A stretch of 64,000 bases of DNA from positions 32,001-96,000 of the IMG/VR virus record IMGVR_UViG_3300033388_006651. One strand, written 5' to 3'. This document shows positions 1 through 64,000 of the stretch, piece by piece. The notes below the pieces were generated by a model. The model saw only the letters and a list, made by a program, of their open reading frames with translations. It was not told the DNA's origin and ran no database searches. This DNA comes from a virus. A program made the position numbers and the translations under genes. Position 1 is the first letter of the stretch; each line of letters begins with the position of its first letter.

Positions 1-70
1 GCGATTTCGACCGCCTCAACCCTGCTGACCGCCGAGGTTGTGATCACGCGGGTAAACTCGTGAAAAGCTC

Positions 71-892
71 ATGCGCTATCAACTGATCCAACACAAGAAT
101 GGCGTGTACACGCCGGACACCGTGGACGCCCTGCGGACGCTCGAGCAGCGTGTTGCCAAACTCAGCACGAGTCTCGTCGTTGAAGGTCGTCCACAGCCGA
201 CGATGGGGTGGGGACAGGTTCGAGAGGACCCAGGGCCGACGGGGCTCCCTCCCGAGTGGAGCGCGGTTTCGACGGGGCGTGAAGTTTACATGCGCCTGGA
301 GATGAACAAGGACGAAGGCTCCGAGGCAACGCGGCGTGAGCGTGAATTGGCGATGCTGTGGGGGCTCACGGTGCCGTTGGGGTTCACTCCGTACACGCGC
401 TACCCGTTACCAGGGCCCCACGATCAGGTGTTTCACTTCTTCGGAGAGTGGACCACGATGATGGACCAGCTCCTGGGGGCCGGTCGTGGTGAGGCTGCGT
501 GGCCGGGTTTTTGTGCTGCTGCACAACTTGACGTAGGAAAGTGGGAAGGCGGGCGCGGGACCGAGCGGCTCGTCCAAACTCACCTGCACCGGATCGGTTA
601 CAACGTCGGCGCGATCGACGGCATCGTAGGGAACAAGACCCAAGGTGCGCTGAGGGCGGCTGGGATGCACTCCTTGGAAATGACCGAAGTGGCCAAGCAG
701 ATCGTGAAAATGGTGCCGCACGTTCCAACGATCCTCGAAAAGGATGTGCAGGGTCGTTTGGAGATGCCTGACGTTGATTGGTCTATACATCCCTATGGAC
801 AGGTACGCACGACGCGAACTGTTCGAGGGGCCGATTTTCACATCTCCGGTCCCGGCCGTGTCGTCATCGACGTTCGGGACCCTCCTACATGA
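71..892 (+). CDS. Protein with peptidoglycan-binding (PG_binding_1-like) domain
   Basis: LVQTHLHRIGYNVGAIDGIVGNKTQGALR matches the L..lGy..G.iDG..G..T..Al motif. Confidence 0.6.
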   Translation: MRYQLIQHKNGVYTPDTVDALRTLEQRVAKLSTSLVVEGRPQPTMGWGQVREDPGPTGLPPEWSAVSTGREVYMRLEMNKDEGSEATRRERELAMLWGLTVPLGFTPYTRYPLPGPHDQVFHFFGEWTTMMDQLLGAGRGEAAWPGFCAAAQLDVGKWEGGRGTERLVQTHLHRIGYNVGAIDGIVGNKTQGALRAAGMHSLEMTEVAKQIVKMVPHVPTILEKDVQGRLEMPDVDWSIHPYGQVRTTRTVRGADFHISGPGRVVIDVRDPPT

Positions 893-1575
893 CTCTTTCC
901 ACGCTCAGCCCGAATCACGAGAAGGTCGCCTGGGCGTGGCTCGACAACCTGGTGGACAGGGCCCAGCGGGGCCAGAAGCGTCCGCCCACACAAACGGTCC
1001 CTGCGGATCTTCCGCCTGCGGTCAAAATGACGCCGCGCGCACGGGAGCAGTCCGTCCAGGATGCGTACGACGCGACGTTGAAGGTCCTCATCGCGACCAT
1101 CAAGTCGGAGATCGGTGGCATCCAGAGGGCTGAGGCCCAGTTCGCACGCCGAGCTGGCGTAGATCCGCTGTACTTCAACTGGTTCCTCATCAACGGGAAA
1201 CATTGGCCCTCGATGTCGAGAGACGCGAACCGGGCTCTTCGAGCGATCCAGAACATCTACCTGTGGTACGGCGCGGTGCCGAGCCACTGGAACAACATGC
1301 AGATCCCTGAGATGGCTCAGAGCCGTGATCGGGATCGTGAATTTAAAGTTTTCGGCAAATGGTTTTTGCAGTCGGTCATCCCGAAAATCGAACGCAAGTA
1401 CGTTCGTGAAATTTACAAACAGTCGCAGGATTTGGTGAAACAGTTCCGAGGCCAGGGCACCCCGCGTGATCCCAAAGCTGCGATCATGTTGATGCGGGAT
1501 TTCGAGAAACGTCTCGTTGCGGATCGCTTCCAACTCAAGCCCGCGGTTCAAGAAGTCGTCGATCTCTTTTCGTGA
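889..1575 (+). CDS. Hypothetical protein
   Basis: ATGA overlap with the upstream stop; long ORF. Confidence 0.6.
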   Translation: MTLSTLSPNHEKVAWAWLDNLVDRAQRGQKRPPTQTVPADLPPAVKMTPRAREQSVQDAYDATLKVLIATIKSEIGGIQRAEAQFARRAGVDPLYFNWFLINGKHWPSMSRDANRALRAIQNIYLWYGAVPSHWNNMQIPEMAQSRDRDREFKVFGKWFLQSVIPKIERKYVREIYKQSQDLVKQFRGQGTPRDPKAAIMLMRDFEKRLVADRFQLKPAVQEVVDLFS

Positions 1576-1591
1576 GGCGTATAAGTGGGGA

Positions 1592-4500
1592 ATGGATCTG
1601 GACCCGCGCCTCAAGGCAGCTCATGAGCGGCTGAAAGAGATTCGTAACGAAACGAAACTCACCCTCAAGCCAACCCCTTTGCTCAAGACGACCTTCACCG
1701 GGTTCGACGGCGAAGAGCACCCTTTCAACCTGCGGTACTACCAGGTGCAGGGTGTCCTCCACCTGGTGGCGATGAACCGGTTCCTGCTCGGCGACGACAC
1801 CGGCATCGGCAAGTGCGTCGCCCATGACACCCGGATTTTGACCGATCAAGGACTGGTCCCCATCCAGGACCTGTGGGCGGAAGGTCCCTGTGATCTCGAC
1901 AACCACCCCGAACCGGGCACGTTTGTGCCCGCAACGGACCACAAGGTTTGGACAGGCGCGCGGTGGGCGAAGATCAAGTCCTTTTACTATGACGGTGATC
2001 GGCCCACCAAGTACGTCGAGACCCGATACGGGTTCACGGTTGAAGGATCGCATCGCCATCCCATTCTGGTTCGCACGGAAGCAGGAGAAGAATGGCGGCG
2101 CCTTCCTGAAATTCAGGAAGGCGATTACGTTGTCGTCGAACGCCGCAAAGTGCGATGGCCTCAAGAAGCACCGGACCTGACATGGGAGCCCAGTCGAGCA
2201 CCGAACGCCAAGACGTACCCCCTCCCCGCCACACTGACTCCTCGTTACGCGCGATTGCTGGGTTACTTTGTGGCCGAAGGGAACTCCGCTAACCAGTACG
2301 GGTTTACCATCACGCAATACGACACCGAAATTCATGAAGACATCCGGGGGTGTTTGAAAGACGTGTTTGGCTGGGAGGGGAACGAAAACCGCGCCAACCG
2401 AAACGAGGAAATCGTGGTGTCGAGTGTGGTGCTTCGGGATTTTTTGGAGTTCTCCGGGGCAAAACATGTCACCTCGGAAGCCAAGCGGATCCCCTGGTCC
2501 GTCATGCAGGGAACCCAGGACTGTGCCGTGGAATTTCTACGAGGGTTGTTTGAAGGCGATGGGCATGCGCTCGCCATTGGGGGGATCGAATACACCTCCA
2601 AGTCTTTGCAATTAGTACGGGATATCCAGGCCCTTCTGCTTCGATTTGAAATTGTTTCACGAATAGCTGAGAAGGTGATTGATGATGAGTCCTACTGGCG
2701 TATGACCCTTCTTGGTGATGATGGCAGGGTGTTTCGCGATGGCATTGGATTCGTTTCGCGCCGCAAGACCGCTGATCTGCAAGTTGGTCTCGACAAACCC
2801 AGCAACACGAACCACGACATCATCCCTCATGTTGCCCATCTGGTTGGGCCGCTTTACGGAGCCCTGAAAGAAGCAACGCACGTTGGCGGCCCAAACGGGG
2901 CTCGCCAGGGGTCCGGGATCAAGCAGTTTGGAGACAGTTTCCGTAACTCCATCCAGCACGTTTTGGCGGGGCGTCGGAACCTCACGTATCCCAAGCTGCA
3001 AGAGCTTTTGAGCCATGCCGCCGATTTCAATCTCGAGGCCCTCCCAGAGTTCGTAGAGCTTCACCGCATCTCCCAGGACCATCATTTCTACGACCCCGTG
3101 ACATACCTTGACGATGGGGTGTGTCCGCTAATGGACCTGGAGATCGACGCGGAAGAGCACTCGTTCGTCGGCAACGGCATCGTCAACCACAACACGATTC
3201 AAAGTATCGCGGCCCTATGTTTCGTGTGGGCCAAGGACCCGAACATGAAGGCCGTCATCCTCACCAACAAGTCGGTGGTGGGTCAGTGGGCGCTCGAGTT
3301 CGACAAGTTCTGCACGCCGGACAACATCAACGTGATCACCTGCGTGGGCTCACCCACCAAGCGCGAGAAGATCTACAAGGAGTTCGAGGCGTCCACCGGG
3401 CCGACCGTCCTCATCATGGGGTACGCGACCTCTCGTCGGGACATCAAGTTTCTCCAGCACTGGAAGGACTTCGTCCTGATCTGCGACGAGGCCACTGCGT
3501 TCAAGAACCCATCCACGCAGACCTACAAAGTCATCCGTCACCTGTCCCGCAATGCGAGTCGGTTTTGGGCGCTCACCGCGACACTGATCAAGAACAATCT
3601 CATCGAGGGGTTCGCCATCTACTCGCTCCTCATTCCCGGCTTGTTCCCGAGCTCGAAGAACAAGTTCATGATGGAGTACTGCCTCACGCGGTTGCAGCCC
3701 ATCCCGGGTAGTCGCCGACAGATTCCGGTCATCATCGGATACCGCAGCGACCAGATCAAACGGTTCAAGGACAAGATCGATCCGTACTTCCTGTCGCGCG
3801 CCAAGTTCGACGTGGCCAAAGAGCTGCCCGTGCTCCAGATCAAGCAGCACAAGTGCGGCATGACTCGGGCCCAGCAGGCCAAGTACCAGGAGGCCCTCGA
3901 AGGGTTGCTGGAGAAGGACCTCTTGGACGAGGAGGTCGAGACCACGAAGCTCACCGCGCTGATCTACTGCCAGCAAATCGTGGACCATCCTGAGCTTGTT
4001 GACTGCGAAGGCGACAGCGACAAGATGAACGAGCTTTTCACGTTGTTGACCGAGGGGGATCTCGCAGACGAGAAGGTCATCGTGTTCAGCCGGTTCCGCA
4101 AAATGATCGACAAGCTCGAGGAAGTTGCGAGTTCCAAGAAGTACAAGATGAAAACCGTTCGGGTCACCGGGGCCGAAAACGAGGACGAGCGCAAAGCTGC
4201 GATGCAGGCGTTCCAGGACCCGAACTCCGATGTGCGCATCTGCTGGATCACGGAAGCGGCCAAGGAGGGCATCAATCTCCAGGCTGCCAAGGCCCTCGTG
4301 TTCTACGACAGCCCATGGTCTGCGGGAGACTACCTCCAATGTCTTGATGACGACACCGAGATTTTAACCCGGAGGGGGTTCGTGGGGCGCACAGAGATCC
4401 GAAAAGAGGACGAGGTCGCGGCTTTCAACCAGAACACTTCTGAGATTCGGTGGCAAGCCATTCGATCCATTACAGATCGTCCTTTGGCGCAGGGGGAGCA

Positions 4501-5650
4501 GATGTTCGAGATTAACTCTCGGCACCTGAATCTTCGCGTAACAGGGGGACACCGCATGCTTTACAGACGGAAGACACTCAAGGACAAGAAAGCCGTGTGG
4601 CCGGAAGCCTGGAGGATCGAGACTGCTGAGGAGATGGCCTCGGAGAGGTCTCACTACCAAGTTCCAGTCTCGGGTGAGCAGGAGGCCGAAGGACTCCCCC
4701 TTACTGAAGACCAACTTGAGTTTATCGGGTGGGTTCTATCAGATGGATCGCTTAACAAAGCGAACCGGCAACTCGTCATTGCGCAGGCCGTGCATCAGCC
4801 CCAAATTCACGATCTTCGTCATTGTATCCAGAAATGCGGTTTTGACTGGAGCGAGTATGACCGAGACCCTGAAAAGTGTGGGGGATTTCCGAATGGAAAA
4901 CCTCAGATCGTGTTCTCCATCCCGAAAGGCACTCAGGGAGGATCCCGTGCTCGTAACGGGTGGAAAGATCTCGAACCCTACCTGGACAAGGATTTCCCTC
5001 TCCTGTTGGAGAAAGCCACAAACCATCAACTTGCGGCCATGCTTCGAGGACTGCACCTTGGAGATGGCGCCAAATATCGCGGATCAGATTGGACGCAAAG
5101 GTCGTACCACATCTACACAAGTAGAAAGATCTTCGCGGACAGGCTGCAAAGCCTATGCGTGCGGCGAGGCTTCCGATGCAACGTGAGGCACGAAAAAGGA
5201 GGGCCGGGAAAAGCCCGTGAGAAGGACGGGTTTCATCTCCACATCAAGAAAACTAGTTCTTGGTCCCTTTGTGGCAACCTGAAACATGGTGACCGTTCTC
5301 ATCTGACTATTTCCCAAAGTAAACCAGAGGAACGCGTGTGGTGCGTCGAGAATGACATGGGGACCCTGGTCACTCGTCGTGCTGGGAAGGTGGCGGTCGT
5401 TGGAAATTGCTTGGGCCGCATGATCCGCATTGGATCGACACACGACCGCTGTTACGCGATCCACCTCGTAGCCAAGGGCACGATCGACACCAAGGTCATG
5501 GGCGTTCTGCGCACCAAGATGAAGCTCATCGAAGCCGTGATGGGCAAGCGCCTCAAGGGCGAAGGGATGGAGGACGTGGTGGTGTCATCCGACAACAGCA
5601 TCGACGACATTTTCTCGGCCCTCCAGGCGGACGCAAGGAAATACGCATGA
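1592..5650 (+). CDS. SNF2-family (SF2) helicase containing two inteins
   Basis: Q motif LRYYQ, Walker A GDDTGIGK[intein]T, DEA, TATLIKN, EGINLQAA, Q[intein]CLGRMIRIG. Confidence 0.92.
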   Translation: MDLDPRLKAAHERLKEIRNETKLTLKPTPLLKTTFTGFDGEEHPFNLRYYQVQGVLHLVAMNRFLLGDDTGIGKCVAHDTRILTDQGLVPIQDLWAEGPCDLDNHPEPGTFVPATDHKVWTGARWAKIKSFYYDGDRPTKYVETRYGFTVEGSHRHPILVRTEAGEEWRRLPEIQEGDYVVVERRKVRWPQEAPDLTWEPSRAPNAKTYPLPATLTPRYARLLGYFVAEGNSANQYGFTITQYDTEIHEDIRGCLKDVFGWEGNENRANRNEEIVVSSVVLRDFLEFSGAKHVTSEAKRIPWSVMQGTQDCAVEFLRGLFEGDGHALAIGGIEYTSKSLQLVRDIQALLLRFEIVSRIAEKVIDDESYWRMTLLGDDGRVFRDGIGFVSRRKTADLQVGLDKPSNTNHDIIPHVAHLVGPLYGALKEATHVGGPNGARQGSGIKQFGDSFRNSIQHVLAGRRNLTYPKLQELLSHAADFNLEALPEFVELHRISQDHHFYDPVTYLDDGVCPLMDLEIDAEEHSFVGNGIVNHNTIQSIAALCFVWAKDPNMKAVILTNKSVVGQWALEFDKFCTPDNINVITCVGSPTKREKIYKEFEASTGPTVLIMGYATSRRDIKFLQHWKDFVLICDEATAFKNPSTQTYKVIRHLSRNASRFWALTATLIKNNLIEGFAIYSLLIPGLFPSSKNKFMMEYCLTRLQPIPGSRRQIPVIIGYRSDQIKRFKDKIDPYFLSRAKFDVAKELPVLQIKQHKCGMTRAQQAKYQEALEGLLEKDLLDEEVETTKLTALIYCQQIVDHPELVDCEGDSDKMNELFTLLTEGDLADEKVIVFSRFRKMIDKLEEVASSKKYKMKTVRVTGAENEDERKAAMQAFQDPNSDVRICWITEAAKEGINLQAAKALVFYDSPWSAGDYLQCLDDDTEILTRRGFVGRTEIRKEDEVAAFNQNTSEIRWQAIRSITDRPLAQGEQMFEINSRHLNLRVTGGHRMLYRRKTLKDKKAVWPEAWRIETAEEMASERSHYQVPVSGEQEAEGLPLTEDQLEFIGWVLSDGSLNKANRQLVIAQAVHQPQIHDLRHCIQKCGFDWSEYDRDPEKCGGFPNGKPQIVFSIPKGTQGGSRARNGWKDLEPYLDKDFPLLLEKATNHQLAAMLRGLHLGDGAKYRGSDWTQRSYHIYTSRKIFADRLQSLCVRRGFRCNVRHEKGGPGKAREKDGFHLHIKKTSSWSLCGNLKHGDRSHLTISQSKPEERVWCVENDMGTLVTRRAGKVAVVGNCLGRMIRIGSTHDRCYAIHLVAKGTIDTKVMGVLRTKMKLIEAVMGKRLKGEGMEDVVVSSDNSIDDIFSALQADARKYA
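1814..3193 (+). mobile_element. Intein 1 with LAGLIDADG endonuclease, in the helicase Walker A motif
   Basis: Starts CVAHDT, ends SFVGNGIVNHN followed by Thr; LLGYFVAEG and FLRGLFEGDG blocks. Confidence 0.92.
4340..5407 (+). mobile_element. Intein 2 with LAGLIDADG domain, in helicase motif VI
   Basis: Starts CLDDDTEILT, block B VTGGHRM, ends VAVVGN followed by Cys; FIGWVLSDG and LRGLHLGDG. Confidence 0.9.
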
Positions 5651-6804
5651 TCGATCCCGTGACTGTCCGGCGTCCCCTCGGAGACAACGCGTCTACCGCA
5701 ACGCTCTACTACGGGGCCGACTGTCGAGAGACTCTGCGAGGGATCCCTGAGAAGTCCGTCCATACCGTTGTCACGTCGCCCCCGTACTTCGGTCTACGGG
5801 ACTACGGGACCGGTGATGCGCAGATCGGTCTCGAGAAAACACCACAGGCTTTCGTGGCCCAGCTCGTTGAAGTGTTCCGTGAAGTTCGACGCGTACTTCG
5901 TGACGACGGCACTCTGTGGCTCAACCTGGGAGACAGCTACGCCAACGACACGAAATGGGGAGGCAGTAGCGGGGGCAAGCACGCCGCCGGGCTTCACGGT
6001 GCTACTGGCGTGGGACGAGGGAAGCGCCACACGGGGCTCAAGAGCAAGGATCTGATCGGCATTCCTTGGATGGTGGCGTTCGCTTTGAGAGCAGACGGCT
6101 GGTACCTGCGCAGTGACATCATCTGGTCCAAGAGCTCGTGCATGCCCGAGAGCGTGAAAGACCGCCCAACGAAAGCACATGAGTATCTGTTCCTGCTGTC
6201 CAAACAGCCCAAGTACTTCTACGATTCGGATGCTATCCGGGTGCCGGTGGCGAACCCAAAAGCGGTCGCGCACGGTCTTGGTTCTGTCGAAGCGTGGTCG
6301 GCTACACGCAACAACGCTTACGGCTTAGGAGACGCGTCGAAGGGTCAGCCGAAGGGACATGCGGGCACGCACAAGTCTGGCAAGAACAAACGCTCGGTGT
6401 GGAACGTGAACCCCAAGCCGTACCCGGGGGCGCACTTCGCCGTGTTCCCGCCTGAGCTGATCAAGCCGTGTATTTTGGCGGGCACTTCGGCAAAAGGCTG
6501 CTGCCCTGACTGTGGAAATCCCTGGGAGCGGACGGGATCGCGGGGGAAAGACGCGGTTACGTGGCGCCCCACCTGTGAGTGTGATGCAGGGGACCCAGTT
6601 GGGTGTACGGTTCTGGACCCTTTCAGCGGAAGCGCCACCACCGGATTCGTGGCCCTGAACCATGGCCGGGACTACGTCGGCCTGGATCTGAGTGATGAAT
6701 ACCGGGCTCTTGCCGAGGCCCGTCTTCTCGGTGAACGTCCGCCAAAAGAAGATGAAAATGGCGACGACGGGATCTTGGAGTTCTTCGGGGTAGAAGATTC
6801 GTGA
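5647..6804 (+). CDS. Beta-class N4-C/N6-A DNA methyltransferase
   Basis: VTSPPY, LNLGDSY, HFAVFP, VLDPFSGSATTG. Confidence 0.92.
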   Translation: MIDPVTVRRPLGDNASTATLYYGADCRETLRGIPEKSVHTVVTSPPYFGLRDYGTGDAQIGLEKTPQAFVAQLVEVFREVRRVLRDDGTLWLNLGDSYANDTKWGGSSGGKHAAGLHGATGVGRGKRHTGLKSKDLIGIPWMVAFALRADGWYLRSDIIWSKSSCMPESVKDRPTKAHEYLFLLSKQPKYFYDSDAIRVPVANPKAVAHGLGSVEAWSATRNNAYGLGDASKGQPKGHAGTHKSGKNKRSVWNVNPKPYPGAHFAVFPPELIKPCILAGTSAKGCCPDCGNPWERTGSRGKDAVTWRPTCECDAGDPVGCTVLDPFSGSATTGFVALNHGRDYVGLDLSDEYRALAEARLLGERPPKEDENGDDGILEFFGVEDS

Positions 6805-7865
6805 GCCGAGAGTACGCCGATCCCGACTGCCCGGACTGCCGGGGGGAGGGGTTCATCTACGGAGCGTCCATGCTCGATGGGGGTCATTGCTGCCACTGCA
6901 TGATGGATGCGCTGAAACTCCAGAACATGGACAAAGTGTGGCCGTCCTTGGCGGCATCGAAGGAGTTTACGGACCTGCGTCTGAATCCTCCGTTGGCCAA
7001 ATTCCTGAACCACAGTATTTGGATCACAGGAAGAGAATCGTATTTTCGAGCGCACCTCAAAGCCGTGGCTTTCGTCCAGGACACCATGTGGGATGCGAGA
7101 GTGATCACGGACCTTGATCTGCTCGACGCATGGCTCAAGACCGCGAAAGCGCAGGGACACAAAATTTACGATTCGGAGATCGACAATCATGACCACCGGT
7201 TCGTTGCCATGGATGTTTCCGAGCTCGTTGAAACGTTCGGCCTTGTGATTTTGAAGCTCGGGGTGAAGCAAGCCCCAAACAAGGAGACGCACAGCGTCAT
7301 CCTTGAAGCCCTCGCCGTTCGTCGGCATTTGGGACTTCCGACGTGGATCGTGGACCAACCTGACCAACGCATCGACGACATGACCCACCGCGGTTACAGC
7401 GACATCCTTGAGGGGATGCTCGGTCACTGGCCACACCTTGCTTTGGTAGGCCCCAACATCAAGTTGATCGCTGGGGAACCGCCGCGAGGTGAGCCAGAAG
7501 TTGTTTCGGATGTGAGTGTGGATGACCTTTTGGAAACTGCACTTAGTGCCGACGACGAGGGTGGTGAAGACACCGAGGGCGACGGCGAAGACACCGAGGA
7601 CGCTGAGGACGGCGAAGACACCGAGGATGCTGAGGATGCTGAGGATGCTGAGGATGCTGAGGATGCTGAGGATGCTGAGGATGCTGAGGATGCTGAGGAT
7701 GCTGAGGACGAAGAGGAGGTCGAAGAAGAAGAAGAAGACGACGATGAAGAGGAGACCGAAAACTCGATGATCGCGGCCCTTCAAGCCAACGAGGAGCGGG
7801 CTGCTGAAAAAGAGCGGTACAAGCCCAAGAAGAAAAAGAAGAGTAGCTGGGGGCGCAAGAAATGA
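6801..7865 (+). CDS. Degenerate DnaC/IstB-like helicase loader with Zn finger and acidic tail
   Basis: CPDC...CCHC N-terminus; RRHLGLPTW resembles DnaC R...LPT; directly upstream of DnaB; Walker motifs not intact. Confidence 0.5.
   Translation: MSREYADPDCPDCRGEGFIYGASMLDGGHCCHCMMDALKLQNMDKVWPSLAASKEFTDLRLNPPLAKFLNHSIWITGRESYFRAHLKAVAFVQDTMWDARVITDLDLLDAWLKTAKAQGHKIYDSEIDNHDHRFVAMDVSELVETFGLVILKLGVKQAPNKETHSVILEALAVRRHLGLPTWIVDQPDQRIDDMTHRGYSDILEGMLGHWPHLALVGPNIKLIAGEPPRGEPEVVSDVSVDDLLETALSADDEGGEDTEGDGEDTEDAEDGEDTEDAEDAEDAEDAEDAEDAEDAEDAEDAEDEEEVEEEEEDDDEEETENSMIAALQANEERAAEKERYKPKKKKKSSWGRKK
7623..7703 (+). repeat. Nine perfect tandem copies of GAGGATGCT (Glu-Asp-Ala)
   Basis: Read directly; in frame. 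Confidence 0.95.
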
Positions 7866-9442
7866 AGAATCTACTTCGTTCCTGCTTCGTCGCGGACCCC
7901 ACGACGGACAAGTCTGAGCTGTTCGCTCACAACTACCACGCGATGGTGGACTCGGGCCTCGGGTTTGACACTCCGGAGGACAACATCCTGTGGACGTTCA
8001 TCCAGGACTTTTTCAAGTCCCATGGTCACGTCCCCGAGCTCCAGACGATGCGGTCCCACTTCGCGACCGTGCAAGACACGGACGCGGTGGACCGTATCGA
8101 ACGTCTGGCGATGCTCAAGTCGAGGATGCGGGGTGACTTCCTCACTTACCTCGAAGAGAAAGCCACCGACCGACGTAACCGGATCGTGATGGACCTCGCC
8201 AAAGAGATGGCGCAGATCGTCACCACCGGCATCGAAGTCAAAGACCTGAAAGGCAATTCGACGAAACTCCTGGGGGCGATCGACGCGATGCGTTACGTCC
8301 TCGATCGGAGCCACGACATTGTGGCACCGACACTGGGGTCCAAGCTCTCCGGCAACTTGATGCAGGATGAGGATGACTTCATCGATCGCTATGACCGCAT
8401 CAAAGCCGACCCTCTCTACGGGGTTGGGCAGCAGTGTGGCATCAGCCAGATCGATGCCGTGCTCAACGGTGCCAAACGGTACGAGCTGTGGTTGCACACG
8501 GCGTACACCGGCGGTTTGAAGTCCACGTTCGCCCTGCACTGGGCCTACATCCAAGCCATCTATTACCGGGCCAGCTCCGTCTACTTCTCGATCGAGATGC
8601 CCTACGTGCAGGTCCGCAACCTGATCATGGCGATGCACTCGGCGCATGAGAAGTTCCGGGAGGTCCGTGAACAGCTCGGCATCACCGGCCTCGGCCTGGA
8701 ATACGACAAGCTCAAGACCTCGACGTTGGCTCCCAACGAGGAGAAATTCCTCAAGGAGTACGTCGTTCCTGATTTCAACAAGAAATCCACGGTGCGGGCG
8801 ACCGGGCCTTCTGCGGTCCAGGCGGAAGACTACGGCGACATCCATATCCGTAACCGGGATCCGGAAAAGCGCACGTTCACCATCGACGATCTGCGCTCCC
8901 AGGCGGAACTGGTTTTCGCCAAGACTCCCTTCTCCCTGATCTTCGTGGACCACGTCGGTCTGATGGATCCGCGTGAGAAGCACGGCGGCACCACGGAGAA
9001 ACTGAACGAGGTGCTGAAAGACCTCAAACAGTTGGCCATGGGGTTCAACCGTGGCATGGGCATCGCGGTGGTCGGGCTGTTCCAGATCAGTCGTGAGGGG
9101 TTCAGGTCCGCTGAGAAGAACGGCGGCCGGTACAATCTCACCCACCTCAGTTACGCGAACGAGGCCGAGCGTTCTTCGGACATCGTCACGGCAACGTGGA
9201 TCGACGACGAGTTGCGCAAACTCAACCGGGCGATTTTCATGTGTCTCAAAACGCGTGACACAAAACCCTTTGATCGCGTGCCTGTGCGGGTAGAATTTGC
9301 TTGTCGCCGGATGCTTACGGACAACACGTCGATCGAAGAGATTGACCAGAAGGTCAAGGACGCCAAGGGCGGCGAGGACGAGGACAAACAGAATTGGAAA
9401 AAGAAGGCGAAACAACCCGTGCCGGATTTGGACTTTGACTGA
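7862..9442 (+). CDS. dnaB: DnaB-like replicative helicase
   Basis: GISQIDAVLNG, Walker A variant AYTGGLKS, FSIEM, IFVDHVGLM, LFQISR, ERSSDIV, KTRD. Confidence 0.85.
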   Translation: MKNLLRSCFVADPTTDKSELFAHNYHAMVDSGLGFDTPEDNILWTFIQDFFKSHGHVPELQTMRSHFATVQDTDAVDRIERLAMLKSRMRGDFLTYLEEKATDRRNRIVMDLAKEMAQIVTTGIEVKDLKGNSTKLLGAIDAMRYVLDRSHDIVAPTLGSKLSGNLMQDEDDFIDRYDRIKADPLYGVGQQCGISQIDAVLNGAKRYELWLHTAYTGGLKSTFALHWAYIQAIYYRASSVYFSIEMPYVQVRNLIMAMHSAHEKFREVREQLGITGLGLEYDKLKTSTLAPNEEKFLKEYVVPDFNKKSTVRATGPSAVQAEDYGDIHIRNRDPEKRTFTIDDLRSQAELVFAKTPFSLIFVDHVGLMDPREKHGGTTEKLNEVLKDLKQLAMGFNRGMGIAVVGLFQISREGFRSAEKNGGRYNLTHLSYANEAERSSDIVTATWIDDELRKLNRAIFMCLKTRDTKPFDRVPVRVEFACRRMLTDNTSIEEIDQKVKDAKGGEDEDKQNWKKKAKQPVPDLDFD

Positions 9443-9453
9443 TGGGTACCCTG

Positions 9454-10251
9454 TCATCCGATGCCCAGCGCTTTCCGGACGGCCTCATTGGGGTCCGTCC
9501 GGAAATCGATTTCCCAGACCTCGACAAGTTCGATGTTTCGGGCTTTCAGCAACGCGCATTTCCGTTCATACCGACAGGCAGTTCGAATCTGGCTCGGGTA
9601 TTCAGGACCATTCGGGTAGATTCTTGGATCTGCGTGCCAAAAAGTCCCGTTCACTTCGACAGCGATGTTTTTGGAGGGCACGAAGAAATCGATAACAGCG
9701 CCGAATGTCCCGTCTGGGTTTCGAATCCTGTGTTGGGGCATGTTGTCGATTCCGAGAGAGTTCAGCATCTTTCCGACTTCTTTCTCCAGATGAGAAACAC
9801 GTGGGACACGGCCTTCAGCGATCGCTTTGGAGGTGGCCAACGAAAGTTTCTGCCTCGTCTCGGCCGACACCGTGTATCGTCCCTCTGCCTTTCTTTGCGC
9901 GTTCATTTTGCGGCGTCGTTCAGAGGACGCTTGTCGCACGTGAAGAGGTACCTCGTACGGTTTGGTCACTACCCTTCCAACGATCCCGCTCCCACGAGCT
10001 TTGTAATGACACGCTCGCGAACAAAGAAAAGCGTCGGTTTTCGAGAGCCGTTCCTGCGAAGGAGTTCTCGTCACTGGGGTTTCACAGACCGCACAAGGCT
10101 TCGTCTCCGAATCGGAGAGGATCTCAGCTCGACGAGCGTACGAACATTTTCTCGAGCACGTGGTCTGACGGCCATGTTTCAACCGAGCAGGATCTGCTTG
10201 GTACGATGTCCCACACACCGGGCAATTCCGGTTAACTAAACGAGAACTCAT
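9454..10251 (-). CDS. Free-standing homing-type endonuclease (Zn ribbons, NUMOD3-like, Vsr/DUF559-like nuclease)
   Basis: CxxC pairs, SAETRQKLS, DFFVP..IAVEVNGTFWH, VWE. Confidence 0.8.
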   Translation of the reverse strand: MSSRLVNRNCPVCGTSYQADPARLKHGRQTTCSRKCSYARRAEILSDSETKPCAVCETPVTRTPSQERLSKTDAFLCSRACHYKARGSGIVGRVVTKPYEVPLHVRQASSERRRKMNAQRKAEGRYTVSAETRQKLSLATSKAIAEGRVPRVSHLEKEVGKMLNSLGIDNMPQHRIRNPDGTFGAVIDFFVPSKNIAVEVNGTFWHADPRIYPNGPEYPSQIRTACRYERKCALLKARNIELVEVWEIDFRTDPNEAVRKALGIG

Positions 10252-10282
10252 GATGAAAAAGGACCTAGTTCATAGGGTGGTC

Positions 10283-11859
10283 ATGGTTCGTCTCTGGCAC
10301 GGGGACTGTCTCGAACGACTTCGAGATCTGTCTGATGGTGCTGTAGGGACGATCCTTTGTGATCCACCCTATGATTAGCAGACATCGCATTTATGTCAAA
10401 GGACTGGGATGACAACGACGTGCTGCGCAACGACAAGATCTGGCGGGAGTGTCTCCGAGTGCTGCGCCCTGACGGCATCTTCAAAGCGTTCGCGGCCACG
10501 CGGACCTATCACCGGTTGTGCCGCACCATCAAAACTGTAGGGTTCGTCGAGGTTCGGCTCGAGGCATGGCTGTACGGATGTCTCACCGACGATGCTGAAA
10601 TTCTGACTGAGAAAGGATGGGTGCCTGGTGTTGACGTGAAAATCGGAGACAAGGTGATGTGTTGGAGAAGCGATCTCGACGTGGCGGTGCTTATGCCTGT
10701 TGAGGACAAGACGCTTGCCCCTTTTGACGGTGATATGGTGGCTTTCGTTAATGACAACACGGATCAGTTGTTGACGCCCAACCACCGAGTCTACAAAAAA
10801 CATCGGTTCCGTAAACAGGTGGATGGGGTGCGTGTGTCTTCGCGTGAACCGGAGTGGACCGTAATGGAGGCGGCCGAGATTAATCGTTGGCAGCCCGTTC
10901 AACTGCCATTGGCAGCTTTCCACGAAGGACCGGGTTTGCAGAAGGACGAGTGGTATGCCGAACTCCTCGGCTGGGTTTGGACCGAGGGCGGTTTCGACAA
11001 GAACGGCACGGGGGTTCGCCTTTGGCAAAGCAGCGTGAACCCAGATCATGTTGATCTGATCAACACGCTTTTGGAAACCCATGTACCAGAGCATAAACAC
11101 TACGAACGAACTCGGAATTACAAGGGCCGCGACTACGTGGAACACTGCTGGTTTTTTTCCGGCGAACAAGCCCTACGTGTTCGCGGCGATTTGCCCGGTA
11201 AACATCCGACCTACGATTTGCTGTGGCGCATGACCCTTGAGGAGAAGGAAGCCTTTTCTCTCGCAGCCCTCCGCGGGGACGGAAGCAATGAGATCGTACT
11301 GTGGCAGAAGAACGAGGACGACCTTATATGGTACCAAACCCTTCTCCACATGACGGGACGACAGGGGCGGATCAATCTCCGAAAGTGGTGTTGTGGGGTC
11401 CACAACAATCCAACCACGGAGCTACAACAACGGCATCTCACTGCCGTGGACAAAGTTCCGTACAAGGGAAACGTGTGGTGCGTGAAAGTTCCGACCGGGG
11501 CTTTTTTCGCACGCCGCAATGGGCAGGTGTTCATCACAGGCAACTCCGGTTTTCCAAAATCCACGAACATTTCAAAAATGATCGACCGACAAGCCGGGGC
11601 TGAGCGAGAGGTTGTCGGCACCAAGCGTGGTGTCGGGGGCGAGAACATGAACGACATCGTGCACGGCAACGATGTCCGACAGACGACGGACGCTGGTGGC
11701 AAAGGGGTGGGGGCCTACGGCACCGGTGCCAAACAGGTCGCTGTGGATGTGCCGGTCACCATCCCTTTCACGGAGATGGCCAAATTGTGGGAGGGGTATG
11801 GAACTGGGCTTAAACCGGCTTGGGAAGCGGTGGTGTGCGGCCGAAAGAAATCGTCATGA
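10283..11859 (+). CDS. DNA methyltransferase N-terminal half (DPPY), frame interrupted by 8 nt at 10373-10380, with intein
   Basis: MVRLWHGDCLERL..ILCDPPYD* then, in another frame, DIAFMSKDWD..RVLRPDG..WLYG[intein]SGFPKS..LKPAWE. Confidence 0.8.
10579..11544 (+). mobile_element. Intein 3 in the methyltransferase WLYG/SGFPK site
   Basis: Starts CLTDDAEILT, TPNH block B, LLGWVWTEG, ends FITGN followed by Ser. Confidence 0.9.
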
Positions 11860-12095
11860 TGAAAGAGGACAATCGGGTGTTCGTTCGTGTTCGTGGAGGT
11901 TGGCGTGTGGTGGACCCCGGTTGTGCTCTTGACGTGATGCCCCCCGACGGGTGGCCAGATCTCTCCTACGCTCTTCGGACGTATTCGGATCTCGTCATCT
12001 GGCGTGGGAGAATCGTCAAAGATCGATGGAACCTTTTCAACCTCACTGAGTTTTTGGCTGAACTCCGTGAACAAGGGATTTCGGTCGAGTCATGA
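11856..12095 (+). CDS. Small hypothetical protein
   Basis: ATGA overlaps at both ends. Confidence 0.55.
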   Translation: MMKEDNRVFVRVRGGWRVVDPGCALDVMPPDGWPDLSYALRTYSDLVIWRGRIVKDRWNLFNLTEFLAELREQGISVES

Positions 12096-13555
12096 AAATC
12101 GTAACGGTCACTCGGAAGCCGTGCACGTCGTCGAGTACGACGGGCAACGTGGTCGAGCATGACGCTGGTGCGATCAACATCGAGGCGTCGCGCATTGGGT
12201 TCGCGGACGCGCAAGACTTGGCGGTAGTCAAGATGAAAAACCCCAGCAACGGTGGGGCCGAGGCTGCTACCTCAGCCGTGTACGGGGCGAAACGTCCGCA
12301 GGGAAAGGTCACGGAGACAGGGCGTTGGCCTGCGAACCTGATCCTTCAACACAAATCCGGATGCAAACGCGTCGGGACCACGACAGTTCCTGGCTACACC
12401 ATCAACCGCTGGACGGATGGTGCGAAACCGTTTGGAGGGGGCGCCGGACACGAGTACGAGAGTGAAAGGCAGCCGGATGAGGAGGTTCCTGTCTGGGAGT
12501 GCGAGGATGGATGCGCTGTCAGAGGACTCGATGGGAAATATACGCCACCGCCAAAAGCGGGGAACCGTAGAAAATCTCTGAGGGGTACCACTGACGGGGG
12601 GGTTTATGGGGCGTGGGGGCCGGTGAGCCATAACCCCGACTATTTCAAGGATGATAATGGCACCGCGTCTCGCTTCTTCAAACAGGTACAGGGAACGGAC
12701 ATGAACGATCTTTCTCCCGAACTCATCGACTACCTCACCACGATGATCTCACCACCGCCCGAGTGCGAGCCTTTGGTGCTCATCGAACTCAATCTCGATG
12801 ACGTGGCGTGGGAACAGTATGAAGACAGCTCCGTCCACGGCATCATCACCGTCGGCAACCCTGAGCCGCACATGGACGCCATCGATCGTGTCCTGCGACC
12901 CGGTGCCCATCTCCTTGTCATCGCGCCGGATGAGGAGCCCGCAGGGTACCCCGCTGCCTGTGCGATCGAAGACTTCGGCTACGAGATCCGGGACGCCATC
13001 GCATTGCTCGATGAGCCCGGTGGTTTCCACTACGTCGCCAAAGCCAGTTCAGCCGAACGCAACGCTGGCATCCTGCTCCATGAAACGGAGACGGGGCGGA
13101 AGGTCCAGAATGAGCATCCAACAGTTAAGAGTATCGGCGTGATGGAGGCCCTTCTCCATGATGTACCCAAGGGAGCCCTCGTCGTCGATCCTTTCATGGG
13201 ATCCGGGACCACGGGCATCGCCTGTCTTCATACGGGCCACAACTTCATCGGCATCGACCAGGACGAGAACTACCTGCGCATCGCCGACCAACGGATCCGT
13301 CACTGGGACCGCGCCAAGAATGCGTGGAACGGTGCGACGATCGAGTCCGAAGCTGAGTTCGAGGAATCCGAAGAGCCGATGGAGCTCGACGATTTGTTTG
13401 GGTTGGCGGTCGAGGACCCCACCCCTGTTGGAGACTGTCGAGTTTGCGGAGAGCGGGACGAGGAAGAGGAGATCAAAGAGGGCGGCGAACGATTTGAAGT
13501 CTGTTCCCAATGCGCAGCCGATCGACCTCGTGTCCGAGCTTTCCTTGCGAAGTGA
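12092..13555 (+). CDS. DNA methyltransferase C-terminal part (SAM-binding FxGxG), no intact DPPY
   Basis: GAINIEASRI, GRWPANLI, ASRFFK, HPTVKS, VVDPFMGSGTTG. Confidence 0.85.
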   Translation: MKIVTVTRKPCTSSSTTGNVVEHDAGAINIEASRIGFADAQDLAVVKMKNPSNGGAEAATSAVYGAKRPQGKVTETGRWPANLILQHKSGCKRVGTTTVPGYTINRWTDGAKPFGGGAGHEYESERQPDEEVPVWECEDGCAVRGLDGKYTPPPKAGNRRKSLRGTTDGGVYGAWGPVSHNPDYFKDDNGTASRFFKQVQGTDMNDLSPELIDYLTTMISPPPECEPLVLIELNLDDVAWEQYEDSSVHGIITVGNPEPHMDAIDRVLRPGAHLLVIAPDEEPAGYPAACAIEDFGYEIRDAIALLDEPGGFHYVAKASSAERNAGILLHETETGRKVQNEHPTVKSIGVMEALLHDVPKGALVVDPFMGSGTTGIACLHTGHNFIGIDQDENYLRIADQRIRHWDRAKNAWNGATIESEAEFEESEEPMELDDLFGLAVEDPTPVGDCRVCGERDEEEEIKEGGERFEVCSQCAADRPRVRAFLAK

Positions 13556-13558
13556 GCC

Positions 13559-13949
13559 ATGCGCATCGTAACCGTCGCCCGGAAGCCCTGTGAGTCCTCG
13601 AGCACGACCGCGAATGTGGCCGAGCATGAGGCCGGTGCGATCAACGTGGACGCTTGTCGGATAGGGGGACGCTTGTCAGGGGGACGCTTGTCGGATAGGG
13701 GGACGCTGGCCGGCCAACGTGATCGTGGTTGGCTCTGAACCTCAAGAGTTTCTGGATGCCCAGAGTGGTCAGCTCACAAGCGGCACGGGGACCGTGATGC
13801 GGGCTTCGTCGAAGGATAAACAAGGCAACCGGGGAATGGCTTACGGCGCTGAGAGCCGTCCTTACGGCGCTGTGATGGTCAGCTACGGGGACACCGGGGG
13901 AGCCTCCAGGTACTACAAATGCTTCGAGGACGGGGATCAGCCCGAATAG
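13559..13949 (+). pseudogene. Methyltransferase insert-module paralog frameshifted by a 34-nt tandem duplication
   Basis: MRIVTVARKPC..GAINVDACRIG / GRWPANVIV..ASRYY, paralogous to the start of 12092; repeat at 13649-13701. Confidence 0.7.
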
Positions 13950-14009
13950 CCGTCAACTGGGCTAGTTTCCAGGCTACGTCCGTTTCGTGAAAAGTCGGGT
14001 AAAACCAGC

Positions 14010-14573
14010 GTGAGCCAAACAGAAATGTACGTGGCGGGGCCGAACGGGGACGTGGAGTCCTACGCTGAGTTCAGAAATGCCCATGGAGGAGCGATGGCCG
14101 TGTGGCGCATCCTTTCCGAGAAGTACCTGAACGCGAAGGGCCCCGAGTTCATGATGCTGATGATGCAGGGGTTCAAGCCTCTGTTCGATCTGCACAAGCA
14201 GGGGAAGCTCGAGCCGTGGGAGGCCGTCGTTCTCACGACCACCTACGACAAGGTGTTCATCCCTATCGAACACGTCGCGTCGGTCGCATCCGCTTTCGAG
14301 AAATTCGTCGAGGTACACGGGCCTTCCCAAGAGGGGATGGTGTTCTCGATCCCGGAGCAGGCGAAGAACCTTCGTTTCATGCTGACCGAGGTCGAGGAGA
14401 AAGGCTGGCGGGGTGTCGGCTGGAACCAGAACTCGGTGAGCGAAGCGATCTGGCATGGGGATGGAGACACCCCCTACAACATCGACCGCGACACCAAACA
14501 CTGGGTCTGGCCCGAGAACAAAGCTGACCAGGAGGACGCGGAAGGCTCTTCGCGCGCTCCACGCGACGAGTAG
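14010..14573 (+). CDS. Hypothetical protein
   Basis: ORF with genome-typical codon use. Confidence 0.65.
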   Translation: MSQTEMYVAGPNGDVESYAEFRNAHGGAMAVWRILSEKYLNAKGPEFMMLMMQGFKPLFDLHKQGKLEPWEAVVLTTTYDKVFIPIEHVASVASAFEKFVEVHGPSQEGMVFSIPEQAKNLRFMLTEVEEKGWRGVGWNQNSVSEAIWHGDGDTPYNIDRDTKHWVWPENKADQEDAEGSSRAPRDE

Positions 14574-14649
14574 AGTGGTCTCTGAGCCTTCTTTTCACGA
14601 TTTGAGCCGAAATCGTGTGTAAAAAGGTCGAAAGGTCCGTGCACAAAGT

Positions 14650-16674
14650 ATGAGTAACCGCAAACAGCAGGAATTGGTCGAACGTATTGAGGAGATCGTC
14701 GCTGAGCTTAGGCCCGCGCGTTACGCCTATTACAACGACGATCCGATCATGTCGGACGCCGAGTACGACCTTCTCGAAGATGAGCTTCGGGAGGGCATGG
14801 ACGCGCTTCGGAAGATCGTCGAGAAGAAGACGTTTCTCGACTTGGTCAAGGATGTCGTGGTTTTCCTCAAGGGCGTCGGAGCCAAAGCGGCCAAGAAGAC
14901 CAAGTGGAAGACGGTCAAGCACAGCGCCCCGATGGGTTCGCTGATGAAGGTCAAGACCTCCGACGAATTCATCAAGTGGTACGCGGCTCTTACTCAAAAG
15001 ATCGCGAAGGCGAAGAGCGACGGTGACATCGACAAGGCTTCGTCCGAGCAGGTCGGCAGCGAGAAGCTGGACGGCATCTCCCTGAGCCTCAAGTACGTCA
15101 AGGGCAAGTTCGTCCAGGGCGTCACCCGTGGTGACGGCGAGGAGGGCGAGGACATCTCCCGCAACGTGCGTTTGATGAAGGGGTTCCAGGACAACGTGCG
15201 CGATCTGACCGGCATGGTCCGTGCGGAGATCATCCTCAAGAAGTCCGACCACAAGAAGTACCTCTCCGAATACAAGAACCCGCGCAACGCGGCCAGCGGT
15301 ATCGCCAAGCGCGAGTCAGATCCAGAGCCCTGCAAGCACCTCACGATCATCTGCTATCAGATCATCAGTGAAGAGCACGACATCACTTCCAAGTCGATGG
15401 AGTTCAAGATGCTCAAGGCGCTTGGGTTCCTCACCCCGAACTGGAAGATCTGCAAGACCCAGGACGCCGTGCTCAAGATGTACCAGGACTACATCGACGG
15501 GAAGCGCGAGAAGTTGGACTACGAGATCGACGGGTTGGTGTACGAGTGCAACATCCTCGCCATCATGGAGCACTTGGGCGAGCACGATGGCCGTCCCAAG
15601 GGCGCCCGTGCGTTCAAGTTCCCCCACGAGGAGCAGCCGACCCGGCTCCGCAAGATCGTGTGGCAGGTGGGCAAATCTGGCCGCGTGACGCCCGTCGCTT
15701 ACTTCGAGACTGTGGACCTCGTTGGAGCCAGCGTGAGCCAGGCGACGTTGCACAACATCAGCAACATCCACCGGCTCGCCGCCAAGTCTCCGCAGACTCT
15801 CATGGGGCTCGGCGATACCATTTTGGTGTCCCGTCGGGGCGACGTGATCCCCCAAGTCGAGAAGGTGATCAAGGCATCGAAGAATGCCCGCTACCTCGTG
15901 CCCACCGAGTGTCCTTCGTGTGACACGAAACTCAAGATGAAAGGCGAGTACCTCATGTGCGGCAACGGGGCTCGGTGCCCGGCGCAGCAGAGCGGCTCCA
16001 TCAAGCGTTGGGTCGAGAAGCTCGACATCAAGGACTGGGGCGGGACGCTCATCGAGGCCCTGTGCGAGAACGGGATGGTCGTCACCATCGCCGACCTCTA
16101 CGGGCTCGACGAGGACGCGCTGGCTGCGGTGACGCTCTCCGGCAAGAGGGTCGGCAAGAGCACGGCCAAGAAGGTCATGAAGAACCTGCGGGCCAAGATG
16201 GAATTGCCCATTGGGGACTTCGTCGGCTCCCTGGGCATCGACCTGTGGGGACGTTCCATGGTCAAGCTCCTGGCGGCAGCCGGCATCGACACCATCGAGA
16301 AGATGGAAGATGCCGCCGTTGGGGACATCGCTCGCATCCCGCGTGTCGGTGAGACCAAGGCCGTCGCGTTCGTCAACGGCTTCGGTCGGCGCAAGAAACT
16401 GATCGATGACCTCCTGGCTGCTGGCGTCACCGTCAAAGCGCCCATCGTCGGCGGCAAATTGTCCGGGGTGTCCTTCTGCTTCACCGGAGTGCGCGACAAG
16501 CCGCTCATGGTGGACCTCGAGAACGCTGGCGCCACGGTGAAGGGGAGCGTTGGGAGCGGCCTGACCTACCTTGTGGTAAAGTCCAAGACCTCCTCTTCGG
16601 CCAAAATGAAGAAGGCCAAGGCGCAAGGGACTTCGATCGTGACCCTTGATGAGGCAAAGGCTCTTCTCCGATGA
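14650..16674 (+). CDS. ligA: NAD-dependent DNA ligase
   Basis: YY...P..SDAEYD, EKLDG, TRGDG, EIDG, RRGDVIP, Cys4 Zn finger, HhH, C-terminal BRCT. Confidence 0.95.
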   Translation: MSNRKQQELVERIEEIVAELRPARYAYYNDDPIMSDAEYDLLEDELREGMDALRKIVEKKTFLDLVKDVVVFLKGVGAKAAKKTKWKTVKHSAPMGSLMKVKTSDEFIKWYAALTQKIAKAKSDGDIDKASSEQVGSEKLDGISLSLKYVKGKFVQGVTRGDGEEGEDISRNVRLMKGFQDNVRDLTGMVRAEIILKKSDHKKYLSEYKNPRNAASGIAKRESDPEPCKHLTIICYQIISEEHDITSKSMEFKMLKALGFLTPNWKICKTQDAVLKMYQDYIDGKREKLDYEIDGLVYECNILAIMEHLGEHDGRPKGARAFKFPHEEQPTRLRKIVWQVGKSGRVTPVAYFETVDLVGASVSQATLHNISNIHRLAAKSPQTLMGLGDTILVSRRGDVIPQVEKVIKASKNARYLVPTECPSCDTKLKMKGEYLMCGNGARCPAQQSGSIKRWVEKLDIKDWGGTLIEALCENGMVVTIADLYGLDEDALAAVTLSGKRVGKSTAKKVMKNLRAKMELPIGDFVGSLGIDLWGRSMVKLLAAAGIDTIEKMEDAAVGDIARIPRVGETKAVAFVNGFGRRKKLIDDLLAAGVTVKAPIVGGKLSGVSFCFTGVRDKPLMVDLENAGATVKGSVGSGLTYLVVKSKTSSSAKMKKAKAQGTSIVTLDEAKALLR

Positions 16675-16675
16675 A

Positions 16676-16942
16676 ATGTCCGATTTGCTACCCATGCGTC
16701 GTGACGAGGGGCGTCCGGGTCTCTACCGTGACTCCGAGAACGGCAAACTCGGCGGGGTGTGTTCTGGCGTCGCCCGTTGGACGGGCGTCCCTTCTGTGGT
16801 CTGGCGCCTCATATTCGCAGCAATGTTCTTCGGGTGGGGTACTGGGCTCGTGTTGTACGTGCTCCTGTGGTTCCTCATGGACGATCCCCCGAAGCCGACG
16901 CAGCCAGCGCTCCGCAGTTCAACCGTCGAAGCTCTGTATTGA
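16676..16942 (+). CDS. PspC-domain membrane protein
   Basis: LYRDSENGKLGGVCSGVA..VWRL plus a hydrophobic helix. Confidence 0.8.
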   Translation: MSDLLPMRRDEGRPGLYRDSENGKLGGVCSGVARWTGVPSVVWRLIFAAMFFGWGTGLVLYVLLWFLMDDPPKPTQPALRSSTVEALY

Positions 16943-16951
16943 GGTGAACCT

Positions 16952-17299
16952 ATGGCATTTGGAAAAATAGACCAACGCGCGTACAAAAAAGCACTGCATG
17001 AGGCGGTCGATAGCTATTCAGGAGTGCCGTCAGTTAGCGACGTTCTGGACAAGATGGCCAGGGCAGAAAAGGAGCACCCGAACTACCTCAACAACGAGAC
17101 GGTCCGTGACAGCCTTCACAAATATCTCCTCGCGCACAATGCACCTCGCGCAAAGAAGTTCGTGGATCACCTCCCGGACACGACGGCGGCCCCTTGGGTT
17201 GTGGCATCGATGATGGCGGGAATGGCGGTGCTCGCTTTTGGGGCAATCGCCCTTGTTGTCGGGTTGGCGATTTTCCTGTTTCAGTATTTTTTCGGCTAG
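16952..17299 (+). CDS. Hypothetical membrane protein
   Basis: GAGGTG SD; C-terminal hydrophobic helix. Confidence 0.6.
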   Translation: MAFGKIDQRAYKKALHEAVDSYSGVPSVSDVLDKMARAEKEHPNYLNNETVRDSLHKYLLAHNAPRAKKFVDHLPDTTAAPWVVASMMAGMAVLAFGAIALVVGLAIFLFQYFFG

Positions 17300-17368
17300 G
17301 CCGGATCGAACTCAGCGTTTCGTGAAAAGATGAGCGTGGCACGGCTGCGCCTATAGAACCCCCTTCTT

Positions 17369-18067
17369 GTGACTTCCTACCTTACGGTGGGGCGACGCCC
17401 ACCGAGGGGGTACAAGAAGAGCATGAAGCTCGCGGACGCATACGAACGGCTCCAATGGGGCGCCCCGTTGTCATTTGAGCGAGCTGCGCTCGGGGGCGAG
17501 AACGACGCGCCGACGTTTCCTCGTGGGATCGGCACGTCGGTCCACATGTTGATCGAGCTCTACCTCGACATACACCGGAGCCGAACCTCTCAGTTCGGAC
17601 GCCCATATTTCCTGGTTCGGTGTCTGTCCTCAGGACAAGGGAGAGAGCTACGAGACTGGCTGTCGAGAATCCATCACAGGCTCGATCTCGACGTGGACCT
17701 CGACCGTGTCCGGTTTTCCCCTACGAGTGGGGGTACCGAGAGGATTCGTGGGGAGATTTGGTATTCGTGGGCCATTTTCTGCGATCACTCGGTCAAGGAA
17801 GAGGACACCGTTGGGGCCGATCGTAACGTGGGACCTTACGGTCTCATCCGTCGTCTCGAGCCAGACAACTCTCGCATCCGTCCGTTTTGGAGAGCCTATG
17901 ATCGTGATGACCGGTATATCGGTGCGCTCACCGACAACGGCAAAAGCGATCTGATGGATACGGCAACGTGTCCCATCACGTTGGGAGGCACGCGGCCAAC
18001 GACGTACCCGGCGGCTTTCCTGGGAACCGATGTGAGTGTCCGTCTCCGAAAGGCGTTTGCTCGATGA
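17369..18067 (+). CDS. Hypothetical protein (alternative start 17423)
   Basis: ORF; stop overlaps the next ATG. Confidence 0.5.
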   Translation: MTSYLTVGRRPPRGYKKSMKLADAYERLQWGAPLSFERAALGGENDAPTFPRGIGTSVHMLIELYLDIHRSRTSQFGRPYFLVRCLSSGQGRELRDWLSRIHHRLDLDVDLDRVRFSPTSGGTERIRGEIWYSWAIFCDHSVKEEDTVGADRNVGPYGLIRRLEPDNSRIRPFWRAYDRDDRYIGALTDNGKSDLMDTATCPITLGGTRPTTYPAAFLGTDVSVRLRKAFAR

Positions 18068-18663
18068 GCTTCGAGCGCATGCGTGCCCGTGCGGAACGGG
18101 TCAAGACCGAGTGCGATCTCGGAACTCTTTTGCAGGATTACGGCTACGCCGTTTTCTCCGACCGCCATCGGGAGCAGCAGTTCTCGTGTGACCTGCACGG
18201 CGTGGACAACAGCCCGTCGGCTCGTCTCTACGGCCACAACAACACGACCTACTGCTGGGCCTGTGGGAAGACCCGAGACCCTATCTCCTACGTGATCGAG
18301 AAGGAGCTCCTGAACTTCCGGGGTGCCGTGGAGTATCTCGAAAAGAAGATGGGGCTCCCTCCTCTTCCCTGGTCCGATGACCACGAACGTCCCGTCACCG
18401 TCGAGGATGAGATCAGCAAGATCGAGAAGACCTCGACGACCGTCACCTACGCGCAAGCCAAACAGCGCCTGGGCAAGTTCCTGGAGTCGCTGACTACCGA
18501 CCGTGATATGGGTTCAAGCTCTCTCCTCTCGTTCTGGGAGGTGTACGACCGGGTGGACTACGGCGTGGCTCGAGAGAACTGGGAGGAGCACAAAGGTGCG
18601 GCGGCGATGGAGGGGTTGCGGGAGCGTGTCATGAAGAAACTCCAGGAGGTGTCGGGGCAGTGA
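18064..18663 (+). CDS. Stand-alone primase CHC2 zinc-binding-domain protein
   Basis: CDLH..DNSPS..YCWACG..DPISYV..LNFRGAV; no TOPRIM domain. Confidence 0.75.
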   Translation: MSFERMRARAERVKTECDLGTLLQDYGYAVFSDRHREQQFSCDLHGVDNSPSARLYGHNNTTYCWACGKTRDPISYVIEKELLNFRGAVEYLEKKMGLPPLPWSDDHERPVTVEDEISKIEKTSTTVTYAQAKQRLGKFLESLTTDRDMGSSSLLSFWEVYDRVDYGVARENWEEHKGAAAMEGLRERVMKKLQEVSGQ

Positions 18664-19115
18664 TCACGGGCATGCGTTACGCCATGATCCAGGACCCCGA
18701 TCGCTTCCGCATAGTTCCGGTGCTTTACCCGACGCCGTTGCCCGACAATCTATGGGGAGTCCTCCTTCCGTTGCGCGATACCGTCTGGGGCGCGCAGATT
18801 CCGACCGTCACTGGGGAGGCGTTATCACATGCGTTGCATGGCGACCCGAAGGCGTTTCTTGAAATGTTGGGGCGCCCACCTCGAGGCCGACCGTTACGTT
18901 TGGAGATGGAGGATCGCAGGTGCATCGAAGCCCAACACGAAACGTGCGCCCTGGCGGGATCGCACTGCGTACCAGGGTCGGGCAAATTGCCCGATTGCTA
19001 CCTCGCACCCTACGAAGATCCCACGCTGAGACTCCTGGCGGTCACTGTGGGCCGGGCGTGGGACGAGGGGCGCGCGGTATTCGTCGTAGAGGGCCCTGAG
19101 TTTATGGTTCGGTGA
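18660..19115 (+). CDS. Hypothetical protein
   Basis: GTGA overlap. Confidence 0.55.
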   Translation: MITGMRYAMIQDPDRFRIVPVLYPTPLPDNLWGVLLPLRDTVWGAQIPTVTGEALSHALHGDPKAFLEMLGRPPRGRPLRLEMEDRRCIEAQHETCALAGSHCVPGSGKLPDCYLAPYEDPTLRLLAVTVGRAWDEGRAVFVVEGPEFMVR

Positions 19116-19154
19116 ATTCCGGGGAGTAGAACCTCCGAGCGAGAGGACCCACCG

Positions 19155-22100
19155 ATGAGTTTCCTGGATGAGTTGGAAGTAGCCACACGGCCTGATGTTG
19201 AAAAGAAGCCTTGGATGAGCAAGGTAACGATGGAACTTGTTTCCGTCGAAACCCTTGAACGCGTCATCGACGAGTGTATCGAAGCCGGGCATTACGCCCT
19301 CGACGTTGAGACCACCGGTCTGGACAACCGCTATTTCAAGGAAATGGGCGGCACCAAGGACAAGATCGTCGGGATCTGTTTGAGCCCTGACGGACACCGG
19401 GGCTACTACATCCCGGTTCGTCACAAGAAGGGTCAAGAACACAACATTCCCCTGACGCTTTTCAACGAGCAGATGCTCCGACTCGTGGAATCGGAAGCCA
19501 TCGCCATTTTCCACAACGCCAAATTCGATCAGGAGTTCCTCCAGTTCAACGGCGGCGCGACGCTGGGCATCTGGGACGACCCGCTCAAGTTCGAGGACAC
19601 CCTCATCCTGGCGTGGCTCCGGAACACCCGCGAACGGAACAAGGGCCTCAAGCATCTGAGCAAGGTCGAGCTCGACAAGGAGATGATCGAGATTACCGAT
19701 CTCTTCGGAAAGGATGAAGTCAAGAAGCGCAAGGGCTACATCAACTTCGAGGAACTCGACCCCTCCTGGGAGCCTTGTATTTGGTACGCGTGTTCGGACG
19801 CGATCTGCACCTACCTGCTCTACCAAGTTCTGCACCCCCAGGTGGTGGCGCCGGACGGGAACCGGGGCCGTGGCCAGGAAGTCGTGTACCGCCTGGAGAA
19901 GATGTGCCTTCCGGCGACACGCTGGATGGAGCGGTGCCGGGTTTGGATCGATCCCGAGAAGGTCTCCGAGCTGATTCAGATCGGTCAGGTCGAATACTTC
20001 GAGTGCATCATCACCATCTACGATTTCTGCAACAAAGCCCTCGGCCGCAAAATCGAGCCCGGCTGGGTGCGTCTCCTGCGTGAGAAGTTCATCCCCGACG
20101 ACGCCGACTACAACATCAACAAGCAGATCGAGGACCTGCGTCTGGAAGCGAACCGTGGTCGGATGGATGACTACGACGCGAACGGTCATTTCATGAAGAC
20201 CCAGTCAGGGTTTGCCGAACGCTACGACATTCTCAGTCGCCAGCAGCTCGGGCCTCTGTTCGAGGAACTCAAGATCCCGGACCTCCGCAAGACGGAGAAG
20301 TCCGAGCAGATCATGACGACGCAGTCAGAGATCGACCGGCTCAACGAAAAGTACGGGCACCGGTACTCGTTCCTCCCGAAGATCAAGCGCCTGGGCGAAC
20401 TCCAGAAAGCCCTGGGCACGTACCTGATCTCCCTGCACAACGACGTGGGCCCTGACGGCACCCTGCGCATCAACTACCGTCAGACCGGCACAGACACGGG
20501 ACGTTTCACGACACCGTCTTCACGTCGTCCGCAGCTCGACGGTGGGACGAAGTTCCCGATGCACGGCACACCGGCTTCGTACGACAAGACTCGACCAGAG
20601 TGTCTTCTCCGGATTCGTGAGGCCATCAAGGCGCGACCCGGCAAGCTCATGGCTGCTCTCGACTTTGGCGGCGTGGAACTCAGGATCGCCACCATCCTGT
20701 CTGGCGAGCCCAAGTGGCTCGAGGAGTATTTCCGTTGCAGCACCTGTGGTCAGGAGTTCGAGCGCGGTGACGGCAAGAGCACCCCGGAAGCGCCCCCGGC
20801 TTACTGCCCCAAGTGCGGCGACGACCGCATCGGCGATCTCCACACGCTCACCGGCGTCACCTTCTACGGCAACGAGCGCATGTCCACCAAAGAGGGGAAG
20901 GGGCTGCGACAGGGTGCCAAATCTGCAAATTTCGCTATGGCTTACGGAGGGGGTCCGAGCGCCATCATGCGTGCCATCGAAGGTTGCACCGAGCAGGAGG
21001 CTGCTCGGCATCACCGGACCTTCAACAACACCTACGGCACGCTGAAAGCCTGGTGGGATCAGATCAAGGGCTTCGGTCGCAAGCACGGCTACGTGGCCAC
21101 GGCCTTCGGGCGTCACTACCCGCTGCCCGACATCCGGTTGCCCATCAGCCAGCGCGATGTTGCCAAGGACCTTCGCGAGAAGTACCAAGCCAAGATCGAA
21201 GCCGGCAAGGAGGCCACGGCGCCGACCGACGCGGACGTGAAGAAGTTCATGGACTTCAACCGAAAGTTCCGGGCGAAGGCCGAGCGTAACGCGACCAACG
21301 GACCCATCCAGGGGTTGAGCGCGGACATCACCAAGCTGGCGATGGCGCTGATCTACCGCGAGTGCAAGAAGCGCGGCTGGTTCGACAAGGTGGCGATGAC
21401 CATCACGATTCACGATGAGCTTGTGTTCGAGATCGATCTCGATCTTGCACCCGAGGCTCTTGAGGTGTTCCAGGAGATCATGACCCGGAACAAGACGCTC
21501 CTGAATCTCAAGTGGAGTGTCCCGCTGACGACGGACTGCGAGATCGGGCACGATTGGACCGTCCCCTGGGACATCAAGGATTTCAAGTTCCAGCGTGTGC
21601 GTGCCGACGGTTTCCAGACCAATGAGCACGGGGGGCTGTACCGTCACGAAAAAGACGATAAGAACGGCAAGTTCAAAGCAGGTGAGTTGGGGGCCAAGCG
21701 GTGGCCTCCTGAATACGTGAAAACATTCGGTGCCGTGTACGGCTTCGCGCCGGTTACGGAAAACTTGACCGCCGAAGAAGGTAAAAAGTTCTTCGGTGAC
21801 GACTGGACGCCGTTGCCGCTGTCGGACAAGGCGACGGCCCCGGTGCGCCCTTTGAGCATCACGACGGCCAGTAGTCCGCAGCCGTCCTCCAGTGTTGCTC
21901 AGACGCCTCAGATGCCCCAGGAGCCTTCGCAGCCCACTCCCGCGCCCGTTGCGGCACCCACGTTGGACACCGCTCCTGCTGCCCCTCAGCGCCCCTCACC
22001 GGTGCAGCTTGAGAAGGGCGAACCGTTCCAATACGAGCTCCGTGAGATTGGTGTAGGAGTCGCGGAAAAATTGGCCCGTGTGATCGTACAGTGTCAGGGG

Positions 22101-22220
22101 CGCGGCGCTCATCCATTACGCGTCATCGACCCTACGGGAAAATCTGTCCTGTGGGATGGAGCGACCATCATGGTCAACCCTGTCGAGTTCAATATCGCCG
22201 CCAACTACCACGGGATCTAA
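19155..22220 (+). CDS. polA: Family-A DNA polymerase with 3'-5' exonuclease
   Basis: DVETTG, HNAKFD, YACSD; TGRFT, LDFGGVELR, RQGAKSANFAMAYG, IHDEL. Confidence 0.95.
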   Translation: MSFLDELEVATRPDVEKKPWMSKVTMELVSVETLERVIDECIEAGHYALDVETTGLDNRYFKEMGGTKDKIVGICLSPDGHRGYYIPVRHKKGQEHNIPLTLFNEQMLRLVESEAIAIFHNAKFDQEFLQFNGGATLGIWDDPLKFEDTLILAWLRNTRERNKGLKHLSKVELDKEMIEITDLFGKDEVKKRKGYINFEELDPSWEPCIWYACSDAICTYLLYQVLHPQVVAPDGNRGRGQEVVYRLEKMCLPATRWMERCRVWIDPEKVSELIQIGQVEYFECIITIYDFCNKALGRKIEPGWVRLLREKFIPDDADYNINKQIEDLRLEANRGRMDDYDANGHFMKTQSGFAERYDILSRQQLGPLFEELKIPDLRKTEKSEQIMTTQSEIDRLNEKYGHRYSFLPKIKRLGELQKALGTYLISLHNDVGPDGTLRINYRQTGTDTGRFTTPSSRRPQLDGGTKFPMHGTPASYDKTRPECLLRIREAIKARPGKLMAALDFGGVELRIATILSGEPKWLEEYFRCSTCGQEFERGDGKSTPEAPPAYCPKCGDDRIGDLHTLTGVTFYGNERMSTKEGKGLRQGAKSANFAMAYGGGPSAIMRAIEGCTEQEAARHHRTFNNTYGTLKAWWDQIKGFGRKHGYVATAFGRHYPLPDIRLPISQRDVAKDLREKYQAKIEAGKEATAPTDADVKKFMDFNRKFRAKAERNATNGPIQGLSADITKLAMALIYRECKKRGWFDKVAMTITIHDELVFEIDLDLAPEALEVFQEIMTRNKTLLNLKWSVPLTTDCEIGHDWTVPWDIKDFKFQRVRADGFQTNEHGGLYRHEKDDKNGKFKAGELGAKRWPPEYVKTFGAVYGFAPVTENLTAEEGKKFFGDDWTPLPLSDKATAPVRPLSITTASSPQPSSSVAQTPQMPQEPSQPTPAPVAAPTLDTAPAAPQRPSPVQLEKGEPFQYELREIGVGVAEKLARVIVQCQGRGAHPLRVIDPTGKSVLWDGATIMVNPVEFNIAANYHGI

Positions 22221-22224
22221 CCCA

Positions 22225-22890
22225 ATGCTGAAACCCCTGACGACCATTTTCCGAGATCACGAGATCACTCTCGAGTGCACTCACAAGAAGATCTTCCCTC
22301 CCCCTCAGATGTACGGGTCCACGCCCGAAGACATCGACACCCTGTGGAAGCAGGGCGTCATCGATCAGAACCAGTACCAGCAGCTCCGGGTCTGGAAAGA
22401 GAAGTGCGGCATCATGGTGATGGGACCGCGCTGTCTCGACTGCCCGTTGGCGAAAAAGCAGAATCCTCGTCCCGGGCGCCCCAACGTCATCGAGACCGAG
22501 TCGTGGATTGCGGCGAAGGAGAAGATGCACTGGGCCGACATGAAGGCCGGCAAGCTGGCCCCTCCCGGAGATACGATCGTGGTCGAAGGAAAGGCAACTC
22601 TCACCGTAAAGATTGCTTCGGAGCCGGAGACTGTGGTCAGCGAGAAGGGGTTTGTGAAAAAGGGAACGCCGGTGCCCGTCGCCGTCGTGGAGCCCCAGGA
22701 AACAGAGCCCGCGGCCGAAGAAACGCTCCCCGAAGAAACGATGGAGGAGGCTCCGGCCGAGCCCGAGAAGGAGACGCTGCTCGACGCCCTCAAGAACCCT
22801 GACAAGTTTCTCGTTCAGGAAACCGATCCGGAACCTGAGTCCGATGACGGCTTGGGCGACGACATTCTGGACGCGCTCGCGGACGACTGA
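22225..22890 (+). CDS. Hypothetical protein with acidic tail
   Basis: ORF in operon. Confidence 0.6.
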   Translation: MLKPLTTIFRDHEITLECTHKKIFPPPQMYGSTPEDIDTLWKQGVIDQNQYQQLRVWKEKCGIMVMGPRCLDCPLAKKQNPRPGRPNVIETESWIAAKEKMHWADMKAGKLAPPGDTIVVEGKATLTVKIASEPETVVSEKGFVKKGTPVPVAVVEPQETEPAAEETLPEETMEEAPAEPEKETLLDALKNPDKFLVQETDPEPESDDGLGDDILDALADD

Positions 22891-23918
22891 TGGCGAAGAA
22901 GCCGCCCAAGCTGAGTCTCGGAGATCGGGTTCTTGGAATGACGCCCCGCAAGAAGCGGGATCTCCTTGCTGGGTGCAATGAAGCTGGCAAGCAGTGGTTT
23001 CATCCGGACGATCACGTCTTCATGAAGACGTTCTGTCGTCTCTGCAAGAACGCAGACTGCATCCGTGCCAAGGGAGCCATCAGCCCTTGGCACACCCGCA
23101 TGGCGGAACAGGTGGACTACCTGCTCAACGATCCGGCGTTTTCCGACATCACGAGCGAAGCCCATCGGGATCTGGCCAACCAGGCGTTCAACGACATCGG
23201 CCACAAGATGCAGCGCCTGGAGATCGCCAAGCAACGCCAGGACTGGGAAATCCCGGAAGGCCCCACCGATGGTTTCGACAAGGTGGCTGCACCGGACACG
23301 ACGGACCAGTTCGATGAGGCCGCCAAGGAGCTCGCCCGAGCTCGGGGCAAGAAAGAGCCTGATCTTCCGCGTCCTCAAGGGGAGGATGCTCCGGCGCATT
23401 TCCAGGTCGATGAGGACGACGACGATCCGTACGAGTACGACACGGACTACCCGAGTTCGGATGGGAGTCGCACGTACCACGTCACGCTCGACAAGGGCGG
23501 TCACTGGGCCTGTGAATGCAACGGCTACAAGCACCGCAAGAAGTGCAAGCACATCGATACCGTCGCCCAGTGGTACCGGGAGCAACTTGAGCGTGATGAT
23601 GACGACGATGATGATGACGACGACGGCTCTTCAGGAGGGCCCACAGGAGGTGCACCGGCGCAACTTGAAGCACCCCGACCTGCTGCCCCGGAGCCACGAC
23701 CTGAACCGCCGCCTCGAGACCCCAGGCTTCCTGCAGAGCCGCGTCCTTTCAACACACCGATGCCGCAAGGTGGCGTGATGGTCGGGCGTGAGGACATGCC
23801 ACCTGACCAGGGGCAGCAGCGTACGAGTGCTCCGCAGAAAGATCCTTGGGCAATTCCCACGCAGAAGGTTGTGGAACCCGGCGCGAGAGTTACCTTGAAG
23901 AGCAAGAAGAAGCCATGA
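22890..23918 (+). CDS. SWIM zinc-finger protein
   Basis: YHVTL..WACECNGYKHRKKCKH. Confidence 0.7.
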   Translation: MAKKPPKLSLGDRVLGMTPRKKRDLLAGCNEAGKQWFHPDDHVFMKTFCRLCKNADCIRAKGAISPWHTRMAEQVDYLLNDPAFSDITSEAHRDLANQAFNDIGHKMQRLEIAKQRQDWEIPEGPTDGFDKVAAPDTTDQFDEAAKELARARGKKEPDLPRPQGEDAPAHFQVDEDDDDPYEYDTDYPSSDGSRTYHVTLDKGGHWACECNGYKHRKKCKHIDTVAQWYREQLERDDDDDDDDDDGSSGGPTGGAPAQLEAPRPAAPEPRPEPPPRDPRLPAEPRPFNTPMPQGGVMVGREDMPPDQGQQRTSAPQKDPWAIPTQKVVEPGARVTLKSKKKP

Positions 23919-24994
23919 GTGACGAAAAAGCGTTCCTTGATGCGGTGCTGCGATTCGGCCATGAGTTCCTGGACAAGAATCCCGGGCTCATTGATTTGAT
24001 TGAAACGGCTCGAGCCGGTGCGCTGGACCCCAAGGAGGTCATCAAGGAGGTGTGGCGTGCGGCGGCCGAGAACCAGGAGTTCCAAGACAGCGTGCAGAAA
24101 GCTCTGTCGGAAGCCTTCGGAGTCCAGGATTCGACAGCACTGGCCAAGCTACCCGAGCGCGAGAAGATGCTCGAACGGTGGGGATTCTCGGATGAGGATT
24201 TGGTCTTCCAGCCCTTCGAGAATCGACCTGACTACAAGATGCTCCATCCGCTGTTGATGGGGATGATCGTCGAACTCATCCAGTTCGATGGCGACATTCC
24301 TGAGCTGCGTACCGGCCCTCTTCCAGAAGGCGGCTCCCCGGCAGTTCCCGTCAAAACAATGGCCCGCAACCCGGTGGTGATCGGCGCCATGCTGCGGCGA
24401 GCCAGTGAAGAAGTTACTCTCGAACTCGGCGCAGCCAAAATCGAACAAGACCAGAAGGTTGCGGCCCTCATCCAAGCACTTCCCGAAGGCGACCCTGCGG
24501 TTTCTGGGCTTGTGCGTCAGGAGACTGAGCGAGGGCTTGCGGTGCCGGGGTACCGCCCCGGGCAGAAGGCGCAGATGCGAGAAGTGGAAGCCCCCACCGG
24601 ATCCCAGCTTGCGCGTATGCCTTTCAAGGAGAAGCAAGAGCTGGCCCACAAGGCGCTGACCAGTACGCAGGGTCGGCGCTCGGCCGTGCCGGTGATTACA
24701 GAGATGATGGCTGCGGCTTTGGGCCCGATGGTCCAAAAGCTGGAGATCGTGGCTCGTAACGCTAACGATCCGTTCGCCGAGGCGGAATGGGCGGTGCAGA
24801 TCGACGGAGGCGTCTCCGAACGCAATCCGAATTTCAACTTCATCGACACTGCGGCCCAGTCGCTGACCAACAAACTGCGTCGGGAACTCGGGGCCCAAGA
24901 TGCTTGGGGTGATGAGTACGAATTGGTGGTCGCTCCCATCAATACGGTTGACGACCGTCGCGTTGGCTGGCGGGCTGCTTTGTACGCTTCGTGA
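23915..24994 (+). CDS. Hypothetical protein
   Basis: ATGA overlap; long ORF. Confidence 0.65.
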   Translation: MSDEKAFLDAVLRFGHEFLDKNPGLIDLIETARAGALDPKEVIKEVWRAAAENQEFQDSVQKALSEAFGVQDSTALAKLPEREKMLERWGFSDEDLVFQPFENRPDYKMLHPLLMGMIVELIQFDGDIPELRTGPLPEGGSPAVPVKTMARNPVVIGAMLRRASEEVTLELGAAKIEQDQKVAALIQALPEGDPAVSGLVRQETERGLAVPGYRPGQKAQMREVEAPTGSQLARMPFKEKQELAHKALTSTQGRRSAVPVITEMMAAALGPMVQKLEIVARNANDPFAEAEWAVQIDGGVSERNPNFNFIDTAAQSLTNKLRRELGAQDAWGDEYELVVAPINTVDDRRVGWRAALYAS

Positions 24995-25030
24995 AAAGGG
25001 CGCTCAGGCTTTTGCGTAAAAAGGAGGAAG

Positions 25031-25405
25031 ATGGTGGTCACCGTGTCCAGTCATATCTCCGCAGTTCGCGCAGCCGTGGAGCACGCACGTCAAAGTGGGA
25101 GCTGGATCGTCATTGTGGCGCCGTCCGGAGGGCCCGAGACGACGCTCCAGGAGACCCTCACAGCCGTCCGGCCGCCTGACGCCGCCATGGGGGGCCGAAC
25201 CCTCCTGATACCTGGTGGCGGGCGTGTGACGGTCACAGGAGGGTCTTGTGATGTGGCCGGGGAGGGTTACTTCATGATGACCCTGGGCTACGACACCAAA
25301 TTGACCCCCAGGGAAGAGATCGCTCTCCATGGTTGGCGTCAGAATGCCGCCGGGATGGTTACGATGGGTGCACAGCCAGGTGAGCTGAGGATCATACGAA
25401 AATGA
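25031..25405 (+). CDS. Hypothetical protein
   Basis: AGGAGG SD. Confidence 0.6.
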   Translation: MVVTVSSHISAVRAAVEHARQSGSWIVIVAPSGGPETTLQETLTAVRPPDAAMGGRTLLIPGGGRVTVTGGSCDVAGEGYFMMTLGYDTKLTPREEIALHGWRQNAAGMVTMGAQPGELRIIRK

Positions 25406-25845
25406 GACAGCTTTGGATTTTTCGCGTATCGGGAGGGGAGCCTTTTCAACTTCAAGTGACGGGCAACCCGTCCATGAATTACGACGGGCGCCCCAATGCG
25501 CTCCTTCGGACATTGTGCACGCGCGAGCAAGCGATGACGCTGGAGGCTGAGATCCGGGCGAAGGGTTGCACGGTCGAAGCGAGTTGCCCCGATGAGAGCC
25601 CCGCGCAAACAGAGAAGCGCAAGAACATCATGCACGTCCTCGGGGGCGAGATCACGTTCCCCTCTGTCAAGTGCGCCGAGTGTGCGTGGTTCGATCCAGC
25701 GATTCCGAGTTTGTGCGGTGCTGGTTTCTCGAGCATCGCTGACCGCAAGGGTTGGGACGACGACGCCATGAAGGGCGTGATGGAGAGCGAGAAATACGCG
25801 GACGACTTCGCCAGTTGCCCTATCCGGGACGACCAGATGCAATGA
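25402..25845 (+). CDS. Hypothetical Cys-containing protein
   Basis: ATGA overlap. Confidence 0.6.
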   Translation: MRQLWIFRVSGGEPFQLQVTGNPSMNYDGRPNALLRTLCTREQAMTLEAEIRAKGCTVEASCPDESPAQTEKRKNIMHVLGGEITFPSVKCAECAWFDPAIPSLCGAGFSSIADRKGWDDDAMKGVMESEKYADDFASCPIRDDQMQ

Positions 25846-26099
25846 AAGCGAAAACGGAAGAAGACAGGATTTTGGACGCCCGTGAGAGCGCGTTCATGTG
25901 GGGCGCCACGGCGCTGGCGACCGTGCTGGTTGTGCTCGGGGTCATCGGTGCCCAGTACGACAAACCGTGGTGCACGATGGACCTTGCGGAGGTTCCTCGT
26001 GGGATGGAGCTTTTTGCCCTGGCAGTGTGTGCTCTCGGGTACAAAGGGTCCCGGTGGTTTGGCGTGAACCGGTTTGACCCGAAGCGGAAAAAGAAATGA
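25842..26099 (+). CDS. Small two-TM membrane protein
   Basis: Two hydrophobic segments; ATGA overlaps. Confidence 0.55.
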   Translation: MKAKTEEDRILDARESAFMWGATALATVLVVLGVIGAQYDKPWCTMDLAEVPRGMELFALAVCALGYKGSRWFGVNRFDPKRKKK

Positions 26100-26728
26100 G
26101 CGACGACGAAAAAGAGAAACGGAGCCCCCAACTCGAAGTTCGCGATGGCGGCATGCCCCCACGCGCCGAAGTCCAGAAGCTCCTCAAGGGGACTTTCCTT
26201 GATGTCTATGGCGAGAACTATATGGGCAGCGGGCTCGGGTTCTCTGATTGGATGCGCACGATGGACATCCTTCGTTACGAGCGCTGGTACGGGAACCAGG
26301 CCCGTGACGAGAAGAGGCGCCGGATGAAGTACCTGGTCGCCCTGTGCGCTGAGCAGGAGCGCTTGGTCGAAGCTGATATCACCGCCACGGGGTTGTCCGA
26401 GTCGGTGATCGAGTGCCTCGTCGAGGGTGACTGGAACAGCGTGAAAAGCTGGACCACTGCGCTCAAGTTCGAGGACGAGAACCAGTCCTGGCGCGAAGAG
26501 ATGCAGAAGCGGTTCGCCAAGTTCGTGGAGATCGCCGAGGAAGCCTACGAGACGCGCCCGAGGGCCTTCTGCCCTGTGTGCCGGCGCCCCACTCCGAAAG
26601 AGAACATCGGCTCGTTCAAGGACGGCCGTCACGAATGTCCGTGGTGCGCCATCATCCACGATGACGACGGCGAAGCCATCGAGAAGAGCAAAGCCCATCT
26701 GAGCCCCGTGGAGGATACCAATGAGTGA
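26096..26728 (+). CDS. Hypothetical protein with C-terminal Zn ribbon
   Basis: CPVC...CPWC. Confidence 0.6.
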   Translation: MSDDEKEKRSPQLEVRDGGMPPRAEVQKLLKGTFLDVYGENYMGSGLGFSDWMRTMDILRYERWYGNQARDEKRRRMKYLVALCAEQERLVEADITATGLSESVIECLVEGDWNSVKSWTTALKFEDENQSWREEMQKRFAKFVEIAEEAYETRPRAFCPVCRRPTPKENIGSFKDGRHECPWCAIIHDDDGEAIEKSKAHLSPVEDTNE

Positions 26729-27113
26729 CATGTTACCCCTGGGCACCGTGCTCGATCATCCGTGCCCTGAGTGCGGGAGCACGATGGTGCTCCGCAAAAG
26801 CAAGTACGGGGTCTTCTACGGCTGCTCGGAGTTCCCAAAGTGCAAAGCTGCACACGGGGCCCACAAGAGTTCCGGCAAGCCCCTGGGCACGCCGGCCAAC
26901 AAGAAGACCAAGCAGGCCCGGATGCGTGCTCACGCGTCCTTCGACACGCTGTGGAAGGACAAGCACATGGACCGAAGCGCCGCGTACGTGTGGATGCAGG
27001 AGGCCATGGAGATGACCGAGGACGAAGCCCACATCGGCAAGTTCAGCGAAGAGCACTGCGACCAGCTCGAGATGCTGGTCAATGATTATCTCGAAGAGCA
27101 GGACGATAAATAG
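26721..27113 (+). CDS. Topoisomerase-type C4 Zn-finger protein (DUF3268-like)
   Basis: CPECGSTMVLRKSKYGVFYGCSEFPKC; GTPA..R..AH..FD.LW; HIG. Confidence 0.7.
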   Translation: MSDMLPLGTVLDHPCPECGSTMVLRKSKYGVFYGCSEFPKCKAAHGAHKSSGKPLGTPANKKTKQARMRAHASFDTLWKDKHMDRSAAYVWMQEAMEMTEDEAHIGKFSEEHCDQLEMLVNDYLEEQDDK

Positions 27114-27115
27114 CC

Positions 27116-27367
27116 ATGGCTGATGCACCCAAAAAAAAACTCGCCGACCTTTGGAACGACTACGCGACCAAAGTGCTCCCTGCAAATGCTATCCCGGTCC
27201 AGGTGATCCAGTTGAGGAGGGCGTTCTACGCTGGGGCCTATGCCACCCTCACCGAACTGGTGAGTCAGGTTGGGGATGAAGAAGATGCGAACTTCGACAT
27301 GCTGGGCGGGTTCTTTCAAGAAGCCGAAGAGTTCTTCGTTTCCCAGATCAAAGGCGCTTCGGCTTAG
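27116..27367 (+). CDS. Hypothetical phage protein
   Basis: RRAFYAGA motif. Confidence 0.6.
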   Translation: MADAPKKKLADLWNDYATKVLPANAIPVQVIQLRRAFYAGAYATLTELVSQVGDEEDANFDMLGGFFQEAEEFFVSQIKGASA

Positions 27368-27372
27368 TTTTC

Positions 27373-28212
27373 ATGGCCCAGAAGATGTGGCTGGTCCCGG
27401 CCCTCGACGGGCTCATAGATTTGAACGACGACTCGGTTGACCTCATTGTCACCGATCCGCCGTACGACACGCTCGAGAAATGGCGCAACATGGGGACGAC
27501 GACCCGGCTCAAGAAGTCGAAGCAGTCGAGCAACGAGTGGTTCCCGACGTTGACTTTTGCCGAGCTCGAGAAGGTCTTCGTCGAGTGTTTCCGGGTCCTC
27601 AAGAAGGGCACGCACATGTACATCCTGTGCGACGAGGAGACGGGTGACGCGCTCAAGCCCATCCTCAAGGCGATTGGGTTTGACATGCGCAAGAGCCTGA
27701 TCTGGCACAAGGTCGGCAAACGTATCGGGGTCGATGTGGACTGCCCTCGCTGTGGCGAGTACGAGATGGACGACCACACACCCGGGACACCCGGCATGGG
27801 TTACCCGTACCGCAGCCAGTGGGAGATGGTGCTGCTCGCCCAGAAGGGCAAGCGCAAGCCTCCCGAGAACCGATCAGTCCGCAACGTGTTGACCGTGCCG
27901 TGGATCAAGCGTAAAGGCGCTTACCCCACCCAGAAGCCTCATGAACTTGCTCAAACTTTCATAACTCAGAGTAGCTCACCAGGAGATTTGGTGTTGGATC
28001 CCTTCGCGGGATCCTGTTCGACTGGTTACGCGGCTTTTTTGGAAGGCCGGGATTTTTTGGGATTCGACATCAGTGAAAAAGCCGTTAAGTTTGCCCGGGA
28101 GTGGCAATCCTCGTGGCTCAAGATTGAGGCTGAAAACATCCCAGAATCCCCTGGGACCCCGTCTATCCTGGATCTGTTTGGAGCGCCCGAAGAATCCGCT
28201 GACGACACATAG
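27373..28212 (+). CDS. Beta-class DNA methyltransferase
   Basis: VTDPPY, YPTQKP, VLDPFAGS. Confidence 0.9.
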   Translation: MAQKMWLVPALDGLIDLNDDSVDLIVTDPPYDTLEKWRNMGTTTRLKKSKQSSNEWFPTLTFAELEKVFVECFRVLKKGTHMYILCDEETGDALKPILKAIGFDMRKSLIWHKVGKRIGVDVDCPRCGEYEMDDHTPGTPGMGYPYRSQWEMVLLAQKGKRKPPENRSVRNVLTVPWIKRKGAYPTQKPHELAQTFITQSSSPGDLVLDPFAGSCSTGYAAFLEGRDFLGFDISEKAVKFAREWQSSWLKIEAENIPESPGTPSILDLFGAPEESADDT

Positions 28213-29059
28213 TCGAGTCTTTTTTCATTTCGGATTCCCACACGCGTACCGTAGTGAACCCGCACGCGGTCATGTAGGCGTCCTGTGCTTTGTCCCAGTT
28301 GCGTTGGCGTTGTTGCCGAGCGCTGGGATTCGGGTAGCGAACCGGATTTGCGTGCCAGTAGTCGCCGTCGAATTCAATGACCAGGGTTTGTCCGGGAACC
28401 CAAGCATCTACGGTGAACCGCCCATTCACGGTATGCTGAGGCTTGTATGAGATCCCGAGATCCTTGAGCATCGTGTAGCAGCGACGTTCAAAATTGTTCG
28501 GCTGACGTTTTTGTTGCTCTGCGTTCATCCGGCGCAGCATAGCGATCCGCTCCGGGTCCCGATCACGGCATTGGAGGGAGCAGTATTTCCGGTTGGAGTG
28601 CGTGGCAGCGGAAGGGGAACACCAAAAGGTCTGTTTACAGATTTTGCAGGTGTACGAAATTTTGTTGCGGCTCTGCCATCGGTCGTGACATGTGGTGGAA
28701 CAAAAGCGGGCAGTTTTTCGAGATTGCGGGACGACAAACTTCGAATTGCATTGTCCGCAGTTTTTTGTGATCTGGTCTTTTCGGTTTTTGAGTGCACATG
28801 AGAGTGTGCAAAACCGACTGCTGTTTCCGCGCCCTGCGGGGATTTCATAGGAGGTTCGGCAACCTTCACATGTCCTTTGTTCTGGTGGTCGTTTTGGACG
28901 GGGTTGACGAGGGCGACGTTGGGTTGGGATCCCCAGTTGGCGCCGCCATCGCATAACCGTGGTCCCAGAGACTCCGAAATGTGTTCCTAAGTCCGTATCC
29001 GAATTGCATTCGTACCTTTCACGCAAGAGCGCTTCGGAGGGCCGCGAGGCTTTGTGCAC
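28163..29059 (-). CDS. Free-standing endonuclease (HTH, Zn ribbons, DUF559/Vsr-like)
   Basis: VDAW..VIEFDGDYWH..D..QD..RVWE. Confidence 0.8.
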   Translation of the reverse strand: MHKASRPSEALLRERYECNSDTDLGTHFGVSGTTVMRWRRQLGIPTQRRPRQPRPKRPPEQRTCEGCRTSYEIPAGRGNSSRFCTLSCALKNRKDQITKNCGQCNSKFVVPQSRKTARFCSTTCHDRWQSRNKISYTCKICKQTFWCSPSAATHSNRKYCSLQCRDRDPERIAMLRRMNAEQQKRQPNNFERRCYTMLKDLGISYKPQHTVNGRFTVDAWVPGQTLVIEFDGDYWHANPVRYPNPSARQQRQRNWDKAQDAYMTACGFTTVRVWESEMKKDSTMCRQRILRALQTDPG

Positions 29060-29115
29060 GAAGTTATCTTACCTGGATATGCTCTGATCGGTAGCTCGCC
29101 TATCGTTCCTTCCAA

Positions 29116-29730
29116 GTGAGGATGCAAAGCGTCACTGCCACTCCTGACTTTGTCCCCCATGAAGCGTGGGACCAGTTCGCATGGCTCGTGCCCCACGAGA
29201 CGGGCAAGGAGCCGTGGTTCTACAGGGCGTTCCGGAACAAGCGCCCCAACACGCGGCGTCTTCCTTCGGACCCGAACTTCATGAAGACGGTGGACCCGGA
29301 ACTGCAGCCGCTCGTCGGTTGGCTGCATTCGCGTGGAGTAACCACGGGACCTTCGTGTTCGGGACACGACATCAACAAGCGCGGGTTCCACGAGATCTAC
29401 GCCGGGCTCGAACGCGACGCCACCAAAATCAAGACGGCTGGTCTGACGCTGCAAGATCCGGAGAACGGTCGCGACTACGTGATGCAGGACAACAACTACC
29501 AGCTCCCCTGGGGCTCGTTCGATTCGTTCCGCAAGGTGGCCAACCAGCATCAGCCGGTTGGGTGGCTCCCGTTCTACACGACCGATCTGCGGGCAGGGCT
29601 TGCGTTGGGCACTGGGCCTGGGTTCGAGATCAAAGAGACGGCTCCCGACATGTACGGGATTCGGACGACGGGCGAGAATCCTGACGCATGGCGTCTGGCA
29701 TCGGACGTATTGCATCGCGCCCTTTCGTGA
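29116..29730 (+). CDS. Hypothetical protein
   Basis: ORF with an SCSGH motif. Confidence 0.6.
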   Translation: MRMQSVTATPDFVPHEAWDQFAWLVPHETGKEPWFYRAFRNKRPNTRRLPSDPNFMKTVDPELQPLVGWLHSRGVTTGPSCSGHDINKRGFHEIYAGLERDATKIKTAGLTLQDPENGRDYVMQDNNYQLPWGSFDSFRKVANQHQPVGWLPFYTTDLRAGLALGTGPGFEIKETAPDMYGIRTTGENPDAWRLASDVLHRALS

Positions 29731-29754
29731 AAAGTCGTTTCGGTAATATGTTGG

Positions 29755-30435
29755 ATGGCTGAAAAGCCCCAACTGGCGCTCCCAGGGATAGTGCCGCCCA
29801 TCGAGCTCCTGTACGAGGACGATGAGGTCATCGAGTTCGTCGAGCACGTTTACGGGGGCGTGGACATGTTCAACATGCCCGCAACGCACTACGGTAAAAC
29901 CGGTCGAAATTGCATCCACTGCAAGGTCATCTTCCTTAAAGCTGGGAAGCCCGAGGCGAAAGTAGGGACCCTCGAGAGCCTCTGGATTTACGAAGATAAT
30001 GCTGGAAAACCCATCCGCTCCAATATCGCGCTATCCTGTCCGGGACCGGGGTGTACGTTGACCGGGGAAGCACTAGAGCGAGCACGCCACAACAAGCAGG
30101 AAATCCGGCACACGAACGAGCAAGTTCACCGGGTCGAGAAGCAGCAGTACGCTCTGGCCGCGGCGATGGAAGGTCGCATCACTCAGCTCGAGCAGGAGAA
30201 CAAGGCACTCAAGGAGCAGGTCGGTCAGGTCACTCAGCTCGACATGAAGGAGTTGGCCGCACACCTTTTCGCGTTGGCCGAGCAAGCCAAGGAGCAAAAG
30301 GCGCTCGAGTCCGTGGAGAGCAAGGGCCGCGTGGTCCAGATCCCGAAGGAGCTTGCCGAGATCATCGACGTGGTGGGGATCCCGGTCGAGGCCGAAATCA
30401 TCGAAAAGGAAGAGGACGATGCTGAACCTGAATGA
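29755..30435 (+). CDS. Hypothetical coiled-coil protein
   Basis: ORF; heptad-rich region. Confidence 0.6.
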   Translation: MAEKPQLALPGIVPPIELLYEDDEVIEFVEHVYGGVDMFNMPATHYGKTGRNCIHCKVIFLKAGKPEAKVGTLESLWIYEDNAGKPIRSNIALSCPGPGCTLTGEALERARHNKQEIRHTNEQVHRVEKQQYALAAAMEGRITQLEQENKALKEQVGQVTQLDMKELAAHLFALAEQAKEQKALESVESKGRVVQIPKELAEIIDVVGIPVEAEIIEKEEDDAEPE

Positions 30436-30964
30436 CACCCCGGATACCGTCCTCGACCTGTGCGAAGGCGAGGCGTCTTTCTTGACGGCCCCGGTGAACA
30501 ACCGGTTCGACGCGTACCGGGAGTACGAAGTGCTGTGGAAGTATCCGCACCGCTTTGGGGGCTACCGTCGGGGGCTGTGGGAGAAGCTCAGGGACTACAT
30601 CGACACGGGGGTGCGGTGGGGCAACGTCCACGATCTGTTCCAAGCCATGACTTTCCTTGGAGGCGACTGGGTTCCCTTTGACATGCCTGCTGCCAAAAAG
30701 ACGTGGGGATGGTCTCGTCCGGACGGCACCGATCGTCAGAGCGTGCTGATCGACATGGTCAAAGAGGGATGGCACGGCACCCGCCAGGACTTTCGCCGGA
30801 ACTGGCACGAGGAAGGTCCCTTGCGCCCTCTGATCGAAACACCAGAGGGACGCAAGGAGATCGCACGCATGTTGACGACAGGCGATCACTGTCTTGAGTT
30901 CAAGGATGGCGAGTTCGTTCCCGCCATCCTCCGACACCTGGGTTACCAGAGCTCGCTGAGGTGA
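30419..30964 (+). CDS. Hypothetical protein
   Basis: GAGGA SD. Confidence 0.55.
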   Translation: MLNLNDTPDTVLDLCEGEASFLTAPVNNRFDAYREYEVLWKYPHRFGGYRRGLWEKLRDYIDTGVRWGNVHDLFQAMTFLGGDWVPFDMPAAKKTWGWSRPDGTDRQSVLIDMVKEGWHGTRQDFRRNWHEEGPLRPLIETPEGRKEIARMLTTGDHCLEFKDGEFVPAILRHLGYQSSLR

Positions 30965-31621
30965 CCCCTCATGTAGAGCTTGGCTCGCATTGTCTTGTCC
31001 GTGTTGTGGTCGTGGACGGTGTCGCGTTGGATGGCGATTGTCCGGACCTTGTCCCCTCGAGCTCCACCACCGATCTGCTTGCGCCGCTTGGAGTTCCGCT
31101 CTTTGACGCGCTTGGTGGTGCCGGCAACCAGCAGTCGAGCCCGTAGGACCTCTCGTGCTGTCTGTCGGTTGATGGGCTGGCTCCGGCCGCCGTCGACCCG
31201 AACTTTGATGCCCGAGGGCCTGTGGACCAGGATGACGCAGGTATCGGTTTTGTTCCGATGCTGGCCGCCGGGCCCACTGCCGCGAGTGAAGGACTCATCC
31301 AGATCGCGCTCGTCGAGCTCGACCTCGTGGGCCTTCGGTTCTTGCAGGACCGCGACCGTCACCGTGCTGGTGTGGACGCGACCTCGCTTTTCGTTGGGTG
31401 GTACGCGTTGGAAACGGTGACCGCCTGCTTCGTGGCAGAACGCAATGTCAGCGTTCTTGCCGGAGATGCGCATCAGCAAAAAGCCGGCGCGCTCCTCTAG
31501 CAGTTCGTGGTCAAAGGTGCTCCAAAGAACAGTACCGGGTGTAGATGCGATACTGTTCCTGGACCAGATTTTTGGCGTCTTCGCCGCCTTCTGCGGCACG
31601 AATTTCTACGAGAATGCTCAT
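30943..31621 (-). CDS. Class-I peptide chain release factor homolog (about 225 aa, no domain 1) made by a +1 programmed frameshift
   Basis: MSILVEIRAAEGGEDAK..EHL-TGA; GGAG-CAC-CTT-TGA-C at 31523-31510; +1 frame has HRFQRVPPNEKRGRVHTS and GSGPGGQHRNKT. Confidence 0.88.
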
Positions 31622-32330
31622 GACTACTGTCTCTTTCAGCCCCGAACAGCATCGCTTTGGCAAGCTCTGCAAACGAGGACACGGTTACGAGGATACTGGA
31701 AAAAGTCTTCGGTTCAAATCGAACGGAAGTTGTGTGATGTGTGTCCGGGAATCGAGCGCTCAGTACCACCAGGAGCACAAGGACGAGATCCACGCTCGGG
31801 CAAAAGGGTGGCGTGCTGAGAACAAAGAATTTCTTCGTGAGAAGATGAAAGGGTACGAGAAACAGTACGGGAAGACCAAACGGGGACAGGAGGTCCGCCT
31901 TCGAGCTCGAAGATCACGGAAAGCCGAGGGACGGGATAAGATCACCCGCGATAAATACCGTCGAACCAAAAAAGGCCGTGAGTCTCAGCGCCGGTGTAAT
32001 GCCCGTTGGAGAATGCGAAAAGCCGAACAGGCCGGTGAGGTAACCCAAAATTACAAGGATGCAATGCTGGAAGCTCTCGACCATTGTTGCCCGGTTTGCG
32101 GAATCCGTTTTCACATGGGCCCCGAGCGCGTTCCAGAACAGTTGACCTGGGATCACGTTGTACCTCTCAGTGAGGATGGCTGCGATGATGACGCTAACCT
32201 GCTTCCCCTCTGCCGACGATGCAATTGTACGAAAGGCGAACGTGGGTTTGAAATATGGCTCCAGCGTCCTATCCGCTGCATCGCAGATTTGCGGGAACCC
32301 TGGCTAAGGGAAGAGATGTTTGGTGGATGA
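31620..32330 (+). CDS. HNH homing endonuclease
   Basis: CKRGH N-terminus; CPVC..WDHVVP..NLLPLCRRCNCTK. Confidence 0.8.
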   Translation: MTTVSFSPEQHRFGKLCKRGHGYEDTGKSLRFKSNGSCVMCVRESSAQYHQEHKDEIHARAKGWRAENKEFLREKMKGYEKQYGKTKRGQEVRLRARRSRKAEGRDKITRDKYRRTKKGRESQRRCNARWRMRKAEQAGEVTQNYKDAMLEALDHCCPVCGIRFHMGPERVPEQLTWDHVVPLSEDGCDDDANLLPLCRRCNCTKGERGFEIWLQRPIRCIADLREPWLREEMFGG

Positions 32331-32348
32331 CATGATGAAGTACTTTAG

Positions 32349-32422
32349 TGAGCCCAGAAGGATTTGAACCTTCGACCGTCGGATTAAAAGTCCGTTGCTC
32401 TACCAGACTGAGCTATGGGCCC
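32349..32422 (-). tRNA. tRNA-Lys(UUU)
   Basis: Cloverleaf; anticodon loop CTTTTAA; GGTTCAAATCC. Confidence 0.9.
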
Positions 32423-32450
32423 AAAGAAAAGGTGAAATGAAAAAATCGGC

Positions 32451-32840
32451 TTGGGGTATGCTGAGAATATGAGGTCGTTCTTCCGAAAATTGCTGACGAG
32501 GATTGGGTTTTTGTCCGAGCCTCTGCCCCGGCCCAAAATCTCCTTTAACCTCAGTAGACAAGAGCGGTTGGATTTCCTTTCAGAGCATGGAGGGCGAACC
32601 GAGAAGAGTCTTACCGCGCTTATGAATACCCACGGCCCGCATGAAGCCTTAGCCTGCTTGACGGGATCGGAGTTGTTCGGGGTCCAGCAAAGTCGGGTGG
32701 GGGTGCCGTCGAAACTCTTTACCCTCGTCTGCTTGGGAATCACAAACCAGAATGGGGAAATGACTAGCTTTGGGCTAACTTTCGCCTATGCCTTGCAGGA
32801 GCACCCCATCCAAGCCGTGCTTGAAGGCTCTATCATCTGA
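32451..32840 (+). CDS. Hypothetical protein, opposite strand to the Lys cluster
   Basis: ORF only. Confidence 0.4.
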   Translation: MGYAENMRSFFRKLLTRIGFLSEPLPRPKISFNLSRQERLDFLSEHGGRTEKSLTALMNTHGPHEALACLTGSELFGVQQSRVGVPSKLFTLVCLGITNQNGEMTSFGLTFAYALQEHPIQAVLEGSII

Positions 32841-32851
32841 GCTATGAGCCG
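32827..32851 (-). pseudogene. Orphan 5' half of a tRNA (acceptor strand and D arm)
   Basis: CGGCTCA-TA-GCTC-AGATGATA-GAGC with no anticodon or T arm. Confidence 0.5.
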
Positions 32852-33279
32852 AATTCAAGTTTCTTGTACCAGCCAAGCGTTCTGGCCGTTTTTTTCCGGT
32901 GACAGTTTGCGCACCGGATCTCACATTTGAGGATTTCTGCTGCTACGCGTTTCCAGGATGCGTCTCGGATCATTTTGGACACGTTGCCTTTTTTCTTGCC
33001 CCGGACATGATCAAAGTCCAAAACAATTGGATCATCTTCACCGCAGTCCACACAGGGATGTGCTTCCAGATACTCCAAAGAACGCCTGTAGTTTTCCCGT
33101 TTCAGATTCAGAGCGGATTGCCGTACCGCAGCGCGTGTTTTGGGGCTCTTTCGGTAATGCTTTTTAGATGCCTCACTTGCACAGGCTTTGCATAGAGACT
33201 GAAGGCCGTCTCGTTTTTGTGCGTTTTTGTAGAACTCTGCACGTTTCTTTTCACTTTTGCATTTAGGGCAGGTCTTCAT
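32842..33279 (-). CDS. HNH endonuclease
   Basis: CPKC; CVDCG..LDFDH..CANCHR. Confidence 0.85.
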   Translation of the reverse strand: MKTCPKCKSEKKRAEFYKNAQKRDGLQSLCKACASEASKKHYRKSPKTRAAVRQSALNLKRENYRRSLEYLEAHPCVDCGEDDPIVLDFDHVRGKKKGNVSKMIRDASWKRVAAEILKCEIRCANCHRKKTARTLGWYKKLEFGS

Positions 33280-33295
33280 TTCTCCATCTTAGCGG

Positions 33296-33368
33296 TGAGC
33301 CACCCGGGAGTCGAACCCGGCTTGACGGGGTAAAAACCCGTTGCAATAAACCGCTCTGCCAATGGCCC
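33296..33368 (-). tRNA. tRNA with UUU (Lys) anticodon and atypical body
   Basis: ACGGG-TTTTTAC-CCCGT; GGTTCGACTCC; D arm GGCAGAGCGGTTTATTGC. Confidence 0.7.
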
Positions 33369-33370
33369 TT

Positions 33371-33439
33371 TGGGGGCCAGCAGATCACAGCCGTTGCGGG
33401 GTAAAAACCCGACGTAACAAACCACTGTACTACCGGCCC
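33371..33439 (-). tRNA. Degenerate tRNA-Lys(UUU)-like RNA with a reduced T arm
   Basis: GGGCCGG/CTGGCCC acceptor followed by CCA; same CGGG-TTTTTAC-CCCG arm; no TTC loop. Confidence 0.5.
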
Positions 33440-33494
33440 AAGGTTGGAGCGGGAGTACGTTTGAGTGTGTCGTGATGGAGATACATGGTGTCCT

Positions 33495-33647
33495 TTAGCG
33501 GCGAACAGGCCGTGTGGAAAAGTGATGCCCGCAACTGGAGCAGAGGTAAGGTAACGGTGGCCTCCGACGCCTCCAACGTGGCTGGGTGCAGAGTGTCGTG
33601 TCAGTGCTTTCGCACTTCGGACATGGGGGTATGGGCTTGGAATCCAT
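33495..33647 (-). CDS. Small Zn-ribbon protein
   Basis: MDSKPIPPCPKC..CSSC. Confidence 0.4.
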   Translation of the reverse strand: MDSKPIPPCPKCESTDTTLCTQPRWRRRRPPLPYLCSSCGHHFSTRPVRR

Positions 33648-33657
33648 CGTTTTGTAG

Positions 33658-33730
33658 TGAGCCAGGGTGGAATTGAACCACCGCATCCGGGTTAAGAATC
33701 CGACGCTCTAACCAACTGAGCTACTGGCCC
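33658..33730 (-). tRNA. tRNA-Lys(CUU)
   Basis: Loop TTCTTAA; GGTTCAATTCC. Confidence 0.85.
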
Positions 33731-33819
33731 TAAATGGCAGCAGGTTCACGGCACGACGCAACGCCGACGTGTCTGCTACCCGTGATCGGCATCGGTCTTT
33801 CGTACCGTGCCGATCACGT

Positions 33820-33896
33820 TGGTGAGCGGGGAGGGATTTGAACCCTCGACCCAGTGATTAAGAGTCACTTGCACAACCAGACTGTGCTTCCCGCCC
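33820..33896 (-). tRNA. tRNA-Lys(CUU)
   Basis: AGTGA-CTCTTAA-TCACT; CCA end. Confidence 0.88.
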
Positions 33897-33949
33897 GGAG
33901 ATGATTCGCTACTACGCCCGTAAAGGACGGAGCGATCCATCCCCACGGG

Positions 33950-33982
33950 CTACAGCTTGGATTTCAGTTTCATGCAGAACAT
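33950..33982 (-). CDS. Lys-rich leader peptide MFCMKLKSKL
   Basis: Lies between the promoter and the first tRNA-Lys; AAA, AAA, AAG. Confidence 0.55.
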   Translation of the reverse strand: MFCMKLKSKL

Positions 33983-33992
33983 GATGTGTTCC

Positions 33993-34021
33993 GTTCTAGG
34001 GGAGCAAGACGGCGAAGTCAA
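33993..34021 (-). promoter_or_regulatory. Sigma70-like promoter for the Lys tRNA cluster
   Basis: TTGACT-17-TAGAAC. Confidence 0.6.
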
Positions 34022-34126
34022 GCACCTCATTCAATTTTTCCTGGGGATCACCGAACGCCTCCCCAGGTGCCCGAACATCATTGAGAAAAGCAACGGTTCC
34101 CAACACGGCTGCGTAAAAAGAAGGCC

Positions 34127-34927
34127 ATGGAAACTCTTGCAGCGATCCCCATCATCCCCGACAACGCAGCCGGGTACTCCACCATCGCCAACGCCAAGAA
34201 CGCTCTGGACAAGGCTCAGATGCCAGATGGCTCTGTCAGTCTGTTCCTCCTCGTGCACCATTTTCTGGAGGGGATGCCCGAGGCTATCGCAGGTACTCGC
34301 GCTCTTCCGGGCACGCGTGGCCCAAACTCCACAGAGTCACCCCTCTTCGACAAGATTTTCCATGTCCCTCTCCCCTGGAAAGGTGGGGATGTAGACCTCC
34401 CCGAAGAAAGAAACCCCGTTGCTTTACTCAAGGCGCTGGATCGGTCCGGCAACCTGACGGCCCCGTACAAGACGGACATCGTGGTCTACGATCATGCGGA
34501 TCGCGGCACCCTCAAGATCACCCAGTGGCACGCTGATGACCCTCGTGGTGAACACCCCCACAATCATCCTTGGGCGGACGAGGAGCACACGAGTTTCGTC
34601 AGCTACATTGTTCGTGGCGGCTACACCGAGACGATCACCGACAACAACGGGGAGACCACGAGTCGTGATTACCGAGCTGGGGACCTCAACATCGCCAAGT
34701 ACACGGACTTTCACGCGGTCAACAACATTCTGCCCGGCACCTTGACCATCCTCATGTGTGCCCCCCGAGCAGTGGTCAAAGAAAAGGGAACGGAGTGGGG
34801 CTACCTGCTGTTTGAGGAGGGTCGTTCCGAACGGGTGGGCATGAACGATCCCCGGGTGAAAGATGAGACGTTCTTGCAGCGCGCGGCCGTGCAAAACGCG
34901 TCGCTGCGTTTCATCTACAAGAAGTAG
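34127..34927 (+). CDS. Cupin-like protein
   Basis: HPHNHPW..GGYTE..FH.V. Confidence 0.6.
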   Translation: METLAAIPIIPDNAAGYSTIANAKNALDKAQMPDGSVSLFLLVHHFLEGMPEAIAGTRALPGTRGPNSTESPLFDKIFHVPLPWKGGDVDLPEERNPVALLKALDRSGNLTAPYKTDIVVYDHADRGTLKITQWHADDPRGEHPHNHPWADEEHTSFVSYIVRGGYTETITDNNGETTSRDYRAGDLNIAKYTDFHAVNNILPGTLTILMCAPRAVVKEKGTEWGYLLFEEGRSERVGMNDPRVKDETFLQRAAVQNASLRFIYKK

Positions 34928-34936
34928 CGCAACCGG

Positions 34937-35308
34937 TCACGCGTACTCAAGACCCCGAGCGTAAAGCCGCGCTCGACCGCCGACGATCTTGCCGACAAGT
35001 TCGTCGGCCCCGACCACGGGACGTTCTCCGCTGACCGTGACGAAGTGATCGAAACGGTATGGGTCATAGGTGATACGACGCCAGCCCCGAGTGGAGGGGG
35101 CCGTCTTCGGAGCCCGGTCTTCACCCCGAACCCCGGCGTGGACATTTTTGCGTTTCTCTCGGATGACACGCTGACGCCCCGACTCGCTCACGGAGAACTT
35201 CACGTTCTCCAGGTGAACGAAGTCGGCATGGCGTTGGACACGGGTGCCTCGACGCACCGAGTAGCGGTCCTTGTGGAGGTTCCAGTAGACGTAAACGCGT
35301 CCAGGCAC
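34937..35308 (-). CDS. Hypothetical phage protein (paralog of 50200-50574)
   Basis: YWNLH..NVHAGVRG. Confidence 0.65.
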   Translation of the reverse strand: MPGRVYVYWNLHKDRYSVRRGTRVQRHADFVHLENVKFSVSESGRQRVIREKRKNVHAGVRGEDRAPKTAPSTRGWRRITYDPYRFDHFVTVSGERPVVGADELVGKIVGGRARLYARGLEYA

Positions 35309-35311
35309 CTC

Positions 35312-35665
35312 CTACTCTACCGGCTGAATCAGGGACGCGTAGGAGAGCAGTTCGCAGTAGATCTGTTCGCAGAACAGGAACAGCTCCAGGTGGTCTTCAC
35401 CCCTCTCCGGGCGCCAGTCTCGGGCGAACGTGAGGTAGTACGCTTGGCGAGCGCGCTCGAACACTTGTAGGTAGTCGAGGAAGGTTCTGTAGGAGGTGAC
35501 TTGCCCCTGGCGCTCCAAGGTCGCCTCCCGCAGCTCCTTGGCGGCTCTGTATTTGCGATTCGCCCGAGCGGGGTCCCCTCTGAACTCGGTGGCTACGTGC
35601 ACGGGGGTGAACTCACCCACCGTGATCACGCTGTCCCAGTCGCTGTCTTCGTTTTCGTCGCTCAT
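35312..35665 (-). CDS. Hypothetical protein
   Basis: ORF. Confidence 0.5.
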   Translation of the reverse strand: MSDENEDSDWDSVITVGEFTPVHVATEFRGDPARANRKYRAAKELREATLERQGQVTSYRTFLDYLQVFERARQAYYLTFARDWRPERGEDHLELFLFCEQIYCELLSYASLIQPVE

Positions 35666-35715
35666 ACCCCCTAGACGGATGGGCCTCAGAAAACTCCCCT
35701 CTTTCCTCAGATTTT

Positions 35716-35991
35716 TTAGAGGAGCCCCAGTTCCCGAAGCTGCTCACGAAAAGACCACTCGGAAAGTACCTCCTGACGTGACCGCGGCTCTGACCATTTC
35801 CAGGATTTGACCGCACGCCCGTTAAAACGACGAGGGTTCCCACAACCTGAACAGCTACACCACGCCAAGTTGTCGGCGTACTGAGCAGCGACCCGAGTCA
35901 ACTCAGGCTCCTCCACTCCCCAGCGTTCATTCATCCGGTACGCACGGGCCACCATGCGTTGACGGTGATGACGACGAAGCGCCCTAGACAT
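35716..35991 (-). CDS. Small Cys-motif protein (tandem paralog)
   Basis: MSRALRRHH..CSCSGCGNPRR. Confidence 0.6.
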   Translation of the reverse strand: MSRALRRHHRQRMVARAYRMNERWGVEEPELTRVAAQYADNLAWCSCSGCGNPRRFNGRAVKSWKWSEPRSRQEVLSEWSFREQLRELGLL

Positions 35992-36292
35992 CGACCCATC
36001 CCCGAAGCTCATCAAGCTCCTCTTGAAGCTCAGCTTCCGCCTGTTGCTCAGGAATGGTGAGCGGTGAGTACCAACCCCCACGACGGGGGTTCCCGCAACC
36101 GTGGTAGAGTTTTGAGCAGACCTTGAGGTGGTCGTGGTACTTGACGGCCCGAGAGTCGGCCAGGGTGTGATCCGGGCAGGTGAGAGGGTCGTTCCAGTCT
36201 TGGTCGTAGGAGCTATGCCAACGACGGGTGACGGTACGGGCTTTTGCGATCATGCGATCGCGATGATGACGGCGGAGTGCTCGTTGGGACAT
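35984..36292 (-). CDS. Small Cys-motif protein (tandem paralog)
   Basis: MSQRALRRHH..CSK..GCGNPRR. Confidence 0.6.
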   Translation of the reverse strand: MSQRALRRHHRDRMIAKARTVTRRWHSSYDQDWNDPLTCPDHTLADSRAVKYHDHLKVCSKLYHGCGNPRRGGWYSPLTIPEQQAEAELQEELDELRGWVDV

Positions 36293-36347
36293 GCAGGGCT
36301 TTCGGCCCCAGCCCGGTCCTGAGAAGCACTATGCAGCTCAAGCCGGG

Positions 36348-36563
36348 CTAAGGCGTGATCTGCTTGTCCGGCGGATCGTCCATCTCCAACGCGAGACCCA
36401 CGAGCGTCTTTTTTCCATCGCGCTCAGCCATGCTGTTCATAAACTGGTCCCAAGGGACCGCACGCTTCGGAGGCGCTCCGACGAAGATGTACATCTCATG
36501 GCGTTCGGTGCCCGAGAGCATTTCGTCGAGCTCGGCGATGCCGGTTTTGAGTTCCTCAGCCAT
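36348..36563 (-). CDS. Short protein resembling a RecA/DnaB-fold N-terminal fragment
   Basis: LKTGIAELDEMLSG..LALEM. Confidence 0.4.
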   Translation of the reverse strand: MAEELKTGIAELDEMLSGTERHEMYIFVGAPPKRAVPWDQFMNSMAERDGKKTLVGLALEMDDPPDKQITP

Positions 36564-36596
36564 TCGTGAAAAGACTGCCCGACTATTACACTCGTG

Positions 36597-37604
36597 TCAA
36601 GAAGGGCAGAACGTGACGGTGTAGTTCACCAGGCCATTGGTTTTGCGGCAGTTGAAGGTCGCGGCTTTGTCATCGAACATCCAGGCGTACACCTGGGGAC
36701 AGCTCGCTTTGACGTTGGCGATGTAGCTCTGGCTCGTCGCATCCCAGGCCCGAGCTTTGTTGCTGTCCCAGGGGTTGCAGGTCTGGCCCTCCGGGTTGGG
36801 AGGGGTGCTGTAGGGAGAGCACCCGTAGGCGCACTTGGCGTCCCCACAAACGATCGGTTTCGACATCGAGCACGAGCAGCACAGCTTCGTCTGAGTGCTC
36901 GCAGGGTCCCCGCTGTTGACCGCGTTCTGGCACGGGCTCCAGCAGCTATCCCCTCCGGCGCTCAGACCACTGGGGCACGTCGGGGTCGAGGTGCAGCCCG
37001 ACACCGTGCACCACGGAGCCTGGAGACCAGGATCGGGTACGGGGTTGAAGGTCCCAGCAACGGCCACGATGGCGACAGGCTCGCTCCACCCGTCCACGAA
37101 GCTCACGTCGTAGGTGTCGTACGGACCCAGTCCTCCCATGGCATCGAAGGTGAACTCGGCGATCCCCACGGGAGCTTTCCCCGAGTAGGCGCACTCGAGC
37201 CCGAAGGTCTTGTTGTCCGAGGTGAGGCACGATCCGCTGGTGCAGCACGGCGTGAAGCCGTCGCACAGGTTCTGGTTGTTGAAGGTGCAACCGGTACGGG
37301 GCCAGATGCGACCGCTCCATCCCACGTCCACTTGGAGGGTCGTGGTGTCGGTGCCAGATCCGGCCGCTCCCATCTCCCAGCCACCGTTGTTGAGCCCGCT
37401 GAACCCGCTGTTGCCGACCGAGCCGACCCACACAGAGCTGGTGCACTTGTTGACGAAGTTCACCGTGTGCGTGGTCGGCGGGGTCCCCATGTCCAGTTTG
37501 GCCACTTCCGTGGGGGGATCAACGGCTGCTTCGCCGTCGGATCCTTTACAGGCAACCAGGGCCAGAGAGAACGCACCGAGGGACCAGAGTTTGCGAGCCA
37601 TCAC
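36597..37604 (-). CDS. Thaumatin-like (PR-5) lipoprotein
   Basis: Lipobox LVAC; FVNKC..VWVG, WSGRIWPRTGC, AEFT, YDVSFVDG, CPQVYAWMFDD, YTVTFCP. Confidence 0.85.
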   Translation of the reverse strand: MMARKLWSLGAFSLALVACKGSDGEAAVDPPTEVAKLDMGTPPTTHTVNFVNKCTSSVWVGSVGNSGFSGLNNGGWEMGAAGSGTDTTTLQVDVGWSGRIWPRTGCTFNNQNLCDGFTPCCTSGSCLTSDNKTFGLECAYSGKAPVGIAEFTFDAMGGLGPYDTYDVSFVDGWSEPVAIVAVAGTFNPVPDPGLQAPWCTVSGCTSTPTCPSGLSAGGDSCWSPCQNAVNSGDPASTQTKLCCSCSMSKPIVCGDAKCAYGCSPYSTPPNPEGQTCNPWDSNKARAWDATSQSYIANVKASCPQVYAWMFDDKAATFNCRKTNGLVNYTVTFCPS

Positions 37605-37638
37605 TCAAGGAGGTCCTCATAGGGGTAAAAATGATGAC

Positions 37639-38844
37639 ATGCTCGTCCTGTTCCCGTCTGACCCTTTTGAGACCTACAAGCCCGAGCCGGACTACGTCCA
37701 GGAGATCGAGATCGCAAAAGAGTGCGGCCACGAGGTTGCCTTCATCCATTGGGAAGCCCTGGTGAACGATGACGACGCTGCCGCGGCCATCAGGAAGGTT
37801 CCTGTTTTCGAGGATTCCACCCCTGCCATCTACCGGGGTTGGATGCTGACCTCCGAGCAGTACGAGAAGCTCTACGCAGAGCTCCAGATCCATGACGTTG
37901 ATCTGTTGACCACTCCCGACGCCTACCGTAAGGCCCATGAGTTCCCTGGGTGGTACTTGGAGATCCCGAAAGCGACTCCGGCGTCGGCGATCATCCAGAA
38001 GCATGAGATCAGCATGGAGAGGCTGCTCAGCAGGGCCAAGGAGATGCTCGAACAGTACGAGCACGGCATCATCATCAAGGACTACGTGAAAAGTCGGAAG
38101 CACGAGTGGGAGGAGGCGTGCTTCATCCCCGATATGTCCAAAGCTGAGGTGGTGATCGCCAACTTCCTCGAGCGCCAGGGTGACGCTCTCCAAGGCGGCG
38201 TTGTGCTCCGGGAGTTCGTGCCGCTCAAGTCGATCGGTAAGCACCCTGACTCGGGGATGCCAATGGGCGAGGAGTTCCGCATCTTCTGGATGAACGGTCG
38301 AGTGGCCGCCGCTGCGGAGTACTGGCCTTCCGAGTTCTACATCGGTGAGGAGCGTGAAGATGAGAACGCAGGTGACGGGAGCACGTACCGTGTGCCTCAT
38401 GCCCTGAGCACTCTCCCCGATCCACAGTCGCTTCTCGAACTCCTCGAAAACATCGACAACCCGTTCGTCTCGATGGACCTTGCGCGTGCCGAGGATGGTG
38501 AGTGGTTCGTCATGGAGATCGGCGACGGTCAGGTCTCTGGGCTCCCGCGCCCCAAGCTCGATGCCCGGCTCATTTACAGCCGGCTCGATCGGTTGCTCGG
38601 GCCTCCTGGGCTTGCCTCGGACGCGACACCGATGACCCAGGCACAGTTCGCCGGTATGACGTGCCACGCCGAAGGCTGCGACCACACCGGCCACGACACC
38701 GAGATGTACCTGCACCCCAAGTGCCACGTCGGTTCTCCGACCTGGGCGATTTACGAGGACGGCGTCATCAACGTGAAGTGTGCCGAGTGCAAGACGCTCG
38801 TGGTCAGAATCGCGGTTGACCCCGGTACGGTCGTCGAAGATTAG
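37639..38844 (+). CDS. ATP-grasp domain protein (R2K-like) with C-terminal Cys/His domain
   Basis: YRGWML, IIKDYVKSRKHEW, EFRIF, SMDLA, MEIGDGQVSGLP. Confidence 0.75.
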   Translation: MLVLFPSDPFETYKPEPDYVQEIEIAKECGHEVAFIHWEALVNDDDAAAAIRKVPVFEDSTPAIYRGWMLTSEQYEKLYAELQIHDVDLLTTPDAYRKAHEFPGWYLEIPKATPASAIIQKHEISMERLLSRAKEMLEQYEHGIIIKDYVKSRKHEWEEACFIPDMSKAEVVIANFLERQGDALQGGVVLREFVPLKSIGKHPDSGMPMGEEFRIFWMNGRVAAAAEYWPSEFYIGEEREDENAGDGSTYRVPHALSTLPDPQSLLELLENIDNPFVSMDLARAEDGEWFVMEIGDGQVSGLPRPKLDARLIYSRLDRLLGPPGLASDATPMTQAQFAGMTCHAEGCDHTGHDTEMYLHPKCHVGSPTWAIYEDGVINVKCAECKTLVVRIAVDPGTVVED

Positions 38845-39050
38845 AGGGCGTGGTCTCGAATGGCCTTGGTCAGCCGGCGCACTTTATTGGTGAAAATAGA
38901 GTAGAACCGGGGGTCCACTTCGTGCAGGAGATGGAGGAGAGATTCGATCTCGGCCTCGGCATCTTCCTGGTCCACGATGTTCTTGGCGACGGCACGGGTG
39001 CAGTCGGGCTGAGAGGTGAGCCAGTGGTTGATGCGTTCTTCGTAAGTCAC
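38841..39050 (-). CDS. Small hypothetical protein
   Basis: ORF. Confidence 0.4.
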   Translation of the reverse strand: MTYEERINHWLTSQPDCTRAVAKNIVDQEDAEAEIESLLHLLHEVDPRFYSIFTNKVRRLTKAIRDHAL

Positions 39051-39119
39051 GATCTAGGTGTATCGCAGGGTCTTGATCCGCCTCGGATCAAGCGCCGTCG
39101 AGAAAGTTGAAGAATTCGT

Positions 39120-39148
39120 TTGACTCGGCGTCTTAGTCCGCGTACACA
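39120..39148 (+). promoter_or_regulatory. Sigma70-like promoter for the main tRNA operon
   Basis: TTGACT-17-TACACA. Confidence 0.55.
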
Positions 39149-39195
39149 GAAATGGTCGCCGTCCCTTGGCAGGAACGCGACTCAAAGTCCCCGCC

Positions 39196-39288
39196 ATGAA
39201 ACACTCCACGACATACACAGCTACGACAACGACTACGGTCGTCGTGGCCGTCGTATTGCCCATTATGGGCGATATGACCTCGTGTTGA
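39196..39288 (+). CDS. Thr-rich (thrL-like) leader peptide MKHSTTYTATTTTTVVVAVVLPIMGDMTSC
   Basis: 8 Thr codons in codons 5-14; followed by hairpins and three tRNA-Thr genes. Confidence 0.7.
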   Translation: MKHSTTYTATTTTTVVVAVVLPIMGDMTSC

Positions 39289-39380
39289 GCATTTCCCGGC
39301 GTTGACCAAAACATCAAACGGCGCCGGGAACCCCCAAAGGGTTTGCTTCGCACGTTCAAAGGCCACGCTGGCTCCCATTC

Positions 39381-39456
39381 GCCGGTGTAGCTCAATTGGT
39401 AGAGCACTGGTTTTGTAAACCAGGGGTTGCGGGTTCGAGTCCCATTACCGGCTCCA
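39381..39456 (+). tRNA. tRNA-Thr(UGU)
   Basis: CTGGT-TTTGTAA-ACCAG; CCA. Confidence 0.9.
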
Positions 39457-39487
39457 AGTATTTCTCTTCACCCAAGGAACAGACAAC

Positions 39488-39562
39488 GCCTTTGTAGCTC
39501 AGTGGTAGAGCAGCTCATTCGTAACGAGCAGGTCGTGGGTTCGATTCCCACCTTGGGCTCCA
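39488..39562 (+). tRNA. tRNA-Thr(CGU)
   Basis: Loop TTCGTAA; CCA. Confidence 0.88.
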
Positions 39563-39564
39563 AG

Positions 39565-39606
39565 CACCAACACCAACACCAACACCAACACCAACACCAT
39601 CACCGA
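39565..39606 (+). repeat. (CACCAA)5 plus CACCAT and CACCGA
   Basis: Read directly. Confidence 0.9.
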
Positions 39607-39611
39607 CATAA

Positions 39612-39686
39612 GCCCTTGTAGCTCAGTGGAAGAGCGCTTCCTTGGTAAGGAAGAAGTCACGAGTTCGATTCTCGTCTTGGGCTCCA
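39612..39686 (+). tRNA. tRNA-Thr(GGU)
   Basis: CTTCC-TTGGTAA-GGAAG; CCA. Confidence 0.9.
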
Positions 39687-39837
39687 GGAACGCAGGACCC
39701 TCGTTCGAAGGTCACAAGCAAAAGGTAAAGACATCTGTTTTTCACACAGAAGACTGCGAGTTCGATTCTCGCCTTCCCCGCCATTTATGGGGAAGTGGTC
39801 ATAAGACGCACTCACCCCGCACACTCTCCTGCGTTCC
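39687..39837 (+). ncRNA. Module RNA A: circularly permuted tRNA-Glu(UUC), broken in the D loop, inside an 11-bp outer stem
   Basis: GGAACGCAGGA/TCCTGCGTTCC; TCACAAGCA; anticodon arm, T arm, CTTCCCC-G-CCA, TTTAT, GGGGAAG-TG-GTC; CACTC. Confidence 0.75.
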
Positions 39838-39998
39838 TTAATTTTCACCCTAATCCCAGCGCCTCGTAGAGCGAGGCACACGACAGCAGCTTCGCTTCGA
39901 GGCGAAAATGGCAGGCGACCGGACGGCCTGTGGGATCAAACAACCGATTTTTCTCAACCCCAACTTCAACCCCCAACGAACAGAAAGGACCGAGCACG

Positions 39999-40136
39999 AT
40001 GAACATCGAAAACGATGACTGCGATGATGTAGATGATACCTACGGAGCAGTGGCGCAGTTGGTAGCGCACTCGGTTGTCAGCCGAAAGGTCGCCGGTTCA
40101 AGTCCGGTCTGTTCCGCCAAGGGGGTGTTGGTCTAG
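39999..40136 (+). CDS. Asp-rich leader ORF reading into the tRNA-Asp genes
   Basis: AAAGGA SD; MNIENDDCDDVDDTY then the tRNA. Confidence 0.55.
   Translation: MNIENDDCDDVDDTYGAVAQLVAHSVVSRKVAGSSPVCSAKGVLV
40044..40119 (+). tRNA. tRNA-Asp(GUC)
   Basis: Loop TTGTCAG; GCCA end. Confidence 0.88.
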
Positions 40137-40198
40137 TTGGTTATGACGCTTCCCTGTCACGGAAGAAATCGCGGGTTCAAGTCCCGCACATCCCGCCA
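40122..40198 (+). tRNA. tRNA-Asp(GUC)
   Basis: CTTCC-CTGTCAC-GGAAG; GCCA end. Confidence 0.9.
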
Positions 40199-40204
40199 TT
40201 TTTT

Positions 40205-40279
40205 AGTCCTGTAGCTCAGTGGAAGAGCATTCCCGTCACATGGGAGAGGCCATCGGTTCGACCCCGATTGGGACTACCA
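40205..40279 (+). tRNA. tRNA-Val(CAC)
   Basis: Loop GTCACAT; ACCA end. Confidence 0.85.
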
Positions 40280-40288
40280 AGAAAACAT

Positions 40289-40363
40289 AGCTCCGTAGCT
40301 CAGTGGCAGAGCAACACCTCGACATGGTGAAGGTCGTCGGTTCGATCCCGACTGGGGCTACCA
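40289..40363 (+). tRNA. tRNA-Val(GAC)
   Basis: Loop TCGACAT; ACCA end. Confidence 0.88.
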
Positions 40364-40422
40364 ACACAACAAGTTACTAAGACACAAGGCCCTCCGTTCC
40401 ATTTTGTGCTACGCTCAGAAGA

Positions 40423-41097
40423 GTGAAGCCGGACAAACAAAAAGAGGCGCGTAGACTGCGTAAGCAGGGCCTTTCTTTGAGTGAGATCGTTACCAAAATT
40501 GGATGCGCAAAAAGTTCGGTTAGCCGCTGGACCCGGGATATCCCTCTCACTAAGACTCAAGTCAAAAACCTTCGACGAAAGGAAGATCAAGGACGACTTA
40601 AAGGCCGTATTGCAGCCGCTACCCATCCCAACTCTCCGAAACAGGTGTGGGCTAAAAAACGAGATGAAGCACGTCAAAAAGGGCACGAAGAGATTTCCCG
40701 GATCGATGACATCTCTCTCAAAATACTCATCGCGGCACTGTACTGGGGGGAAGGGTCAAAGGGTCGTAACAGTTTTTCCATAGCGAACACGGACCCTGCA
40801 ATGGTCCGCCTTATTGCCGCCTTTCTTCGAAAACATTGTCAAGTTCCTGAAGAGCGCCTTCGTTTTCGCGTCTACATTCATCCTCATTTGAGTCTCCGAA
40901 AAGCTCGTATTTACTGGGCTAAAATTGCAGGAACCTCCCCTAAAAATATCGCATCCACCACCGCTGTAAGCTCAGCTAGCCAAGGAAAGAAGGACTCGTG
41001 CCCTTACGGCACTTTTCAAATCACGTACTGTGACACCCTGTTTCGGTCTCGCATAGAAGGCTGGATGGATGCCTTGAAAGAACAGATACCGGGTTAG
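40423..41097 (+). CDS. HTH plus LAGLIDADG-like protein inside the tRNA array
   Basis: GLSLSEIVTKIGCAKSSVSRW; LYWGEG..NTDP; stop codon lies inside tRNA-Val. Confidence 0.7.
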   Translation: MKPDKQKEARRLRKQGLSLSEIVTKIGCAKSSVSRWTRDIPLTKTQVKNLRRKEDQGRLKGRIAAATHPNSPKQVWAKKRDEARQKGHEEISRIDDISLKILIAALYWGEGSKGRNSFSIANTDPAMVRLIAAFLRKHCQVPEERLRFRVYIHPHLSLRKARIYWAKIAGTSPKNIASTTAVSSASQGKKDSCPYGTFQITYCDTLFRSRIEGWMDALKEQIPG

Positions 41098-41161
41098 CTC
41101 AGTGGTAGAGCGCTGCCCTTACAAGACGGATGCAAGAGTTCAATTCTCTTACCCGGTACCA
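41088..41161 (+). tRNA. tRNA-Val(UAC)
   Basis: Loop CTTACAA; ACCGGGT/ACCCGGT; ACCA end. Confidence 0.8.
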
Positions 41162-41201
41162 GACCTCAAACCTCAACCTCTAACCACGAAAGGAACCGAC
41201 C

Positions 41202-41264
41202 ATGGAAAAAGAAGACAGCGACATTAGCGACATTATCTACTCGGCCCGTGGTCCAGTCTGGTAA
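41202..41264 (+). CDS. Ile-containing leader peptide MEKEDSDISDIIYSARGPVW reading into tRNA-Ile
   Basis: AAAGGAA SD; ATT, ATT, ATC just before the tRNA. Confidence 0.5.
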   Translation: MEKEDSDISDIIYSARGPVW

Positions 41265-41316
41265 TGGATGTCGCTCTGATAAGGCGAAGACGGAGGTTCA
41301 AATCCTCCCGGGCCGA
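41242..41316 (+). tRNA. tRNA-Ile(GAU)
   Basis: TCGCT-CTGATAA-GGCGA. Confidence 0.82.
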
Positions 41317-41326
41317 CCGACTACAT

Positions 41327-41403
41327 GGACGTGTAGCTCAGTTGGTTAGAGCGCAGCCCTGATAAGGCTGAAGTCGAAAGTTCAAATCTTTCTACGTCCA
41401 CCA
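41327..41403 (+). tRNA. tRNA-Ile(GAU)
   Basis: CAGCC-CTGATAA-GGCTG; CCA. Confidence 0.9.
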
Positions 41404-41424
41404 AGAGATTTCCAAAACACATAT

Positions 41425-41499
41425 AGCGGGATGGCGCAGTCAGGTAGCGCGCTGGGCTCATAACCCAGAGGTCGTCGGTTCAAATCCAACTCTCCGCTA
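41425..41499 (+). tRNA. tRNA-Met(CAU), initiator-like
   Basis: CTGGG-CTCATAA-CCCAG. Confidence 0.8.
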
Positions 41500-41505
41500 C
41501 TAAGG

Positions 41506-41663
41506 GCAGTAGAAGTCTGCTTGCGAAATATCTCCCTTCACCGGGAAGAGACGCTAGCGAACAAAACTTCATCCTCGCAACGGAGTTGAGGGGAGAGCAG
41601 TAGGAGATCTGCTTGCGACAATAGGCCCCGTAACTGGGTATCGAAGATAGCGAACAAAACTCC
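41506..41663 (+). ncRNA. Tandem pair of an unidentified structured RNA motif
   Basis: GCAGTAGRAG(A)TCTGCTTGCGA..TAGCGAACAAAACTYC twice, with GAAG/CTTC versus GGAG/CTCC covariation. Confidence 0.6.
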
Positions 41664-41672
41664 AACACTTGA

Positions 41673-41750
41673 CGCGGGTTGGGGAAGTCCGGCCATCCCG
41701 GTGGGCTCATAATCCACAGACCCTCGGTTCAAATCCGAGACCCGCTACCA
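41673..41750 (+). tRNA. tRNA-fMet(CAU)
   Basis: C1:U72 mismatch; CTCATAA loop; CCA. Confidence 0.85.
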
Positions 41751-41809
41751 AATCCAGTTCGACAGTGTGCGCCCGTGCGAGCCGAACCGAGTGTAGAAAC
41801 GGGCCTCAT

Positions 41810-41887
41810 GCCAGAATAGCTCAGTTGGTTAAGAGCGCTCCCCTCATAAGGGAGAGGTCATCGGTTCAAATCCGATTTCTGGTACCA
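41810..41887 (+). tRNA. tRNA-CAU (elongator Met or Ile2)
   Basis: CTCCC-CTCATAA-GGGAG; CCA. Confidence 0.88.
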
Positions 41888-42041
41888 CAAGAAACCAAGA
41901 AGCCATGAACATCCACCTGAAACAGTTGCCCATCGGCACGGCCAGTCGCATCTCGTTGTTTGCGGCCGGACAGGTGTGTTCTGCCTATCTCCCCAATCTG
42001 GAGACAGGTAGCGGATAACCCTCAGCTCGATCATGGCGCCT

Positions 42042-42077
42042 AAAAGCCCGTCGAGCTCCCTGCTCGCCGGGCTTTTT
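42042..42077. terminator. Intrinsic, probably bidirectional terminator after the tRNA operon
   Basis: AAAAGCCCG...CGGGCTTTTT. Confidence 0.7.
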
Positions 42078-42245
42078 CGTGCTCGGGCCAAGGATCAACG
42101 GCCCTCTCGAGCCCTTTTTCGCCAAACCCTCCCTGGGCCCTCCTTTTCGGACATTTTCACGAACTTTTCACGAACCAAACCAACCACGGGGTACAAGGGA
42201 CGAGCCCGAGTGCTCTGCTTTTCACGAATCAGGACAGACAAGCCA

Positions 42246-44114
42246 ATGGACAACAAAGAAACACTCGGACCCGCAGAGACCATCATCCAGTCACTGCTGG
42301 CCTACTCAGATCACATCTACCACGGCCGCCCCGGCGTCGTGGTGCCCGACGCGCGATCCACGACCGGAGTGCGATGGGACCCCGTCACCCACAAGGTCGG
42401 AGAGGACGGCGTCAAGACCGTTCTTCGCCTCACGCGAAACGGCAAGAAGACCATTCGTACCGAGATCGGCACGATGAACGGCGACAATCGTGTGAAGAAC
42501 GCGGGTGCCGATGTCGGCCTGTACCGCAAGAGCGGCCTCTTCCCAGAGGTTGCCCTGTGGTTCTACAAGCAGATCGCTGAGGTGTGGACGCTCGACAACG
42601 AATTCGCTGCTCGGTGGGCGTCGTACGCCTTCCGTCAGGAGCACCGTGACCTCAAGGTCATGCTCGCTGCGTTCATGCTCGTTCAGTCGCGTAAGGGCGA
42701 CCCCGTCATGGACGGGGGTGAGCGTCTGTTCGACGACGAGGACTACCGTGACGTGGGCGAGGCCATGGTCCTTCTCCTTGAGAAGGGCAACGACCTCAAC
42801 CCGAAGCTCCTGCTTCGGATCTACGATGTCCTGAACCTGCCCGAGATCGCAAAGATCAACCACGAGCTCGGCTTCGGCAAGTCCGCCAAGCGTCCGTTCC
42901 TCGGTCGTTGGCCCAAGGCGATCGACAAGTACCTTCGGTACCGCGAGGAGAACCCGAAGCTGCTCGAAGGGCTCGTCAACAAGGCTGCTTTCGGCAACAC
43001 CGTCAAGACTCTGGCTCGGCGTATCGGCTACAAGCCAACGTCCGACAAGTTCTTCGCTACCCTACGCTGGAAGCAGAAGCAGGCTGAAGACGGGCGTCGT
43101 GAGATGGCCATCGGTAAAGCCGTGAGGGCTGCTGAGTCGTGGGATCACCTCGACGAAGCCGGTGTTTGCGAGCTCATCGAGAAGAACAAGCCTGGCTGGA
43201 AGCGGATCGTGGGTCTCCTTCCTGCGAAGATCGGGGTCACCCGTGCGGTGATGGCTGCGACCATCGAGTCGGGCGGTCTCTCGGACAAGGATCTCATCAT
43301 CCTCACTCCAACGATCGAGGATCTTGGTCTGTTCAAGGTCCAGGAGATCAAGGCGCGTCATGCTGCGGCTCTCGCCAAGGCAAGCGACATGCGTGCGGCT
43401 AACATCGCCCGCAACGTTCGGTCCAAGGATCTCAAGGAGGAGATGGAGACCGGTGCCGACAAGGCAGCTCAGAAGGCTGCTGAGGAGGTCATCAAGAACC
43501 TGCGCCTCTACGTCGTCATCGACCGTTCGGCGTCGATGCAGGGAGCACTGGAGAAGGCGAAGCCACTGATCGCCAAGCTCATTCAGGCAATCCCAGCCGA
43601 GCGTCTGCACGTTTCGACGTTCAACACGATCGGTAAGGTGATCACCTTCAAGCACCACTCGACCGCTGGGGTCGAGGCAGCTTTCCGGGGCGTCAACGCC
43701 GGAGGGGGCACGGTGCACGCAGAAGGTGTTCGGGTTCTGGCTCAGTTCCCGCCTGCGGCAGACGAGGACTCCCTGATGATCTTCATCGGGGACGAGGGCG
43801 AGCGTCGGCACTTTGCCGAAGCTGTGGAGGCATCTGGTCTCCGTCCCCTGGCCTTCGGGCTCCTCGCCACGGTGGGTCCTCGTTGGGGTCGCGGTCAGGC
43901 GATTCGGGACACGGCTGCTCGACTGGACATCCCGTGCTTCGAGATCGATGACCGCACCTTTGATGGCGACCCGTACGCCATCCCGCGTACGATCAGGAAC
44001 CTGATCGCGGCTACCCCTGTGGGGGTGAACACCGGTCGTCGCGTCGTCCCGCGCGTGACGCTGGTGGGTCAGATCCTGGAGACCGAGATTCTCCAGAAGC
44101 CCAACTGGGCATAG
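42246..44114 (+). CDS. Helical-domain plus vWA protein, Ro60/TROVE-like
   Basis: C-terminal MIDAS DRSASM..GGT..IFIGDE after a long helical region; Ro60 assignment is inferred. Confidence 0.6.
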   Translation: MDNKETLGPAETIIQSLLAYSDHIYHGRPGVVVPDARSTTGVRWDPVTHKVGEDGVKTVLRLTRNGKKTIRTEIGTMNGDNRVKNAGADVGLYRKSGLFPEVALWFYKQIAEVWTLDNEFAARWASYAFRQEHRDLKVMLAAFMLVQSRKGDPVMDGGERLFDDEDYRDVGEAMVLLLEKGNDLNPKLLLRIYDVLNLPEIAKINHELGFGKSAKRPFLGRWPKAIDKYLRYREENPKLLEGLVNKAAFGNTVKTLARRIGYKPTSDKFFATLRWKQKQAEDGRREMAIGKAVRAAESWDHLDEAGVCELIEKNKPGWKRIVGLLPAKIGVTRAVMAATIESGGLSDKDLIILTPTIEDLGLFKVQEIKARHAAALAKASDMRAANIARNVRSKDLKEEMETGADKAAQKAAEEVIKNLRLYVVIDRSASMQGALEKAKPLIAKLIQAIPAERLHVSTFNTIGKVITFKHHSTAGVEAAFRGVNAGGGTVHAEGVRVLAQFPPAADEDSLMIFIGDEGERRHFAEAVEASGLRPLAFGLLATVGPRWGRGQAIRDTAARLDIPCFEIDDRTFDGDPYAIPRTIRNLIAATPVGVNTGRRVVPRVTLVGQILETEILQKPNWA

Positions 44115-44125
44115 GAGTAAACCTC

Positions 44126-45058
44126 ATGGGATGGAGAGACCTAATCACAACCAAGGAGGAGACCACCACTCTTCCGTGGACCGGAGGACGGTCTCTCCAC
44201 TCCGGGTCCCGAACCTTCAAGCTCGGGGCCCGGCCTCGGGACTTTGGCTGGTACACCTTCGACCTCGAAGGCAACAAGGCCAAGGACCCGAAGCCCGCTG
44301 ACCCAGTTCCTGAGATTCTCAAGAGCTCCGTCAAGGGCTATCTGGTCGGGGACCGTCTGGTCCCCGATGACACCCGGATCGATCCCGACCCGGCCAAGAT
44401 CATCAACTACTCGGAGAAGGTCTACCTCCTTCCCGAAGAACTCGACCGGTTCTCGCGTGTGCGAGCCGGCCGCATTTACCCCGAGGGGCCTCTCATTTTT
44501 CTTGAGCAGGAATTCCCCCTCGGCCCCGAGGACGAAGTCATGGAAGCATTCTTCGACAACAAGATCAGCACCTTCGGTATCCGAAGCGTCGCGCCCGCAC
44601 TCGATGCGGCTTTCCGTATGGAGGTCTACCAGCGTCAGCAGGCAGAGTTCCGTCGGCAAGAACTGATCCGGCTTCGTGCCGAGGAGGAGGCACGTCTTGC
44701 CAAGGAGGAGCGCCGCAAGGAGATGATCGAGAAGCTCGGGGATGGCGCTGGCCGTCGTGCGATGGCCCAGGAAAACTTCGGTGAAGCCGCTCGGGCTGCC
44801 CTCATGGTCGGTGGTGCTCAGTACCTCGACCACCGAAAGGGAGGGCGTAAAGGTGAATGGGTCGTCAAGTATCGCGTCGATGGGCAACGCCTTGAGTGCG
44901 TGTGCGACACCAACCTCCAGATCATCGACGCAGGCGTTTGCCTTGTCGATCACGGAACCAACGAAAAGGGCGACACCTACTTCACCCTCGAATCACTGCC
45001 TGCGGTCATCCGTCAGGCCATCCGCGAGCACAAGCTCGTCGTATGGAGACACATCTAA
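44126..45058 (+). CDS. Hypothetical protein, possible E2-like C-terminal domain
   Basis: AGGAG SD; IIDAGVCL resembles the E2 G.iCL site; operon context. Confidence 0.5.
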   Translation: MGWRDLITTKEETTTLPWTGGRSLHSGSRTFKLGARPRDFGWYTFDLEGNKAKDPKPADPVPEILKSSVKGYLVGDRLVPDDTRIDPDPAKIINYSEKVYLLPEELDRFSRVRAGRIYPEGPLIFLEQEFPLGPEDEVMEAFFDNKISTFGIRSVAPALDAAFRMEVYQRQQAEFRRQELIRLRAEEEARLAKEERRKEMIEKLGDGAGRRAMAQENFGEAARAALMVGGAQYLDHRKGGRKGEWVVKYRVDGQRLECVCDTNLQIIDAGVCLVDHGTNEKGDTYFTLESLPAVIRQAIREHKLVVWRHI

Positions 45059-45633
45059 TGGAATTCAAAGACATCAACATCAAGGCCGTCGGCACCGAGG
45101 TTCTCCTCGTGGGCGGCGTCTGGGCTGGCCAGGGTCAGACCTTCGTGTGCCTGTATCCGCAAGAGGAGCAGGAAGGGGACGTTCACGTCCTCGACATGAC
45201 CCGCGAGGATTGGGCCGCACTGCTTCGGCAGTCGGACCTGATGGAGACGGAAGTTCTGGCGAAGGCCGAGGACGGAAAACTCTACAAGGCCATCGCTCGC
45301 AAGAGCCAACGCAACATCGACCAGGGCACTTCCTGGAACGTGTTCCGACGGGACGGGTACGCCTGCCGCTACTGCGGCAACGACAAGATCCCCCTTACCG
45401 TGGACCACCTCGTGCTCTGGGAAGAGGGCGGTCCTTCTCTCGAGGAGAACCTCCTGTCCGCTTGTCGCAAGTGCAACAAGGTGCGTGGCAACACGCAGTA
45501 CGCGGACTGGCTCAAGCACCCCTTCTACCTGGGGAAGTCCAAGAACCTGACGCCCGAGGTCCGAGCCGCCAATGAGGCGATCCTCGGGACTCTCGACGCC
45601 ATCCCACGGCACACCAAGAAGAGGAAGCGATAG
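45058..45633 (+). CDS. HNH nuclease-domain protein
   Basis: RDGYACRYCG..TVDHL..NLLSACRKCNKVRG. Confidence 0.8.
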   Translation: MEFKDINIKAVGTEVLLVGGVWAGQGQTFVCLYPQEEQEGDVHVLDMTREDWAALLRQSDLMETEVLAKAEDGKLYKAIARKSQRNIDQGTSWNVFRRDGYACRYCGNDKIPLTVDHLVLWEEGGPSLEENLLSACRKCNKVRGNTQYADWLKHPFYLGKSKNLTPEVRAANEAILGTLDAIPRHTKKRKR

Positions 45634-45635
45634 TC

Positions 45636-46007
45636 ATGATCGAAACAGGTCTAGTCGTAACTGACGCTGGTCCCGTCTACTGGCACCTGCCGCGAGGCAG
45701 GACCGGTGGCAGCCTTCCCGACAGCCGCTCGCTGTGGGACGTGCTGTGGGAACTCCGTAGGGAACCGTTCCTGGGAGTCGCCCACAGCCATCCGGGCTCG
45801 GGAATTCCCGGGCCGTCCATGACGGACATCACTACCTTCTCCGGGGTCGAGCTCGGGCTTGGCCGTCGGCTCACCTGGTGGATCACCAGCTCATCACACA
45901 TGATCGGCCTGAACTACGCAGGACCGACCAAGTACAACTACAACTCTTTCCCCGTGAAGGAGCCCTACTGGGCTGCGCAACTGCGGGAGTTCTCGAAAGG
46001 ACAATGA
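45636..46007 (+). CDS. JAB/MPN (JAMM) metalloisopeptidase
   Basis: E near the N-terminus; AHSHP..PSMTD. Confidence 0.8.
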   Translation: MIETGLVVTDAGPVYWHLPRGRTGGSLPDSRSLWDVLWELRREPFLGVAHSHPGSGIPGPSMTDITTFSGVELGLGRRLTWWITSSSHMIGLNYAGPTKYNYNSFPVKEPYWAAQLREFSKGQ

Positions 46008-46267
46008 ACATGGAAAACAACGAAGCACGCGTCAACATCACCTACGGGGGGAACAACGGGGATCTCCCTGACCCCGTCCTGTTCGACTCCACTGATGGCG
46101 ACATCAAGGGGTGGATCACGGAAGCTGTCGCAGGGGGTTCCGTCCCCGGTATCCCGGCGGACGGCAACGTGGATTTCACGGATTTCGTCGTGGATCGCTT
46201 CTCGGCTAACGCTGAGCGCGACTACAATTTAATTCAGATAAGACCTAAAACTCCATTCGGGTGTTGA
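46004..46267 (+). CDS. Small ubiquitin-like (beta-grasp) protein candidate
   Basis: About 87 aa, ends RPKTPFGC; lies between JAB and E1. Confidence 0.55.
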   Translation: MNMENNEARVNITYGGNNGDLPDPVLFDSTDGDIKGWITEAVAGGSVPGIPADGNVDFTDFVVDRFSANAERDYNLIQIRPKTPFGC

Positions 46268-46280
46268 CCGAAGACACCGT

Positions 46281-47243
46281 TTGGTCTACGATCAAACGGT
46301 GCCAGAAGATCTCGACCTGGATGCTCTCGTGAGCCGGTACGAGGAGGGGGCGAGTGCCGCTTCTCTCGGCCGGGATTTCGGGGTCAGCACCTGGACGGTT
46401 CTGAACCGTCTCAGGGGTGCTGGGATCCGTATTCGTTCCAACAAGGAGCAGAACGAGAAACGGCTCGATCTGGATGAGGTGCAACAGCGGCGTCTCGTTG
46501 AGATCGTAGACGGGCTCCTCCTTGGAGATGGGTCCATTGATCCCAAAGGGAGTTTGCGCATCGAACAGACTCAGGACCATTTGGGTTGGTTCGATTCGAT
46601 CCAACAAGCCCTTGGGAGTGTCGGGGCGGTTTCGCGACGCACCCCTGTCGCACCTCGCGTCCGTTTCATTAAGGATCATGAGGCGCACGGCAAAGGAGGC
46701 GCCGTCTTTTACACGCCCTGCTACGTTGAGCTCCAAGAGCAGCGGCAGCGGTGGTATCCGAAAGGAAAGAAGCGCGTCCCCGAGGATGTGCTCCTCACGC
46801 CTCTAAGCATTGCCTACTGGTTCTGTGGGGATGGTTCCTATGACAAGCCGGGATCGCTCGTGTTCTACACCAACTCTTTTTTCAAGAAGGAGACAGAGCG
46901 TTTGGCTCGGGGCCTTACCAAGCTCGGTGTTCGGGCCCGGTGTCGTCCTGTGGGACAACACCGATACCGCGAATGGAAAATCCACATCCTTCGGCGTGAC
47001 GATGCCCTGCGGCTTCGTGAACTGATGGGGGATCATGTGCCGGAGTGTTTCCAGTACAAGTTCGTATACGTCCGAGCGGCCATTCCACCAGGTTCTACGA
47101 CCGCTAAGCTGACTTTCACGCAGGCCCAGGAAATCCGGGAGCGTACAAAGAACGGGGAAACCCAGACGGCGCTGGCCAAGGAATTCGGGGTCTCCCAAAC
47201 CGCGATCCGCCAGATCGTTCGCGGGAAAGTCCACAAGCCATGA
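46281..47243 (+). CDS. LAGLIDADG homing endonuclease with HTH domains
   Basis: GLLLGDG, YWFCGDG. Confidence 0.85.
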   Translation: MVYDQTVPEDLDLDALVSRYEEGASAASLGRDFGVSTWTVLNRLRGAGIRIRSNKEQNEKRLDLDEVQQRRLVEIVDGLLLGDGSIDPKGSLRIEQTQDHLGWFDSIQQALGSVGAVSRRTPVAPRVRFIKDHEAHGKGGAVFYTPCYVELQEQRQRWYPKGKKRVPEDVLLTPLSIAYWFCGDGSYDKPGSLVFYTNSFFKKETERLARGLTKLGVRARCRPVGQHRYREWKIHILRRDDALRLRELMGDHVPECFQYKFVYVRAAIPPGSTTAKLTFTQAQEIRERTKNGETQTALAKEFGVSQTAIRQIVRGKVHKP

Positions 47244-47464
47244 AACCCAAACACGAGAAAACTCTTGAGGTAGCAAAGCGCTGCCTGGAGTACCCGGAGA
47301 CAGAGCTGAGCCGTTTGGAGATCAAGAACCTCTTACTCTGTTACAGAGATGCAATAGAGAGCCGCTACGAGACTTGGGAGATCGCTGAGGCTTGGGACAC
47401 GGATAGTCCGATGGGCACGTTGAGGCGGTTGGGACAGAACCGAGAAAAGGAAATGGGAACGTGA
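47240..47464 (+). CDS. Small hypothetical protein
   Basis: ATGA overlap. Confidence 0.45.
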   Translation: MKPKHEKTLEVAKRCLEYPETELSRLEIKNLLLCYRDAIESRYETWEIAEAWDTDSPMGTLRRLGQNREKEMGT

Positions 47465-47710
47465 AAATTACGATCATGAAAATTACGATCATCGATTGCA
47501 GGGACACTCGTGTGTCTAAGGAGCAGAACTCGTGATCGGGAAATACATTCTGGCCGGCAATACCTCCCACCTGTGGGGGTGCGAAATACATGTCTGCTCT
47601 CTTTGTGGGCAACATCAAGACTCGGCCGAAGAAACATGTCCTGAAGGGCGCCGCATGATGGGTTTTCGAATTTCGACTGGGGATGCCAAAAGCATCAAGG
47701 AGATACCAAC

Positions 47711-48280
47711 ATGAAAATTACGATCATCGGAGTCGGAGCACTGGGCTCACACCTCGTGCAAGCTCTTCGGAACGAGAAGGTGACCCTCAAGGTCATCGAC
47801 TTCGACCGCGTCGAGATGAAGAACGTCGCTTCTCAGTTTCACTTCAAGAACGGAGTGGGCAAAAAGAAGGTCGATGCTCTCAAGCAGGCGATGCAATTCT
47901 GCTACGGCCGGAAGATCGAGATCGTGGGCAACAAGCTCACGGCGGACAACGTTGACCAGCTCCTGGGCGACGCTGACCTGCTCGTGGACTGCCTGGACAA
48001 CGGAGAAGCCCGGACGCTCGTCCAGGGCTTCGCTCGAGCCAATGGGGTGCCGTGCGTGCACGGAGCTCTTGCGGCCGATGGTGGCTTCGGTAGGGCCGTA
48101 TGGACTTCCGGTTTTGTTATTGACAGCGAGACATTGGGTGCGGCAACATGTGAAGACGGTGCCTTCCTCCCGTTCATCCAGCTCGTTGCCACACGCCTCG
48201 CGTACGTCGTCCAGCGATTCCTCCAAACTGGGGAGAAGCACAACTTCAACATCTTCCCCGGCGGCGTCACTAAATTCTAG
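47711..48280 (+). CDS. ThiF/E1-family adenylyltransferase
   Basis: IIGVGALGS, DFDRVEMKN..Q, KVDAL, VDCLDN..R. Confidence 0.88.
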   Translation: MKITIIGVGALGSHLVQALRNEKVTLKVIDFDRVEMKNVASQFHFKNGVGKKKVDALKQAMQFCYGRKIEIVGNKLTADNVDQLLGDADLLVDCLDNGEARTLVQGFARANGVPCVHGALAADGGFGRAVWTSGFVIDSETLGAATCEDGAFLPFIQLVATRLAYVVQRFLQTGEKHNFNIFPGGVTKF

Positions 48281-48284
48281 GGCC

Positions 48285-49265
48285 GTGTGTCGAGGGACCC
48301 GGCGCACTGCTCACCTCGACATTGACGCGCTCGTGCGGGGTTACGAAACCGGCGACAGTGCCCAGACGCTGGCGAAGAAATTCAACACTGGACGTTCCAC
48401 CGTACTCACCCGGTTACGGGAAGCCGGGGTGCGAATTCGGCGTCCTTCTGAATGGGAAGAGAAACATCTGGTTCTCCTCCCCCAACACGAGGAACCTTTC
48501 ATCGAGCTCCTTGATGGCCTCATGCTCGGAGACGGCACTCTCCCTCGTGACGGGGGGCTTCGCATTGAACAGAGCCATGTGCGTCACGGGTGGTTGAAAG
48601 ACATCCAACAGGAGCTGCGGGGTTTTGGGGTGAAGAGTACGATGGACGAAGTTATACGGCCCGAAAGGGCCCGCAAAGACGGACGAATCCTTTCGGCCTA
48701 TAGGGGGTTTCTTTTGCGCACTCCTGCTTACGTTGAACTTCGCTCACAACGACAGCGATGGTATCCAGGTGATGTAAAACGCATTCCTGACGATGTGCGT
48801 ATCACCAAAAAATCTGTTGCGGCCTGGGTAAGTGGGGACGGCACAGGAGGTAAGAAGGGCACGCTGGTTCTTTGCACCGATGATTTCACCGAAGAAGGAG
48901 TCGGTCTGCTGATTGACCGACTCAAAGAGGTTTTTAATGTTAAGGCTCGACGCGTTTCAGGTGAACGACCTCGAGTCGGCCTTTACCGGAAAAATGATGT
49001 GCTCCGACTTCGTGAGGTCCTTCTCCCACACATGTCGAAATGCTGTCGGTACAAGTTCCAACACGCCCGTGGCGCCCAAAGGAAAGGGAAACTCCCCGAG
49101 GCGTCCGTGCAGGCTATTCGTGGAAAGTACGACGAGGGGGTCACGTTGAGCGTGATCGCAAAGGAGCATGGGCTGAGTCGGTCAGCCGTCAACAACATTG
49201 GTCTGCGGAAAGTGTACAAGTGGGTGGCTGAGACGGCCGTTCCAGCCACCGTCGAAGAAAGTTGA
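48285..49265 (+). CDS. LAGLIDADG homing endonuclease (paralog of 46281)
   Basis: GLMLGDG, WVSGDG, shared RQRWYP..KR.P. Confidence 0.82.
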   Translation: MCRGTRRTAHLDIDALVRGYETGDSAQTLAKKFNTGRSTVLTRLREAGVRIRRPSEWEEKHLVLLPQHEEPFIELLDGLMLGDGTLPRDGGLRIEQSHVRHGWLKDIQQELRGFGVKSTMDEVIRPERARKDGRILSAYRGFLLRTPAYVELRSQRQRWYPGDVKRIPDDVRITKKSVAAWVSGDGTGGKKGTLVLCTDDFTEEGVGLLIDRLKEVFNVKARRVSGERPRVGLYRKNDVLRLREVLLPHMSKCCRYKFQHARGAQRKGKLPEASVQAIRGKYDEGVTLSVIAKEHGLSRSAVNNIGLRKVYKWVAETAVPATVEES

Positions 49266-49275
49266 AAAAAAGTGG

Positions 49276-49304
49276 TTGACTTCCCTCAGCCCCCGATCCA
49301 ATCT
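49276..49304 (+). promoter_or_regulatory. Sigma70-like promoter for the module-RNA array
   Basis: TTGACT-17-CAATCT. Confidence 0.5.
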
Positions 49305-49312
49305 GTTCGTCC

Positions 49313-49380
49313 AGGCTGTTTCCCACGCGCAGGTCTCACAAGCACAACCCCGGTCCGAAGTGACCGGGACACTGAAGCCT
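49313..49380 (+). ncRNA. Module RNA B: minimal module without a tRNA domain
   Basis: AGGCT/AGCCT, GGTC-TCACAAGCA..GACC..CACTG. Confidence 0.5.
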
Positions 49381-49414
49381 CCCAGACCGCGCCCTCGAAA
49401 CTACCTACAACTAA

Positions 49415-49550
49415 GCCGGATATGACCCGTGGTGGGTCACCAACCTTCCAAGTTGGCTAACAATCCGACACCTGCACTCACCCCTTCACAGGGGTACTCG
49501 GCAAAATGTCTACAAGCATCTGCCTGGTTCGACTCCAGGATCCGGCTCTA
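49415..49550 (+). ncRNA. tRNA-Gly(UCC)-like RNA with the module (about 65 nt) in the variable loop
   Basis: GCCGGAT/ATCCGGC; CCAAC-CTTCCAA-GTTGG; GACA..CACTC-ACCCC/GGGGT..TGTC-TACAAGCA; CCTGG-TTCGACT-CCAGG. Confidence 0.75.
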
Positions 49551-49680
49551 AAGAAGCAACCACTGCCCGTAAGGCTCACAAGCAAAGTAGCTCAGTGTAG
49601 AGCGTCTGTCCTGAAAACAGAAGGTCGCGGTTTCATCACCGTCCTTGCAACAAACCAGCTTTTCCACTCGGTCGCTTCTT
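49551..49680 (+). ncRNA. Module RNA C: degenerate tRNA enclosed in the module
   Basis: AAGAAGC/GCTTCTT; TCACAAGCA; D arm, TCTGT/ACAGA arm; CACTC. Confidence 0.7.
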
Positions 49681-49716
49681 AACTTTTTCACTCAGCAGCA
49701 GTACACAACATAACAT

Positions 49717-49848
49717 GGAGGACATGACCCCGATGGGGGGTCGCCCGACGGTAAATCGGTAAAACCGACACCACCACTCGCTTCTTCACGGAAGCACTCG
49801 GCGAATGTCTACAAGCAACTCTTGGTTCGAATCCAGGGTCCTCCACCA
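49717..49848 (+). ncRNA. tRNA-Tyr(GUA)-like RNA with the module in the variable loop
   Basis: GGAGGAC/GTCCTCC-A-CCA; loop CGGTAAA; GACA..CACTC-GCTTC/GAAGC..TGTC-TACAAGCA. Confidence 0.75.
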
Positions 49849-49978
49849 GAAGCAACCACCACGCCTAGACTCACAAGCGAAAGTAGCTCACTCGGTAGAG
49901 CGCGTCCCTGATAAGGATGAGGAGCTGGTTCGATCCCGGCCCTTTGCAACAAAACAGTCTTTCGACTCGGTCGCTTCT
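49848..49978 (+). ncRNA. Module RNA D: tRNA-Ile(GAU)-like domain (49877-49948) enclosed in the module
   Basis: AGAAGC/GCTTCT; AGAC/GTCT; TCACAAGCG; CGTCC-CTGATAA-GGATG; no CCA. Confidence 0.72.
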
Positions 49979-49986
49979 AACTTTTC

Positions 49987-50134
49987 GATCAACGCACCAG
50001 ATCAATCTCACAAGCAAATTGTTGGTTCGATTCCAACCTTCCCCACCTATGGGGAAGTGGGCAAATGGTAAAGCCACCGGTATATTAAACCGGCGTTTCA
50101 AAACGCAACTCCAGGTTTTTCACTCGCGTTGATC
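49987..50134 (+). ncRNA. Module RNA E: circularly permuted tRNA (T arm, closed acceptor, D arm, anticodon arm), YrlA-like order
   Basis: GATCAACGC/GCGTTGATC; GTTGG-TTCGATT-CCAAC, CTTCCCC-ACCTAT-GGGGAAG, GGC..GCC, CCGGT/ACCGG; CACTC. Confidence 0.75.
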
Positions 50135-50145
50135 AACTAACCCCG

Positions 50146-50190
50146 TCCCCGGGCGCTGCTCCTCAAAGAGCCGCCCGGGGATTTCTTTTT
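50146..50190 (+). terminator. Intrinsic terminator closing the RNA array
   Basis: TCCCCGGGCG/CGCCCGGGGA then TTTCTTTTT. Confidence 0.75.
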
Positions 50191-50199
50191 AAGAACGAC

Positions 50200-50574
50200 T
50201 CATTCGTCCCGGAAGACGAGGCCCTTCGCGTAGACGTGGGCGGTCCCGAATTTCACGAACATGCGCACCAGGTCGGCTCGGACCACAGGGCGCTCGCCGT
50301 GGGCCGTGACGAAGCTGTCGTGCTCTCCAACCTCGTAGATCACGCGCACCCAGTCGCCATCGATCTCGAGATCTTGGAACAGGACCTCACCACGGATGCC
50401 CGCATGGACATTCCGACGACCTTTCTCGAGCATCCGCGCCCGCTCCTTCTGATCTATCTCAAACTCGGCATCCTGGAGGGTGAGACTCATTTTGTGGCGG
50501 CTCACCCGTCCCGTCAGGCGGCACCGCACGGTGAACCGTTTGTCATGCAGGTTCCAATAGACAAACTCTTTCAC
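50200..50574 (-). CDS. Hypothetical phage protein (paralog of 34937)
   Basis: YWNLH..NVHAGIRG. Confidence 0.65.
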   Translation of the reverse strand: MKEFVYWNLHDKRFTVRCRLTGRVSRHKMSLTLQDAEFEIDQKERARMLEKGRRNVHAGIRGEVLFQDLEIDGDWVRVIYEVGEHDSFVTAHGERPVVRADLVRMFVKFGTAHVYAKGLVFRDE

Positions 50575-50610
50575 GATCTCTCCTATTTAGGGGTTCGGTA
50601 TAGTCTCAAA

Positions 50611-51294
50611 ATGAAGACGATTCTGCGCGACCGGAACGAAGAGTTGGTTGAAGCCTGGAAGGGCTGGTTCAAGGATGAGCCAGTGCTCCCCGATAGCGAG
50701 ATCGTCATCGAGCAGGGTGACATCTTCGATGGGCCCGGCGACTGCATTGTGAGCCCGGCCAACAGCTTTGGCATCATGAACGGCGGCATCGATCAGGCGT
50801 ACACAGATCGTTTCGGCATCATCGTACAGGAGCGTATCCAGAAGATCCTCCGTGACAAGTATTGGGGCGAGCTCCCCGTTGGCTGTGCCGTCATCGTGCC
50901 CACCGACGACCCCGAGTTCCCTTGGTGTGCCAGTGCTCCGACCATGCGTGTGCCCGAATCCGTCAGCAACACGCTCAATGCCTACCACGCGTTTCGAGCA
51001 GTCCGGTTGGCGGTCGAGCGTCACAACAAGGACCCGCGTGCCGCCGAGCACCCGAACTGGACCATCAAAAGCATTTTGTGTCCCGGTCTCGGAACCGCCA
51101 CCGGCAAACTCGACTACGACCTGTGTGCTCGTCAAATGCTGTGTGCCTACCGGGCGCCGGACTGGCCCGGTGACTGCTCCGAGAATTTCACGACGCCCTG
51201 GGCGATGGGACGGTTCATGCGGGGAGAGGCCGACATGGCCGGGGTCTCAACGATTCACCAGACGCCCCAGTTTAAGGTCATTCAGGCGGATTAG
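50611..51294 (+). CDS. Macrodomain (ADP-ribose glycohydrolase-like) protein
   Basis: GDI..VSPANSFGIMNGGID..APTM..PGLGT. Confidence 0.85.
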   Translation: MKTILRDRNEELVEAWKGWFKDEPVLPDSEIVIEQGDIFDGPGDCIVSPANSFGIMNGGIDQAYTDRFGIIVQERIQKILRDKYWGELPVGCAVIVPTDDPEFPWCASAPTMRVPESVSNTLNAYHAFRAVRLAVERHNKDPRAAEHPNWTIKSILCPGLGTATGKLDYDLCARQMLCAYRAPDWPGDCSENFTTPWAMGRFMRGEADMAGVSTIHQTPQFKVIQAD

Positions 51295-51350
51295 CTACTG
51301 GCGCATCTCCGGGGGTTGTGTAAATTCTTCCTCTTCCCCGTGCATGTGTT

Positions 51351-51923
51351 ATGGCCGCCCAATTCGACAAGCTGCTGGTGCTGGACTTGGATGAGACTCT
51401 CATCCACACCACCGGTTTTGGGTTCCCTGGAGACCCTCCGGAGAACACCGCGGACTTTTTCGTGGACGACGGATTCTTCGCCGTCCACAAGCGCCCCGGA
51501 GTGGGGGCGTTCCTGGCCTGGTGCCTGGAGAATTTCCGAGGGGTGGGCGTCTGGACTGCGGGGACTCGGGGCTATGCTCTGGAGATCCTCCCGCACCTGT
51601 GCGACCCCAACGATTTCATGTTCGTCTGGGGCCGAGAGCGTTGTGGGTCCCGGCGCGACATGGAGGCCCAGGAGACGCACTGGGTGAAGGACATCGCCAA
51701 GCTACACAACCTCGGCTTCTCCAAATCCCAAATTTTGTGTGTGGATGACATCCCGCAGAATTTCGCGCGTAGCTATGGGAACTATATCCAAGTGCGGCCG
51801 TTCCAGGGGGACCGCTCCGACAACGAGCTTGAGTACCTGCGTCGCTACCTCGAGACACTCGGCTCGGTGCCCAACGTGCGTACCATCGAGAAGCGAGGAT
51901 GGCGCCCTACGAGTCCGGCATGA
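51351..51923 (+). CDS. HAD-family FCP1/NIF-like phosphatase
   Basis: LDLDETL, KRPG, WTAG, KD, VDD. Confidence 0.85.
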   Translation: MAAQFDKLLVLDLDETLIHTTGFGFPGDPPENTADFFVDDGFFAVHKRPGVGAFLAWCLENFRGVGVWTAGTRGYALEILPHLCDPNDFMFVWGRERCGSRRDMEAQETHWVKDIAKLHNLGFSKSQILCVDDIPQNFARSYGNYIQVRPFQGDRSDNELEYLRRYLETLGSVPNVRTIEKRGWRPTSPA

Positions 51924-53523
51924 TCGTGATCAGGGTTCCGTCGAACTTCCGAAGGTCGAACCCTGTGATCGTCTCGTTGTAGGTGGCCAGCACGTTTTTG
52001 AGGTACTGGATGGCGACCTTTTCACCAAGCAGGATGCCCTCGTCACCGTCGCTGCGGTAGTGGACGCCGGCCATGTTGCGGGCCGTGGAGAGGTTGCTGG
52101 CGAGTTTTCCGAGTTCGGAGCTGACCGTGATCACATCGACCACGGCAGGGGTGGTGATGGCGGCAGCATCAAGCTCGGCCATCGTCTCGTCTCCGGTGAT
52201 GGATTCCACGATTTTGAAGGTCCCGCTGTCCAGGTCCTTCATCAGGGTGTCGCCGTCGAAGAACGCCTTGAGGAGCGTCGCACAGGCCCCAGAAAGGACG
52301 GCATGGCCTGCCGGGTAACTCGGGTGCGTAGGACTACCCTCCGGGTACATGAGCGGCAGGAGGTACGTGGCGCTTCCGTTGAGGGTGTTGGCTGCCAGCA
52401 TGTTGGCTGTGGTCGTTGCACCCAAGACGGAGGCATCCAACAAGTAGTCCTGGGCATCGTCGAGGGTGAAGTGGACGCGACCGGCGTAGACCTCTGGACG
52501 TAGACGCATGTGGGCCACCCACTTCTGCCGCCACGCTGCTTTGAGTGCCAGCTCTGAGACGTGAAAAACGCGGTCGAGAATCTCGCCGGCTCCGAGAGTG
52601 ACGAAGCCGTCCTCGTTTGCCAGGACGGGGATGTTCGGGTCCAGGGGCGCACCGTTCTGGAGCAGGATCTGCGCTGCGTTGAAGAACGCCAGGCCAGGAG
52701 GGTCGTTGTGAACGTAGCTTCCGAGTACTCGAGGAGAGAACGCGCGTTTGCGGGTGCCCGTCAGGTTGGCGCCGTTTGGCGTGATGCCATTTTGGATGTC
52801 GAGCCACCCTGCGGTGGTGATCGATGGAGCCGCATCGCTCTCGGTTTCGATCTCCTGGGCGACGGCGATGTTCCCCATGTTGAAATCGTGCAGGAGAAAT
52901 TGGCTGACGTACGGTCCCACCGTTTCGTCGTACCCAGTTCCACGAAAGAGCGTCCCGCGCGTGACGACGCCACCGTCTTTGGGCCCCATGAACGATCCAG
53001 CCAGGGCGTTTAGATCGGTGAGGAGGGAGGTGACGACGGGTTCTTGAGATGTGGTGCCGTTCTGGATTGCGTTGAACGATTCGTCACGAAGGAGGGCCAT
53101 GCCGTAGACCTCGATCATCTCGCCACCGGCCTCGGTAGAGGTCATGGACGGGGCTGCTGGCATCGAGACCGAGTAGGCATCTGCGCCGCTGAGGCTGAAC
53201 GCCAGAGCGGCCTGGGGATTCGTCAATTTACGAACCGCACCGGTGGCACGCACGATGCGATCGAAGTAGCTCTGGTCCCCGCTGCGGAGGGCCACCTCCA
53301 TATTCACGAAGTTCTGATCGGTGACTTCGCCGTAGCTGTTGTGCGGCAGTGTTTTCGAGTAGAGCGCCGTGCGGTAGAGAGTGCCGGCGCGATCGATGAC
53401 GAGGGCCCGATCGTTGTTGAGCGGTTGGACGACATCTGCCTCTGACCGTTGGAAATTTGCCCGGTCGATACGGAAGTCGTATGGGAGCCCGGTGGGGTCG
53501 GAGGGATCTTGGCGCTTCGGCAT
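51907..53523 (-). CDS. Vanadium-dependent haloperoxidase (bromoperoxidase-like)
   Basis: QKWVAHMRLRPE, HPSYPAGHA, RNMAGVHYRSD. Confidence 0.88.
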   Translation of the reverse strand: MPKRQDPSDPTGLPYDFRIDRANFQRSEADVVQPLNNDRALVIDRAGTLYRTALYSKTLPHNSYGEVTDQNFVNMEVALRSGDQSYFDRIVRATGAVRKLTNPQAALAFSLSGADAYSVSMPAAPSMTSTEAGGEMIEVYGMALLRDESFNAIQNGTTSQEPVVTSLLTDLNALAGSFMGPKDGGVVTRGTLFRGTGYDETVGPYVSQFLLHDFNMGNIAVAQEIETESDAAPSITTAGWLDIQNGITPNGANLTGTRKRAFSPRVLGSYVHNDPPGLAFFNAAQILLQNGAPLDPNIPVLANEDGFVTLGAGEILDRVFHVSELALKAAWRQKWVAHMRLRPEVYAGRVHFTLDDAQDYLLDASVLGATTTANMLAANTLNGSATYLLPLMYPEGSPTHPSYPAGHAVLSGACATLLKAFFDGDTLMKDLDSGTFKIVESITGDETMAELDAAAITTPAVVDVITVSSELGKLASNLSTARNMAGVHYRSDGDEGILLGEKVAIQYLKNVLATYNETITGFDLRKFDGTLITIMPDS

Positions 53524-53574
53524 CTCACTTGAGTCCCGGCTATAGGAGGGTCAGTGGTTTTCTGAACAAAACCC

Positions 53575-53602
53575 TTGACTCTGCGTCTGAGGCGAGTACA
53601 TT
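53575..53602 (+). promoter_or_regulatory. Sigma70-like promoter for the His/Phe tRNAs
   Basis: TTGACT-16-TACATT. Confidence 0.5.
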
Positions 53603-53680
53603 CGGTTTCAAGGTAACTCTCATGTTGACGCAAGCACATACCCAGCTCCCCGATGCGGGAGCCGACTACAACACCATCAT

Positions 53681-53757
53681 GGTGTCCGTAGCTCAGTTGG
53701 TAGAGCGTTCGCTTGTGACGCGAGAGGCCGCGGGTTCAAACCCCGTCGGACACCCCA
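53681..53757 (+). tRNA. tRNA-His(GUG)
   Basis: G-1:C73; loop TTGTGAC; CCA. Confidence 0.9.
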
Positions 53758-53842
53758 AAAACCGCACTTCCGTGCAGTTTAGCTAGCCGAGGCTTCCCTT
53801 CGTCTTTGGGACGAAGTGGAGCTTCGGCACGCCGCATTTTAT

Positions 53843-53917
53843 GCCGCGGAAGCTGACTTGGTACGCAAGCGCTGGACTGAAAATCCGGAGGTGACAGTTC
53901 GATTCTGTCCCGCGGCA
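53843..53917 (+). tRNA. tRNA-Phe(GAA)
   Basis: CTGGA-CTGAAAA-TCCGG. Confidence 0.85.
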
Positions 53918-53939
53918 CAACCTAGAAGGAAACAAGACA

Positions 53940-54134
53940 ATGTCACTCATGTTCACTAATTACGATCGCCACACCATGTGCACGCATGCTGGCCTCCTTG
54001 GTCAAAAGGCCAAGGACGGAACCCAGACGTGTGTTCGTTGCGGCAAGACGGTTCTCCCTGCAGATGTGGAGCGCTTTACGAGGCCGGCTGGACGCAAGTC
54101 CGGTCGGCAGACTCAAGGCACTACCCCTTTGTAG
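53940..54134 (+). CDS. Small CxxC protein ending inside tRNA-Phe
   Basis: AAGGA SD. Confidence 0.45.
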   Translation: MSLMFTNYDRHTMCTHAGLLGQKAKDGTQTCVRCGKTVLPADVERFTRPAGRKSGRQTQGTTPL

Positions 54135-54201
54135 CTGAGATAGATTCAAGCGCGCGGTTGAAGCCCGCGAGACTCGGGTGCGAGCACCGACTGAGGGACC
54201 A
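54125..54201 (+). tRNA. Divergent tRNA-Phe(GAA)
   Basis: CGCGG-TTGAAGC-CCGCG; non-canonical T loop; ACCA end. Confidence 0.65.
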
Positions 54202-54219
54202 CAACGGTAGGATAGCAAC

Positions 54220-54735
54220 ATGATTCTCTGCACAGACGTGGACTACAACGACGACGGAACAGCCGTCGCCGCAGGCGTGACTCTCGAGAACTGGTCGGAC
54301 GACCACGCGCTCGAGGAGCTCGTGGTGCACGTCGATGCCGTCGAACCTTACGTGCCCGGTCAGTTCTACAAGCGAGAACTTCCGTGCATCCAAGCCATCA
54401 TGGCGAAGCTGACTGGTGTCAGCCTCGTCATCGTGGACGGGTACACGTGGCTCTCGCCAGGACGCCCAGGTTTGGGAGCCCACCTGTGGGGTGATCTTGG
54501 GGGCTCGATCCCAGTGGTCGGTGTCGCCAAGGCGTACTTCAAAGATACGACGGCCACCGAAGTGTTCCGAGGTACCAGCAAGCGCCCGCTGTATGTGTCA
54601 GCCCAAGGGATGGACGACAGCGACGCGAGCATCCTGGTGCGCAACATGGCCGGGCGCAATCGGTTCCCGGAGATGCTCAAGCGCGTGGATCACCTGTGCC
54701 GGGGCCATGTTCTCCCGAAAGCGACGGCGTCATGA
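54220..54735 (+). CDS. nfi: Endonuclease V
   Basis: DVDY, YVPGQFYKRELP, IVDGY, GVAK, PLYVS. Confidence 0.88.
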   Translation: MILCTDVDYNDDGTAVAAGVTLENWSDDHALEELVVHVDAVEPYVPGQFYKRELPCIQAIMAKLTGVSLVIVDGYTWLSPGRPGLGAHLWGDLGGSIPVVGVAKAYFKDTTATEVFRGTSKRPLYVSAQGMDDSDASILVRNMAGRNRFPEMLKRVDHLCRGHVLPKATAS

Positions 54736-54941
54736 TCTCGGGATTCGGCGGGTTCGGCGGTGCCGCGCCTGCAGCCACCCTCGTCACGGGGGATCACTGT
54801 GGTGCCGTGAGCACCGCATAGAGGTTTTCTGGAACTACAAGCGTGGAAGCCTCTCCTGGGAGGATTTCGTGCAGTACTACGGAGTTGACCCGGAAAGAGG
54901 CTCGATCGTTTGTCGGGAACCCGGGTATAAGGACTGACCAC

Positions 54942-55046
54942 GCCCAAGTAGCTCAGTGCAAGTCTGCGGTCACACGTTTCTTGCTTGGTAGAGCGGTCGG
55001 CTTAAACTCCGATGCGTCGAAGGTTCAAATCCTCTCCTTGGGCACC
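54942..55046 (+). ncRNA. tRNA-like RNA with a hairpin inserted in the D loop and an 8-nt anticodon loop
   Basis: GCCCAAG/CTTGGGC; GCAAG..CTTGC insert; GTCGG-CTTAAACT-CCGAT; GGTTCAAATCC. Confidence 0.6.
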
Positions 55047-55087
55047 GAAATTATGTAAATTCTTCCCCCGCTCCGTGTACCTCTCAG

Positions 55088-55312
55088 ATGATTAAGATCG
55101 ACCATACACAGCCGAATGCTGAGAAACTGGTAGGGCGTCTCGCGAACTGGAAGTTCAAGTCAGCCCTCCAGCACCTGGAGGGTCAATCGGACGAAGTCGT
55201 GGAGACGGTGAAGACACTCTCCACCATGTTCAGCAACTCGGGATGGTTTGAGGGCAACATGGGGCATCTAGTTAGTGTGGTCGTTCAGACCCTCGTGGAG
55301 TCCCACGAATGA
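55088..55312 (+). CDS. Small hypothetical protein
   Basis: ORF. Confidence 0.45.
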   Translation: MIKIDHTQPNAEKLVGRLANWKFKSALQHLEGQSDEVVETVKTLSTMFSNSGWFEGNMGHLVSVVVQTLVESHE

Positions 55313-55321
55313 GACAACATC

Positions 55322-56167
55322 ATGGAGAAATTAACTGTAGCAGGCGTGACCCTCGAAGGGTTCGCGCAAGGAGGGTGGCAGACTTCGATCTACTGCCCCG
55401 AAGTGAGAGCGGTTTTTGACGCGGGCTACGCCTTGCGTGCAAACGTAGAGAACTACTTCATCACGCACAGCCATCCCGACCACATCATGGCGCTCCCCTA
55501 CATTGTGGGGCGCCGGGCGGTGTCGGCTGAGCGCAAGAAGATGATCATCCACGTCCCCGAGCAGATTCGGGAACTGACCGCTACGGTGATCCTCGGAAGC
55601 TGTCGCCTCTTCGGCGATCGGTGTCCCGAGGACTTCGTCGAAATCGTCGGGGTCAAGCCCGGCGACTCGATCACGCTCAGCAAGCAGCACAGCGTCCAGG
55701 TGCTGCCTACGGTTCACCGTGGGCCCACCGTGGGTTACGTGGTCATGCAGCACACCCAGAAGCTCAAGCCCGAGTACGAGGGCATTGAGGGGCGTGAGCT
55801 GGGCCGTCTCCGTGGGGAGGGGGTCGAGATCACCGCAGCCCGTGTGTCGCCGATGCTGGCGATCCCTGGTGACACCCAGATCGAGTTCCTGCTCAACAAC
55901 GAGCTGGCTCGAAAGGCCAAGGTCCTCGTTCACGAGGTCACGGTCTGGGACGAGGGGTTCAACAACGTCGAAGGCTGCCGTCGCTACGGCCACACGCACA
56001 TCGCGGAGATGGTCGAGCACGCGCACAAGTTCGAGGGAGAGGCTCTCGTGCTTTGCCACCGCTCTATGCGGTGGACCCGGAAAGAGATCGAGGCGATCGC
56101 TCGTCGTCGGTTCCCAGAAGAGGTGCTCAAGAAGCTCCACTTCTTCGACGGTGGCGATCGCCTGTGA
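55322..56167 (+). CDS. RNase Z-like metallo-beta-lactamase-fold nuclease
   Basis: FDAG, THSHPDH, TVH, KLKPEY exosite, GDT, HE, GHTH. Confidence 0.8.
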   Translation: MEKLTVAGVTLEGFAQGGWQTSIYCPEVRAVFDAGYALRANVENYFITHSHPDHIMALPYIVGRRAVSAERKKMIIHVPEQIRELTATVILGSCRLFGDRCPEDFVEIVGVKPGDSITLSKQHSVQVLPTVHRGPTVGYVVMQHTQKLKPEYEGIEGRELGRLRGEGVEITAARVSPMLAIPGDTQIEFLLNNELARKAKVLVHEVTVWDEGFNNVEGCRRYGHTHIAEMVEHAHKFEGEALVLCHRSMRWTRKEIEAIARRRFPEEVLKKLHFFDGGDRL

Positions 56168-56279
56168 TACCTTGGCGATGATGGCAGGCGCGCTCTGGTT
56201 CCTGTCCATCGCCCCTCTCCCTGACCAAGCTGCGTATCCCTGGCCCGGGGAACGCTAGCCGGGAGAGGGGCCAGGGCGC

Positions 56280-56813
56280 TTACGGGTTGAATTTACCGCC
56301 GGGGAAATCGTAGATCGTCACCGGGATTCCGTGAGTCACGAAATGCTCGTCGATGAGCACTTCGATCCGAGCCCAGGAGCCGCCTGCGAGCCAGCAGCCC
56401 AGCCTGGGCATGTGAATTGAAACATTGCGTTCAGGGTTCTTGAGAGCGTACGCAGCCAGGTATTTGAATCCCTGGCTGATGGCCTTGTAGCGGATGGGGG
56501 GCTCACCGCCTTTGGCGGTACGGATGCCCTGTTGTCCGATGATGTTGGCGACCGCGATGTTCTCTTCAACAGGGACGAGCTGCATCGCCCCGAGGGGAAG
56601 TTTGTTGTCCCATTTCGATGCCCATAGCCGGTACATCTCTTCGGGGCGAGCCCATTGCTTGGAGAGCGACATTACGAATCCGGCGCCCCATGCCCCGATA
56701 CTGTTTGAACAATGTGCGATGATCTTGAGACCGTCACCCTCTGGCGCAGTGGCGTCGCCCTCGACATACATGACGAGGGGGGAGGGGGTCTGCTTTTTCG
56801 CGGCTGCCATCAC
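56280..56813 (-). CDS. Macrodomain protein (second)
   Basis: GDAT, HCSNSIGAWGAGF, MPRLGCWLAGGSW. Confidence 0.85.
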   Translation of the reverse strand: MMAAAKKQTPSPLVMYVEGDATAPEGDGLKIIAHCSNSIGAWGAGFVMSLSKQWARPEEMYRLWASKWDNKLPLGAMQLVPVEENIAVANIIGQQGIRTAKGGEPPIRYKAISQGFKYLAAYALKNPERNVSIHMPRLGCWLAGGSWARIEVLIDEHFVTHGIPVTIYDFPGGKFNP

Positions 56814-56825
56814 CCATTATACGCG

Positions 56826-57818
56826 TCAGCTCAGGGCGAGTTCCCGTTTCTGGGCGTTCTCCGGGATGGAGGCCATTGCACGAAGATCGGCCATTGATCC
56901 CCGGAAGTAGTTGGCGTCCATCTCACCGCTCGTACCGGGCGGTCTTCCGTCTGGACGAGGCTCGTTGTTGGCGTGCTGGTGGATCACCCAGTCCCAGCCG
57001 GGGATCTCCCCAGTGGGTTCCTCGTAGATCCCTTTGTAGCCAGAGACGATCCACAGCGGGCACTGCGACAGCGACATCGTCTTGGCCAGCCTGTATTTCC
57101 AGAAGTTCGGCCCGGTGTAAACGATGGGCCAGACCCCAAGTTCGTCCTTGATGTACTGGATGAACGCCTCACAGAAGACGACCACGTCGTTGGCTTTCAC
57201 GCCGGCCTTGGTCGCGCGATCGTCCCACTCGATGTCCAACACGGGCGGCAGCATCCCGGGCAGGATCTCTCGGCCGTAGTGATCCAGGAACCATTCGGCT
57301 TCGTTGCGGCCATCCTCGGCGAACCCTTTTTCGCCGTCGCTGTTCTTGAGGGAGACTCGAGCGAAGTGGTAGGCGCTCCAGATCTTGCCGGCCGCGATCG
57401 CCTTCTCCTTGTTCTCAGCGAAACGGGGATCGGCGTAGCCTTCGCCTTTCTTGTCCTTGCCGCCTTCCGTGGCCTTGAGGATGACGAAGGGGAAATCGAC
57501 CATCCTTTCGTGATCGACGGGCCCTTGATGTTTGGCGACATCGTAACCAAGCACGTCGTCGCGCTCGGTGAAGGCCGTCTCCCAGAGTTTGTGCGCTAGA
57601 CGGAGGACCTCTGGCTCAGGGGCTTTGGGTTCTGGGAGTTCGGCGCCCTCGTTCGTCCACTTCGTGTTCTCAATGTGGAGTTCCTCGGTGGGTTTCCCTT
57701 TGGGAGCACCGTCCCGTGGAGGGTTCGAGAAGAACCCCAGGATACGCGCAATGAGGTCCGCGAAAGAGAACACGGGGACTTTGTCACCGTGCATCTGGTC
57801 CCTGATTTCAACTTCCAC
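56826..57818 (-). CDS. GH25 lysozyme
   Basis: DVAKHQ, KATEG, AYHF, LDIE, IVYT. Confidence 0.85.
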   Translation of the reverse strand: MEVEIRDQMHGDKVPVFSFADLIARILGFFSNPPRDGAPKGKPTEELHIENTKWTNEGAELPEPKAPEPEVLRLAHKLWETAFTERDDVLGYDVAKHQGPVDHERMVDFPFVILKATEGGKDKKGEGYADPRFAENKEKAIAAGKIWSAYHFARVSLKNSDGEKGFAEDGRNEAEWFLDHYGREILPGMLPPVLDIEWDDRATKAGVKANDVVVFCEAFIQYIKDELGVWPIVYTGPNFWKYRLAKTMSLSQCPLWIVSGYKGIYEEPTGEIPGWDWVIHQHANNEPRPDGRPPGTSGEMDANYFRGSMADLRAMASIPENAQKRELALS

Positions 57819-57859
57819 ATAAAGGGGCCATCGATAGGGAGGCTATCGCGACCCCCTCG

Positions 57860-58897
57860 GTGATGGCTGAGATGATCCAGGGACTCGATGTAGCTCACCA
57901 CCAGGGCAACGTAGATTTCGCGGAAGTCGCCGGTGATGGTTTCCGCTTCTGTGTGTGCAAGGCGACGGAGGGGGCCGACTACGAGGACCCGAAGTTTCGT
58001 GAAAACATGCGGAAGATCGCGGAGCTGCGTGTGGTCGATCCGTCCTTTTTCGGGGGCGCGTACCACTTCGCTCGACCGGACAACCGCACCGGCCGTGCTG
58101 GCGGTGAAACCGAAGGTCGCTGGTTCTCCCAGATTCTCAACGAGGTGTCGGCCGAGTACGGGTTCTCCATCGAGCATGATTTTCTCGAACCCGCACTCGA
58201 CTTCGAGAAGTACAGCGACTCAAGCGGCACCGACAACATCCCGTGGATCGAAGGGTTCCTCGATGTCCTCAAGAGTGAGACGGGTCGCGACGGGATGATC
58301 TACACGGGACCGAACGTGTGGATGTATGAGGTCAGCAACACGACCCAGTTCAACGACTACCCACTCTGGGAAGTCACTTACAGTTCGCAGGGATCGAACC
58401 CCGATGCCCAACCTCCCCGGATGCCGAAGAACGAACCCGACGAGCCGTACTGGGAGTGGACGTTCTGGCAGTGGAGCGGTGGAGGAGACTATGCCTACTA
58501 CCACCGACAGTTCGGGGACATCGCCGGCATCCCCAGCGGCATCGCGGATGTGAACCGTCTCAACGGAGGTGAAGAGCGGTTGCTGGAGCTCGCCAACGCT
58601 GGCCATTTGCCACCTCCCCCGGTGAACGTGACGTGGCCTCGACCTCCTGAGCAGATCGATCTGAACGATTTGCGTGGTGCGTACTCCGAGTACGTGTCCC
58701 GCGTGCAGGGTCTCCTGCTGGCGCACAAGTACGGACCCAGCGGACTCACCGGTTCCAACGGTTTGCCCGACGGGTTGATGGGCAACAAGACCGAGACCTA
58801 TCTCGAGGACTTCAAAGCGAAGCGTGCCCTGCCAGCCGATACGGTCGTGGACTGGGACACCTGGTGGGCCCTGGCCTACGACAACCTGCGGGCTTAG
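57860..58897 (+). CDS. GH25 lysozyme with C-terminal PG-binding domain
   Basis: DVAHHQ, KATEG, AYHF, LDFE, WQW; DGLMGNKT. Confidence 0.88.
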   Translation: MMAEMIQGLDVAHHQGNVDFAEVAGDGFRFCVCKATEGADYEDPKFRENMRKIAELRVVDPSFFGGAYHFARPDNRTGRAGGETEGRWFSQILNEVSAEYGFSIEHDFLEPALDFEKYSDSSGTDNIPWIEGFLDVLKSETGRDGMIYTGPNVWMYEVSNTTQFNDYPLWEVTYSSQGSNPDAQPPRMPKNEPDEPYWEWTFWQWSGGGDYAYYHRQFGDIAGIPSGIADVNRLNGGEERLLELANAGHLPPPPVNVTWPRPPEQIDLNDLRGAYSEYVSRVQGLLLAHKYGPSGLTGSNGLPDGLMGNKTETYLEDFKAKRALPADTVVDWDTWWALAYDNLRA

Positions 58898-59319
58898 GCG
58901 CCCATCGCTTCACGGACGGCCGCGAGGGCATCCGTGTACGACTTCGTCGTGCCACGTTGCCGCATCTTGGGGTCGGCGGTGTAGTGCCAGGTCGAACCGT
59001 CCCACGCGATGTTCTGACCATGGCGCACGGCGACGGTGCCATCGGTGATCATTTCGCCGTAGACCGTGACGGTCTTGAGGCAGCGGCAGGCGGCTTCCTG
59101 GATCTGGTCTTCGTCGAGTACATCGAGCACTTCACCGAGCTTGGTGTAAACGCGCATCAGTCCTTGGATGGCGTCGTAGTGCGTCAGGTGGAGGGCGTCT
59201 TTGAACGTCAGTCCGGTGATGGCCATCCAGGGTCGGAGTACATCGATGATGGGGACGTTGGTGTCCTCGCGGAGGTTGCCGATTTCGACGATGGCGTCTT
59301 TGAGCGTGATTTGTGACAT
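58894..59319 (-). CDS. Hypothetical protein
   Basis: ORF with an AGGA SD. Confidence 0.55.
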   Translation of the reverse strand: MSQITLKDAIVEIGNLREDTNVPIIDVLRPWMAITGLTFKDALHLTHYDAIQGLMRVYTKLGEVLDVLDEDQIQEAACRCLKTVTVYGEMITDGTVAVRHGQNIAWDGSTWHYTADPKMRQRGTTKSYTDALAAVREAMGA

Positions 59320-59568
59320 GTGGTTTTGTGTCCTGTGTGGGTGAGGTCGAACCCCAAAGCCATGTTACCCACCGAAAAGTGCAGTCAAGTTGCTTTCGCC
59401 TGCATTTCGGGGCTCTCAGGGGCCCTCAGACGCCTCAAGAACCCCGAGGGCGCGTAGGAGGTCCCCGAGGCCCCGCCAACGCCCTCCGGGCCCCTGGTGG
59501 CGACCCTACGGCCGGGGTCTGGGCCTACCGCGCACCGGTAGTCGTCCTATCAGGAGCCCTTTCGTGAG

Positions 59569-60309
59569 ATGCGCATGAAGACTTCGACCTCGCCGGGTGG
59601 CCGCGAAGTGGGTTCTCCGAGTTTCACGAAACGGGAGACGAGCCCCATGGTGTCTGGTTCGATCAGCACGGCGCTTTCGGCCCGGATCATTCGGCTCGCA
59701 CATTCGCGCCCGGAACTGCGCGATGCGCTCCAGCCGCTGCTCTACGTGATCGCGGCCAAGCAGGACTCGGCCAGTTCGGAGCTCCGGCGGAAAGAGCAGA
59801 GGGAGTTCTCCGAACTCTTGAGCTTCGGTCCTCGGTTCGGCGTCATTTCGGCTCACGACGGGAAAGACAGCACCCAGAACCGGATCCGTCGAGCGAAGCT
59901 CATCACGGACCTTTCTCGACTGGGCTACCGGAAAGTGTCACCGATGCGAGGAAACTGGGAGCTGCTCCCGGAAGACTCGTTGATGATCCAGAACATCCGC
60001 CCGCAGGACCTGTTCCAGCTTGGCCGCAAGTACGGCCAGGAGTTTGTGGTGTTCTCTGACGAGCCTGGTCTCGTTGGTTTCTACTACCTGACCGGCGACC
60101 CGAAGACGCGCATCATCGTGGACCCCAAGGGTGACACGACGTTCCGTTCGTTGACGGACATGACGCCTTACTCTCGAGCCCGTGGTCTCGATGTGGAGTT
60201 CGGTTTGCTGTGGTCCCAGGAGTTTCCGTGGGACGGCGGTGATCATCTCGATCGTCGTCGCGTCCGTACCGAGCTCAAGAACCAGGGCCTCCAGAACGTG
60301 ACGCCGTAA
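59569..60309 (+). CDS. Hypothetical protein
   Basis: ORF. Confidence 0.55.
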   Translation: MRMKTSTSPGGREVGSPSFTKRETSPMVSGSISTALSARIIRLAHSRPELRDALQPLLYVIAAKQDSASSELRRKEQREFSELLSFGPRFGVISAHDGKDSTQNRIRRAKLITDLSRLGYRKVSPMRGNWELLPEDSLMIQNIRPQDLFQLGRKYGQEFVVFSDEPGLVGFYYLTGDPKTRIIVDPKGDTTFRSLTDMTPYSRARGLDVEFGLLWSQEFPWDGGDHLDRRRVRTELKNQGLQNVTP

Positions 60310-60747
60310 CCGGTTCGTCAAGTTCTTTGGCGATCAGCTCTTCGAGCTTGTCGAGATCGATCTGGTGAACGTGCAAAGGCACTTGCGAGGAAAGCCATTC
60401 TCGCTTTCGCCAGAAATCCACGATTGCCTTCGCTCGGGAGCGAGGGTTAGAGACAAGGGCGGCGGCAGCCATGGCTCAACCGTACCGATGAGAAGGGGGC
60501 GCGACGGCCGCGAAAAAGTCCAAAGTCTACGAAAACGGGGACTTTGGGAAATTTGTCGGAGCGGCGTCGGGAGATCTCTTACTCCTGTGGATCGGGCACA
60601 GCCTGTTCGTGAAGTTCTGCGACCCGGCTACTGCGCGCCGCTTCTTTGGCTTTGGCCTTGGCGTCTTTTGCCTTCGCCCCATTTTTGCGGGTGATTACGG
60701 GTGGTTCGCTAGCCATCATTCAGGGGAAGCTGATAGGCCCGTTATCG

Positions 60748-61525
60748 TCAGAGTTTCCCTTTTCGGGATCGAGCGACTTCCATCATCGGACTCACGTCCA
60801 CCCACCCGGGCCAGGTGATGATGTCCACGCTCACGAACTCTTTCCACCGTTCGTGCTTGGTGAGATCGTTCCACACCGTCCGGCGCCACGCCCACTTCTG
60901 TGTGCTCACCTCATCGGGCTTGTCGGTGTTGTTCCAGTAGGCGAAGTCCTCGAGCCGTTTGTCGTCGGCCATGAAGTCGAGGAGCCCGCCGAGGTGGCAC
61001 CGACGATCGCAGTAGGGGATGAGGTAGTACTTGCTTCGGTAGACCCGCATGGTGATCGAGGCATCGAGGGCCCACAGGTCCCAGGTGTGTTCGGCCAAGG
61101 TTTTCCCGTACTCCTTGTGCATCCACGAGTCGATATCGAAGGCCCCGGGTTTGTCTCCTTCGACGTGGGTGCGCTTCGACGCTTTGAGTATCTCTTCATC
61201 GCTCACGGCCATCAGATCTTCGAGGCGTTTGAGCTCGGGAGGACAGTGCTCGATGATCCACTCTCGGTAGAGGCTGACCCATTTGGTGGGCACGTCGGTG
61301 TCGGGGTGGTGCTCCTTGAGCCATGCGGCGAAGAGGCGGTTTTCTTCTTCGACCTTGAGCCATGCGTCGCTTGAGCGGCCGTCGAGAATGTCGTGGAAGG
61401 TCTTGGAAGGTCTTGGCGAGGCGCTCTTTGGCAGCGTCCTGACCCTGCCGTTTGAGATCCCAGAGCAGCTCGTAGGGATCAACCCCCTTGGCGACCCGAT
61501 ATGCCTCGTAGATCTTGATACTCAC
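60748..61525 (-). pseudogene. Hypothetical gene frameshifted by a 10-nt tandem duplication
   Basis: AAGACCTTCC twice at 61395-61414; removing one copy joins ..ERLAKTF to HDILDG.. Confidence 0.7.
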
Positions 61526-61688
61526 ACCCCTTGTACGCTTTCGTGAAAAGTTGGGATCCGTTTGTGTAAAAAGTTCGCCCCCTCCGTGCACAGGGTGAGA
61601 CCAAGATGGCCACCACGTATCCGCGAATCGCGCACATCCTTTGGAGTCCGGGTGAGTCACATGATCCCCAGGTCTTTTTGGAGCACCT

Positions 61689-62465
61689 ATGAACCGCATC
61701 ACCAACGGCACCGACCTCATGAACCTTCTGGAGAGCATCAAGATGGTCGGCACCCGCTTGGCCGAGTGGGACTTCCGATGGGCGATGCAGGAACTCAAGA
61801 CCGGCGATGTTGACGGCTGGCTCGTGCAGTGTTCGTTCGAGCGCCCGGATGTCAACGGAGAGTTTACCGAGCAGGGGCTCGGCTATGGCCGCGAGTGGTT
61901 CATCGCCAACGGGGCGCCGGACACCGGCGTGGTGTTCACGGCCTGGGAGGCGATGAAATTCATCGTCTTCCATGAGCTCCACGAGGCGTTTACTGTGGTG
62001 ATCGATGGGAAGCGCGTGCGCCTCCTGGACCCCCACAAAGAGCTGACCGACTTGGCTGTTGGGAGCCGTTATGTCGGGGGGGAGATCGAAGGACGGTTTC
62101 CGGCAAAGATCGAAGGACAGTTTCTGGCAGCCCGTGAAGACAAACCGTTCTCTCCTGAGAACTGGGTCCTCAAGTCCGAAGACAAGAAAGAGACCTCTTG
62201 GAGTCTCTGTGGCTCCAGCGACGGCGGCTTCCTCATGATCTTCGGGCTGAACCGCGAGGCCGGGGACTGGCTCCTCAACCTCGACGGCCCACAGCCCAAA
62301 GGCCCGTGGCGGATCGAAGGCAACATGGGCAACTACCTGTTGATCGGAACCGACGACGAGAAACTTGGTTGGGGTGTTCAGCCGGATCTCGCCCGCTGGA
62401 TGGTCCGCCACAAGCTGGCCACGAGCACGGACTCTTACCTGACCCGAGAAAAAACTACATCATGA
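61689..62465 (+). CDS. Hypothetical protein
   Basis: GGAG SD. Confidence 0.6.
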   Translation: MNRITNGTDLMNLLESIKMVGTRLAEWDFRWAMQELKTGDVDGWLVQCSFERPDVNGEFTEQGLGYGREWFIANGAPDTGVVFTAWEAMKFIVFHELHEAFTVVIDGKRVRLLDPHKELTDLAVGSRYVGGEIEGRFPAKIEGQFLAAREDKPFSPENWVLKSEDKKETSWSLCGSSDGGFLMIFGLNREAGDWLLNLDGPQPKGPWRIEGNMGNYLLIGTDDEKLGWGVQPDLARWMVRHKLATSTDSYLTREKTTS

Positions 62466-62647
62466 AGATCAAATACATAGATTTTGAAGGCGTCGAGCGC
62501 GAGGTGGAAGCGAAAGTATCCGTGGACCTCGAGAGCGGCCACATCAACAGCAAACTCGACTGGGAAGAGCAGAAGCTGGTCCTTCGCGTCGGCGGCAGTG
62601 TCATTGGACGCAAGAGCCTCTGCTACCGGGAAGTAGAACGAAAATGA
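62462..62647 (+). CDS. Small hypothetical protein
   Basis: ATGA overlaps. Confidence 0.5.
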   Translation: MKIKYIDFEGVEREVEAKVSVDLESGHINSKLDWEEQKLVLRVGGSVIGRKSLCYREVERK

Positions 62648-63723
62648 GTGATCGAAAACGAGAAGCCATCGCCGCCCTAGCCCTCGAACATTCCCGCGAG
62701 ATGCAGGAACTCACCGGGGACAGCAAGACCGAAGCCAGGGCTGCGTTCCTCGAACTCTACACCTGGACTCCCGAGTGGATGGACAACGAGCCCCTAGCGA
62801 AGCGTTTGAAAAAGGCGTACCACGCCAACGGAGCTGAGAAAGGCGAACTGCCGCCGTTCCTTTGCAACCTCGCGGTGTTCGAGATGCTCGGCAAGGATCA
62901 GTCGCGGACGTTCGGTGCCATGCTGCGGATTCTCGCTGAGGCCATCGGTATTACCAGCGACGACATGCGCAAGGCCATGCGTGACAGTGACCGGAGCGAA
63001 GAGGAAGTCGCGGAGAGGGAGATCACCAAAGAGACCCCTCTGTCCGCCGAGGATTTTGACGCCATCGAGTTGACCCTCCGGAAAGATGGCAGTTACCTAT
63101 TCGACGGTAACGACGGCCGACAGAAGATGCAGCGCGTCTTCCGAGCCCTCAACGCGACGCGAGCCATCTATGATGCTCCGCACGATCCAGACTGGGAGTA
63201 TTTCAGTGTCAAGCCCAAGGACCTGCGCATCGGTGACGAGATCGTTCGCCGTGGCCAGTGGAACCAAGTGCTCGGATTCTTCCTGCACGAGGAGGACAAG
63301 CGTTGGACCGACAAGGGCATGACCTTCTCGGAGGTCCCTGTGGGGTCCGAGGAACTCGACTGGAATGATGAGCCCAAGGAGTACTTCGTGAAGACCGCAT
63401 GGGGCAGCGACTCCGGCGAGAATTTCAAGGGCCAAGAGAAAATTGCTATCCGTCGCCGCAAAAGTGTGGGGGCCCCTCCGGCTAAGTCAGAAGCACCCAA
63501 AAAGACGCGGGCCAAGAAGTACCATGAGAAGCGTGGGCCAAACGGAAGACCGGAGGCCACCAAGAAGAAGACCACCAAGAAGAAGACCACCAAGAAGAAG
63601 ACCACCAAGAAGAAGGGCGCCAGTAAGAAGACCACCAAGAAGAAGGGCGCCCGTAAGAAGAAAAGCGCCCGCAAGAAGACCTCCAAAAAGAAGGCCACCA
63701 AGAACCGAAGGAGCGCAGCATGA
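62644..63723 (+). CDS. Hypothetical protein with a histone-H1-like Lys-rich tail
   Basis: KKKTT repeats at about 63560-63700. Confidence 0.65.
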   Translation: MSDRKREAIAALALEHSREMQELTGDSKTEARAAFLELYTWTPEWMDNEPLAKRLKKAYHANGAEKGELPPFLCNLAVFEMLGKDQSRTFGAMLRILAEAIGITSDDMRKAMRDSDRSEEEVAEREITKETPLSAEDFDAIELTLRKDGSYLFDGNDGRQKMQRVFRALNATRAIYDAPHDPDWEYFSVKPKDLRIGDEIVRRGQWNQVLGFFLHEEDKRWTDKGMTFSEVPVGSEELDWNDEPKEYFVKTAWGSDSGENFKGQEKIAIRRRKSVGAPPAKSEAPKKTRAKKYHEKRGPNGRPEATKKKTTKKKTTKKKTTKKKGASKKTTKKKGARKKKSARKKTSKKKATKNRRSAA

Positions 63724-64000
63724 ACGAGAGCATCAAAGTTGAAGACCACACCAAGCACCCCCCCATCCTTGACGTTCGTCTGGATGGGGAGAAGACGGTT
63801 GTCATCGTCGATGTGCAGCAGATGTTCCGGAACATTTTTCCGGACGGCAGCACGAACGGGGACCCTGGTGTCTGGGGCGTCATCCTGGCGGACACGGTGC
63901 GGCACCTTGCACGAGCGCACCGTCAGGCTCTGGTGCGGCTTTCGGAGGGCGGCGGTGGCCCGATACCCCCTCCCGAGGAAGCCATCCTCGACCGGATCAT
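63720..64000 (+). CDS. Partial hypothetical protein (DUF5076-like)
   Basis: PGVWGVILADTVRHLARA; runs off the window. Confidence 0.45.
   Translation, partial: MNESIKVEDHTKHPPILDVRLDGEKTVVIVDVQQMFRNIFPDGSTNGDPGVWGVILADTVRHLARAHRQALVRLSEGGGGPIPPPEEAILDRI

What the first reader, a model, noticed from the sequence alone, without database searches (positions are those of the whole stretch)
49276..50190. Array of tRNA-chimeric RNAs sharing one conserved bipartite module (candidate new Y-RNA-like family)
Seen: between a TTGACT promoter and an intrinsic terminator lie six RNAs, with a seventh at 39687-39837. All share a P1 helix, an internal loop whose 3' strand ends CACUC (CACUG in B, GACUC in D), a 3-4 bp P2 that covaries (GACA/TGTC, AGAC/GTCT, AATC/GGTT, AGGC/GCTT, GGTC/GACC), then U(C)ACAAGC. 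The module joins tRNA at three places: the variable loop (Gly, Tyr, E), the acceptor ends (C, D) and the D loop (A). In Gly and Tyr its two strands come in reverse order and are closed by a UUCAC(A/G) loop. Known: bacterial YrlA Y RNAs join a Ro60-binding stem to a permuted tRNA mimic. Inference: the module is a protein-docking handle, possibly for the Ro60-like protein upstream, displaying varied tRNA bodies as decoys or adaptors. Alternatively it is a new small intron or processing element.
Basis: partly seen in the sequence, partly recalled or inferred. Interest (0 to 1): 0.93.

Follow-up and report, generated by a model that had tools for sequence, protein, structure and literature searches.

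The report
tRNA-scaffolded RNA module in huge phages
A huge-phage genome carries an operon of small RNAs in which one conserved, base-paired RNA "handle" is grafted onto tRNA-like bodies at different positions; it matches no described RNA family and sits beside a protein shaped like the RNA-binding Ro60 protein, so it may be a new Y-RNA-like system.

Summary
Between a conserved TTGACT promoter-like site and a hairpin plus U-tract lie six RNAs, with a seventh at 39686-39838. All share one module:
- P1
- a 4x4 internal loop (5' AYCN, 3' ACUC)
- a short P1b
- P2
- Y-ACA(A/C)GC

It replaces the variable arm (Gly, Tyr, E), brackets the acceptor ends (C, D), sits in the D loop (seventh) or stands on a plain hairpin (A).

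Homologous arrays in the same order occur in related megaphage contigs and about 50 metagenome loci. Structure-blind alignments show strong covariation: 94% of cells paired, and 151 double changes against 36 in shuffles. Rfam finds only tRNA, and the YrlA model stays under threshold.

The bodies keep the tRNA elbow, but the anticodon triplet is the most variable part. One third of the V units lack U33. Some permuted units close the acceptor stem with tetraloops. They look like mimics more than decoders.

The vWA protein upstream has no TROVE sequence match, but its model aligns full-length only to Ro60/TROVE structures, and the two are syntenic in every relative fetched.

Best reading, about 45%: a Y-RNA-like handle for this Ro-like protein. 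Binding, RNA ends and cleavage are untested.

The parts
49276..49304 (+). Promoter-like site: TTGACT (49276-49281), 17-nt spacer, CAATCT (49299-49304)
   Evidence: Read directly from the sequence. The same TTGACA-N17-CAGAMT arrangement precedes the array in 13 related loci. The generic sigma-70 scan does not score it.
49318..49401 (+). Unit A: the module alone on a plain hairpin. P1 GUUUC/GAAAC; P1b CGCGC/GCGC; P2 GGUC/GACC; UC-ACAAGC at 49336-49343; NCUC at 49393-49396.
   Evidence: The minimum-free-energy fold reproduces it. P1, P1b and P2 covary in relatives, and in two relatives even the hairpin is missing.
49415..49548 (+). Unit V-Gly: tRNA-like body with anticodon loop CUUCCAA. The module (49467-49517) replaces the variable arm and is closed by a P1 hairpin.
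   Evidence: R1 covariance model hit at 64.6 bits. It is part of alignment A3.
49551..49680 (+). Unit C: tRNA body (49581-49650, anticodon loop CCUGAAA with C33) bracketed by the module. Leader and trailer form P1 (AAGAAGCAACC/GGUCGCUUCUU) and P2 (AGGCU/AGCUU). ACAA abuts tRNA nucleotide +1.
   Evidence: Rfam tRNA hit at 42.4 bits. Unit detected. Covariation in alignment A4.
49717..49847 (+). Unit V-Tyr: tRNA-like body with anticodon loop CGGUAAA (G33), 3' A-CCA, and the module at 49767-49816 as the variable arm.
   Evidence: R1 hit at 69.9 bits. GGCGAAUG at 49800-49807 fits the YrlA motif GNCGAAN0-1G (PMC4201824).
49848..49978 (+). Unit D: tRNA body (49877-49948, anticodon GAU) bracketed by the module. 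P1 is AGAAGCAACC/GGUCGCUUCU, P2 is AGACU/AGUCU, and the 3' loop reads GACUC.
   Evidence: ARAGORN and Rfam tRNA hits..
49985..50136 (+). Unit E: circularly permuted tRNA-like RNA. Order: module 5' strand, T arm, acceptor stem closed by ACCUAU, D arm, anticodon arm, module 3' strand.
   Evidence: The fold reproduces P1, the 4x4 loop, P1b and P2. Partial Rfam tRNA hit. Covariation in alignment A5.
50147..50190 (+). Intrinsic terminator: a 9-bp GC stem extended by an inner GCUC/GAGC helix, then a U-tract
   Evidence: dG -29.3, z -6.9. Equivalent hairpins plus U-tracts end the arrays in L125 and L264.
39686..39838 (+). Unit F, the seventh copy: permuted tRNA-like RNA opened in the D loop. P1 is an 11-12 bp helix, followed by GGUC-ACAAGC. 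The acceptor stem is closed by G-CCA-UUUAU.
   Evidence: An ortholog sits at L126 9039-9185, just upstream of the vWA gene.
42246..44114 (+). 622-aa protein with a helical N-domain and a C-terminal vWA domain: a Ro60-like architecture and the candidate partner of the module
   Evidence: Pfam finds only VWA_2. Model pLDDT is 81. Foldseek tops are TROVE/Ro60 over the full length. 1yvp scores Z 11.0 over 400 residues. Syntenic with the arrays.
44126..48280 (+). Conserved operon between the vWA gene and the array: a 310-aa unknown protein, a JAB-like protein (45636-46007), a 129-aa ORF, and a small ThiF/E1-like protein (47711-48280). In this window it is interrupted by HNH and LAGLIDADG genes.
   Evidence: tblastn shows the same gene order directly upstream of the arrays in most related loci.

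Best explanation
These are stable non-coding RNAs of a clade of huge phages. A tRNA or tRNA-like body serves as the scaffold. A portable rod-shaped module of about 45-60 nt is the common functional part: P1, a 4x4 loop AYCN/ACUC, P1b, P2, and Y-ACA(A/C)GC.

The module most likely docks a protein. The best candidate is the Ro60-like helical plus vWA protein encoded in the same gene neighbourhood. The complex would then resemble bacterial Ro60 with its YrlA Y RNAs: the handle binds the ring protein, and the tRNA-like end presents a tRNA elbow and a highly variable anticodon loop to tRNA-directed enzymes. Plausible roles are a decoy or a tether in tRNA damage, repair or surveillance during infection.

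Shown here: the module, its structure, its conservation, its grafting at four kinds of position, the tRNA mimicry, the synteny, and the Ro60-like fold.

Inferred: protein binding, which protein binds, and the biological role.
For: 1. The module is real and under selection. Covariation was counted on MAFFT alignments made without structure information in three unit types, and RNAalifold agrees. The single-stranded motifs ACUC and ACA(A/C)GC are invariant, as expected for contact surfaces.
2. The module is independent of the body. It occurs as the variable arm, around the acceptor ends, in the D loop, and alone on a hairpin or an 18-nt loop.
3. The bodies behave as mimics.
- The T loop and the D-loop GG are invariant, while the anticodon triplet is the most variable part (entropy 1.8-2.0 bits, with position 37 conserved).
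- U33 is present in only 32 of 48 V units.
- Some loops have 8 nt.
- The E-type acceptor stem is closed by GAAA, UUCG or GCAA tetraloops in several phages (read from alignment A5).
- The order T arm, closed acceptor-like stem, D arm is that of YrlA (PMC4201824).
4. The partner candidate is Ro60-like at fold level. Ro60/TROVE are the top full-length Foldseek hits in the PDB and in the viral library. 1yvp is the only top-50 chain aligning over 400 residues.
5. Synteny. The order vWA, p310, JAB, ORF, E1, then promoter and array is kept in all protein-anchored loci and in most array-anchored loci. Unit F lies just upstream of the vWA gene.
6. No canonical YrlA is present in these phage genomes.
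7. A subset of modules carries the YrlA 5'-strand motif GNCGAAN0-1G, as GGCGAAUG or GUCGAAUG.
8. From the literature: some jumbo phages carry TROVE proteins, which in cellular organisms act with a tRNA-like RNA partner (PMC7824862).
Against: - There is no sequence-level TROVE signal. Structural scores are modest (TM 0.26-0.35, rmsd 12-15 A). A second model of the N-domain alone failed (pLDDT 50).
- The YrlA covariance model does not reach threshold. The GNCGAA motif is absent from C and E types and from many V units.
- Synteny comes from one phage clade, so it does not separate function from shared ancestry.
- V units also sit inside large canonical tRNA arrays, away from the vWA gene.
- An anticodon triplet at near-maximal entropy beside a conserved position 37 also fits real tRNAs of different specificity.
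- C and D units look like ordinary pre-tRNAs whose leader and trailer pair.
Confidence: 0.45

Rival explanations
1. The units are working tRNAs, possibly resistant to host nucleases, and the module is a cis-acting structural or processing element. It would be a leader-trailer processing stem for C and D, an oversized variable arm for Gly and Tyr, and a clamp that holds the two pieces of permuted tRNAs together. After RNase P and 3' trimming open the acceptor linker, E and F would become two-piece tRNAs.
For: - ACAA abuts tRNA position +1 in all C-type units.
- Several E and F acceptor linkers read N73-CCA followed by 3-8 nt and then G+1, as expected of a permuted precursor.
- The anticodon triplet is maximally diverse while position 37 and the stems are kept, as among real isoacceptor families.
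- V units sit inside canonical tRNA arrays.
- Engineered tRNAs with hairpin aptamers in the variable arm remain active in translation (PMC7590224 abstract).
- M. smegmatis YrlA can be cut by RNase P and receive CCA (PMC4201824).
Against: - One third of V and C units lack U33, and some loops have 8 nt.
- Several E-type acceptor stems are sealed by stable tetraloops without CCA.
- Unit A has no tRNA body at all.
- Invariant single-stranded motifs are not needed for a mere clamp.
- Orthologous units change anticodon between close relatives, whereas neighbouring canonical tRNAs keep theirs.
Confidence: 0.25
2. The module is a catalytic or enzyme-cleaved element: a new small self-cleaving ribozyme, or the recognition site of a sequence-specific endonuclease or splicing system. 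It would cut at or near ACAA|GC and/or ACUC to release or rearrange the RNAs, in an intron-like or permuted-tRNA maturation pathway.
For: - About 18 invariant nucleotides are concentrated in two internal loops separated by a short helix of fixed length. This layout is reminiscent of two-loop ribozymes (a resemblance recalled from my own knowledge, not tested).
- ACAA|G coincides with the tRNA 5' end in C-type units.
- The units are packed end to end in one transcript and must be separated.
- Permuted genes elsewhere mature by cleavage and ligation (established knowledge).
Against: - No known ribozyme family matches, even at E<=10.
- The loops do not form a bulge-helix-bulge motif.
- Removing the module from the V units would still leave about 20 extra conserved nucleotides in the variable region.
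- RtcB is encoded in only 1 of 5 related genomes, three of which are at least 90% complete, and in none of the 146-kb own record.
- Cutting inside the variable or D loop of a tRNA mimic has no obvious benefit.
Confidence: 0.12
3. The RNAs are decoys or sponges for host RNA-targeting defence proteins, such as anticodon nucleases, toxin RNases or tRNA-modifying toxins, and act without the Ro-like protein. The module would be a mimic or a trap site, and the variable anticodon loops would be bait.
For: - The anticodon loops are hypervariable on conserved bodies.
- Several differently baited units occur per phage.
- The module is restricted to phage DNA. Only one hit occurs in 185,579 prokaryote species genomes, on a MAG scaffold.
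- From my own knowledge, not tested here: phage tRNAs are known to evolve anticodon-loop changes under pressure from host nucleases.
Against: No host factor is identified. The invariant module argues for one constant partner rather than many. Nothing here separates this reading from the Ro-linked version.
Confidence: 0.12

Closest known systems
Bacterial and phage YrlA Y RNAs with Ro60 (Rsr) (Rfam RF02553; Chen et al. 2014, PMC4201824)
   Same: - Modular ncRNA: a stem formed by the RNA ends, joined to a tRNA-like domain with a T arm, a closed acceptor-like stem-loop and a D arm.
- Encoded beside a ring-protein gene with a helical plus vWA architecture.
- Several RNAs per locus.
- Some units carry the motif GNCGAAN0-1G.
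- Some acceptor linkers could be opened by RNase P.
   Different: - The YrlA covariance model does not reach threshold (at most 37 bits against 69).
- The handle has its own invariant motifs, ACUC and ACA(A/C)GC.
- The handle leaves the body at the variable region, the D loop or the acceptor ends, not in place of the anticodon stem.
- An anticodon arm is present and hypervariable.
- The handle also occurs in unpermuted tRNAs and without any tRNA body.
- The protein has no detectable TROVE sequence signature.
- The operon carries JAB, a small ORF and an E1-like gene instead of RtcB and RtcA.
Circularly permuted and split tRNA genes of algae and archaea, matured through bulge-helix-bulge cleavage and ligation
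   Same: Units E and F have the 3' half before the 5' half, with the acceptor ends joined by a short linker that often contains CCA. A helix formed by the transcript ends lies at the break point.
   Different: - There is no bulge-helix-bulge geometry.
- The break-point helix has conserved sequence motifs and also occurs in unpermuted units.
- Some acceptor stems are sealed by tetraloops.
- No consistent ligase is encoded.
- The context is a bacteriophage.
Class II tRNAs and allo-tRNAs with long variable arms and diverse anticodons (PMC5389517); engineered aptamer-tagged tRNAs (PMC7590224)
   Same: V units are cloverleaf RNAs whose variable arm is a long hairpin. One body type carries many different anticodons. 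Some have an 8-bp acceptor stem and a long D stem.
   Different: - The arm is about 50 nt, tethered by single strands of 7-12 nt.
- It carries invariant loops.
- The same arm occurs outside the variable position.
- U33 is often missing.
Self-cleaving ribozymes next to phage tRNAs (HDV-like theta, hammerhead and others)
   Same: Small conserved structured RNA elements physically joined to tRNAs in phage tRNA clusters. The conserved nucleotides lie in internal loops.
   Different: No Rfam ribozyme model matches. The element is inserted inside tRNA bodies as well as beside them. Cleavage is untested.

Membership tests
YrlA Y RNA (RF02553) | Match to the family covariance model at or above the gathering score (69 bits) | tested here: not met
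   No YrlA hit at E<=10 in 49200-50260. In five related phage genomes the best hit is 37 bits. Hits fall mostly on tRNA genes, a few inside the arrays, and 13 of 14 control genomes give similar sub-threshold hits.
YrlA Y RNA (RF02553) | GNCGAAN0-1G motif in the 5' strand of the Ro-binding stem (PMC4201824) | tested here: inconclusive
   The motif is present in V-Tyr (GGCGAAUG, 49800-49807) and in many metagenomic V units (GUCGAAUG). In others it is replaced by GUUGAAUG or GUUGCGUG. It is absent from C and E units.
YrlA Y RNA (RF02553) | tRNA-like domain with conserved T and D arms around a closed acceptor-like stem-loop | tested here: met
   Units E and F have this layout. In 20 E-type units the T loop GGUUCGA..CC and the D-loop GG are invariant, and the acceptor stem is closed by a linker or a tetraloop.
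YrlA Y RNA (RF02553) | Encoded next to a Ro60 (TROVE domain) ortholog | tested here: inconclusive
   There is no TROVE hit by Pfam or by a PDB profile search. The model of the adjacent 622-aa protein aligns full-length to Ro60/TROVE structures, with low TM-scores.
Canonical decoding tRNA | 7-nt anticodon loop with U33 and a purine at position 37; an open acceptor end | tested here: not met
   - U33 is present in 32 of 48 V units, and 8 of 56 loops are not 7 nt.
- Window units C (C33) and V-Tyr (G33) deviate.
- E and F acceptor stems are closed.
- Units D and V-Gly taken alone do meet this feature.
Permuted or intron-bearing tRNA matured by splicing endonuclease and ligase | Bulge-helix-bulge motif (3-nt bulge, 4-bp helix, 3-nt bulge) at the junction | tested here: not met
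   The junction is P1, a 4x4 loop, P1b, P2, and then a larger asymmetric loop with invariant sequence.
Permuted or intron-bearing tRNA matured by splicing endonuclease and ligase | A ligase (RtcB) available in the same genome | tested here: inconclusive
   RtcB is absent from the 146-kb own record. It is present in only 1 of 5 related genomes. A host enzyme could serve. Splicing endonuclease was not searched.
Known self-cleaving ribozymes in Rfam (hammerhead, hairpin, twister, twister-sister, pistol, hatchet, HDV-like) | Match to a family covariance model | tested here: not met
   Only tRNA, tRNA-Sec (18 bits, wrong strand) and a snoRNA chance hit appear at E<=10. At the gathering threshold, six related loci show only tRNA and one SRP RNA.

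The most novel reading that the evidence does not exclude
The module is a new kind of portable RNA tag that huge phages graft onto tRNA scaffolds. On this reading it is neither a Y RNA nor a processing stem. It would be either a new ribozyme or ligand element, or the address label of a new ribonucleoprotein. That particle would use a panel of tRNA look-alikes with fast-evolving anticodon loops as programmable bait against host tRNA-directed defences. The adjacent E1, JAB and small-ORF genes might take part.
Probability: 0.3. Interest if true: 0.9.

Novelty: new variant of a known kind. Interest (0 to 1): 0.78.

Why it matters
It defines a well-supported RNA family that matches nothing in Rfam. 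More than 100 copies were found in soil, sediment and other metagenomes, and nearly all are in huge-phage DNA.

Its design stands out. I found no description of one structured handle placed at four different positions of a tRNA scaffold, arranged in operons of four to seven RNAs.

If the Ro-like protein is the partner, Ro/Y-RNA biology would extend to a protein family that sequence searches do not recognise. That family has more than 1,400 metagenomic members. It would also give a tractable system for asking what tRNA mimicry by Y RNAs is for.

The hypervariable anticodon loops on conserved bodies point to a conflict with host tRNA-targeting defences. The module itself could serve as a natural tRNA-compatible RNA tag.

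Tried and rejected
- Rfam at the gathering threshold and at E<=10 found nothing except tRNA. YrlA RF02553 on five genomes gave only sub-threshold hits, mostly on tRNA genes.
- The phage GenBank collection gave no relative by DNA. By protein it gave only Virus Rctr197k.
- Two loose DNA patterns in the viral contigs gave mostly chance matches and were replaced by tighter patterns.
- The resemblance of unit A's hairpin (GGUCCGAAG) to the metazoan Y RNA motif GGUCCGA was rejected as chance. The hairpin sequence is not conserved and is even absent in relatives.
- The resemblance of unit C's 5' loop to a type I-F CRISPR repeat was rejected, because it is not kept in homologs.
- The idea that the V units are tRNA-Ser-like was considered and set aside. 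The anticodons are mostly not Ser, and the arm is tethered by long single strands.
- Folding the N-domain of the vWA protein alone gave an unusable model (pLDDT 50).
- Second-look and wide structural alignments were dominated by the vWA domain.
- The ESM Atlas gave nothing for the 310-aa protein, and its structure library was unavailable. PHROGs gave nothing for the vWA, 310-aa or JAB proteins.
- TROVE and RtcB family searches of the own record were negative.
- The generic promoter and terminator scan missed both signals.
Units were then located by motif-based and complementarity-based detection instead.
Full report
**What the window is.** The window lies in a 146.8-kb IMG/VR virus record judged 28% complete. 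Its relatives are contigs of 200-620 kb. This is a huge phage with a large tRNA island: 20 ARAGORN and 22 Rfam tRNA hits in the window.

**The observation.** Reading 49100-50400 and 39300-40130, and detecting units by motif and complementarity, confirms six units between a TTGACT-N17-CAATCT site and a strong hairpin plus U-tract, with a seventh upstream.

The units are:
- A, 49318-49401
- V-Gly, 49415-49548
- C, 49551-49680
- V-Tyr, 49717-49847
- D, 49848-49978
- E, 49985-50136
- F, 39686-39838

Minimum-free-energy folds reproduce the module in A, V-Gly and E without constraints.

**Anatomy after comparison.** The module is a rod with these parts, in order:
- P1, 5-14 bp, nearly always ending CC/GG.
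- An internal loop of about 4x4 nt. Its 3' strand is ACUC (rarely CCUC or UCUC). Its 5' strand is A-Y-C-N.
- A short helix, P1b, of 2-4 bp, often followed by a 1-2-nt bulge or mismatch.
- P2, 4 bp plus a conserved U-A closing pair in the open forms.
- A pyrimidine and the invariant ACA(A/C)GC.

On the other strand, P2 is preceded by YCC(A), often after an (A)AGC. In C-type units the final GC of ACAAGC forms tRNA pairs 1-72 and 2-71.

Otherwise the description holds.

**Homologs.**
- The protein-anchored search with the upstream vWA protein gave six loci. Four of them (L125, L126, its near-identical twin L127, and L130) showed arrays on inspection. L125 and L126 have them in the order A, V, C, E about 4-5 kb downstream. 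The two most distant loci (L128, L129) have diverged versions, found with the covariance model and by eye.
- Motif scans added two further viral contigs (L264, 619 kb; L267, 200 kb).
- They also added 50 metagenome loci.
- In 185,579 prokaryote species genomes there is one hit, on a Gemmatimonadota MAG scaffold.

The module is therefore essentially confined to phage DNA, and widespread there.

**Statistics.** All counts come from MAFFT alignments made without structure information.

| Alignment | Units | Cells paired | In shuffles | Double-sided changes | In shuffles |
|---|---|---|---|---|---|
| A3 | 56 distinct V modules | 94.2% | 76.6% | 151 | 35.5 |
| A4 | 19 C-type | 94.7% | 85.8% | 29 | 8.1 |
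| A5 | 20 E-type | 86.2% | 69.9% | 62 | 21.3 |

- For the V modules, none of 500 shuffles reached the observed percentage paired, double-sided changes or covariation score. Sliding the 3' partners by 1-3 columns gave 28-47% paired.
- RNAalifold predicted the same helices independently.
- Many G-U pairs fix the strand as +.
- Unit A's helices covary across 10 relatives. Two relatives lack the inner hairpin altogether, so ACAAGC sits in an 18-nt loop.
- The module is therefore the common denominator, and the body is exchangeable.

**What the bodies are.**
- The T loop and the D-loop GG are invariant in C and E types.
- The three anticodon positions have the highest entropy of the whole RNA (1.8-2.0 bits), while position 37 and the stems are kept.
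- Among V units only 32 of 48 seven-nucleotide loops have U33, and 8 of 56 loops are not 7 nt. Anticodons range over at least 18 triplets.
- Close relatives with identical anticodon stems carry different triplets. Neighbouring canonical tRNAs keep their identities across the same phages.
- In some phages the E-type acceptor stem is joined by N73-CCA plus 3-8 nt. In others it is sealed by a GAAA, UUCG or GCAA tetraloop.
- Together this fits tRNA mimics better than decoders. V-Gly and D alone would pass as tRNAs.

**Context.**
- In most loci the array follows the order vWA, 310-aa protein, (HNH), JAB-like, 129-aa ORF, small E1-like, and then its own promoter-like site.
- In the window, an HNH gene and two LAGLIDADG genes are inserted within or after this operon.
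- Unit F lies between tRNA genes just upstream of the vWA gene, here and in L126.
- V units also occur inside long canonical tRNA arrays, between tRNA-Phe and tRNA-Lys(CUU). At least one 22-kb contig has both contexts (L299 and L313).

**The protein.**
- Sequence methods see only a vWA domain.
- The AlphaFold model (38-sequence alignment, pLDDT 81, pTM 0.50) has a small beta domain, about 300 residues of helical repeats, and a vWA domain.
- Foldseek ranks TROVE and Ro60 entries first, with 530-570 aligned columns. These include frog, human and Deinococcus Ro60 and a Thermus-phage Ro60. E-values run from 3e-7 to 3e-5, but TM is only 0.22-0.37.
- The viral library gives phage Ro-like and TROVE proteins.
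- In a Foldseek-independent search of 48,161 chains, Ro60 1yvp is the only top-50 entry that reaches beyond the vWA domain (Z 11.0, 400 residues, rmsd 13 A).
- I take this as a Ro60-like architecture. Homology is plausible but not proven.

**Known families.**
- Rfam has no match.
- YrlA is the nearest concept. According to Chen et al. 2014, YrlA has a Ro-binding stem with the motif GNCGAAN0-1G and a tRNA-like domain made of a V arm, a T arm, a closed acceptor-like stem and a D arm. M. smegmatis YrlA can be cut by RNase P and receive CCA.
- Units E and F share that design, and a subset of V modules carries the motif.
- The YrlA model fails, however, and the handle differs in sequence, position and distribution.
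- TROVE proteins, whose cellular homologs work with a tRNA-like RNA partner, are already noted in some jumbo phages (PMC7824862).

**Mechanism.** My best reading (0.45) is a Y-RNA-like RNP. The module docks the Ro-like protein, and the tRNA-like end engages tRNA-directed factors.

The rivals are:
- Functional tRNAs with a cis-acting clamp or processing stem (0.25).
- A ribozyme or an endonuclease/splicing site (0.12).
- A Ro-independent decoy (0.12).

RtcB is encoded in only one of five related genomes. This weakens an obligatory phage-encoded ligation pathway.

No computation available here can show binding, RNA ends or cleavage.

**Verdict.** This is a real, strongly supported RNA family that matches nothing in Rfam, with an unusual modular design. 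The link to a Ro-like protein is plausible and testable but unproven.

Noticed in passing
L126:15904-15996 (contig IMGVR_UViG_3300017971_000185): A bacterial-type small SRP (4.5S) RNA (Rfam RF00169, 57.7 bits against a cut-off of 40) follows the last E unit of the related phage's array directly. A phage-encoded SRP RNA in the same stable-RNA operon is unusual. None is present in this window.
   Followed up: no
window 45055-45575, 46281-47243, 47874-49265: An HNH gene and two LAGLIDADG homing-endonuclease genes with HTH domains are inserted in the vWA-to-E1 operon and between the E1 gene and the RNA array. In most relatives the E1 gene abuts the array promoter.
   Followed up: partly
L125, L126, L264 (E and V units): Several units share an 8-nt anticodon loop, C-R-U-G-U-A-A-A: a Tyr-like GUA loop with one extra base. 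The window's V-Tyr instead has CGGUAAA with G33.
   Followed up: partly
L278, L283, L287, L296, L300, L313 and others: Related soil phages carry syntenic arrays of 20-28 canonical tRNAs, with one or two V-type module RNAs always between tRNA-Phe and tRNA-Lys(CUU). No tRNA-Ser was seen in these arrays, and tRNA-Leu genes form separate clusters.
   Followed up: partly
L318 (JBDHAB010000014.1, Gemmatimonadota MAG scaffold, 72 kb): This is the only prokaryote-genome hit for the V module pattern. It has the full promoter and A-V arrangement. It may be a binned phage contig, a prophage or a host clue.
   Followed up: no
window 39565-39600: A tandem CACCAA-type repeat (about six copies) fills the spacer between two tRNA-Thr genes.
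   Followed up: no
G005 (record of L264): 211949-213151 and 582733-583923: Two full-length RtcB ligase genes occur in the 619-kb relative, far from the array. There are none in four other related records.
   Followed up: partly
window 42246-48280 and related loci: A conserved gene set (Ro-like vWA protein, 310-aa protein of no known family, JAB-like, small ORF, minimal ThiF/E1-like) has no recognisable E2. No Pfam, PHROG or Atlas lead was found for the 310-aa protein.
   Followed up: partly
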